Positions 1 through 29,198 of a stretch of DNA of 29,198 bases are shown here, in pieces. The notes under the pieces were generated by a model. That model was given only the letters and a program-made list of their open reading frames with translations, was not told the origin of the DNA and searched no databases. This DNA is from Planctomycetota bacterium (GTDB lineage Bacteria > Planctomycetota > Phycisphaerae > Phycisphaerales > SM1A02): NCBI GenBank assembly GCA_041182645.1, contig JBEGNG010000025.1, forward strand, positions 1-29,198, given 5' to 3'. The position numbers and the translations under genes were made by a program. Numbering within the stretch: the stretch's first letter is position 1; the number at the start of each line of letters is the position of its first letter.

Positions 1-8
1 CCCCTGGA

Positions 9-500
9 TCACCAGGCGAAGTGCGCGAACGCCTTGTTGGCGTCGGCCATCTTGTGGGTGTTCTCGCGCGTCTGCACCGACTTGCCCTCGTTGCGGGCCG
101 AGTCCATGATTTCCTTGCTCAGGCGCTGGGCGATCGGCTTGCCCTTCTCGTCGCGGGCGGCGCCGATGATCCAGCGGAACGCCAGGCTCTGCGCGCGGCG
201 CTTGGAGAGCTGCATCGGCACCTGGTAGTTCGCACCGCCGACGCGCTTGGAGCGCACTTCGACGCTGGGGCGCACGTTCTCGAGCGCCAGGTGGAAGACC
301 TCGATCGCGGTCTTGGGGAGCGCGTCGGACTTGTCCTTGTCCAGGCGGGCCTGGATGACGTCGAACGCGTCGTAGACGGCGCGCATGGCGGTCGCCTTCT
401 TGCCGTCTTCCATGATGCAGTTGATGAACTTGGCCACGACCAGGTCCTGGTAGCGGGGGTCGGGCTTGAGCTGCTTCTCGCTGGCGGTGAAACGTGCCAT
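9..500 (-). CDS. rpsG: 30S ribosomal protein S7
   Basis: Contains SVEVRSKRVGGANYQVP, LAFRWII and C-terminal HKMADANKAFAHF; lies downstream of rpsL; GAGGA 7 nt before the ATG. Confidence 0.98.
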   Translation of the reverse strand: MARFTASEKQLKPDPRYQDLVVAKFINCIMEDGKKATAMRAVYDAFDVIQARLDKDKSDALPKTAIEVFHLALENVRPSVEVRSKRVGGANYQVPMQLSKRRAQSLAFRWIIGAARDEKGKPIAQRLSKEIMDSARNEGKSVQTRENTHKMADANKAFAHFAW

Positions 501-675
501 CTCTGGGTCCTCTGGGCCATCGGCCCGGTGTGGTTCACGATGCTCGGGCGCTGGTCATGCCCGGACTGGGGAGCATCGTTACTGGGGTTGTCGCAGGCGA
601 CCGGCCTGCACGGCCCGGGAGGATCCCGGGGCTGCTCCCGCGGTTGCCCGCGGGTGATTCATCATCGCCGGGCGA

Positions 676-1065
676 TCACTTCTTCTTGGCGGCCGCGGCC
701 TTCTTCTTCACGCCGTAGCACGAACGGCTCTTCTTGCGGCCATCGACGCCGAGGCAGTCGAGCGCGCCGCGCACGACGTGGTAGCGCACGCCGGGAAGGT
801 CGCGCACACGGCCGCCGCGCACGAGCACGATCGAGTGCTCCTGCAGGTTGTGGCCTTCGCCGCCGATGTAGGCGGTCACTTCACGGCCGTTGCTGAGGCG
901 CACGCGGCACACCTTGCGGAGCGCCGAGTTCGGCTTCTTGGGGCTGACCGTCTTCACCTGCAGGCACACGCCGCGCTTCTGCGGGCAGGCGGCAAGTTCG
1001 CGCACCTTGGACTTGGTGGCGGGTGAGCGGCGGGGCTTGCGAACGAGTTGGTTGATGGTCGGCAT
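676..1065 (-). CDS. rpsL: 30S ribosomal protein S12
   Basis: [29 protein letters not shown] and [13 protein letters not shown] are canonical S12 motifs. Confidence 0.99.
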
Positions 1066-1090
1066 TGGCGTTTGAAGTGAAGGGTCGACA

Positions 1091-1119
1091 AGACTAGCGA
1101 AGCCCGGCCGTCACTGCAA
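1091..1119 (-). promoter_or_regulatory. sigma70-type promoter for rpsL-rpsG (TTGCAG-N17-TAGTCT)
   Basis: Minus-strand TTGCAG at 1119-1114 and TAGTCT at 1096-1091, with a 17-nt spacer, upstream of the rpsL ATG. Confidence 0.6.
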
Positions 1120-1157
1120 CAGTCCGCTTCCGTGTTATGGGAAGACCCGTCCACTCC

Positions 1158-1185
1158 TTGACTTGCAGCACCGTTCCCCTAGACT
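1158..1185 (+). promoter_or_regulatory. sigma70-type promoter for rpmF-plsX-fabH-fabD (TTGACT-N16-TAGACT)
   Basis: TTGACT at 1158-1163 and TAGACT at 1180-1185; divergent from the rpsL promoter. Confidence 0.7.
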
Positions 1186-1239
1186 GCTTCGCTCGACACA
1201 GCGCGCCCCGTCGTGCGCGCCCTGACCACGGAGCCAGCC

Positions 1240-1425
1240 ATGAATCCCGCATTCCGTACCTCGCCCGGCCGCAAGCGCCGCCGTCGCGCGCACCAGGCCC
1301 TGAAGCCGGTGCACACCACCCTGTGCCCCAACTGCGGCGCCGCCAAGCGCCCGCACGCCTCATGCATGGCCTGCGGCTATGTCCGTCCCGGCCTGCAGCT
1401 GAAGCTCGGCGGCCAGGACGCCTAA
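1240..1425 (+). CDS. rpmF: 50S ribosomal protein L32 (zinc-ribbon form)
   Basis: Basic N-terminus (RTSPGRKRRRRAH), CPNC...CMAC zinc ribbon, GGAG before ATG 1240, and the conserved position immediately upstream of plsX. Confidence 0.92.
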   Translation: MNPAFRTSPGRKRRRRAHQALKPVHTTLCPNCGAAKRPHASCMACGYVRPGLQLKLGGQDA

Positions 1426-2442
1426 ATGCGCATCGGCGTCGACGTCATGGGGGGCGACAACGCCCCCGACGAGATCCTGAAGGGCGCCCTGCAGGCCCTT
1501 CCCCGCCTCGCCGACGACGACACGCTGGTGCTGCTGGGTGATCGCGGCGCCATCGAGGACACGCTCAGCGAGCGCGGCATCAAGGATCCGCGCATCGAGT
1601 GCGTCTTCACCACGCAGGTCATCGGCATGGATGAGTCGCCCGTCGACGGCATCCGCAACAAGGAAGACTCGTCGATCACGGTCATGAGCAAGATGGGCGC
1701 CCCCGGGCATGCCCAGCGGCTCGACGCGATCCTGAGCGCAGGCAACACCGGCGCGTGCGTCGCCGGCGCCCAGATGTACCTGCGCCGCCTGCCCGGCGTG
1801 ATCCGCCCCGGCATCGCCTGCACGATCCCCACCTTCGCCGGCCCCGTCGTGCTGATCGACGTGGGCGCGAACATCGAGCCCAAGCCCGCGCACCTGGCGC
1901 AGTACGGCGTCATGGGCGATGTCTACGCCCACGACATCCTCGGCATCAAGCAGCCCCGCGTCGCGCTGATGAACGTCGGCGGCGAGGCCAACAAGGGCAC
2001 GGCCGATGCGAAGGAAGCGCGTGAACTGCTCGAAGGCACGCCCAACATCAACTTCATCGGCTTCGTGGAAGGCCGCGGCGTCTTCGACGGCGAGGCCGAC
2101 GTGGTCATCACCAACGGCGTCGTGGGCAACGTCATGATCAAGCTCGCCGAGGGCCTCTCGGCCGGCATCTTTCGGGCGCTCGCCACGGAAGTGCTCGAGA
2201 TCGACCCGTCGCTCGCGGCGCGGCTCGACCCGGTCGTGAAGAGCCTCTACGCCAAGTACGACTACCACGAGTACGGCGGCGCGCCGCTGCTCGGCGTGAA
2301 CGGCACCTGCCTGATCAGCCACGGCTCGAGCCAGGCGCGGACCATCATGAATGCCGTGCTGCGCTGCAAGCAGTTCGTCGCCGCGGGGATCAACGACACG
2401 CTCGTCAAGCGCCTCGCGGCGTGCACGGCGGCCCAGGCATGA
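1426..2442 (+). CDS. plsX: phosphate acyltransferase PlsX
   Basis: MRIGVDVMGGDNAP, SAGNTGA, RPGIA, DVGAN, IEG-like VEGRG and GGAPLLGVNGTCLISHGSS motifs; follows rpmF with TAA-ATG abutting. Confidence 0.97.
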   Translation: MRIGVDVMGGDNAPDEILKGALQALPRLADDDTLVLLGDRGAIEDTLSERGIKDPRIECVFTTQVIGMDESPVDGIRNKEDSSITVMSKMGAPGHAQRLDAILSAGNTGACVAGAQMYLRRLPGVIRPGIACTIPTFAGPVVLIDVGANIEPKPAHLAQYGVMGDVYAHDILGIKQPRVALMNVGGEANKGTADAKEARELLEGTPNINFIGFVEGRGVFDGEADVVITNGVVGNVMIKLAEGLSAGIFRALATEVLEIDPSLAARLDPVVKSLYAKYDYHEYGGAPLLGVNGTCLISHGSSQARTIMNAVLRCKQFVAAGINDTLVKRLAACTAAQA

Positions 2443-3426
2443 CCCGCCCCGCGCCGTGCGGCGTCAGGCTCGCGGGCACCGGATCCGCCGTCCCCGACAA
2501 GCGCCTCACCAACAACGACCTCGCGCGCATCCTCGACACGAGCGACGACTGGATCGCGCAGCGCACGGGGATCCGCGAACGCCGCGTCTCGGCGGGCGCG
2601 CTCGACCCGGTCTTCAACCTGAGCTGCCAGGCAGGCCAGCGCGCGCTCGACATGGCCCGACATCGACCTCGTCATCCTGGGCACCGTCAGCGGCGAGATG
2701 CTCTGCCCGAGCACCGCATGCCGCGTCGCGGCCGCGCTCGGCGCCACGCCGGCGGGTGCGTTCGACATCGCGGCCGCATGCAGCGGCTTCGTCTACTCGG
2801 TCAACATCGCCGACTCGATCATCCGTGCCGGCCGCGCCAGGCGCGTGCTCGCCATCGGCTGCGATGCCATCTCGTCGGTCGTCGACTACACCGACCGCAC
2901 GGTGAGCATCCTCTTCGGCGATGCCGCGGGCGCCGTGGTGCTCGAGCGCTGCGACGACGCGTCCAAGGGCTGCCGCTACCAGACCATGAGCGCCGACGGC
3001 GCGAACTGGCAGCACCTCTACATGCCGTACCGGCCCGACATCGTGCCCGAGTGCGACCGCATGAACCCGATCCGCCTGGGCAACCTGCGCATGAACGGCC
3101 GCGAGGTCTACAAGTTCGCGGTCAACCGCTTCCGCGAGGTGATCGAGGACGCCTTCAAGCAGACCGGCCTGACCGTCGACGACGTCAGCCAGGTGATCTG
3201 CCACCAGTCCAACGCGCGCATCATCGAGAGCGCGATCGAGAAGCTGAACCTGCCGCGCGAGAAGGTCCTGGTCAACATCGACCGCTACGGCAACACGAGC
3301 GCGGGTTCGGTGGGCCTCTGCCTTGACGAACTGAACCGCGCGGGCAAGACTCCCGACGGCCAGCCCTTCATCATGGTCGCCTTCGGCGGCGGCCTGACCT
3401 GGGCGAGCTGCGTGTGGGACAAGTGA
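2439..3426 (+). CDS. fabH: 3-oxoacyl-ACP synthase III, interrupted by an apparent frameshift at about 2657-2658
   Basis: ATGA overlap with plsX. The N-part (GTGSAVPDKRLTNNDL...DTSDDWIAQRTGIRERR) is in one frame. The remainder (DIDLVILGT, AACSGF, LFGDAAGA, CHQSN, GNTSAGS, FGGGLTW) is in the +1 frame and carries the Cys-His-Asn triad. Confidence 0.93.
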
Positions 3427-3469
3427 CGCACCCTGCCGGCGCCCGCGTCGGCACCAACCAGGAGCCATC

Positions 3470-4414
3470 ATGAGCCAGACCGTCCTCCTCTGCCCCGGAC
3501 AAGGCGCGCAATCGATCGGCATGGGCACCGCCTGGGGCGCATCGAGCGCCGCCGCGCGCGCCGTCATCGATGCCGCCGACCGCGCGACCTCGCTGCCCAT
3601 CGGCAAGGCCCTCTCGGCCGTCTGCGCCGAAGGCCCGCAGGACCAACTGAGCCGCACCGACATCAGTCAGCCCGCGCTCTACACCGTGGGTGTGGCGTGC
3701 GCCGCCGCCATGCGCGAGCGCGCTCCCCTGTCGCTCGCCGCGGCAGCGGGGCTCTCGCTGGGCGAGTACACCGCGCTGCACCTGGCCGGAGCGTTCAGCT
3801 TCGAGGATGGCCTTCGACTGGTCGCCCTGCGCGGCCGCTTCATGCAGGAAGCCGCCGAGGCGAGCCAGGGCGGCATGGTCGCCCTGATCGGCGCCGACGA
3901 GGAGAAGGCGCTCGAGGTCTGCGCCAAGGCCGCACAGGGCGAGGTGCTCGTGTGCGCCAACTTCAATGCCCCCGGGCAGATCGTGCTCAGCGGCCACGCC
4001 ACGGCCTGCGACCGGGCGGTCACCGTCGCCGGCGACCTGGGCCTTCGGGCGACCAAGCTCGTCGTTGCCGGAGCCTTCCACAGCCCCCTGATGCAGCCGG
4101 CCGCCGAACGTCTGGCCAAGGCGCTGGACGAAACGGCGTTCTCGGGCCCGTCCTGCCCGGTCTGGAGCAACGTCACGGCGCGGCCCCACGGCAACGACCC
4201 CGCCACCATCAAGCGGCTCCTGGTCGAGCAGCTCACGGCCCCCGTCCGCTGGAGCCAATCCTGCACCGACCTGATCGCCGCGATGCGCTCGGCGGGTACA
4301 GTGGTGGCGTACCGCGAGGTCGCTCCGGGCACCGTCCTGAAGGGCCTCATGAAGCGGATCGACCGAACCTGCGAGGTGACCAGCCATGACCAGCCCGACC
4401 CCGTCACTGCCTGA
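3470..4414 (+). CDS. fabD: malonyl-CoA:ACP transacylase
   Basis: CPGQGAQ, SQPAL, GLSLGEY nucleophile motif, RGRFMQ, ANFNAPGQIVLSG, AFHSPLM and PVRW; AGGAG Shine-Dalgarno (SD) sequence. Confidence 0.97.
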   Translation: MSQTVLLCPGQGAQSIGMGTAWGASSAAARAVIDAADRATSLPIGKALSAVCAEGPQDQLSRTDISQPALYTVGVACAAAMRERAPLSLAAAAGLSLGEYTALHLAGAFSFEDGLRLVALRGRFMQEAAEASQGGMVALIGADEEKALEVCAKAAQGEVLVCANFNAPGQIVLSGHATACDRAVTVAGDLGLRATKLVVAGAFHSPLMQPAAERLAKALDETAFSGPSCPVWSNVTARPHGNDPATIKRLLVEQLTAPVRWSQSCTDLIAAMRSAGTVVAYREVAPGTVLKGLMKRIDRTCEVTSHDQPDPVTA

Positions 4415-5177
4415 CCTGCTGCGCGCCGCCGCGCTGCTTGCGCCGCTCGCCCTCGCCGCGTGCGGCGAAGAAGCCCCGCCGCCACCGCCGCCGGTCGTCC
4501 AGGCCGAGCCCGAGCCGCCGCCGCCGCCGCCGGCCCCCGCGGTCACGAGCATCGCCGAGCTGATGGAGCGCTACGGCATCGACAAGCGCGTGAACCTGCC
4601 CGAGGACCTGGCCCCGCCGGCCGACCCCGAGCGCATCGCCATGCTCAAGTTCATGGACGGCGTCGTCCGCGGCGAGCAGGCCAAGGTCGAGCCGATGCTC
4701 GGTGACGACGACAAGGCGATCCTCAAGGAGATGATCGACGACGGCTCCTGGAAGCGCGCCACCGAGAACGTGACCAAGGCCGATTGCCGCTGGGGCAAGA
4801 GCCCCGATGGAACCGATTGCGCGCTGGCCGTCTTCTCGTACTCGGCCGGCGACGACCAGGTCGCCCTGTGGACCTTCACCGCGACCGAGGACGAGAGCGG
4901 CACCTTCACCGCCGAGGCCTGCCTGCCCGGCATGATCGATCGCCTCTCGGGCGACGACTGGGTGAAGGCATGGTTCGACGTCGTATCGAAGTACCTCGCC
5001 CGGGCCGACGAGCCCGAGGAAGTGGTCGCTCCGCCGCAGAAGAACGTGCAGACCGAAGGCGACAGCGAGACCCCGAAGATGGGTTCCGGCGTCGGCGGCG
5101 GCGGTGCTCCGATGCGCCGCAAGATCGTTCCGGGCGGCGTGCCCGCGCCTTCGGGACCCAGCCCGACCGGCAACTGA
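4386..5177 (+). CDS. hypothetical lipoprotein with Pro-rich linkers
   Basis: Hydrophobic N-region ending LALAA-C (lipobox), then a poly-Pro linker, an acidic globular core and a Gly/Pro-rich tail. High-GC3 codon usage. Overlaps the fabD 3' end by 29 nt. Confidence 0.75.
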   Translation: MTSPTPSLPDLLRAAALLAPLALAACGEEAPPPPPPVVQAEPEPPPPPPAPAVTSIAELMERYGIDKRVNLPEDLAPPADPERIAMLKFMDGVVRGEQAKVEPMLGDDDKAILKEMIDDGSWKRATENVTKADCRWGKSPDGTDCALAVFSYSAGDDQVALWTFTATEDESGTFTAEACLPGMIDRLSGDDWVKAWFDVVSKYLARADEPEEVVAPPQKNVQTEGDSETPKMGSGVGGGGAPMRRKIVPGGVPAPSGPSPTGN

Positions 5178-5194
5178 GCCCGCCCTGCGGGGCG

Positions 5195-5929
5195 TCACAT
5201 CGTCATGCCGCCGTCCACCACCAGCACGTGGCCGGTCAGGTAGCCGGCCTCGTCCGAGCTGATGTACGCACAGGCTGCCGCGATGTCATCCGGCGTGCCG
5301 AAGCGGCGGACCGGGATGTGCTCGATGGCCTTGTCCTTCACCATCTGGGGCAGCGCATCGGTCATGTCGGTGGCGATGAAGCCCGGCGCGATCACGTTGG
5401 CCGTGATCCCCTTCGAACCGAGTTCCTGCGCGATCGTCTTGGTCAGGCCGATCACGCCCGCCTTGGCCGCCGCGTAGTTGGCCTGGCCCGCATTGCCGCT
5501 GATCCCGCTGACGGAACCGACGTTGACGATGCGGCCCCACTTGCCGCGCAGCATGTGGCGGCTCGCGGCGCGGCAGCCGGCGAAGCAGCTGCGCAGGTTC
5601 ACCGAGAGGACCGTGTCGAAATCCTCGTCGCTCATGCGCAGGATCAGGCCGTCGCGGGTGATGCCCGCGTTGTTCACGAGGATGTCCAGGCGGCCGTGCG
5701 CCGACGCGACGTCCTCGACGAGCTGCGCCCAGGCTGCGGCATCGGCGAGGTCGCACGATCGGGCCTCCGCACTGCCGCCCGCGGCGGTGATCGCCGAGAC
5801 GACCTCGGCGAGGGCGTCGGCGTTGCGCGCGACCGCGACGACGTGGCGGCCGTCACGGGCGAGACGGAGGGCGATGGCCTTGCCGATGCCTCGGCTGGCT
5901 CCGGTGACGATGGCGACGCGGCGTTCGAT
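5195..5929 (-). CDS. fabG: 3-oxoacyl-ACP reductase (start apparently ATC at 5929)
   Basis: VTGASRGIG, LVNNAGITRD, GNAGQANYAAAK (YxxxK), APGFIATDMT and VDGG motifs. AGGA lies 7 nt before ATC 5929, giving 244 aa. The start position is uncertain. Confidence 0.93.
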   Translation of the reverse strand: MERRVAIVTGASRGIGKAIALRLARDGRHVVAVARNADALAEVVSAITAAGGSAEARSCDLADAAAWAQLVEDVASAHGRLDILVNNAGITRDGLILRMSDEDFDTVLSVNLRSCFAGCRAASRHMLRGKWGRIVNVGSVSGISGNAGQANYAAAKAGVIGLTKTIAQELGSKGITANVIAPGFIATDMTDALPQMVKDKAIEHIPVRRFGTPDDIAAACAYISSDEAGYLTGHVLVVDGGMTM

Positions 5930-5970
5930 GACGGGATCCTTTCCTCTGGGCGCCGAGGGCGCACGGTCCG

Positions 5971-5976
5971 AGTGTA
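5971..5976 (-). promoter_or_regulatory. putative -10 element (TACACT) for fabG
   Basis: Minus-strand TACACT about 40 nt upstream of the fabG coding start, in the fabG/acpP divergent spacer. Confidence 0.5.
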
Positions 5977-6015
5977 TCGGGCTCGATGCGCCCCGACGGG
6001 ATTCCCGGACACCGC

Positions 6016-6021
6016 TATACT
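6016..6021 (+). promoter_or_regulatory. putative -10 element (TATACT) for acpP
   Basis: Near-consensus TATACT in GC-rich DNA, 40 nt upstream of the acpP TTG start. Confidence 0.6.
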
Positions 6022-6061
6022 CCGCCCCCACGGCATGTCGCCGTTGCAGGAGGCAACCCCT

Positions 6062-6313
6062 TTGACCGAAGCAGAGATTGAAGCCAAGGTGATCAACATC
6101 ATCGCTGACAAGATCAAGGTCGAGAAGGCCGAGATCAAGCGCGAGACGAACTTCATGACCGACCTGAACGCCGACAGCCTCGACATGGTCGAGCTGCTGA
6201 TGGCCTTCGAGGAGGAGTTCGGCACCAAGATCCCCGAAGGCGACAGCGAGAAGCTGCAGACCGTCGGCCTGGCCATCGACTACATCAAGCAGCGCAAGGC
6301 CGCAGGCGGCTGA
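6062..6313 (+). CDS. acpP: acyl carrier protein (TTG start)
   Basis: DLNADSLDMVELLMAFEEEFG contains the phosphopantetheine Ser; AGGAGG SD lies about 8 nt before TTG 6062; 83 aa. Confidence 0.96.
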   Translation: MTEAEIEAKVINIIADKIKVEKAEIKRETNFMTDLNADSLDMVELLMAFEEEFGTKIPEGDSEKLQTVGLAIDYIKQRKAAGG

Positions 6314-6401
6314 TCCCCGCCGTCGGGAGCCGCCCGCCCGGGTCCGCCCGGGTCCAAGGCGCTGCCGCGGGCCCACGGCCCGACCCCGAGTGATTGCATG
6401 C

Positions 6402-6438
6402 CAGGGAGGGCGTTCCGACGCCCTCCCTGCTGCTTTTG
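6402..6438 (+). terminator. intrinsic terminator-like hairpin between acpP and fabF
   Basis: Perfect 12-bp stem CAGGGAGGGCGT / ACGCCCTCCCTG with a TCCG loop, followed by CTGCTTTTG. Confidence 0.7.
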
Positions 6439-6455
6439 TGTAGGTTCTCCGGTCC

Positions 6456-7712
6456 ATGCGCACCCTGACCCTGCGACGCGTCGTGGTCACCGGCCTCGGC
6501 GCCGTGACCGACTGCGGCCACTCCGCCCCCGCCACCTGGGATTCGATGATCCACGGCCGATCCGGGATCGGCCCGGTGACCGCCTTCCAGCAGAGCGGCG
6601 ACTGGTCCGTGACCTTCGGCGGCGAGGTCCGCAACCTCGACTTCACCAAGGTGCTCGACCCGCGCGACGCCAAGCGCATGGACCGCTACTGCATCTTCGG
6701 CTACACGGCGGCCTGCGAGGCTGCGGCCGACAGCGGCATCGACTTCACCGCCGGCGACCCCTACCGCCGCGGCGTGGCCATCGGCAGCGGCATCGGCGGC
6801 ATCGAGACGATCGAGCAGGGCATCAACAAGATCGCCCAGTCGGGTCCACGCATGGTGAACCCGTTCACCGTGCCCAAGCTCATGCTGAACTCCTGCTCCG
6901 GCCACGTGAGCATCCGGTTCGGCCTGCGCGGCGCGAACGTCGCGACGGCGACCGCCTGCGCCAGCGGCAGCCACGCGATCGGCGCCGCGTATCACTTCAT
7001 CCAGCGCGGTGACGCCGACGTCATGATCGCCGGCGGCGCCGAAGGATCCGTCACCCAGCTCTGCATGGCGAGCTTCGCCGCCATGAAGGCGCTGAGCACC
7101 CGCAACGACGCCCCCACCGAGGCGAGCCGCCCGTTCGACCGCGACCGCGACGGCTTCGTGCTCTCCGAGGGCGCCGGGGTGATCGTGCTCGAGGAACTCG
7201 AGCACGCCAAGGCCCGCGGCGCAAGGATCTACGCGGAACTCGTCGGCTACGGGGTGAGCGGTGATGCCCACCACATCGCGGCGCCGGATCCGGCGGGTGC
7301 CGGCGCGCAGCGCGCCATGATCAACGCCCTGGCCGATGCGCAGCTCGCACCGGACGCCATCGGCTACATCAATGCCCACGGCACGAGCACGCCGCTGGGC
7401 GATGCCGCCGAGGTCGCTGCCGTGAAGCAGGTCTTCGGTCATCACGCGACGAAGCTCTCGGTCAGCAGCACCAAGGGCGTCACGGGGCACGGGCTCGGCG
7501 CCGCCGGCGGCATCGAGACGGTGGCCACGGTCATGGCCGTCAAGAGCGGCATCCTGCCGCCGACGATCAACCTGCACAGCCCCGACGAGGGGTTCGACCT
7601 GGACTTCGTGCCCAACCACGCCAAGGAGCGTTCGATCCGCCACGCGATCAACAACTCCTTCGGCTTCGGGGGCCACAACACCAGCCTGATCTTCGCGCGC
7701 TTCGAAGGCTGA
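6456..7712 (+). CDS. fabF: 3-oxoacyl-ACP synthase II
   Basis: RRVVVTGLG, ATACASG (Cys), INAHGTST (His), GHGLGAAG (His) and NSFGFGGHN. Confidence 0.97.
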   Translation: MRTLTLRRVVVTGLGAVTDCGHSAPATWDSMIHGRSGIGPVTAFQQSGDWSVTFGGEVRNLDFTKVLDPRDAKRMDRYCIFGYTAACEAAADSGIDFTAGDPYRRGVAIGSGIGGIETIEQGINKIAQSGPRMVNPFTVPKLMLNSCSGHVSIRFGLRGANVATATACASGSHAIGAAYHFIQRGDADVMIAGGAEGSVTQLCMASFAAMKALSTRNDAPTEASRPFDRDRDGFVLSEGAGVIVLEELEHAKARGARIYAELVGYGVSGDAHHIAAPDPAGAGAQRAMINALADAQLAPDAIGYINAHGTSTPLGDAAEVAAVKQVFGHHATKLSVSSTKGVTGHGLGAAGGIETVATVMAVKSGILPPTINLHSPDEGFDLDFVPNHAKERSIRHAINNSFGFGGHNTSLIFARFEG

Positions 7713-7745
7713 CGCCGCCGGGCGGACGGAATCTGCACGGGCCGG

Positions 7746-8828
7746 TCAGGCGGCCGTCAGGCGCATCATGCGTTCGGAAGCCTCGACGGCCTCGCTGAAG
7801 GTCGGAGCACATGCATCGGCCCCAACGTCCTTCCACAGGTCCGGCACGACCTGGAACGGCTGCCCCCCGACGATGATGCGGACATCACGGGCGGCCGGCG
7901 ATGCCCGCACCGCGGCAATCGTGTCGGCCAACGGACGCAGGGAGAGCGAACTGCCGATGCCCAGGGCCAGCACGTTGATCGGCCTGCCGGTCTGGGCCGC
8001 ATCGAGCATGGCGACGATCTCGTCGGCCGGCGTGTTGGCGCCCAGGCACTCGACCTTCCAGCCCGCAACCTCGAAGAGATCGGACAGCATGCGGACGCCC
8101 ATGTCGTGGTGGTCGCCGCCGACGCTCGTGGCGAGCACGCACCAAGGCTGCGAATCCCCCATGGGCACATCCATCCGCAGCTGGGCCATCATGGCCTGGG
8201 TCGCGCTGGTCACGAAGTGCTCGTCGGCGATCGATGCTTCCTGCATGTGCCACATGCGGCCGACCTCGGCCATGCTCGGGACGAGGATGCGCTCGTACAC
8301 CTGGGCGAGCGTGCGACCGGAGAGCCGGGCGCCATGCACGACATGCCAGGCTCGGTCACGGTTTCGCTCGAGCAGGTGCAGCAGATAGAGCCGCGCCGCC
8401 GTGGAATCACCGCCGGTCGCCTGCAGCAGCGAACTCGGTTGCGGGACCGGGGTGCCGACGACCGACTCGAGCGCCCGATCCACCATCCGGCACGCCACCA
8501 TCGCCTGCTTGGGGAGCTGCTCAGTGAGCACGTCGCGCAGGGCATGCATGCTCTCGACGACATCGGTGTCCTGGACCTGGCGGGACGAGAACGCCACGCG
8601 CGACCACTGGACCTGCTCCACGAGCAGTTCGACGCGCTCGAAGGCGACCGCCACCGCGAGGTGCCCGAGCCGCTGCAGCATCTCGTTCTTCCAGAGCCGC
8701 TCCGCGTCCGGGCCGTAGCGGGCCAGGACCCCGGGCACGCGCTCGAGCAGCCGTGCGGCGGCCCACCCCGCGATGGCGCGGGACACCCCATCGATGGTCT
8801 CGGCTGCCTGACGACTGGCGGGATTCAC
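7746..8828 (-). CDS. cobalamin-binding protein: N-terminal globin/phycobiliprotein-like helical domain + B12 cap + B12 Rossmann domain
   Basis: W-x9-EH motif (WHMQEASIADEH), DxHxxG (DHHDMG), LGANTP and IIVGG. The helical N-terminal 120 or so residues contain no helix-turn-helix. Confidence 0.85.
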   Translation of the reverse strand: MNPASRQAAETIDGVSRAIAGWAAARLLERVPGVLARYGPDAERLWKNEMLQRLGHLAVAVAFERVELLVEQVQWSRVAFSSRQVQDTDVVESMHALRDVLTEQLPKQAMVACRMVDRALESVVGTPVPQPSSLLQATGGDSTAARLYLLHLLERNRDRAWHVVHGARLSGRTLAQVYERILVPSMAEVGRMWHMQEASIADEHFVTSATQAMMAQLRMDVPMGDSQPWCVLATSVGGDHHDMGVRMLSDLFEVAGWKVECLGANTPADEIVAMLDAAQTGRPINVLALGIGSSLSLRPLADTIAAVRASPAARDVRIIVGGQPFQVVPDLWKDVGADACAPTFSEAVEASERMMRLTAA

Positions 8829-8886
8829 GAAGGGCGATTCGCAGGTGCGGGCCGACGGGATTCAACCCGGCGCCAGCGGGTTATCG

Positions 8887-9699
8887 TCACTCCCGCTTGC
8901 CGCCGAACATGGCGGCGAGCCGGAAGGCGAGCTTGAGCGCCTCGATGTAGACCCAGACCAGGGTGACCACCAGCCCGAACGCCAGGTACCACTCGGCGTC
9001 CCGCGGTGCACCGGCCTGCACGGCGTCATCGATCACGCGGAAGTCGACGACGAGCCAGAGCGCCGCCAGGCCGAGCACGAGCACGTTGATGCCCAGGCCG
9101 ATCAGCGCCGGCGTGCCGCCCTCGAGCGCGCTGCCGATCGAGATGAACGGCAGGGACACGCCGAACAGCGAGAGCACGAAGCCGATGAGCATGACGACCC
9201 CCAGGCCGACCGTCGCCACCGTCAGTGCCATCTGGAAGGTCTGGCCGCCGCGCAGGATGCGGGCCTTGTAGAGGCCGAGCATCGTGCCCATGAGGGCCAT
9301 GGTGATCACGAACGCCTGCAGCGCCAGGCCGCCGGCGACGGTGATGCCCTTGGACTCGAGGATCCGCTCGAGGAAGAACGTGACCGAACCGATCGTCGCG
9401 CCCTGCAGGATCGAATACACCGGGGCGACCCACCGCGCACTGGCGGGGTTGCGCCAGATGGCGAAGAAGGCGACGAAGCTGAAGATCAGCGACGCGATCA
9501 TGAAGCCCATCGCCCAGCCGGGGTTCGAATTCGTCAGCGCGTAGGACACCGCGCCTGCGATCGCGCACAGCATCGCGCACGCGCCGGTCTTGTTGATGAC
9601 GCCCTGCACGGTCGCGACGCCACCCGCGGGCTGGGCGTGCACCTTCTGGTCGAAGAGCTGGTCGGCGAAGACGGGATTGCTGGATTGGAGCTGGGTCAT
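8887..9699 (-). CDS. Bax inhibitor-1/YccA family membrane protein
   Basis: About 7 hydrophobic segments; TVQGVINKT, APVYSILQG, LALQA and C-terminal AFGLVVTLVWVYIEALKL. Confidence 0.85.
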   Translation of the reverse strand: MTQLQSSNPVFADQLFDQKVHAQPAGGVATVQGVINKTGACAMLCAIAGAVSYALTNSNPGWAMGFMIASLIFSFVAFFAIWRNPASARWVAPVYSILQGATIGSVTFFLERILESKGITVAGGLALQAFVITMALMGTMLGLYKARILRGGQTFQMALTVATVGLGVVMLIGFVLSLFGVSLPFISIGSALEGGTPALIGLGINVLVLGLAALWLVVDFRVIDDAVQAGAPRDAEWYLAFGLVVTLVWVYIEALKLAFRLAAMFGGKRE

Positions 9700-9742
9700 G
9701 GTGTGGTTCCCTGGAATGGGTGCGGAAGTCTAGGGTCGGCCG

Positions 9743-10585
9743 TCAGGACGGTCGCTGCGCCGTCTGCTCGGCCTGTCGGGCCTGCGCATAGCGCGCCAGC
9801 TGCCTGGCCAGTGTGTCGGCATGGGCCGGGTGGAAACTGAAGTCGAAGCCCAGGCCGACGTAGGTGCGCTGGCTGCTGTCGAGCCGGGTGTGGGCGAGCT
9901 TGGCGGCCACGACGATCGGCACGGGCATGGATGCACCGAGCGGGATGCGCAGCCAGAAGGTCCGGTGCCGGGCGAACACCGGCGCGGCCGTGGCGTCGAC
10001 CCGCAGGCCGACGCCGCCGGTCGCCATGTTCATGAGCTCGGCCTTCACCGGCGGCCCCACCTCGGGGCGCCGTGTGGGCTCGGCGGCGATCGTGCCGTGC
10101 TCGAGGTAGTCGCGTGCCACCGCGTCGTAGGCGACCTGCGCGTCGTGCACGCTGGCGGGGTTCAGCAGCGGGAAGACATCGATCTGTGGAGGCGTCAGGC
10201 CACCCAGTTCCAGACGGGGGTGTCGGCGCAGGCAACGCTCGACCGTGTCGGGCAGTTCGAGCCGGAGCACCCGGCCCTCCCTGCCGGGGACATCCCCCAG
10301 CTTGCGGGTGGTGAAGGTCCACCGGTTCTGGCCCAGCGTGATCACGCCGATCAGGGAAACGCCGTCGCGCAGCTGGATCGGCATGCCGACGGTCGCGGGC
10401 GATTCGACCAGCACGTCATCATCGCGCAACTCAAGCACGTGCAGGCGCCAGATCAGGTCGCTGGCATCGCGCTGTTCGGCACCCATGCCCGGCCGGGCGA
10501 TGGCGATCTCGATCGCGCCGCCGCGCTCGAAGACCTGACCCATGGTTCGCCGCCACTCCGCCGTTCGTGATCGTTGCGCAGGCAT
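9743..10585 (-). CDS. PilZ-domain / flagellar-brake (YcgR-like) protein
   Basis: N-terminal beta-rich domain, RCLRRHPR (RxxxR), NMATGGVGL (D/NxSxxG-like) and a C-terminal YVGLGFDF strand. Confidence 0.72.
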   Translation of the reverse strand: MPAQRSRTAEWRRTMGQVFERGGAIEIAIARPGMGAEQRDASDLIWRLHVLELRDDDVLVESPATVGMPIQLRDGVSLIGVITLGQNRWTFTTRKLGDVPGREGRVLRLELPDTVERCLRRHPRLELGGLTPPQIDVFPLLNPASVHDAQVAYDAVARDYLEHGTIAAEPTRRPEVGPPVKAELMNMATGGVGLRVDATAAPVFARHRTFWLRIPLGASMPVPIVVAAKLAHTRLDSSQRTYVGLGFDFSFHPAHADTLARQLARYAQARQAEQTAQRPS

Positions 10586-10608
10586 GACCCCATGCTACGC
10601 GCGGGGCA

Positions 10609-12815
10609 TCAGGGAGTTCGGATCCGGCGCAGCCTCGCCAGCGACTCGGCGGCGGCGGCGCACCGCTGCGCCGTGGCCTCGAAGCCCCCGAACCGGACCT
10701 CGTAGAAGGAGCGGATGACGCTCCGCAGGTGGCCGGCTGCCTCCGGGGAGGTCCGGTCGAGTGCCGACGCGACGGCGAGCGGCGTCATGCCGGCGACCCG
10801 CTGCACGCCGTGGCGCGCGGCCGCCCGCAGTGCATCGAGGTAGATCCGGGCCAGTTCGCGCTCGCGCGGGCCCGCCGAGCGGCCGAGCAGGCGGCTCGTA
10901 CGGCGTCGCCTCAGCTGGAGCAGCACGATGACCACGACGGACGCCAGCAGCACCATCGCGATCGAGCCCAGCCACAGTCCACCGACCAGGCCCGAGAAAG
11001 TCTCGACGAGCCGCTGCCGGACCAGTTCCGTCGCTTCGCGCACCGCGCGAACGGGGCGCGAGAGCGCTTCGCGCGTGGAGGCCATGCGTTCCACGAACTC
11101 GGATTGGGCCTGTTCATCGAAGCTCACCACGTGCCGCGTCCAGGCGAAGTTGAGTGGGTCCCAGATCCAGCGCAGGCCATCGGCCCAGCTGCGCTGCTGC
11201 GCCTGCAGCACCTCGAGCGTGGCGGGCGGCGTGCCGTCGAAGCTCGTCCATTGTGCCGGCCCGGTCCGCACCTCGACCCACGCGTGCGCATTGGACGATC
11301 GGACGATGTACTGCGACTGGGCATCGTCGTATTCGAGGGCGATGAACCCGGCGACGACCCGCGCATCGACCCCCATCGACTGGCACATGGCGCAGAGGGC
11401 ACTGGCGAAGTACTGGCAGTGCCCGAGCTTCGACGACGAGAGGAAGTTGACGATCGGATCCTCACCGCGCCGGCGCCGGATCGAACCGAGGTCGGTCGTG
11501 TACCGGAAGTCGCCCGAGAGCAGCGCCTGCTCGAGCGCCGTGGCCACGGCGCGGTTGCGGTCCCACCGTGCCGCCGGCGACGACCGGGCCTGCTCGAGCG
11601 TGGGCACCGTGCGCCCCCTGGGACCGAAGCGCTGCCAGAATGCCTGCGCGAACGGCTCGACGCCCTCGACCGGGAAGGAGGGCAGCGGCCCCGGCTCCAC
11701 GATGCCGCCTGCGAGCGCGGCCATGTCGCCCTCGGTGGGAAACGGCTTGACGCTCAGCGCGTAGCGATCGAACTCACCGATGCGGCTCGAGGCCGACTGC
11801 AGCAGCATGGTCGATGCGTCGAGCGCGACCGTCATGCCCTCGGGTGCCTGCAGGGCGATCGGCGCGAGCACGCTGAAGACCTGGTTCGTGGCGAGCCCGC
11901 GCATCTGCACGACCTGGCGCCAGACCTGCTGTCGCCGTCGATGTACCTGCGGTTGGGCTGTTGCGGCACCTGCCAGGACTGTGAGACCGGGTCGTACGCA
12001 TCGAACACCGCACCGCGCAGCCGAAGCGGCTCGACGTGCTCGCCCGCCACGCCGTCGGGGCCGATCCACCGGACGGTCATCACCTCGGTGCGTGAGTCCT
12101 CGATCCGCTCGTCCGAGGCCAGGCTCACGCGCAGCGAGAAGCCCGCGGTGCGCGTCCTGGTCCACGACTCGCCTTCGAAGCCCTGGCGCGGGAAGATGAC
12201 GAAGACGACCGCCGCGCACGCCGCCGTGATCAGGAACGACGCGGTGCCGAACACCGCCCAGCACCGCATGGGCGTGCTGCCCACCGACGGCTCGAAGGGA
12301 GCGGGCGCAGCGCCCGACGGCCGACGCGCGTCATGGCTCGCCGCGGCGCGCTCGGAACTGGCCTGGACCCACGATGCTGCGGCGCAGACGGGCATCAGCA
12401 GCGAACCGAGCACCAAGGGCAGCCCGGCCAGCACGTCCGTGCTGTCGAGCGCCGCCACGAGCAGCAGGATCCCGCCGAGCGCGAGCACGTGGCGCTCATC
12501 GGACGCCCGGTGGCGCGCGAAGAGCTTGATCACGAGCGCCATGCCGCACAGCAGACCCACCCGCTGCACATCGGGAGGCCGTCCAGCGACGAGCGCCATG
12601 GACGCTGCCGCCACCACGAGGATCGCGATGAGCCAGTGGGCCACGCGCGTCGGGAGGCGCCGCGGCCGTGCACCCTGCGCGAGCACGCCGCTGCATGCCG
12701 CGGCGACGAGCGAGAAGGCGAGGAAGACGAAGGAATCGTCCGCGAGGCAGAACGCCGAGAGCGACAGCATCGCCGACAGCAGCACGACGGCCTGCATCGC
12801 CCGCGGCATGGTCAT
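10609..12815 (-). CDS. membrane transglutaminase-like protein (TgpA-type: DUF3488 + transglutaminase core + DUF4129), with an apparent frameshift at about 11930
   Basis: N-terminal multi-TM region ending AAVVFVIFPR and LRLRGAVFDAY in one frame. GHCQYFASA (Cys), NAHAWVEV (His), FDGT (Asp) and C-terminal FYEVRFGG are in another frame. ATGA overlap with the DUF58 gene. Confidence 0.88.
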
Positions 12816-13927
12816 GACGCGCCCCCAGCGAGCGCGCAGAGCGCATCGAGCTGCGCTGCGGACTGGTGGACCGCGCCCGCCCCGCCGACCGACGCGTCGA
12901 TGCGCCCGGGATGGATCACCACCGTCGCGGCCCGTTCGTCGCCGGGCCCGGACGGGAGCGACGAGGTGCGCGGGGCATCGAGGTCCAGTCGCGCGAGTTG
13001 CACCAGGAGCCGGTCGAGGTGTCGGACGCCGCCGGCCGGCGGCATCGGCACGCAGGGAAGCCCGTGCACGCGAAGGCTGACCTCGTGACCGAGCGCGATG
13101 GCACTCGAGGCGAGGCTGGCCGCCATGGTGATGGCGTCTTCCTCGCGCTGGCGTGCATCGACGCCGGCGGGCAGGCGACCCGCGAGGCTGGCCGTGGGTT
13201 CCGCAAGGTTCAGCACGAGCCGCAGGCGCGGATAGCTCGGGCTCGACCGCTCGATCACGGCCAGTTGGTCGCGCGATGCGGAACGCCGCCAGGCGACGTC
13301 GCGCAGGCTCGTGAGTTCCGGCGCATCGCGGACGCCGAAGAACTCCTCGCCGTGTCCGGGCCGCGATGCGGCACGCATGCCGGCCGGCCCGCGGTCCAGG
13401 AGCGCGCGCAGCCGCGGCGCCGGCACCCGCACCACGCGCGGCAGCACCGTCACGGTGGCGCGCTGCACCCAGGTGACGCGCTTGCCCACGAGGCCGAACG
13501 GGAACGAGCTCTGCGCCACGACGCCACCGAGCCGGACCTCGCCGCGGCGCGTCGGCCACCAGGTGAGTTCCGCCACGCAGCGCTCGCCCGGAGCCGCGGA
13601 CACGAGCCATGCCTCGGCCGGACCCAGGGCGGACTCTCGGATCGACACGGCGAAGGCCGGCCAGATCCAGGATGCGTTGTGCACCTCGTACCGCAAGGCC
13701 AGCGGCTGGCCGACGCGTGCATCGCGCGGGACGAGCCTGCGCACGCGGAGGGCCATCATCATCGCTCCGCTCGCGAGGCCGCTCACGACGATCATGCCCA
13801 CGACGGTGCCGACCGCCCAGACGAGCAGGTTGGACGGGCGCCAGACGACGGCCAGCAGGAGCACCGGCACGGCGATGAGGAAGACGAGCCCCCCGAGTGC
13901 CGGTCGGTAGGCCAGGCGCCGCTTCAT
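12812..13927 (-). CDS. DUF58 domain-containing protein
   Basis: Two N-terminal TM segments (with NLL motif), PTRRG, SSFPFGL, GEEFFGVR, VAWRRSA and EDAITMAASL. Confidence 0.85.
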   Translation of the reverse strand: MKRRLAYRPALGGLVFLIAVPVLLLAVVWRPSNLLVWAVGTVVGMIVVSGLASGAMMMALRVRRLVPRDARVGQPLALRYEVHNASWIWPAFAVSIRESALGPAEAWLVSAAPGERCVAELTWWPTRRGEVRLGGVVAQSSFPFGLVGKRVTWVQRATVTVLPRVVRVPAPRLRALLDRGPAGMRAASRPGHGEEFFGVRDAPELTSLRDVAWRRSASRDQLAVIERSSPSYPRLRLVLNLAEPTASLAGRLPAGVDARQREEDAITMAASLASSAIALGHEVSLRVHGLPCVPMPPAGGVRHLDRLLVQLARLDLDAPRTSSLPSGPGDERAATVVIHPGRIDASVGGAGAVHQSAAQLDALCALAGGAS

Positions 13928-13964
13928 GGGTGCCGGCGCACCAGTGGGGGCGACGCTCGTGCGG

Positions 13965-15356
13965 TCACGGCGCCTGCTCCGGGAGGGACTTCGGGAGTTC
14001 ATCGCGCAGGCGGTCGATCGCCTCGAGCAGCGTCTGGCAGTCCGAGGGGCGGAACGATCCGCCGGGCAGGTCGACGCTCCAACCGCTGACGGCCTTTCGG
14101 TCGATGCGGTGGTGCGATCCCGGCTCGAGGTCGGAGCGCGTGCGCGGCCGGTCGACGAGCAGGCCATCCACACCGTCGCCGTCGAGATGGTCCACGCGGT
14201 ACCACGCCTGCTCGATGCGGTCGTCCCCGTCCGTGCCGCCGACCGGTGCCTGCACCATGAAGTGTTCCTGCGCCAGCGCGCGCCATGCCGGCGCGTCGGG
14301 CCGCGCCAACGACGCGAAGGCGGTCGCGAAGAGCGGGAAGGTGCGCTGCGCCTGCCGCGCGTTGGCGTCGACCTCGCGCTGCGCCAGGTAGAGCACGGCG
14401 TTGCCGTCCTCGATGCGCTGTGCCGCTTCCTGCGGCCAGGTCCACGCCTTGCGGTACGACCCCCGCTCATTCGGGGAACACACCGCCACCCGAGGCGACT
14501 TCACGTGGTCGATCCCGATGGCGGCGATGCGCTCGCGCCAGGCGCGGCTGCCGGCGTGCGTCTCCTCGACGAAGCGGTCGGCCTCGGCCAGCGGCACGAG
14601 CGCGACGACCATGCCGTCGCCGATCTCGACCGGCTGCCCCGGCAAGGGCAGGTCATCCTCGAGCAGGAGCGGCACGAGCGTGTCGAGCACCATCTCGGCG
14701 GCGAGCGCGTGGTCGACCGGAACCTCGAGCAGCTCCAGCTCCGGCCTGCCGATGCGGCCGAGTCCGACCGTGCAGATGGACACGTGGGTCGACGGCACGT
14801 CGGGCTGGTCGCTCACGCCCGGCAGCCGCACGATCCGCCAGAGGAGACGATCGATCGGCACGGCATCGGCGGCGAGGACCTCGCGGTCGAGCTCGGCGCG
14901 GGGCACGAACTGACCGGTCGTCACGTCGAGCACGCCGGCGGCATCGGCGATCGCGCCGGCCAGGAGGTTCATCAGCTGGAAGTACTCGTTGGGTCCCTCG
15001 TCGCCGTCGAGCTGCACCTGCAGCCGGATCACCCAGGGGCACGACGAGGCATCACCGAGCATCGCGCGCCAGGCGTCGTCGACCTCGAGCGCCCGCTCGC
15101 ACCAGAGCGCCACGGGGTTCTCCACGCCATCGATCGTGCACTCGAGCGCCCAGTTGACCTCGCCTTCGTCCAGGTCCATCTCGGATCCGACGGGCTCGGC
15201 CGACTCCATCCAGGCCGTGAGCGCCGCGAGGACCTCGGCCGCCGTCGGCGGATCCGCGTGCGGCCAGAAGGCGACGAGCTGCAGCGGCGTGGGTTCGAGT
15301 TCGGGCCACGATCCCGTCGGCATCGGGGCGTCGTCGCCGGGCTGCTGCGGTTCCAT
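13965..15356 (-). CDS. hypothetical protein, DUF4026-like N-region + DUF2314-like C-region
   Basis: TVGLGRIGRPELEL motif; C-terminal EQAWYRVDHLDGDGVDGLLVDRP...VSGW resembles DUF2314. Acidic protein. Confidence 0.65.
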   Translation of the reverse strand: MEPQQPGDDAPMPTGSWPELEPTPLQLVAFWPHADPPTAAEVLAALTAWMESAEPVGSEMDLDEGEVNWALECTIDGVENPVALWCERALEVDDAWRAMLGDASSCPWVIRLQVQLDGDEGPNEYFQLMNLLAGAIADAAGVLDVTTGQFVPRAELDREVLAADAVPIDRLLWRIVRLPGVSDQPDVPSTHVSICTVGLGRIGRPELELLEVPVDHALAAEMVLDTLVPLLLEDDLPLPGQPVEIGDGMVVALVPLAEADRFVEETHAGSRAWRERIAAIGIDHVKSPRVAVCSPNERGSYRKAWTWPQEAAQRIEDGNAVLYLAQREVDANARQAQRTFPLFATAFASLARPDAPAWRALAQEHFMVQAPVGGTDGDDRIEQAWYRVDHLDGDGVDGLLVDRPRTRSDLEPGSHHRIDRKAVSGWSVDLPGGSFRPSDCQTLLEAIDRLRDELPKSLPEQAP

Positions 15357-15392
15357 GGTGCTACGGTACACCGCATCGGCGCGAGGTCACGC

Positions 15393-16058
15393 ATGGACAC
15401 CACCACCACCCCATCAGCCGACGGCACACGATCCGCGCCCTGGCTGCTTGCCTCGATCGGCGCGGCGACGGTCATCATGCTGTTCTCGTGGTTCGGCGGG
15501 TTCGTCTCCTGGCACGAGGGCCCGTCGGGGCCGTTCGACGGTCCGCCCGTGCTCACGCTGTCGGGCTTCAAGCCGCACGGCACCCAGGCAGCCCATGCGG
15601 TGCACGCGCTCGCCGACCGCACGCTCTGCATCGGTCCGTACGACGTGGCGCCGTGGACGGCCTCGCGGGCGGCCGCGCTCGCACTCATGCTGCTGGGGAG
15701 CCTCGCTTCGATGCGCCTGGTGCTGGCGCGCCTGGTGGGGCTTGGTCCCCGAGCCGCAGCCTCGGCGACCTCGACGGCGGCCGCTCGCCTGGTGGCGTCC
15801 TGGATCGTCCCGATGGTCGTCCTCTTCCTGCTTGGTGCGGTCGCCCCGATGACCCTCTTGATGAGGATCGGCATCGTCTGGGCCGCCATCATGGCACTGG
15901 CATTCACCCCGTTGCAGGTTGCCCTGCGAGCGCATGCGGCGGGCACCGCCGGGGTGTTCGTCCCCACGCTCGTGCAGGTGCTCGCCGGGGCGGCCTGGCT
16001 GGTCGCCTCGGTGCAGGTCGCCGGCGCGCTGGTGGCCGCGCCCGCTCCCGCGCCCTGA
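15393..16058 (+). CDS. hypothetical integral membrane protein (about 5 TM)
   Basis: GAGG SD before ATG 15393; several long hydrophobic segments; fills the gap between flanking genes. Confidence 0.65.
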   Translation: MDTTTTPSADGTRSAPWLLASIGAATVIMLFSWFGGFVSWHEGPSGPFDGPPVLTLSGFKPHGTQAAHAVHALADRTLCIGPYDVAPWTASRAAALALMLLGSLASMRLVLARLVGLGPRAAASATSTAAARLVASWIVPMVVLFLLGAVAPMTLLMRIGIVWAAIMALAFTPLQVALRAHAAGTAGVFVPTLVQVLAGAAWLVASVQVAGALVAAPAPAP

Positions 16059-16160
16059 AGAGGATCCATTGCGCGAACCCGCGGGCGCCCGCGCGCGTCC
16101 GAGTCGGCCGGGGCGTACAGTTCCGCTCGCCTCGACCACCTTCACCACCAGGAGAACACC

Positions 16161-17546
16161 GTGGATCCACTGCGTCAGCTGATGACCGCCGTCCTTGCCC
16201 TGCCCGTCGTGGCCTGTGCCGCCGTGGGCCCCCAGCAACCCGCCGATGCCAAGCCTGCCGATGCGCCAGCCGCGCAGGCCGGCGAGGCACCGAAGGCCGA
16301 CGCCCCCAAGGCGGATGATGGCACGGAGGCGGAGATCAAGAAGCTCCGCACCGAGGCCCAGCTGCGCGAGGAGCAGCTCTCGGCGGAACTCGCCCGCGTG
16401 CGCGCCGAGAAGGCGCGCCTCGACGCCAAGATGGCGCTCAACGCCTCGCAGCAGGCTGCCGCCAACGAACCCGAAGCCACCCGCCTCGCCGGCCTGCAGC
16501 GCGAGGCCCAGCTCCGCGCCGCCGCGCTCGATGCCGAGCTCGCCGCGGGGAACGCCGAGATGGTCCGCCTCAAGGCCGAGCAGGACCTGCTCGACATGCG
16601 GCACCGCGTCAAGCTGGCGAGCATGCGCCGGGAGCAGGAAGCCCTCGCCGCCGAGAACGCGCTCACGGCCGAGAAGCGCCGCGCCGAGCAGGCACGCCTG
16701 GCCGACGAGCAGATGCGCGTCGACATCGAGTCGCGCACCATGGCCGGCCGCCTCGCGCAGCGTGATGCGCAGGAGAAGCTCCGCGAAGGCGTCGACGCGC
16801 TCGATGCCTACCCCGAGCAGCCGTTCAAGGACGGCGTCATCACCGTCAGCGACCGTCGCATCTCGCTCAACGGCCCGATCGTGAGCGGCACGGCCGACTA
16901 CGTCTGCGACCGCCTCGACTGGTTCAACAACCAGGACCGCACCAAGCCGATCTTCATCGTGATCGACAATTCGCCCGGCGGCAGCGTCATGCAGGGCTAC
17001 CGCATCGTGAAGGCGATCGAGACGAGCGATGCCCCCGTGCACGTGATCGTGAAGAGCTTCGCCGCCAGCATGGCCGCGACGATCGCCACGCTCGCGCCGC
17101 ACAGCTACGCCTACCCCAACGCGATCATCCTGCACCACCAGATGTCCACCGGCATCTCGGGCAACATGACCGACATCGAGCAGGAAGTGAAGTCGGCGCA
17201 GGAGTGGGAACGCCGCCTCGCCGAGCCGATCGCCCGCAAGATGGGCATCTCGATGGCCGAGTTCAAGGAGCGCATGTACAAGGCGCGCAAGACCGGCGAC
17301 TGGGATGAGTTCGCCGACAACGCGGTGAAGCTCAAGTGGATCGACCACGTGGTCAACGAGATCCGCGAGGAAGGCATCCGCCGCAAGCCGAGCACCGCAC
17401 CGGCCGCACCGATGTGGGGCATGTTCGGCGTCAGCATGAAGCAGGACGAACAGGGCCGGCCGTACATGAGCCTGCCCCCGCTCGATCCGTACGACTACTA
17501 CTTCATGGTGAATCCGCGCGGCTTCTACCGCATCGAAGGCCGCTGA
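16161..17546 (+). CDS. ClpP-family (S14) serine protease with signal peptide and long coiled-coil N-terminal extension
   Basis: AGGAG SD before GTG. DNSPGGSV, FAASMA (Ser), LHHQ (His), GNMTDIE handle motif and GDW...AVKLKWID (Asp). Hydrophobic N-terminus and an Ala/Glu/Arg-rich heptad region. Confidence 0.88.
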   Translation: MDPLRQLMTAVLALPVVACAAVGPQQPADAKPADAPAAQAGEAPKADAPKADDGTEAEIKKLRTEAQLREEQLSAELARVRAEKARLDAKMALNASQQAAANEPEATRLAGLQREAQLRAAALDAELAAGNAEMVRLKAEQDLLDMRHRVKLASMRREQEALAAENALTAEKRRAEQARLADEQMRVDIESRTMAGRLAQRDAQEKLREGVDALDAYPEQPFKDGVITVSDRRISLNGPIVSGTADYVCDRLDWFNNQDRTKPIFIVIDNSPGGSVMQGYRIVKAIETSDAPVHVIVKSFAASMAATIATLAPHSYAYPNAIILHHQMSTGISGNMTDIEQEVKSAQEWERRLAEPIARKMGISMAEFKERMYKARKTGDWDEFADNAVKLKWIDHVVNEIREEGIRRKPSTAPAAPMWGMFGVSMKQDEQGRPYMSLPPLDPYDYYFMVNPRGFYRIEGR

Positions 17547-17580
17547 ACGGCCGATTCACGGATCCATGCCGGACCCATGC

Positions 17581-17617
17581 ACCGGGCGGCGCCGCAAGGC
17601 GTCGCCCGGTTCTCGTT
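17581..17617. terminator. hairpin between convergent ClpP-like gene and leuS (possible bidirectional terminator)
   Basis: 13-bp stem ACCGGGCGGCGCC / GGCGTCGCCCGGT (one G-U pair on the + strand RNA) with a GCAA tetraloop, followed by TCTCGTT. Confidence 0.6.
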
Positions 17618-17671
17618 GGGGCACGGTCCACCGAATCCACGGCGCATCAACGGACGGGGCGGCGACCGTGA

Positions 17672-20453
17672 TCAGAGCACCAGGTTCACCATGCGGCCCG
17701 GCACCACGATCACCTTGCGCGGGGTCTTGCCCGCCAGGTGCGGCAGCACGTCGGCGTGGCCGAGCGCGATCGCCTCGACCTGTGCGGCATCGGCCTTCGT
17801 CGGCACCATGATGCGGGCCCGGACCTTGCCCATGACCTGCACGGCGATCTCGACCTCGTCGTCGACGAGCATCGATGGGTCGGCGAGCGGCCACGGTGCG
17901 TGCACGACGAACCCCGACCCGCCGAGCTTCGCCCAGAGTTCCTCGGCGGCGTGCGGCGCGAACGGCGCCAGGATCCGGACGAAACGCTCGAGCTGGGCGT
18001 GCGTCAGGCCGCCGTCGGCCGGGTCCTTCATCTCCTGCGGGCGCGTCGCCGCATTGACGAATTCGATCATCGAGGCGATCGCGGTGTTGAAGGCGAGCTT
18101 GTCGATGTCCGCGGTCACCTTGTGCACGGTGCGGTGCAGCAGGCGCTCGATGGCCGGGTCGGGCTGTCGCGCCGTCAGCAGGCCGCCGGTGCGCTCGTCG
18201 ACCGCCAGGCGCCAGGCCCGCTGCAGGAACCGGTGCACGCCCGCGATGTCGCGCGTGTTCCAGGGCTTGCTCGCCTCGAGCGGACCCATCGACATCTCGT
18301 AGAGCCGGAAGGTGTCGGCGCCGTATTCGGCGATGACATCATCGGGATTGATGACGTTGCGAAGGCTCTTCGACATCTTCGCGATCACCTGCGTGACCGG
18401 TCCCCCGCCGCGCTCATGGTGGCCGCCGTCGCGCTCCTCCACCTGGTCCACCGCAGGCCGTGAGCATGCCCTGGTGGAAGAGCCGGCCGAAGGGTTCGGG
18501 CGTGCCCACATGGCCCAGGTCGAAGAGGACCTTGTGCCAGAAGCGCGCGTACAGGAGGTGCAGCACCGCGTGCTCGGCACCGCCCACGTACAGGTCGACG
18601 CCGCCGGCGTGCAGGCTGCCGTCGCTGCGCTGGCTCTGCAGCCAGTAGCGCTCGGCACCATCCGACAGCATGCGCGACCCATTCGCCGGATCGCAGTACC
18701 GAAGGTAGTACCAGCACGAACCTGCCCAGCCGGGCATGGTGTTCGTCTCGCGGCGCACGCGCGTGGCCGGCGGCAGCAGCGCGGGATCCACCCCTGCCTC
18801 GCCGGCGGTCGTCTCGACCCATGCCGTGGCCTTGCCGAGCGGCGGCACCGGCACGTCGCTCTCGATCGGCTTGTAGTCGGCGAGCTCCGGGAGCACCACG
18901 GGCAGCGCTTGCTCGGACACGGGGTAGTGCCGGCCAGCCTCGTCGTAGACGATCGGGAACGGCTCGCCCCAGTAGCGCTGCCGGCTGAAGAGCCAGTCGC
19001 GCAGCTTGTAGTTCACGCGGCGGGCACCACGCCCCGCCTTGGCGAGCCAGTCGATGACCGATGCCTTGGCCCGGGTGGTGTCGAGCCCATCGATCGTGAG
19101 CGACGGCCCGCTGCTGTTGCACGCGACGCCGTGGCCCGCGGTCGCCGCGGACCCATCGAAGGGCTGCCCCGCGATCTCGACGACCTGGCGTACCGGCAGG
19201 CCGAACGCCGCGGCGAACTCGAAGTCGCGCTCATCATGCGCGGGCACGGCCATGATCGCTCCGGTGCCGTACCCCATGAGCACGTAGTCGGCCGTCCAGA
19301 CGGGAATCGACGCGCCGGTCGCCGGATTCACCGCACGAAGGCCGGTGTCGACGCCGGTCTTCTGCTTCGTGTCCGCCTGGCGGTCGACGTCGCTGCGGTT
19401 CGCGGCGACCGCCGCGTACGCACGCACGGCCTCCGCGCGCGCGCCGCCGGCGTCGATCGCGGCCTTGACCAGCGGGTGCTCGGGCGCCACGACCATGTAG
19501 GTCGCACCGAAGAGCGTGTCCGGGCGCGTGGTGAAGACCCGCAGCGCGCCGAACCCCGCGACCTCGAAGTCGATCTCCGCCCCTTCGCTGCGGCCGATCC
19601 ACTCCGCCTGCATCGTCCTGGTGCTGTCGGGCCAGTCGACGAGGTCGAGGTCGGACAGCAGGCGCTCGGCGTAGGCCGTGATGCGGAACATCCACTGCCG
19701 CAGCGGCATGCGCAGCACCGGGTAGCCGCCGCGCTCGCTCTTGCCGTCGATGACTTCCTCGTTGGCGAGCACGGTGCCGAGCTTCGGGCACCAGTTGACG
19801 GTCTGCTCGCCGAGGTAGGCGAGGCGGTGACGGTCGAGGAACGCGCACCGCGCGGCATCGTCGAGCGTGGACCAGGCCTTGCCGTCGACCGTGCGACGGC
19901 CCGCGGCGAGATCGGCCTCGAGCTCCGCGATGGGACGGGCGCGGCCGGCCTCGGCGTCGTACCAGGCCCCGTAGCACTGCAGCCAGATCCACTGCGTCCA
20001 CCGGTAGTAGTCGGGGTCGATCGTCGCGAACTCGCGCGACCAGTCGTAGCAGAAGCCGAAGCGCTGCAGCTGGCGACGGTAGGTGTCGATCGCCTTGCGC
20101 GTCGTCACCGCAGGATGCACGCCGGTCTGCACCGCGTACTGCTCGGCAGGCAGGCCGAACGCATCCCAGCCCATCGGGTGGAGGACGTTGAAGCCCTGCA
20201 TGCGTCGCGCGCGGCAGATGATGTCGGTGGCGATGTAGCCCAGCGGATGGCCCACGTGCAGGCCCGCTCCCGATGGGTACGGGAACATGTCGAGGCAGTA
20301 GAACTTCGGCCGCGAGCCATCGAAGCCGGCGTCGCCGGGGTTCGGCGTGCGGTAGGCCCCTGCCGCGTCCCACGCCCCCTGCCAGCGCAGCTCGAGCTCG
20401 TTGGCCATCGCGGCGCCGTAGCGGAAGGGTGTCTCGTTGCGTGGCTCGTCCAT
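17672..20453 (-). CDS. leuS: leucine--tRNA ligase, interrupted by an apparent frameshift at about 18455
   Basis: [14 protein letters not shown] (HIGH), CP1 editing motifs ([19 protein letters not shown]), [20 protein letters not shown] and FHQGM are in one frame. KMSKS, NTAIASM and VPGRMVNLV are in another. Confidence 0.96.
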
Positions 20454-20524
20454 GGGAGCGAAAGCCTACCCGTGCGCCCCCGTGGGGTCGCGACGGCACC
20501 CGAACGCCGCAGTGCGACGCGGGC

Positions 20525-22249
20525 TCAGCCGATGCGCCGCTGGTTCACGAGCCGCATCGCCTCGCCGACGAGGTAGAAGCTGCCCGTGACGCAGATCAGG
20601 TCCTCGCGGCCGACCGCACGCATGGCCACCTCGAGCGCCTCGCCGAGCGAACGGGCGACCTGGCTCATCTTGCCGCTGCGCTCGGCGAACATGCGCTGGA
20701 GCTCGTTCGGGTCGGCAGCGCGCGGCGTGCCGGCGGCCCGCGTGAAGATGACCTTGTCGGCACCCAGGTGCACCTTGTCGAGCAGGCCGGCCATGTCCTT
20801 GTCGCGGCAGCAGCCGAAGATGCAGACCATGCTGTCGTACGGCACGTGCGCACCGACGCAGCGCATGAGCGTGCCGACGCTGGCCGGGTTGTGGGCGCCG
20901 TCGACGAGGATGCGCGGGCGCTCGGCGATCAGCTCCATGCGGCCGCGGATCCGGGTGGCCATCAGGCCCAGGCTGACCTTGTCGTCGGGGCAGGCGAAGC
21001 CGGCCGACTTGAGCACGTCGATCGCCGCGAGCGCGAGCCCGCAGTTGGCCGCCTGGTGCTCGCCCGGCAGCGGCACCGGCAGGTGCTCCAGGCGCGTGGT
21101 GCGCGTGTAGAAGCAGACGCGCGTGTGGGCGCCGAGGTCCGGCGTCGTGCAGAACCGGCTGCTGAACTCGATGTCCTTGTTGACGATCATCAGCGGCGCG
21201 CCGACCTGGGCGGCGACCTCGCGGAAGACGGCCTCGACCTCGGGCTGGGACTCGAAGGCGAGCGCGGGGACGCCCGCCTTGAAGATGCCGGCCTTCTCGC
21301 GGGCGATCGACTTGAGGTCCTTGCCGAGGACGCGGGTGTGGTCGAGGTCGATCGAGGTGACCACGGACACCAGCGGCGTGATGACGTTGGTGCAGTCGAG
21401 CCGGCCGCCCAGGCCGACCTCGACGACGGCGATGTCGACGGCCTGCTCGGCGAAGTGCACGAACGACAGCGCCGTCATGAGCTCGAAGAACGTCGGCTCG
21501 AAGGGGAGCTTGCCGGCGGCCTTGGCCACGCGGCGCATCAGGTCGAGGAAGTCCGCCTCGCTCGGCATGGCGCCGTTGATCGTCACGCGCTCGCGCACGT
21601 CGACGAGGTGCGGGCTGACGTACTGGCCCACCGCGTAGCCGCAGGCCTGCAGCATGGCGCTCACCATGGCGACCGTGCTGCCCTTGCCGTTGGTGCCCGC
21701 GACGTGCACGCACTTGACCTGTTCGTGCGGGTTGCCCAGCACGTCGAGCAGCTTGCGCATGCGGTCGAGCTTGAACGGCTCGTCGCTGTACTGGACGGTG
21801 TGCAGGCGCTCGAGGTCCACGCGCTCATGCAGCCACTTCAGCGCCACCGAGTAGTCGCTGAAGTCGCCCCGGCGCGCCTTCGTCTGTTCGCTCTTGGAGA
21901 GTTCGCTCGTGCGGTGCTCGGCCAGCTTGGGCTCGAGCGGCTCCTCGGCGCGCACCGGTGCGGAACCACGCATCGCCGGGACGCCGATGAGCGGAACGTG
22001 CGTCACGGGCGCCTCGTCGAGGATGTTCTTCGGTGCCGCGGGCTTCGCGACCGGGGCCGCTGACTTGACCGGCTTCGTCACTGCGGCCGTGGACTTCGGT
22101 GCCGCGGCGGGAGCCTTGCCCGATGGGGCCTTGGGTGGCTTCGCGACCGCGGCGACGGACTTCGACGCCGCCTTCGGTGCCGGCTTGGCCTTGCCCTGCT
22201 TGCTCGTGGTGCGGGAACCGCTGCTCGACGTGGCGCTCTTCCTCGACAT
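20525..22249 (-). CDS. folC: bifunctional folylpolyglutamate synthase/dihydrofolate synthase with long basic N-terminal extension
   Basis: HVAGTNGKGST, SPHL, FFELMTA, EVGLGGRLDCTN, DGAHNP and CVTGSFYLVG. ATG 22249 is chosen because TAGACT lies 7 nt upstream. Confidence 0.93.
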   Translation of the reverse strand: MSRKSATSSSGSRTTSKQGKAKPAPKAASKSVAAVAKPPKAPSGKAPAAAPKSTAAVTKPVKSAAPVAKPAAPKNILDEAPVTHVPLIGVPAMRGSAPVRAEEPLEPKLAEHRTSELSKSEQTKARRGDFSDYSVALKWLHERVDLERLHTVQYSDEPFKLDRMRKLLDVLGNPHEQVKCVHVAGTNGKGSTVAMVSAMLQACGYAVGQYVSPHLVDVRERVTINGAMPSEADFLDLMRRVAKAAGKLPFEPTFFELMTALSFVHFAEQAVDIAVVEVGLGGRLDCTNVITPLVSVVTSIDLDHTRVLGKDLKSIAREKAGIFKAGVPALAFESQPEVEAVFREVAAQVGAPLMIVNKDIEFSSRFCTTPDLGAHTRVCFYTRTTRLEHLPVPLPGEHQAANCGLALAAIDVLKSAGFACPDDKVSLGLMATRIRGRMELIAERPRILVDGAHNPASVGTLMRCVGAHVPYDSMVCIFGCCRDKDMAGLLDKVHLGADKVIFTRAAGTPRAADPNELQRMFAERSGKMSQVARSLGEALEVAMRAVGREDLICVTGSFYLVGEAMRLVNQRRIG

Positions 22250-22364
22250 CCGCGCGAGTCTAGCGATCGGCCGCATTCGACGCAAAACGCCCGGCGCAAC
22301 CCGTTGCCGTGCATGGAGTTGCGTCATTCGTTCCGAGAACGGTGCATGCATAGCATGGGCCATC

Positions 22365-23159
22365 ATGAACGCGCCCCACCCCCACGACCACGTGAACTAC
22401 GCCCGCGAATCCTGGCGCGCCCTGCGCATGATGAGCGAGTTCGTCGACGCCACCGATGCCCTGGCGCGCGTCGGCCCCGGCGTGAGCATCTTCGGCAGCG
22501 CGCGCACGGCGAAGGAAGCCCCCGAGTACGCGGCCGCCGAGGAGTGCGGCCGCCTGCTCGTCGGCCGCGGCTTCCCCGTCATCACCGGTGGCGGTCCGGG
22601 CATCATGGAAGCAGGCAACAAGGGTGCGCTCGAGGCCGGCGGCGTGAGTGTCGGCCTGAACATCACGCTGCCGCGCGAGCAGGAACCGAACCCCTACCAA
22701 TCGATCGAGCTCTCCTTCCGCTACTTCTTCATCCGCAAGGTGATGTTCGTCAAGCACTCGCGCGGGTTCATCATCTTCCCGGGCGGCATGGGCACGATGG
22801 ACGAGGCGTTCGAGAGCCTCACGCTCATCCAGACGATGAAGATCGCGCCGTTCCCCGTCGTGTTCGTGGACAAGGCGTTCTGGGGCGGGCTCTTCGACTG
22901 GATCCGCGGCACGATGCTCGAGCGCAACAAGGCGATCAGCCCCGACGACTTCGAGCTCTTCCACCTGACCGACAGCGTCCACGAGGCCGTGGACATCGTG
23001 CACCAGGTCCACCTGGGCACGCGCCCCTGGGCGACGAAGCTGCCGAGGTTCGAGGCCGTCGAGTCCCGACCGGCGCAGGCCCCGCGCGGCAGGCCGACGA
23101 GCCGCCGCTCGTGGCGCACGGGCGACGAGTACATGGGTGCCACCGACGACTTCGAGTGA
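22365..23159 (+). CDS. LOG family (TIGR00730-type) Rossmann-fold protein
   Basis: SIFGSAR, ITGGGPGIMEAGN, FRYFFIRKVMFVK and PGGMGTMDEAFE (PGGxGTxxE). Confidence 0.92.
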   Translation: MNAPHPHDHVNYARESWRALRMMSEFVDATDALARVGPGVSIFGSARTAKEAPEYAAAEECGRLLVGRGFPVITGGGPGIMEAGNKGALEAGGVSVGLNITLPREQEPNPYQSIELSFRYFFIRKVMFVKHSRGFIIFPGGMGTMDEAFESLTLIQTMKIAPFPVVFVDKAFWGGLFDWIRGTMLERNKAISPDDFELFHLTDSVHEAVDIVHQVHLGTRPWATKLPRFEAVESRPAQAPRGRPTSRRSWRTGDEYMGATDDFE

Positions 23160-23162
23160 GCC

Positions 23163-25661
23163 TCAGCGCCATTCGTGGCGCGGGTAGCGCCGCTTGAGCG
23201 CGGGAACGATCTCGGGGTAGAGCCTCGTCCAGAAGCCCGGCAGGTCGGCCGTGACCTGCAGCGGCCTGAAGTTCGGGCCGAGGATCTCGAGCAGCACCGG
23301 CACACGCCCGCCCGCGACGGACGGATGCGCCGTGGTGTCGTAGAAGTCCTGGATCTTCGCGCGACCGCGCGGCGGCTTGCCGGCCTCGTACTCGATCTTC
23401 ATGCCGAAGCCGCGCGTGAGCTTCACGGTGGTCGGCGCCATGCGCTCGACGAAGCGGCGGTCCTCATGGGTCAGCAGGTCCTTCAGGTGCTCGAGCACCG
23501 GGCGCTCCCGGAGCTGGCTCCACCGCGTGGCCCCGTGCGCCCAGTCCGACCAGACCAGCCGCAGCTCGGCTTCGTCGTACGCGGGCAGCTCGTGCTCCGG
23601 GCACCACTCGCGCACCGAGCGCACGCGCTCGATCCACTGCCGTGCGTCATCATCGAGGCGCTCGGGCACGAGCTCGCCCGCGAGCACGAGCGACGCGATG
23701 ACCTCGCTCGCGCGGCCCGTGTCGCGCGGCGGGCGGACCGTGCGGCCCAGGACCACCTCGTCGAACCGCTCCTCCTCGACCTCCTCCACCGCCATGCTGC
23801 CGGGCTCCCAGCGTTCCTCGACGGTGCGCGTGAAGCGCTGCGGCAGCGCCTCGCGGACCCAGGCTTCGTCGAGCCCGATCGTCATCGACAGCGTCGACTC
23901 CTGCACCTCGGTGCCGCCTCCCTCGCGCACGTCGAGCGCGAGGAACGGCCCGGCGCCGCGCAAGGCGCTCCGCCGGTCGATCGCCACCTTGCGACGGCCC
24001 GCCAGGTGCGCCGTGGCCTTCTGCGCATCGGGTCGCCATGCCACCAGGTCGGGGAAGCCCGCCAGCATCGACTGCGCGCAGTCGGCGTCGTCGACGCCGG
24101 ACTGGTCATCCGATCCCACGGACTCGAGCAGGTGCGAGGCCACGCGGCGCGCCTCGCGCGCGGCATCGGGGTCGAGCAGGCCGCGGCCATCGCCCCGCGG
24201 ATCACCCAGCAGGCGCTCGCGGAGCACGACGTCGCCGGGCCGGTCGCCGGCGTGCAGCACCTGCACCGGGTCCACGCCGTCGCGGGCCAGCACGTCGCGC
24301 CCCTCGGCCATCGAGCACCAGGTCGCGACGCGGCGCGCGCAGCCGCGGCGGGCGGCCTCGACCATGGCGCGACCGATGCGCGGGTGGGCAGGCACGCGCA
24401 GCACCTCGCGCCCGAGCGGGGTGATCGCGCCGGCGCCGTCGACCGCGCCGATGGTGCGCAGCACCTCCATCGACCGCGCGACCATCGCCGGATCCGGCGG
24501 ATCGAGCCATGGGAAGGATGCAGGGTCGGCCTCGCCCATCGATGCCAGGTGCAGCAGCGGGCCTGCAAGTTCCACCCGGCGCACCTCGGGTACGTCGAAG
24601 GCCGGGCGGCGTGCATGGGAACGCTCGCCCCAGAGCCGCAGGCAGGTCCCCGCGCGCGTGCGCCCCGCGCGACCGGCGCGCTGCTCGGCGCTGGCACGGC
24701 TGGTCTCCTCGAGACGAAGCGCGTTGAAGTTCCGTCGCGGGTCGAACCGGTGCATGCGGACCAGGCCGCCGTCGATCACGATGCCGATGCCGTCGATCGT
24801 GAGGCTGGTCTCGGCGACGTTGGTCGCCACCACGACCTTGCGCTGGCCCCGCGGCGCCGGCACCAGCGCGCGATCCTGTTCCTCGGGCGTGAGCTGGCCG
24901 TGCAGGGGCAGCACGAGCATCGGCTCGCCGCGGCGGCGTGCGAGCGCCGACATGGCTTCCATCGTGCGGTCGATCTCGGCCTTCCCCGGCATGAAGACCA
25001 GCACGTCGCCGTCGAGGCCCTCGTCCAGGGCAAGGGCCAGGGCGGCGGCGGCGCGGTCCTCGATCGACTCGCCCTGCCGACCGTCCCCGAGCAGGCGCTT
25101 CTCCACCGGGAAGACGCGGCCCTCGCTCGTGAGCGGCTCCACCCCGAACGCCTCGCCGAGCCGGGCATGCTCGAGCGTGGCGCTCATCACGACCAGCCGC
25201 AGATCCGGCCGCTGCATGCGCTGCAGCCTGCGGACGAACCCGGCGGCCATGTCGGTGTGCAGGCCGCGCTCGTGGAACTCATCGAGCACCACGCATCCGA
25301 CGCCCCGGAGCGTGGGATCGGCTTGGAGCTGGCGCACGAAGAGGCCGTCGGTCACGAAGCGGATCCGCGTGGATGGGCCGACCGCACGCTCGAAGCGCGT
25401 CTGGAAGCCGACGAGCCCACCGAGTTCGACGCCCATCTCCTGCGCCACGCGTCGTGCCACGCTGCGCGCGGCGAGCCGCCGCGGCTGCAGCACGACGATG
25501 CCGCCGTCGACGAGACCGCGTTCCAGCAGGATCTGCGGGACCTGCGTGGTCTTGCCGCTGCCGGTCTCGGCGCTCAGCACGAGCGTCGGCTGAGCACGCA
25601 GGCGCGCCGCAAGTTCCTCCGCAAGCCGACGGACGGGCAGGCTCTCGCCCGGGTGGGCCAT
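23163..25661 (-). CDS. hrpB: ATP-dependent RNA helicase HrpB
   Basis: AETGSGKTT, QPRRLAAR, DEFHER, MSATL, ATNVAETSLTIDG, AEQRAGRAGR and C-terminal YPRHEW. The true start is ATG 25661; the 1040-aa ORF over-extends upstream. Confidence 0.93.
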   Translation of the reverse strand: MAHPGESLPVRRLAEELAARLRAQPTLVLSAETGSGKTTQVPQILLERGLVDGGIVVLQPRRLAARSVARRVAQEMGVELGGLVGFQTRFERAVGPSTRIRFVTDGLFVRQLQADPTLRGVGCVVLDEFHERGLHTDMAAGFVRRLQRMQRPDLRLVVMSATLEHARLGEAFGVEPLTSEGRVFPVEKRLLGDGRQGESIEDRAAAALALALDEGLDGDVLVFMPGKAEIDRTMEAMSALARRRGEPMLVLPLHGQLTPEEQDRALVPAPRGQRKVVVATNVAETSLTIDGIGIVIDGGLVRMHRFDPRRNFNALRLEETSRASAEQRAGRAGRTRAGTCLRLWGERSHARRPAFDVPEVRRVELAGPLLHLASMGEADPASFPWLDPPDPAMVARSMEVLRTIGAVDGAGAITPLGREVLRVPAHPRIGRAMVEAARRGCARRVATWCSMAEGRDVLARDGVDPVQVLHAGDRPGDVVLRERLLGDPRGDGRGLLDPDAAREARRVASHLLESVGSDDQSGVDDADCAQSMLAGFPDLVAWRPDAQKATAHLAGRRKVAIDRRSALRGAGPFLALDVREGGGTEVQESTLSMTIGLDEAWVREALPQRFTRTVEERWEPGSMAVEEVEEERFDEVVLGRTVRPPRDTGRASEVIASLVLAGELVPERLDDDARQWIERVRSVREWCPEHELPAYDEAELRLVWSDWAHGATRWSQLRERPVLEHLKDLLTHEDRRFVERMAPTTVKLTRGFGMKIEYEAGKPPRGRAKIQDFYDTTAHPSVAGGRVPVLLEILGPNFRPLQVTADLPGFWTRLYPEIVPALKRRYPRHEWR

Positions 25662-25669
25662 CGGATGCC

Positions 25670-26383
25670 TCAGAAGACCCCGGAGAGGTGCTTGCGCATG
25701 TCCTCGAGGAAGCGGCCGATCTGGCCCTGTTCGGAGGGGCTCGCCGTCGACTCGACTTCCTGCTGCCAGAAGTCCATGAAGGCAACGGCGCCCTCGCCCT
25801 CGAGGTCGGGCATCCCGTCGCGGCCATCGGCCATGCGCTTGGTCCGCCGTTCCTCGCTGCGCTTGACGTCGTCCTTGATCTTCTTCAGCCGGTCGGCGTC
25901 GCTCTCCTTGCCTTCGTCGCCGCGCGTCACCAGGCGCATGCGGCGCTCCCACTCGACGAGCCACTGGTCGAGGAACTTCGCGCGTTCGGCGGCCGGCAGC
26001 GCGAGGTAGCGCTTGCTGCCGTCGGCCAGCACGTCCTTCGCGAGCGTGCGCGCGTTCTTCGTCATCTGCTCGCGCGCGGGTCCGGTGACGCCGGCCATGA
26101 ACCCGGCCATCGCGGCGCTGTCGCCGGCCTGCATGCTGCGGAATCGCCCCGCGAAGTCCATCATGAAGCGCAGGCGCTCGTCGAGCGGCAGCTTGTTGAA
26201 GTCGTCCAGCGCCAGGTAGCCCAGCACGTCGTCGACCGGCGCATCGAAGATGCTCGGCGGCGGCTTCCACCGCACCGCGAACCACCAGTACAGCGGCATC
26301 GCGAGCAGCAGCGCCGCGAGCGCGGCGATGGCCAGCGAGCGCCAGGCGCGACGGTCATCGAAGCCGGCGGGAAGAGCGATCAT
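25670..26383 (-). CDS. hypothetical single-TM protein with repeated 'LPxxER' helical motifs
   Basis: N-terminal TM (LAIAALAALLLAMPLYWWF); FNKLPLDERLRF and YLALPAAERAKF repeats; starts 3 nt after the pseudopilin stop. Confidence 0.75.
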   Translation of the reverse strand: MIALPAGFDDRRAWRSLAIAALAALLLAMPLYWWFAVRWKPPPSIFDAPVDDVLGYLALDDFNKLPLDERLRFMMDFAGRFRSMQAGDSAAMAGFMAGVTGPAREQMTKNARTLAKDVLADGSKRYLALPAAERAKFLDQWLVEWERRMRLVTRGDEGKESDADRLKKIKDDVKRSEERRTKRMADGRDGMPDLEGEGAVAFMDFWQQEVESTASPSEQGQIGRFLEDMRKHLSGVF

Positions 26384-26386
26384 GCA

Positions 26387-27040
26387 TCAGCCTCCATCGT
26401 CCTCGGGAATGCCTTCGTCCATCGTGGCCTCGTCGACGCTCCCGTCCAGGAAGACGCCGTTGCGCGGGCTCCGCGCACCCTTCAGGTGCCGGTCCTCGCT
26501 GTCGATGAGCAGCGGGATCTTCACCGCGCCGCCGTCGGCGTTCACGAACGGCTTCTCGAGGAACCGCGTCACCAGCCGCGCCTCGAGGTCGTTGCGCGTG
26601 CGGTCGCGCTGCTCCTGCGTGGTGCCCGGCGGCAGCGCCGCGAGCGCCTGGAACACGTCGAGCTGGAACTGCGGCAGGTAGCGGATGAGCCCGGGCACGT
26701 AGGTGTAGCTCGTGCCGGTCGCGAGCGAATCCTCGTTGGCGTCGCTCGGGCAGATCCAGATCGGGCTGTCGACCTCGACGTAGCCCTTGAGCGCCTTCGG
26801 CAGCCCGCCCTCGGGTCCCTCGGGCAGCACCACGGGGATGAACTCGCACATCGGGAGCATGCCCTTGCGCACGTTCATGGCGGACTGCAGCCCCGTGAAC
26901 GCCTGCTTCAGGTTGCTGCGGCACTGCGCGCTCTCGCTCTCGGCGCGGATCGAGCCGAGCGCAGGCAACAGCAGGCCGATCAGGATCACGATGATCCCGA
27001 TGACCACGAGCACCTCGACGAGCGTGAAGGCCCTGCGCAC
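26387..27040 (-). CDS. prepilin-type N-terminal cleavage/methylation protein (DUF1559-like pseudopilin)
   Basis: RRA-FTLVEVLVVIGIIVILIGLLLPAL, CRSNLKQ, CPSD and H...NGVFLDG. GTG start at 27040. Confidence 0.88.
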   Translation of the reverse strand: MRRAFTLVEVLVVIGIIVILIGLLLPALGSIRAESESAQCRSNLKQAFTGLQSAMNVRKGMLPMCEFIPVVLPEGPEGGLPKALKGYVEVDSPIWICPSDANEDSLATGTSYTYVPGLIRYLPQFQLDVFQALAALPPGTTQEQRDRTRNDLEARLVTRFLEKPFVNADGGAVKIPLLIDSEDRHLKGARSPRNGVFLDGSVDEATMDEGIPEDDGG

Positions 27041-27102
27041 GGGAGGATCGTAGCCGTGCAGCGGCCCGGGGCCCCCGGGGGAAACCATGAAAGCCCGGGC
27101 GT

Positions 27103-28023
27103 TCAGGCCGAGAACATCGCCTCGACGAACTGGTCCGCATCGAACGGCTGCACGTCGTCGGGGGTCTCGCCGGTGCCGATGAGCTTGACGGGGACGTCGA
27201 TGGCATCCCGGATCGCCACCACGACGCCGCCGCGGGCGGTGCCGTCGAGCTTCGCAAGGAAGATGCCGGTCACGTCGACGGCCTGCTTGAAGACCTGCGC
27301 CTGCTGGATCGCGTTCTGGCCGCTCGTCGCATCGAGCACCAGGAGGACCTCGTGCGGCGCATCGGGGATCTTGCGGCGCACCACGTCGCGGACCTTGGTG
27401 AGCTGGCGCATGAGGTGGTCCTGCGTGTGCAGGCGTCCGGCCGTGTCGATCAGCAGCACGTCGACGCCGCGCTTCACCGCCGCGTCGGCCGCATCGAAGG
27501 CCACCGCCGCGGGATCGGCGTTCGCACCGCCCGCGACGACCTCGACGCCGAGCCGCTGGGCCCAGGTCTTGAGTTGTTCGACGGCACCGGCGCGGAAGGT
27601 GTCGGCCGCGCCGAGCAGCACCGTGCGGCCGCTGTCGCGGATCGTCTTGGCGATCTTCGCGACGCTCGTCGTCTTGCCCGCGCCGTTCACGCCCACCACC
27701 AGGATGACCGTCGGCTTCGACGCCGCGTAGCGGAGGCCGACCGGAGCCTCCTTCCACCGCTGTTTGAGCGTCTTCTTCAGGAACTCGAGCGCATCCTCGC
27801 CGCGCTCGACGCGGCCTGCGCGGTACTCGACCCGCAGCGCCTCGACGATCTCGCGCGCGGCGCGCACGCCGACGTCCGCGGCGATCAGCCTCGATTCGAG
27901 TTCGGCGAGGACCTCCTCGCTCAGCGAGCGCCCATGCAGCAGCGTCTTCAGGCCGGACCCGAGCGTGGCCGCCGTCTTGGCGAGCCCGCGCCGGATCGCC
28001 TCGACCGCCGCGCGGAAGATCAC
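27103..28023 (-). CDS. ftsY: signal recognition particle receptor FtsY (NG domain only)
   Basis: GVNGAGKTT, ADTFRAGA, DTAGRLH, DATSGQN, KLDGTARGG and GTGE motifs; GTGA overlap with nusB. Confidence 0.96.
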   Translation of the reverse strand: MIFRAAVEAIRRGLAKTAATLGSGLKTLLHGRSLSEEVLAELESRLIAADVGVRAAREIVEALRVEYRAGRVERGEDALEFLKKTLKQRWKEAPVGLRYAASKPTVILVVGVNGAGKTTSVAKIAKTIRDSGRTVLLGAADTFRAGAVEQLKTWAQRLGVEVVAGGANADPAAVAFDAADAAVKRGVDVLLIDTAGRLHTQDHLMRQLTKVRDVVRRKIPDAPHEVLLVLDATSGQNAIQQAQVFKQAVDVTGIFLAKLDGTARGGVVVAIRDAIDVPVKLIGTGETPDDVQPFDADQFVEAMFSA

Positions 28024-28442
28024 GCGATGCCCCCGCCCGCCACGCGCTTCGCGACCTGGTCGAGCACGCCGTTCACGAAGCCGCCGCTGCGCTCGGTGCC
28101 GAATTCCTTGGCCAATTCGACGGCATCGCCGATCGCCAGGCCGGGCGGCACCTTGCCCACGGCGAGTTCGAACCAGCCCAGCCGGAGCAGGTTCCGGTCG
28201 ATCATCGGTTGGCGGTGCGAGGGCCAGTCGGGCGCAAGCGCCACGATGTCGGCATCGGCCTCGGCGCGGTGTTCCCAGGCGAGGCACGCCAGGGCGAAGC
28301 CCGCATCGTGGTGCTCCCCGGTGCCGTCGCTCTCGTCGAGGGAGCGTCGCACGATCTCCGGAGCCACGCCGGGAACGGCGTCGAACTGGTACATCGCCTG
28401 CAGCGCACACCGGCGCACGACGAGGTCGGCGGGCGCGCTCAC
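28020..28442 (-). CDS. nusB: transcription antitermination factor NusB
   Basis: RRCALQAMYQ, IDRNLLRLG, EAV-like DAVELAKEFG and FVNGVLD; downstream of ribH. Confidence 0.93.
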   Translation of the reverse strand: MSAPADLVVRRCALQAMYQFDAVPGVAPEIVRRSLDESDGTGEHHDAGFALACLAWEHRAEADADIVALAPDWPSHRQPMIDRNLLRLGWFELAVGKVPPGLAIGDAVELAKEFGTERSGGFVNGVLDQVAKRVAGGGIA

Positions 28443-28909
28443 TGCAGCTCCTTGACCGCGTTCGCCGCACCGATCGCCGCACGCATCGCTTCCTCGCCCT
28501 TGTTGCCCTTGGCCCCGCCTGCGCGGGCCTGCGCCTGGCCGAGCGTCTGGCAGGTCAGCACGCCGAACGCCGCCGGCTTTCCGAACTCGACCGAGATGCG
28601 CGCGAGGCCGTTGGCCACGGCATCGCAGATGTGGCGGTCATGGCTGGTCTCGCCGGTCAGGACGCAGCCGATCGCGACGACGGCGTCGACGTCCCCGCGC
28701 ACGGCGGCCGCGCGGCTGATGGCGACGAGCTCGAACGCGCCCGGCGCCTTGACCAGGCGCAGGCGCGACCGATCCCCGCCGGCCTCCTCGAACGCCTTGA
28801 TCGCGCCGCGCTCGAGCGCATCGGTGATCTCCGCGTGGTAGGTGCTCGTGACGACCACGATGCGGAGCGATCGGGCGCTGACGGCGGGCGAGGGAACGGC
28901 GGCTTGCAT
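28439..28909 (-). CDS. ribH: 6,7-dimethyl-8-ribityllumazine synthase
   Basis: PGAFEL, GCVLTGETSHD, FGVLT, QARAG and NKGEEAMRAA. Confidence 0.95.
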   Translation of the reverse strand: MQAAVPSPAVSARSLRIVVVTSTYHAEITDALERGAIKAFEEAGGDRSRLRLVKAPGAFELVAISRAAAVRGDVDAVVAIGCVLTGETSHDRHICDAVANGLARISVEFGKPAAFGVLTCQTLGQAQARAGGAKGNKGEEAMRAAIGAANAVKELQ

Positions 28910-28935
28910 GGGGCGAAGATGGTAGCCTCGATGCC

Positions 28936-29198
28936 ATGCACGCAGCGCTTCGCCGGCTTGCCGCAGGGGTCCAGGCTGCGCGGGCCGGACTCGCCTACGG
29001 AGCCATGGCCGAAGGCTGGTTCGCCGTCGCCGTCGCGGATCGTGCAGGGACCCTCGAAGGCGGCCTCATCCCGTCGCTCGCGGCGATGTCGGTCGTGTCC
29101 ATCGGGCTCTTCGTCTTCGGGGTGGCCATGAACGACGTGCTCGACCGCAAGCACGACCGGGCGTTCGCCGGTGGGCAGGACGGCCGCTGGCTGGTCTC
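28936..29198 (+). CDS. UbiA-family prenyltransferase, 5' part only (runs off window)
   Basis: Open frame from ATG 28936 (not in the ORF track because it has no stop in the window): MHAALRRL...LFVFGVAMNDVLDRKHD, containing the NDxxDxxxD aspartate-rich motif after a TM helix. Confidence 0.75.
   Translation, partial: MHAALRRLAAGVQAARAGLAYGAMAEGWFAVAVADRAGTLEGGLIPSLAAMSVVSIGLFVFGVAMNDVLDRKHDRAFAGGQDGRWLV

Follow-up and report, generated by a model that had tools for sequence, protein, structure and literature searches.

Photoglobins were defined by Schneider et al. in 2021 (PMC8717448), with residues 1-130 of WP_077839650.1 as the model protein. [quoted passage not shown] The survey includes a Planctomycetaceae sequence, almost all photoglobin loci were reported to carry linked two-component or one-component signalling genes, and the name 'MtbC1' given to photoglobin proteins was already flagged as a misannotation (PMC8717448). 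In 2024, Zhang et al. characterised two photocobilins that both bind AdoCbl, the stand-alone SasPcob and the diguanylate cyclase fusion AbDPcob (PMC10979010). With biliverdin, which it binds tightly, SasPcob also undergoes Co-C cleavage under red light; its Asp270 holds the biliverdin and its Trp296 contacts the biliverdin D ring. AbPcob, which has a His at the Asp270 site, shows only ~20% biliverdin occupancy. In photocobilins the globin shields the edge of the corrin and contacts both B12 subdomains, and on photoconversion at 530 nm the ~570 nm band is lost and absorbance at ~356 and ~500 nm increases. SasPcob, itself stand-alone, acts in trans on a diguanylate cyclase, which it regulates via protein-protein contacts; among predicted members of the photocobilin family, some groups have the B12 domain N-terminal and others C-terminal (PMC10979010). 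Light-responsive cobalamin domains carry four signatures defined with SignatureFinder: GxxW, EH, GxxH and GxxxP (PMC11796333).

Here we analysed a stretch of 29,198 nucleotides (the window) from a metagenome-assembled genome of 2.26 Mb (361 contigs, 84% complete). It encodes on the minus strand a two-part protein, in which a phycobiliprotein-like globin precedes a CarH-type B12 light-sensing module and no output domain is present. The features of the gene and of its upstream neighbours are the following:

7746 to 8828, minus strand: whole gene for the photoglobin-B12 protein, 360 amino acids, with a GTG start at 8828 and the stop at 7746-7748.
8454 to 8828, minus strand: N-terminal photoglobin domain, residues 1-125, five helices, phycobiliprotein-type globin fold (profile, Foldseek, VIA).
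8682 to 8693, minus strand: W46-K47-N48-E49, at the position of the C-x-R-D bilin motif of phycobiliproteins (from HMM alignments with 8J2W and 8DDY_B).
8604 to 8606, minus strand: W75, aligned with SasPcob Trp296 (profile alignments).
8412 to 8453, minus strand: linker, residues 126-139, with no secondary structure and indel-rich columns.
8172 to 8411, minus strand: four-helix-bundle cap (B12-binding_2), residues 140-219 (Pfam PF02607).
8217 to 8252, minus strand: W193-H194-x8-E203-H204, the W-x9-EH adenosyl-pocket motif of CarH type, matched in alignments with TtCarH and photocobilin chains.
7749 to 8141, minus strand: Rossmann-type B12-binding domain, residues 230-360 (Pfam PF02310; Foldseek).
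8097 to 8114, minus strand: D239-x-H241-x-x-G244 (DHHDMG), with H241 the predicted lower axial cobalt ligand.
8887 to 9699, minus strand: BI-1/YccA-type membrane protein (PF12811, E 8.9e-51), upstream neighbour on the same strand, listed for context.
9743 to 10585, minus strand: PilZNR/PilZ-like protein (nearest ESM-Atlas clusters PilZNR/PilZ, score 0.96), upstream neighbour on the same strand.

The GC3 of the reading frame (0.88) is that expected from the codon-position pattern of genuine genes in a window of 70% GC, and 35 homologs align with the full length of the protein from residue 1. A scan for promoters and terminators around the gene gave nothing above the shuffled expectation. Translation confirmed the strings that an earlier note on this DNA had quoted, RYGPDAERLWKNEMLQRLGHLAVAV starting at residue 37, WHMQEASIADEH (W-x9-EH) at residues 193-204 and DHHDMG at residues 239-244. 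Pfam matched the whole protein with B12-binding_2 PF02607 (residues 150-217, E 3.7e-11) and B12-binding PF02310 (residues 231-350, E 7.3e-15), and with no other domain, leaving residues 1-145 without any Pfam match. Thus the N-terminal helical domain, the W-x9-EH cap and the DHHDMG Rossmann domain read from the sequence in the earlier note were all recovered by translation, Pfam and the structural model, and its claim that the protein has neither an HTH nor an enzyme domain was borne out, the N-domain being a globin.

By sequence, the nearest solved structures of the B12 part are light sensors. The best PDB sequence matches were AbPcob 8J2Y (1.7e-11), CtMerR 8JBS, the B12 domain of a Chloracidobacterium MerR-family protein (5.1e-11), SasPcob 8J2W (1.9e-9) and TtCarH (5.7e-8). 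All four SignatureFinder signatures are present, as GRMW, EH, GDHH and GANTP, and the lower axial His motif D/E-x-H-x-x-G is satisfied by D239-H-H241-D-M-G244. All of 160 full-length relatives have W193 and H241, and E203 and H204 are retained in 159 and 155 of them, respectively, so that neither the W-x9-EH nor the axial-His motif can be attributed to chance. In addition, H194 follows W193 at the position where His132 follows Trp131 in TtCarH. With every sequence signature of CarH-type light-responsive domains present, the B12 module is indeed of the type that had been proposed.

The AlphaFold2 model of the full-length protein, built from 35 homologs, was confident (pLDDT 93.3, pTM 0.90), which implies a fixed packing of the globin against the B12 module. 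In this model the cap helices span residues 140-153, 157-169, 174-194 and 200-219; the lowest pLDDT was found in the linker, residues 126-139 (block mean 72), whose length varies among homologs. The comparison with CarH and photocobilin structures that had been suggested showed that the B12 half superposes on 8JBS, 8J2Y, 8J2W and CarH (rmsd 2.2-4 Å over ~215 columns, Foldseek) and that the globin matches the photocobilins. Two readings of the protein as a member of another cobalamin-binding family were rejected. A CarH/LitR transcription factor would carry a MerR-type HTH, which Pfam did not find, and NCBIfam TransRegCarH scored 46.7 bits against a cut-off of 400; the NCBIfam corrinoid and CarH models gave sub-threshold matches only. 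For an AerR/SCHIC protein, the Pfam AppA_SCHIC match (E 0.021) was below cut-off.

The full-length Foldseek search against the PDB aligned the B12 module alone (~215 columns), missing the globin on account of the domain order, which is permuted in comparison with the solved photocobilins, and the N-domain was therefore folded and searched by itself. Its model had a pLDDT of 93, and the top 50 Foldseek PDB matches were all phycobiliproteins or smURFP (TM 0.65-0.74). VIA-align gave Z scores of 16.9 with allophycocyanin, 16.1 with the SasPcob globin (model residues 2-130 against residues 225-346) and 14.2 with AbPcob. Sequence profiles told the same story: one made from 29 close N-domain homologs matched the C-terminal biliverdin-binding globin of SasPcob 8J2W (E 1.3e-7), and a broader one from 59 diverse homologs (hmmsearch) matched 8J2W (2.5e-10), AbPcob 8J2Y (2e-5) and allophycocyanin beta (3.6e-5). 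The suspected resemblance of the N-domain to globins and phycobiliproteins is therefore a homology with the biliverdin-binding globin of photocobilins, accompanied by the same predicted fold.

The order of the domains, with the globin at 1-125 and the B12 module at 140-360, is the reverse of that in the solved photocobilins. Since both source papers include the reverse order, having the globin first does not exclude membership of the photocobilins. The earlier note was silent on the C-terminal position of the globin in the characterised photocobilins, of which the protein studied here is a permuted form. The architecture is in fact well represented: an exhaustive profile search placed 1,682 cluster representatives in the N-domain family, most of them of ~350 amino acids with the domain N-terminal, and the globin plus B12 architecture of this protein dominates these representatives. 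An AFDB cluster shares the fold of the whole chain (TM 0.73/0.76). With globin-first proteins reported in 2021, stand-alone photocobilins in 2024 and ~1,700 representatives at hand, the architecture is already known. The photocobilin-type identity proposed earlier thus stands as a family assignment, and the novelty that it implied does not, the architecture having been described in both papers (PMC8717448, PMC10979010).

We next consider where the cofactor could come from. This genome encodes a PduO-type adenosyltransferase (E 3.5e-60), as do four relatives, which makes a supply of AdoCbl plausible, and a B12 mutase subunit fused to MeaB is encoded as well. A search of five carrier genomes found no CbiC. 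Since this step of corrin-ring synthesis was not found, cobalamin is presumably scavenged and cofactor loading would depend on uptake; these gene absences are provisional because the genome is 84% complete.

Taken together, these results make it probable that the protein is a stand-alone, globin-first AdoCbl photoreceptor of the photoglobin-B12 (photocobilin) class. In the mechanism that we propose, the cell would take up cobalamin from outside and adenosylate it with the PduO-type transferase, thereby supplying the photoreceptor. H241 would bind the cobalt from below in a base-off/His-on arrangement; the 5'-deoxyadenosyl upper ligand would sit under the cap in a pocket made by W193, E203 and H204, and the phycobiliprotein-like globin is predicted to pack against the B12 module. 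By analogy with CarH and with SasPcob and AbPcob, the dark state would be the protein loaded with AdoCbl, probably in the form of a head-to-tail dimer. Cleavage of the Co-C bond by green or near-UV light would follow, as in CarH and the photocobilins, after which H194 may ligate the cobalt like His132 in TtCarH. The resulting change in conformation or oligomeric state would alter binding to a separate partner protein. AdoCbl binding, photolysis and oligomer change are thus attributed to this protein by analogy with its characterised relatives. The three GGDEF proteins of the genome and the PilZ-like neighbour are candidate partners, suggested by the activation of a cyclase in trans by SasPcob.

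Whether the globin also carries a bilin depends on the residues lining its pocket and on the supply of biliverdin. In the HMM alignments the bilin-attachment Cys of allophycocyanin (C-L-R-D) is matched by W46 and the Asp of that motif by E49. SasPcob chain index 264, likewise aligned with E49, corresponds to Asp270 in the numbering of the paper (+6 offset); the offset was verified with Trp296, which is chain index 290 and the Trp aligned with W75. An acidic residue makes the hydrogen bond to the bilin pyrroles in SasPcob (Asp270), photoglobin (D49) and phycocyanin (D87). Here the aligned position holds Glu49, conserved in the window's family and variable elsewhere: among 160 relatives, position 49 is E in 60, D in 29, H in 24, S in 11 and N in 11. 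W75, the equivalent of SasPcob Trp296, is kept in 155 of the 160, and Arg37, Arg53 and Arg83 are strongly conserved. The most conserved residues of the globin (W46, R53, L57, W75, R83 and P106) stay fixed while position 49 drifts.

Neither this genome (84% complete) nor a relative of the same genus (94% complete) gave a match to heme oxygenase (PF01126). Within an even sample of the order Phycisphaerales, heme oxygenase is present in 10 of 31 carriers of the gene compared with 47 of 120 non-carriers, which shows no association between heme oxygenase and photoglobin. In the carriers that have one, heme oxygenase is 70-570 kb distant from the gene or is encoded on a different contig. HugZ-type and HemS-type genes were not found in four carriers (G000, G122, G043 and G013); the fifth carrier searched, G104, had one borderline DUF2470 match. 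The per-carrier residue table revealed no correlation between an acidic residue at position 49 and the presence of heme oxygenase. Of the 19 carriers in the window's family, 18 have Glu at this position and one has Asp, regardless of heme oxygenase, which four of the 19 have; in a second family (f2) heme oxygenase occurs in all carriers, yet the residue there is N, N, Y, H or L. These genomic data remove the support expected for an obligate biliverdin chromophore, and are still compatible with an imported bilin or an unrecognised enzyme. The dual-chromophore light sensor put forward in the earlier note is therefore not upheld as stated: no biliverdin-forming enzyme was found, the Asp that anchors the bilin is Glu in this protein, and the site is non-acidic in many relatives.

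The reading of the globin to which we give most weight, at somewhat less than even confidence, is that the protein senses light through AdoCbl only and that its ligand-free globin serves as a shield for the corrin or as a docking surface for a partner, the extreme of the trend that the authors proposed for AbDPcob. Beyond the heme oxygenase and residue data, this reading is supported by the drift of the Asp-equivalent site against the fixed W46, R53, L57, W75, R83 and P106, and by the reported contacts of the globin with the corrin edge and both B12 subdomains (PMC10979010). Against it, the strongly conserved Trp and Arg residues lining the pocket would fit a retained ligand as well, bilins could come from cyanobacteria-rich lake water or from an unrecognised enzyme, and the absence calls rest on MAGs.

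A true dual-chromophore photocobilin, in which the globin binds biliverdin or another bilin non-covalently beside the corrin and red light absorbed by the bilin also triggers Co-C cleavage, has a probability of about one in three. The homology and shared fold with the biliverdin domain of SasPcob argue for it, as do the near-invariance of W75, the residue equivalent to the bilin-contacting Trp296, and the occurrence in 18 of the 19 carriers of the window's family of Glu49, a conservative replacement of Asp270; Arg37, Arg53 and Arg83 could moreover bind the propionates. This has to be set against the lack of PF01126 here and in the congener, its frequencies in carriers and non-carriers, the failure to find HugZ- or HemS-type genes in the four carriers, and the unlinked position of those heme oxygenases that do occur. 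The non-acidic residues in family f2, heme oxygenase throughout notwithstanding, the bulky Trp46 at the phycobiliprotein Cys position and the low biliverdin occupancy of AbPcob, with His at the Asp site (PMC10979010), point in the same direction.

We also consider a broader proposal, which we regard as rather unlikely: that the photoglobin was repurposed in streamlined, B12-scavenging freshwater Phycisphaerales apparently lacking biliverdin synthesis. It would have become either a ligand-free docking or shielding module or a receptor for exogenous tetrapyrroles, for instance phycobilin from co-occurring cyanobacteria, with a partner encoded elsewhere, and may feed c-di-GMP signalling through a GGDEF protein and the operon-linked PilZ-like protein. 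If this were true, the protein would sense green light, or light together with a foreign pigment.

It is improbable that the protein is not a light sensor at all, serving instead as a sensor of cobalamin availability or a corrinoid carrier in a B12-scavenging cell, its light sensitivity being incidental. That CbiC was not found in five carriers in which B12-dependent enzymes are present does indicate that B12 status matters to the cell, and AerR-type proteins, represented by AerR 7TE2 among the Foldseek matches, use the same fold for cobalamin-dependent signalling. The invariant W-x9-EH pocket is, however, the signature of light-responsive domains and not of generic B12 binders, the carriers are plankton of sunlit lakes, judging by record titles, and the fused domain is related to light-harvesting proteins. 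The least probable reading, a methyltransferase-associated corrinoid protein of the MtbC/MtgC kind, draws on the JGI name 'methanogenic corrinoid protein MtbC1' of several homologs and on NCBIfam matches of the B12 module (MtgC 3.1e-14, MtbC 1e-11), but these score 40-53 bits, far below the model cut-offs of 310-370 bits, no methyltransferase genes lie nearby in any of ~80 loci, neither the W-x9-EH motif nor the photoglobin domain belongs to that family, and the MtbC1 label is the one that Schneider et al. had flagged (PMC8717448).

Close relatives of the protein are encoded by 178 species-level genomes, most of lake or river origin, and almost all of these genomes carry the label Phycisphaerales, Phycisphaerae or Planctomycetota. 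The 31 carriers among the 151 genomes of the even sample include 18 of the 41 in the window's family, and the distribution is patchy by genus. The annotated parts of the window revealed, as had been noted, neither carotenoid nor photolyase genes. Of the two neighbours named earlier on the same strand, BI-1/YccA was confirmed by PF12811; the PilZ label of the reading frame at 9743-10585 comes from the ESM-Atlas only, with no Pfam match even at E 10, and is kept as a supported lead rather than a confirmed call.

The survey of homolog neighbourhoods that had also been suggested revealed a conserved housekeeping synteny and no signalling partner at the locus. In most loci fabG-acpP-fabF is followed on the same strand by the homolog, either directly adjacent or with one inserted gene between, and PhoH, BI-1, NIF3, ROK and gatCA lie downstream of it; in the majority of related loci a BI-1 gene lies no more than ~3 kb from the homolog. 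In the window, fabF is convergent with the gene, 33 bp from its stop codon. The window's clade and four distant loci have the transglutaminase, PilZ-like and BI-1 genes and this gene on one strand, with fabF convergent, and because the orientation flips in the window's own clade, the adjacency to the fab genes is taken as lineage synteny. A search for a conserved signalling partner by synteny across ~90 loci yielded housekeeping genes only, and no kinase, regulator, STAS/SpoIIE or cyclase genes were linked to the homologs in the loci surveyed. Assignment of a partner from the operon was rejected, the synteny being purely housekeeping.

These results confirm and extend known biology and do not establish a new category. 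They add a well-supported, abundant clade of B12-based photoreceptors in the non-phototrophic lake plankton of the Phycisphaerales and correct the automatic label 'MtbC1 corrinoid protein'. What is new is a lineage-specific, globin-first form with the Trp46/Glu49 variant, the architecture itself being known; bench work in the literature does not appear to include a globin-first member. Its main interest is that a biliverdin source is apparently lacking, that it would depend on scavenged B12 and that the gene is prevalent in lake Planctomycetota. Because most carriers have no recognisable heme oxygenase and cobalamin is scavenged, the clade offers a natural test of the need of photoglobins for a bilin. 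If the Trp46/Glu49 globin-first variant proved to be an AdoCbl-only or other-pigment sensor, the photocobilin model would be refined and a compact optogenetic module might become possible.

Compared with the phycobiliproteins (allophycocyanin, phycocyanin and smURFP), the protein shares the globin core fold, with Z up to 16.9, and profile similarity. It lacks their N-terminal X-Y helices, the alignments beginning near phycobiliprotein residue 32, as well as the attachment Cys and the CxRD motif, and its source is not a phototroph. With CarH/LitR (TtCarH, 5C8A-5C8F) it has in common the cap and Rossmann domains, the W-H...E-H pocket including the His next to the Trp, and the base-off/His-on motif, with an rmsd of about 3-4 Å over ~215 columns. 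CarH/LitR proteins possess a MerR-type DNA-binding domain, without which the present protein cannot itself repress transcription, and it has a globin in addition. The photoglobins of Schneider et al. show the same architecture and residue spacing, and their predicted ligand triad C46/D49/L80 reads W46/E49/F80 here; the distal residue is Cys, Ser or Thr in theirs and Trp here, and the signalling genes linked to theirs are missing in this clade.

SasPcob (Saccharothrix syringae, 8J2W/8J2X) differs in having the globin C-terminal rather than N-terminal, in an overall identity of ~20%, and in Asp270 and Thr267, which are Glu49 and Trp46 here. It comes from an actinomycete with STAS/SpoIIE signalling genes in its neighbourhoods, unlike the housekeeping neighbours of the present gene, whose 84%-complete genome gave no heme oxygenase. 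Like our protein, SasPcob is stand-alone, without an output domain, and combines a CarH-type module bearing W-x9-EH and the axial His with a homologous globin (E 2.5e-10; Z 16.1), in which Trp296 is the counterpart of W75.

In the sister family f2 of our sample of 151 genomes of the order, nearly every genome has a heme oxygenase (34 of 41), and in all five members that carry the photoglobin-B12 gene the residue aligned with the bilin-binding Asp270 of SasPcob (Glu49 in the window protein) is non-acidic (N, N, Y, H and L). This pattern is the opposite of that predicted by a simple biliverdin-binding model. In the representative library, three proteins of about 720 aa (P0071, P0077 and P0117) are multi-globin arrays with five or six tandem photoglobin-type domains, and no obvious B12 module was present at the matched stretches.

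As regards the other cofactor, five-genome searches found in the genome that holds the window a B12-binding mutase subunit fused to MeaB/ArgK, as well as a PduO-type adenosyltransferase (contigs C64 and C221). CbiC was found neither in this genome nor in the four relatives searched with it, suggesting that all five scavenge cobalamin; their genomes are small (2.3-3.6 Mb). The window's genome encodes a second candidate B12-binding protein:

Contig C31, L092:4729-5433, minus strand: B12-binding-like protein, 235 aa (PF02310, E 1.3e-7; B12-binding_2 weak).

This protein shares 31% identity with the Rossmann half of the photoglobin-B12 protein and has an ortholog-like match in a congener, G122. 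It lacks W-x9-EH, and DESMDL occupies the place of DxHxxG, so that the axial His is absent. Its role may be that of a regulator, either cofactor-free or SCHIC-like.

Comparison of loci L001-L086 with window positions 5195-8828 revealed that the photoglobin-B12 gene stays beside fabG-acpP-fabF in relatives of just 38-47% identity. Usually it lies just 3' of fabF and co-directional with it; in the clade to which the window belongs this segment has the reverse orientation, and fabF is therefore convergent to the photoglobin-B12 gene, across a 33-bp spacer. In several loci transglutaminase, PilZ-like and BI-1 genes again adjoin the photoglobin-B12 gene. In the window, the PilZ-like and transglutaminase genes and a DUF58-like ORF lie at:

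9743-10585, minus strand: PilZ-like neighbour (closest Atlas clusters PilZNR/PilZ, score 0.96).
10609-13900, minus strand, upstream: a 551-aa protein combining a transglutaminase core with DUF4129, and an ORF with weak DUF58 likeness.

ORF 9743-10585 had no Pfam match with the threshold relaxed to E 10; it contains the strings RRHPR and NMATGG, similar to the RxxxR and D/NxSxxG motifs. Because its Atlas record begins at residue 15, a Met, the real start may be this internal ATG. The genes at 10609-13900 resemble common transglutaminase/DUF58 gene sets.

Follow-up and report, generated by a model that had tools for sequence, protein, structure and literature searches.

Can a protease of the ClpP type work outside the cytoplasm, with its own sequence taking the place of the ATPase? 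ClpP is among the best-studied proteases and a target for both antibiotics and cancer drugs, and its biology follows one rule: the gate is opened, and the chamber fed, by an AAA+ unfoldase of the cytoplasm or an organelle. The question is raised by an open reading frame of 461 aa in the window analysed here, a stretch of 29,198 nucleotides from a freshwater Phycisphaerae-type planctomycete, whose product appears to be an exported ClpP-type protease. We consider it roughly 55% probable that this product is a serine peptidase of the ClpP (MEROPS S14) type that is exported, forms rings and works without ATP. The gene and its immediate signals are as follows.

16161 to 17546, + strand: whole open reading frame (P0001), GC3 0.92, as usual for genes of the host genome.
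16148 to 16153, + strand: Shine-Dalgarno sequence AGGAGA, 7 nt 5' of the GTG start.
16116 to 16121, + strand: candidate promoter, a -10-like box (TACAGT); RNA-library contigs start at 16120.
17582 to 17617, + strand: terminator-like hairpin with a 12-13 bp stem and a GCAA loop, then TTCTCGTT, from MFE and RNA-contig ends.

The start codon is GTG at 16161, with AGGAGA upstream at 16148-16153; versions of 454 aa also exist, as some gene callers place the start 7 residues later. Many other contigs carry 461-aa proteins that are identical or 98-100% identical to the product, and the reading frame is therefore no assembly artefact. Metatranscriptome contigs from four libraries/studies cover positions 16120-17555. 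They start at 16120 (X15), one fragment (X16) terminating in adapter sequence at 16140, and the bins from 15948 to 16109, just upstream of the gene, are empty in all four RNA libraries. A scan for the sigma-70 consensus upstream of the gene found no promoter, and TACAGT at 16116-16121 may be the promoter of a leadered, monocistronic mRNA. At the 3' side, in three of the four runs the RNA-library contigs end by about 17555, and the hairpin region (17547-17625; MFE -44.2 kcal/mol, z = -3.25) sits between the converging ClpP-type gene and leuS, so that the gene appears to have a terminator-like hairpin of its own. Its neighbours are housekeeping genes (leuS, a Mur-ligase-type gene and a transglutaminase), without capsid, portal or terminase. 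PADLOC gave no match at the locus, leaving a defence system unsupported.

The assignment of the protein to the ClpP type (MEROPS S14) is solid, and is based on the following features, for which conservation of the triad was counted across 93 diverse family members.

16836 to 17372, + strand: ClpP core and handle, residues 226-404, without the N-terminal axial loops (Pfam PF00574, E 8.2e-24).
17067 to 17069, + strand: catalytic Ser303 (in FAASMA), aligned with the ClpP nucleophile; Ser in 91 of 93 members.
17136 to 17138, + strand: catalytic His326 (second His of LHHQ), aligned with the His-Gln of the ClpP IHQP motif; 91 of 93.
17298 to 17300, + strand: catalytic Asp380 (in GDW); Asp in 80 of 93, Asn in 8, Glu in 3.

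The Pfam CLP_protease model (PF00574) matches with 84.9 bits against a cut-off of 20.2 (E 8.2e-24), and ClpP chains in the PDB are matched with E values as low as 2.9e-14. The AF2 model has a mean pLDDT of 83.7, reaching 93-98 in the core, and its comparison with solved ClpPs by Foldseek gave TM scores by target of 0.75-0.84, with an rmsd of 2-3 A over 170-180 columns at 24-33% identity. The catalytic landmarks of the original prediction were all found where it had placed them: NSPGG (residues 270-274), the nucleophile at 17067, the histidine at 17136 and hence a Ser-His spacing of 23, GNMTDIE (residues 334-340) and the Asp of GDW, the last of which is presumably ClpP Asp171, by alignment to the E. 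coli sequence. The claim of a complete ClpP domain stood only for the S14 core and its triad. The match spans HMM positions 15-160 of 182, and since it starts only at position 15 the N-terminal axial gating loops are missing; structural alignments likewise begin at residue 231, and the long helix of residues 62-209 leads directly into the core in the AF2 model. Mean top-residue frequency in the family alignment is 0.66 in the core, 0.53 in the tail, 0.30 in the helix and 0.18 in the linker.

Behind the core lie two conserved segments.

17355 to 17390, + strand: C-terminal extension, residues 399-410, with conserved I401, E403 and P410; by prediction it rests on helices B and C of the neighbour.
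17436 to 17534, + strand: conserved C-terminal tail, residues 426-458, with invariant Asp445 (17493-17495).

A model of four copies predicts that the cores self-associate through the two faces that also join subunits in ClpP rings, with head-to-tail contacts and ClpP-like side-by-side packing in the style of a ring. The ipSAE was 0.64 (0.64, 0.67 and 0.53 in three runs) against 0.00 for the best control, a score that may stem from the model's memory of solved ClpP rings and that speaks of likeness, not of binding; partner pLDDT was at least 81, and the runs have at least 66% of contacts in common. Among proteins solved as pairs of one chain, 20 of 30 pass the ipSAE mark, as does 1 of 23 among those solved as single chains; these counts apply here only roughly because four copies and an alignment of our own were used. 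Of the compartmental protease proposed for this gene, the ClpP-like self-association is thus upheld as a prediction. A tetradecamer is not assured, because the ClpP Asp-Arg oligomerisation sensor beside the catalytic Asp is presumably replaced (TGD here instead of DRD, by alignment) and the handle motif is NxT, not the QxT of ClpP.

Residues 399-404 contact residues 249-257 and 284-288 of the next subunit in the four-copy model, and by alignment to E. coli ClpP they presumably occupy what is the H site in ClpP terms. The predicted aromatic tail is present and conserved in the family: it comprises 35 aa, reads LPPLDPYDYYFMVNPRGFYR at residues 438-457, has the core motif L-P-x-L-x-P-[FY]-D-x-[YW]-[FY]-[LIM]-[YH]-[ND]-P-x-x-[YF]-Y-R, and keeps Asp445 in 93 of the same 93 members. 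Its fold is modelled by AF2 as three short strands (pLDDT 75-88), and in the four-copy model Asp445 and Tyr444 contact Asn270, Phe300 and Ile322 of the adjacent subunit. Instead of hanging free, the aromatic tail is in the model an inter-subunit clasp beside the active-site loops of the neighbour. Pfam scans gave no match for the tail alone and no further domain in residues 20-215 and 405-461.

At 50% identity the family forms 197 clusters (E <= 1e-30), and at least 498 species genomes carry it, from Planctomycetota, Verrucomicrobiota, Kiritimatiellota, Lentisphaerota and Elusimicrobiota. It is sparse inside each phylum (2-5% of sampled genomes), and the tree sorts its members by phylum. Two carrier genomes are complete chromosomes (CP087563.1 and CP170506.1), one of them labelled a MAG; one family representative is named as from Pseudobdellovibrionaceae. 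The original prediction of a protease with no partner ATPase agrees with the gene neighbourhoods: three deep lineages have neither a conserved operon partner nor a partner ATPase, and all-against-all clustering of the ORFs around 80 homologous loci gave no neighbour cluster at more than about 7 loci, the only recurring ORFs being shadow ORFs of the gene itself. With no conserved neighbours, this is therefore a stand-alone gene. ClpB was considered as a partner, as it lies 80 bp upstream of the gene in one lineage, and was rejected as a coincidence because its N-terminus is ordinary cytoplasmic and its position is not conserved there. A full-text literature search turned up no relevant paper on exported or periplasmic ClpP, or on such an architecture in Planctomycetes or Verrucomicrobia, and no curated model was found for this family, in keeping with the claim that it is not a characterised system. 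The family is widespread and transcribed, and no prior study of it was found.

Between the N-terminus and the core runs the stalk, which had been predicted as an A/E/R/L/Q-rich coiled coil at about 16320-16790 and was located slightly more narrowly.

16344 to 16787, + strand: single long helix, residues 62-209, a coiled-coil-type stalk (AF2 model, DSSP H62-209).

It is one unbroken predicted helix of 148 aa, about 22 nm long as an alpha-helix, A/E/R/L/Q-rich, with pLDDT above 90 from about residue 110. Its heptad periodicity is weak: the raw analysis of the single helix sequence gave no clear signal, and the conserved-hydrophobic profile from the alignment has weak harmonics at periods of 2.3 and 3.55 (7/3 and 7/2). 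A Pfam scan of the stalk alone had no match, and one RNA-library contig has an in-frame 261-nt skip inside this region, from 16369 to 16631. The original prediction had the coiled coil stand in for the ATPase, as a putative gate, substrate catcher or tether. Homologous stalks vary in length by insertions or deletions of 25-31 aa, and the helix is poorly conserved (0.30 vs 0.66 in the core), which is less what one expects of a specific binding site than of a spacer or an oligomerisation stalk. Variable stalk length is also typical of displayed proteins, and it is conceivable, though unlikely, that the protein serves nutrient acquisition as a protease secreted or displayed at the surface, with the stalk presenting the ring beyond the outer membrane or in the medium. 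In favour of such a role, the gene is sparse and accessory in lineages of Planctomycetota, Verrucomicrobiota and Elusimicrobiota that degrade polymers, and one representative is named as from Pseudobdellovibrionaceae, but there is no known secretion-system signal and no conserved secretion gene nearby, and a chamber that takes only unfolded chains would be a poor tool against native extracellular proteins.

Export itself is read from the N-terminus, where both the signal peptide and the Ala/Pro linker of the original prediction are present.

16161 to 16217, + strand: signal peptide, residues 1-19 (hydropathy), with Arg5 in the n-region, h-region LMTAVLALPVV and a VVAC or ACA-A end.
16218 to 16343, + strand: disordered Ala/Pro/Asp/Lys-rich linker, residues 20-61 (AF2 pLDDT < 50).

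The protein begins M/VDPLRQLMTAVLALPVVAC-AA, and its signal peptide ends in VVAC (lipobox-like) or ACA-A (signal peptidase I-like). The Kyte-Doolittle maximum over 11 residues is 2.57 vs 1.1-1.2 in the two canonical ClpPs of the same genome, which have no signal peptide by the same hydropathy test. Across the family this crude test finds a signal peptide in 113 of 135 representatives (84%), many with AXA-type ends, and the pattern (basic n-region, h-region of 11-15 residues, AXA end) is kept despite diverging sequence. Export via a Sec-type signal peptide is thus supported by sequence. Tat export was considered and rejected: the n-region of some homologues has Arg-Arg, but this protein has Arg-Gln and most others also lack Arg-Arg. 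The linker is the least conserved segment (0.18) and differs in length among homologues. As a possible disulfide marker of the periplasm we looked at Cys249 and Cys446, both kept in 13 of 15 close homologues (this protein has Tyr446); in the diverse set co-occurrence is weak, with 5 sequences having both vs 12 and 10 having one alone.

The lipobox proposed for this protein was found, as VVAC, and its Cys is conserved in the nearest clades only; most family signal peptides end in AXA, and lipid anchoring is therefore open to particular clades but not general in the family. In this clade VVAC could supply such an anchor. SppA, too, is a ring protease of the ClpP fold that works outside the cytoplasm without ATP and is anchored at its N-terminus; in B. 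subtilis its own C-terminus occupies the substrate groove. A functional analogue of SppA, that is, a membrane-proximal protease held by a lipid or an uncleaved signal anchor that degrades peptides released from the membrane, would share its fold, location and anchoring, and the clade-wide VVAC and a weak similarity to the SppA domain (TIGR00706, 34 bits) point the same way. We nevertheless regard this as rather improbable: most family signal peptides are AXA-type, cleavable and without Cys, the flexible linker and 22-nm helix put the catalytic ring far from the membrane, the machinery is Ser-His-Asp and not the S49 Ser-Lys dyad, and the genome already has a good SppA of its own (PF01343, 137 bits, contig C262). 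Outright replacement of SppA by the ClpP-type protein was rejected because of that SppA.

The signal-peptide pattern conserved amid sequence divergence also tells against a cytoplasmic ClpP paralogue that works with ClpX or ClpC and whose hydrophobic N-terminus is an inward-facing membrane tether or a mis-called start. Canonical Clp components are present in the genome, which encodes two tandem canonical ClpPs, ClpB lies 80 bp upstream in the one lineage, and the 454-aa calls begin 7 residues later. On the other side, the Shine-Dalgarno box backs the GTG at 16161, the N-terminal loops engaged by ClpX and ClpA are missing, the extension of the protein itself is predicted to lie over the docking cleft, and the adjacent ClpB has an ordinary cytoplasmic N-terminus and an adjacency that is not conserved, making a cytoplasmic role highly improbable. 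Least credible of all is a phage origin, either as a prophage remnant or as a head-maturation protease that was domesticated and joined to a scaffold-like coiled coil, since, although PHROG head-maturation families score like cellular ClpP (phrog_94 84.7 bits; NF045542 60 bits) and phage protease-scaffold fusions also have long coiled coils, NF045542 is far under its cut-off of 120, the neighbours are housekeeping genes without capsid, portal or terminase, the coiled coil is N-terminal behind a signal peptide, and the tree is grouped by phylum as expected under cellular inheritance.

As an exported, ATP-independent ClpP-type ring, the protein would be taken across the cytoplasmic membrane by its Sec-type signal peptide and, in this clade, could be anchored there through the lipobox-like VVAC. 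The mature form consists of a flexible linker, a helix of ~22 nm and a ClpP core with an intact Ser303-His326-Asp380 triad and a full-length handle but no gating loops. The cores are predicted to pack side by side via the two ClpP ring faces, with residues 399-404 resting on the neighbour's helices B and C, the site of the AAA+ IGF loops and of ADEP in ClpP, and with the Asp445 loop extending to the oxyanion and nucleophile loops of that neighbour. In place of an ATPase, the protein's own tail would then hold the ring together and possibly keep it open, and the ring would admit peptides or unfolded chains only, for degradation in the periplasm that spares folded proteins. The helices would exit the ring near the axial face as a coiled-coil stalk, in which length would matter and not sequence, and which may keep the ring at a distance from the membrane anchor or gather the subunits into a bundle; seven helices at the axial face could also block the pore instead of leaving it open. 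More tentatively, and with the odds somewhat against it, we suggest a new extracytoplasmic, ATP-independent ClpP machine: a gate-less periplasmic ring in which the C-terminal extension serves as a built-in activator and clasp, filling the AAA+ unfoldase/ADEP clefts and entering the neighbour's active site, while seven N-terminal helices form a ~22-nm coiled-coil stalk for positioning or bundling the ring within the envelope.

If true, an exported, gate-less ClpP with its tail at the ATPase/ADEP site would be nature's equivalent of ClpP in its drug-activated state, and would join DegP and SppA as a new type of machine for quality control or peptide degradation in the periplasm. The annotation 'ATP-dependent Clp protease proteolytic subunit' is probably wrong as to 'ATP-dependent'. 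As a single gene that needs no partner, the family is readily testable.

Among known systems, DegP/DegQ (HtrA) are functional analogues only: they too are ATP-independent and self-compartmentalising and break down unfolded periplasmic proteins, but their fold is unrelated (trypsin-like plus PDZ domains) and they have no sequence similarity to this protein. ClpP-like phage head-maturation proteases have gate-less ClpP cores, no ATPase and often a fused coiled-coil scaffold (NF045542 60.3 bits vs a cut-off of 120; phrog_94 84.7 bits, on par with cellular ClpP), from which the family differs in its reversed domain order, signal peptide, cellular gene context and phylum-structured tree. That the protein is neither SppA nor NfeD was borne out by scores far beneath the SppA, NfeD and SDH cut-offs. 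NfeD/STOPP proteases (e.g. P. horikoshii 1510-N) are likewise membrane-associated, of ClpP fold and with coiled-coil-bearing partners (stomatins), but this protein is without internal transmembrane segments (the AF2 model has no TM helix after the signal peptide), a C-terminal OB-fold NfeD domain or a nearby SPFH gene, and the NfeD model PF25145 gives 17.9 bits vs a cut-off of 40; SDH-type models are also unmatched (PF01972 17.7 bits vs 31.3; NF047768 18.3 vs 250). SppA (MEROPS S49) resembles it as an extracytoplasmic, ATP-independent, self-compartmentalising ClpP fold with an N-terminal anchor; SppA has a Ser-Lys dyad and a dome of eight domains, whereas this protein lacks the dyad and keeps His and Asp instead, and a search with PF01343 (S49) had no match (TIGR00706 34.2 bits vs 155).

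Closest is canonical ClpP (MEROPS S14, PF00574; E. coli 1tyf/1yg6, S. aureus 3sta, T. thermophilus 6hwn), with the same fold at a TM of about 0.8. The H-site tyrosine (Ec Y62 / Sa Y63) is presumably Val in this protein, by alignment. NCBIfam ClpP models give 43-68 bits vs cut-offs of 228-361, the canonical equivalogs being missed (TIGR00493 52.3 bits vs 308.6; PRK00277 67.2 vs 249). For the ClpP gate, H sites, handle and Y63A open mutant we draw on PMC9035409. This protein and canonical ClpP share the Ser-His-Asp positions, the SPGG oxyanion loop, the full-length handle helix and the predicted side-by-side ring contacts. Unlike canonical ClpP, with its Ser-His spacing of 25, the present protein has a spacing of 23 and no partner ATPase gene; it starts with a signal peptide, has a 148-aa N-terminal helix where ClpP has its axial gating loops, and is extended at the C-terminus by a conserved clasp of about 60 aa.

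The gene for P0001, the 461-aa putative exported ClpP-type protease, lies on a contig of ~70% G+C that is the whole 29,198-bp window and belongs to a 2.26 Mb, 84% complete metagenome-assembled genome (MAG). In other assemblies, near-identical proteins carry the labels Phycisphaerales, Phycisphaerae or Planctomycetota, and the DNA runs containing the stretch are for the most part freshwater metagenomes. The gene has a GC3 of 0.92, its G+C content by codon position matches that of genuine genes in this genome, it is preceded by an AGGAGA box, and it occurs in copies that are identical or 98-100% identical on many independent contigs; it is therefore real and intact, despite apparent frameshifts elsewhere on the contig. 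The surrounding genes are housekeeping genes, including leuS, a Mur-ligase-type gene and a transglutaminase.

10609-12264, minus strand: TgpA-like transglutaminase, ORF with Transglut_core and DUF4129
11832-13610, minus strand: TgpA-like transglutaminase, overlapping ORF with TgpA_N
15393-16058, plus strand: gene for a 221-aa multi-pass membrane protein without Pfam match, directly upstream of the protease gene
7 nt 5' of the P0001 GTG, plus strand: AGGAGA box, read from the sequence
16161-17546, plus strand: whole ORF of P0001 (461 aa), GTG start
17672-18682, minus strand: leuS, ORF with the catalytic C-part and anticodon-binding domain
18414-20453, minus strand: leuS, overlapping ORF in a different frame with the catalytic N-part and editing domain

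The leuS frameshift must fall inside 18414-18682, and since leuS is one open frame in a 92% identical relative (locus L036, 5477-8983), the split is likely to stem from an indel error in the MAG contig. The transglutaminase split (10609-13610) is probably another frameshift or assembly indel. The membrane protein gene at 15393-16058 sits within a 710-aa open frame, and is thus overlooked by a simple longest-ORF reading; it is kept only in close relatives (loci ~85-92% identical).

The original prediction, made from sequence alone, described an exported ClpP with a coiled-coil stalk and an aromatic C-terminal tail, and every motif it named is in place: an N-terminus running to VVAC-AA, an Ala/Pro/Asp/Lys linker, an A/E/R/L/Q-rich segment, and the following core and tail features, all encoded on the plus strand.

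Residues 270-274: NSPGG sequence motif
Nucleotide 17067: Ser303, catalytic nucleophile
Nucleotide 17136: His326, Ser-His spacing 23
Residues 334-340: GNMTDIE sequence motif
Asp380, in GDW: catalytic triad position
Residues 438-457: aromatic tail motif, read from the sequence

Pfam places CLP_protease at residues 230-374 (E 8.2e-24), and a PDB sequence search returned ClpPs and nothing else (best E 2.9e-14). An AlphaFold2 model based on an alignment of 93 diverse homologues (mean pLDDT 83.7) opens with a short hydrophobic helix (4-18), is disordered as far as residue 61, and continues with a single unbroken helix of 148 residues (62-209; ~22 nm; pLDDT >90 from ~110 onwards), the ClpP core (226-404; pLDDT 93-98), a weak linker (405-425) and a structured tail of three short strands (pLDDT 75-88). 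Solved ClpPs rank first in Foldseek with this model (TM by target 0.75-0.84, rmsd 2-3 Å), and matches among reviewed UniProt models are limited to canonical ClpPs, spanning residues 231 to ~416. The claim of a complete ClpP domain needs correcting: the ClpP HMM match begins at position 15, so the N-terminal axial loops that form the ClpP gate and ATPase contact are missing, and the long helix stands in their place. Pfam scans of the stalk alone and of the tail alone gave no family matches. One riverine metatranscriptome contig joins 16369 to 16631 on the plus strand, skipping 261 nt (87 codons) of the stalk in frame with 7 letters shared at the joint; either the source strain has a shorter stalk, or the assembly slipped from one internal coiled-coil repeat to another.

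The unusual features of P0001 are conserved features of its family. A word-indexed search found more than 2,000 full-length relatives, and HMMER, run exhaustively against 1.84 billion cluster representatives, found 197 clusters at E <= 1e-30 that stand clearly apart from ordinary ClpPs (391 at E <= 1e-10 and 3,924 at E <= 1e-3). Among 93 diverse members, Ser303 and His326 are each retained in 91, as is His325, and Asp380 in 80 (Asn in 8, Glu in 3). The tail motif L-P-x-L-x-P-[FY]-D-x-[YW]-[FY]-[LIM]-[YH]-[ND]-P-x-x-[YF]-Y-R runs throughout, with Asp445 invariant (93/93). Mean top-residue frequency falls from 0.66 in the core and 0.53 in the tail to 0.30 in the helix and 0.18 in the linker. The helix is conserved in character and variable in sequence and length, with close homologues differing by blocks of 25-31 residues and with between 116 and 484 residues (median 256) separating the signal peptide from SPGG. 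Its conserved hydrophobic positions give weak 7/2 and 7/3 harmonics, as for a sparse Ala-rich coiled coil.

Export, as originally predicted, is supported at the sequence level. A crude hydropathy criterion places an h-region inside the first 30 residues in 113 of 135 representatives, and the typical N-terminus comprises a basic residue, an h-region and an AXA-type end (e.g. ...AWA-Q, ...ARA-D, ...AQA-T). No such segment is seen in the genome's two canonical ClpPs (hydropathy maximum 1.1-1.2 vs 2.57 in P0001). Conservation of this pattern while the sequence varies speaks for a functional signal peptide. The suggested lipobox fared less well: its Cys is present in the nearest clades (~60% identity or more) but absent from most of the family, so lipidation may apply to P0001 and is no trait of the family. 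The same residues (A-C-A / A) also fit a signal peptidase I site. Six homologues (P0036, P0041, P0042, P0045, P0048 and P0055) carry Arg-Arg in the n-region with hydrophobic residues after it (e.g. ...ARRLAL...), where P0001 has Arg-Gln; Tat export of the folded protein is possible in some lineages.

The expected absence of an ATPase partner is borne out by gene neighbourhoods, which are wholly different among the lineages compared; clustering of all ORFs around 80 homologous loci yielded no recurrent partner gene. The protein therefore appears to act alone or with partners encoded elsewhere. In one planctomycete lineage (locus L008), the strand of the family member also carries a canonical ClpB gene (5278-7920, plus strand; 880 aa with an ordinary cytoplasmic N-terminus) whose end lies 80 bp upstream of that member; other lineages do not conserve this arrangement.

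At least 498 genomes encode a family member according to a pattern scan that took one genome for each species; they fall in Planctomycetota, Verrucomicrobiota, Kiritimatiellota, Lentisphaerota and Elusimicrobiota, plus a few probably mislabelled bins; one representative bears the name Pseudobdellovibrionaceae. The family is sparse inside each sampled phylum, being carried, seed genomes counted, by 5/151 sampled Planctomycetota, 6/121 genomes from the phylum of an Elusimicrobia carrier and 3/151 from that of a Chthoniobacteraceae carrier. In a maximum-likelihood tree built quickly from core and tail together, sequences group largely by phylum (fewest label changes 8, vs a shuffled mean of 25.9), with Elusimicrobiota on one side of a branch, so vertical inheritance inside lineages with frequent loss fits better than rampant transfer. 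Two carrier genomes (G152, reached through locus L087, and G154, through L078) each have one weak second profile match (E ~1e-21, profile positions ~243-442) beside the full-length member, probably their ordinary ClpPs.

Six metatranscriptome runs from six studies each contain about one third of the sampled words of a 2.4-kb stretch. Contigs from four of these runs span 16120-17555, the P0001 gene; in all four the 160 bases directly upstream are empty, and the upstream gene (15393-16058) is barely covered. These contigs, which are assembled, may include DNA carry-over and carry neither strand nor level, begin at 16120, and one fragment terminates in adapter at 16140. Two features lie at the edges of the covered region:

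16116-16121, plus strand: TACAGT box, just upstream of the adapter end at 16140
17582-17617, plus strand: strong hairpin with a 12-13-bp stem and GCAA loop, then a T-rich tail, 36 nt after the stop codon

Coverage, box and hairpin together suggest a monocistronic, leadered mRNA. The hairpin, overlooked by a consensus terminator scan, separates the converging protease gene and leuS and is a candidate bidirectional terminator.

A four-copy model of residues 216-461 gave an ipSAE of 0.64 (runs 0.64, 0.67 and 0.53) vs 0.00 for the best of three controls, passing a mark that 20/30 same-chain pairs and 1/23 single chains passed in calibration, counts only approximate here as four copies and our own alignment were used. 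The partner pLDDT never fell below 81, and the runs had 66% or more of their contacts in common. Because solved ClpP rings exist, the pass indicates likeness to them and is not proof of self-binding. Modelled contacts run head-to-tail, the pattern expected of a ClpP-type ring, via face A (helices 246-257, 277-288 and 341-352 with tail residues 440-445) and face B (strand ends 269-272, 298-302, 318-324 and 376-384 with 399-410 and tail 426-455). Residues 399-404 of one subunit are predicted to rest on helices B and C of the next (249-257, 284-288), a site that, by our alignment to E. coli ClpP, we take to be the apical inter-subunit cleft (H site). The H site of ClpP is the docking place of ClpX/ClpA IGF loops and ADEP antibiotics (PMC9035409). 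In the model, Tyr444 and the invariant Asp445 contact the neighbour's Asn270, Phe300 and Ile322, the first two within the loops bearing the oxyanion hole and nucleophile Ser303. Position 267, Val in P0001 and in 80/93 family members, presumably corresponds in the same alignment to Y63 of S. aureus ClpP. The H-site tyrosine mutation Y63A opens the S. aureus enzyme (PMC9035409).

We infer a ring clasped by its own C-terminus and perhaps kept in an active open state. Because the N-terminal gate is absent, entry of peptides and unfolded chains could proceed without ATP, with folded periplasmic proteins kept out. ClpP lacking its N-terminal residues degrades unfolded substrates independently of an ATPase. 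The helices would exit at the axial face. They keep to a length class yet vary in sequence and gain insertions as modules, which suggests a coiled-coil stalk that would fix the distance from an N-terminal anchor or bind the subunits together. The original observation is confirmed and its interpretation partly supported: export, a genuine ClpP core and the lack of both a partner ATPase and a known family stand, the role suggested for the coiled coil is a hypothesis, and the lipobox and the completeness of the domain are corrected.

In line with the original reading, P0001 fits none of the known families of exported ClpP-fold proteins, and an exported ClpP did not come up in full-text literature searches. 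Models of phage head-maturation proteases score roughly on a par with cellular ClpP (phrog_94, 84.7 bits), but NF045542 reaches 60 bits against a cut-off of 120 and the gene sits among housekeeping genes; PADLOC returned no match. SppA (TIGR00706, 34 bits vs 155), NfeD (PF25145, 17.9 vs 40) and SDH (PF01972, 17.7 vs 31.3) fall far below their cut-offs. The genome encodes a separate SppA, and S49-type enzymes use a Ser-Lys dyad, whereas the P0001 family conserves His and Asp. In AlphaFold DB the P0001 architecture makes up one fold cluster, whose only name is "ATP-dependent Clp protease proteolytic subunit", an annotation that is probably misleading. Canonical ClpP has an Asp-Arg sensor beside the catalytic Asp and a QxT handle motif, whereas in P0001 the sensor is not conserved and the handle reads NxT, so its rings may not stack as those of ClpP do. 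P0001 is a variant, in architecture and in location, of a protease that is very well known, and defines a sizeable family.
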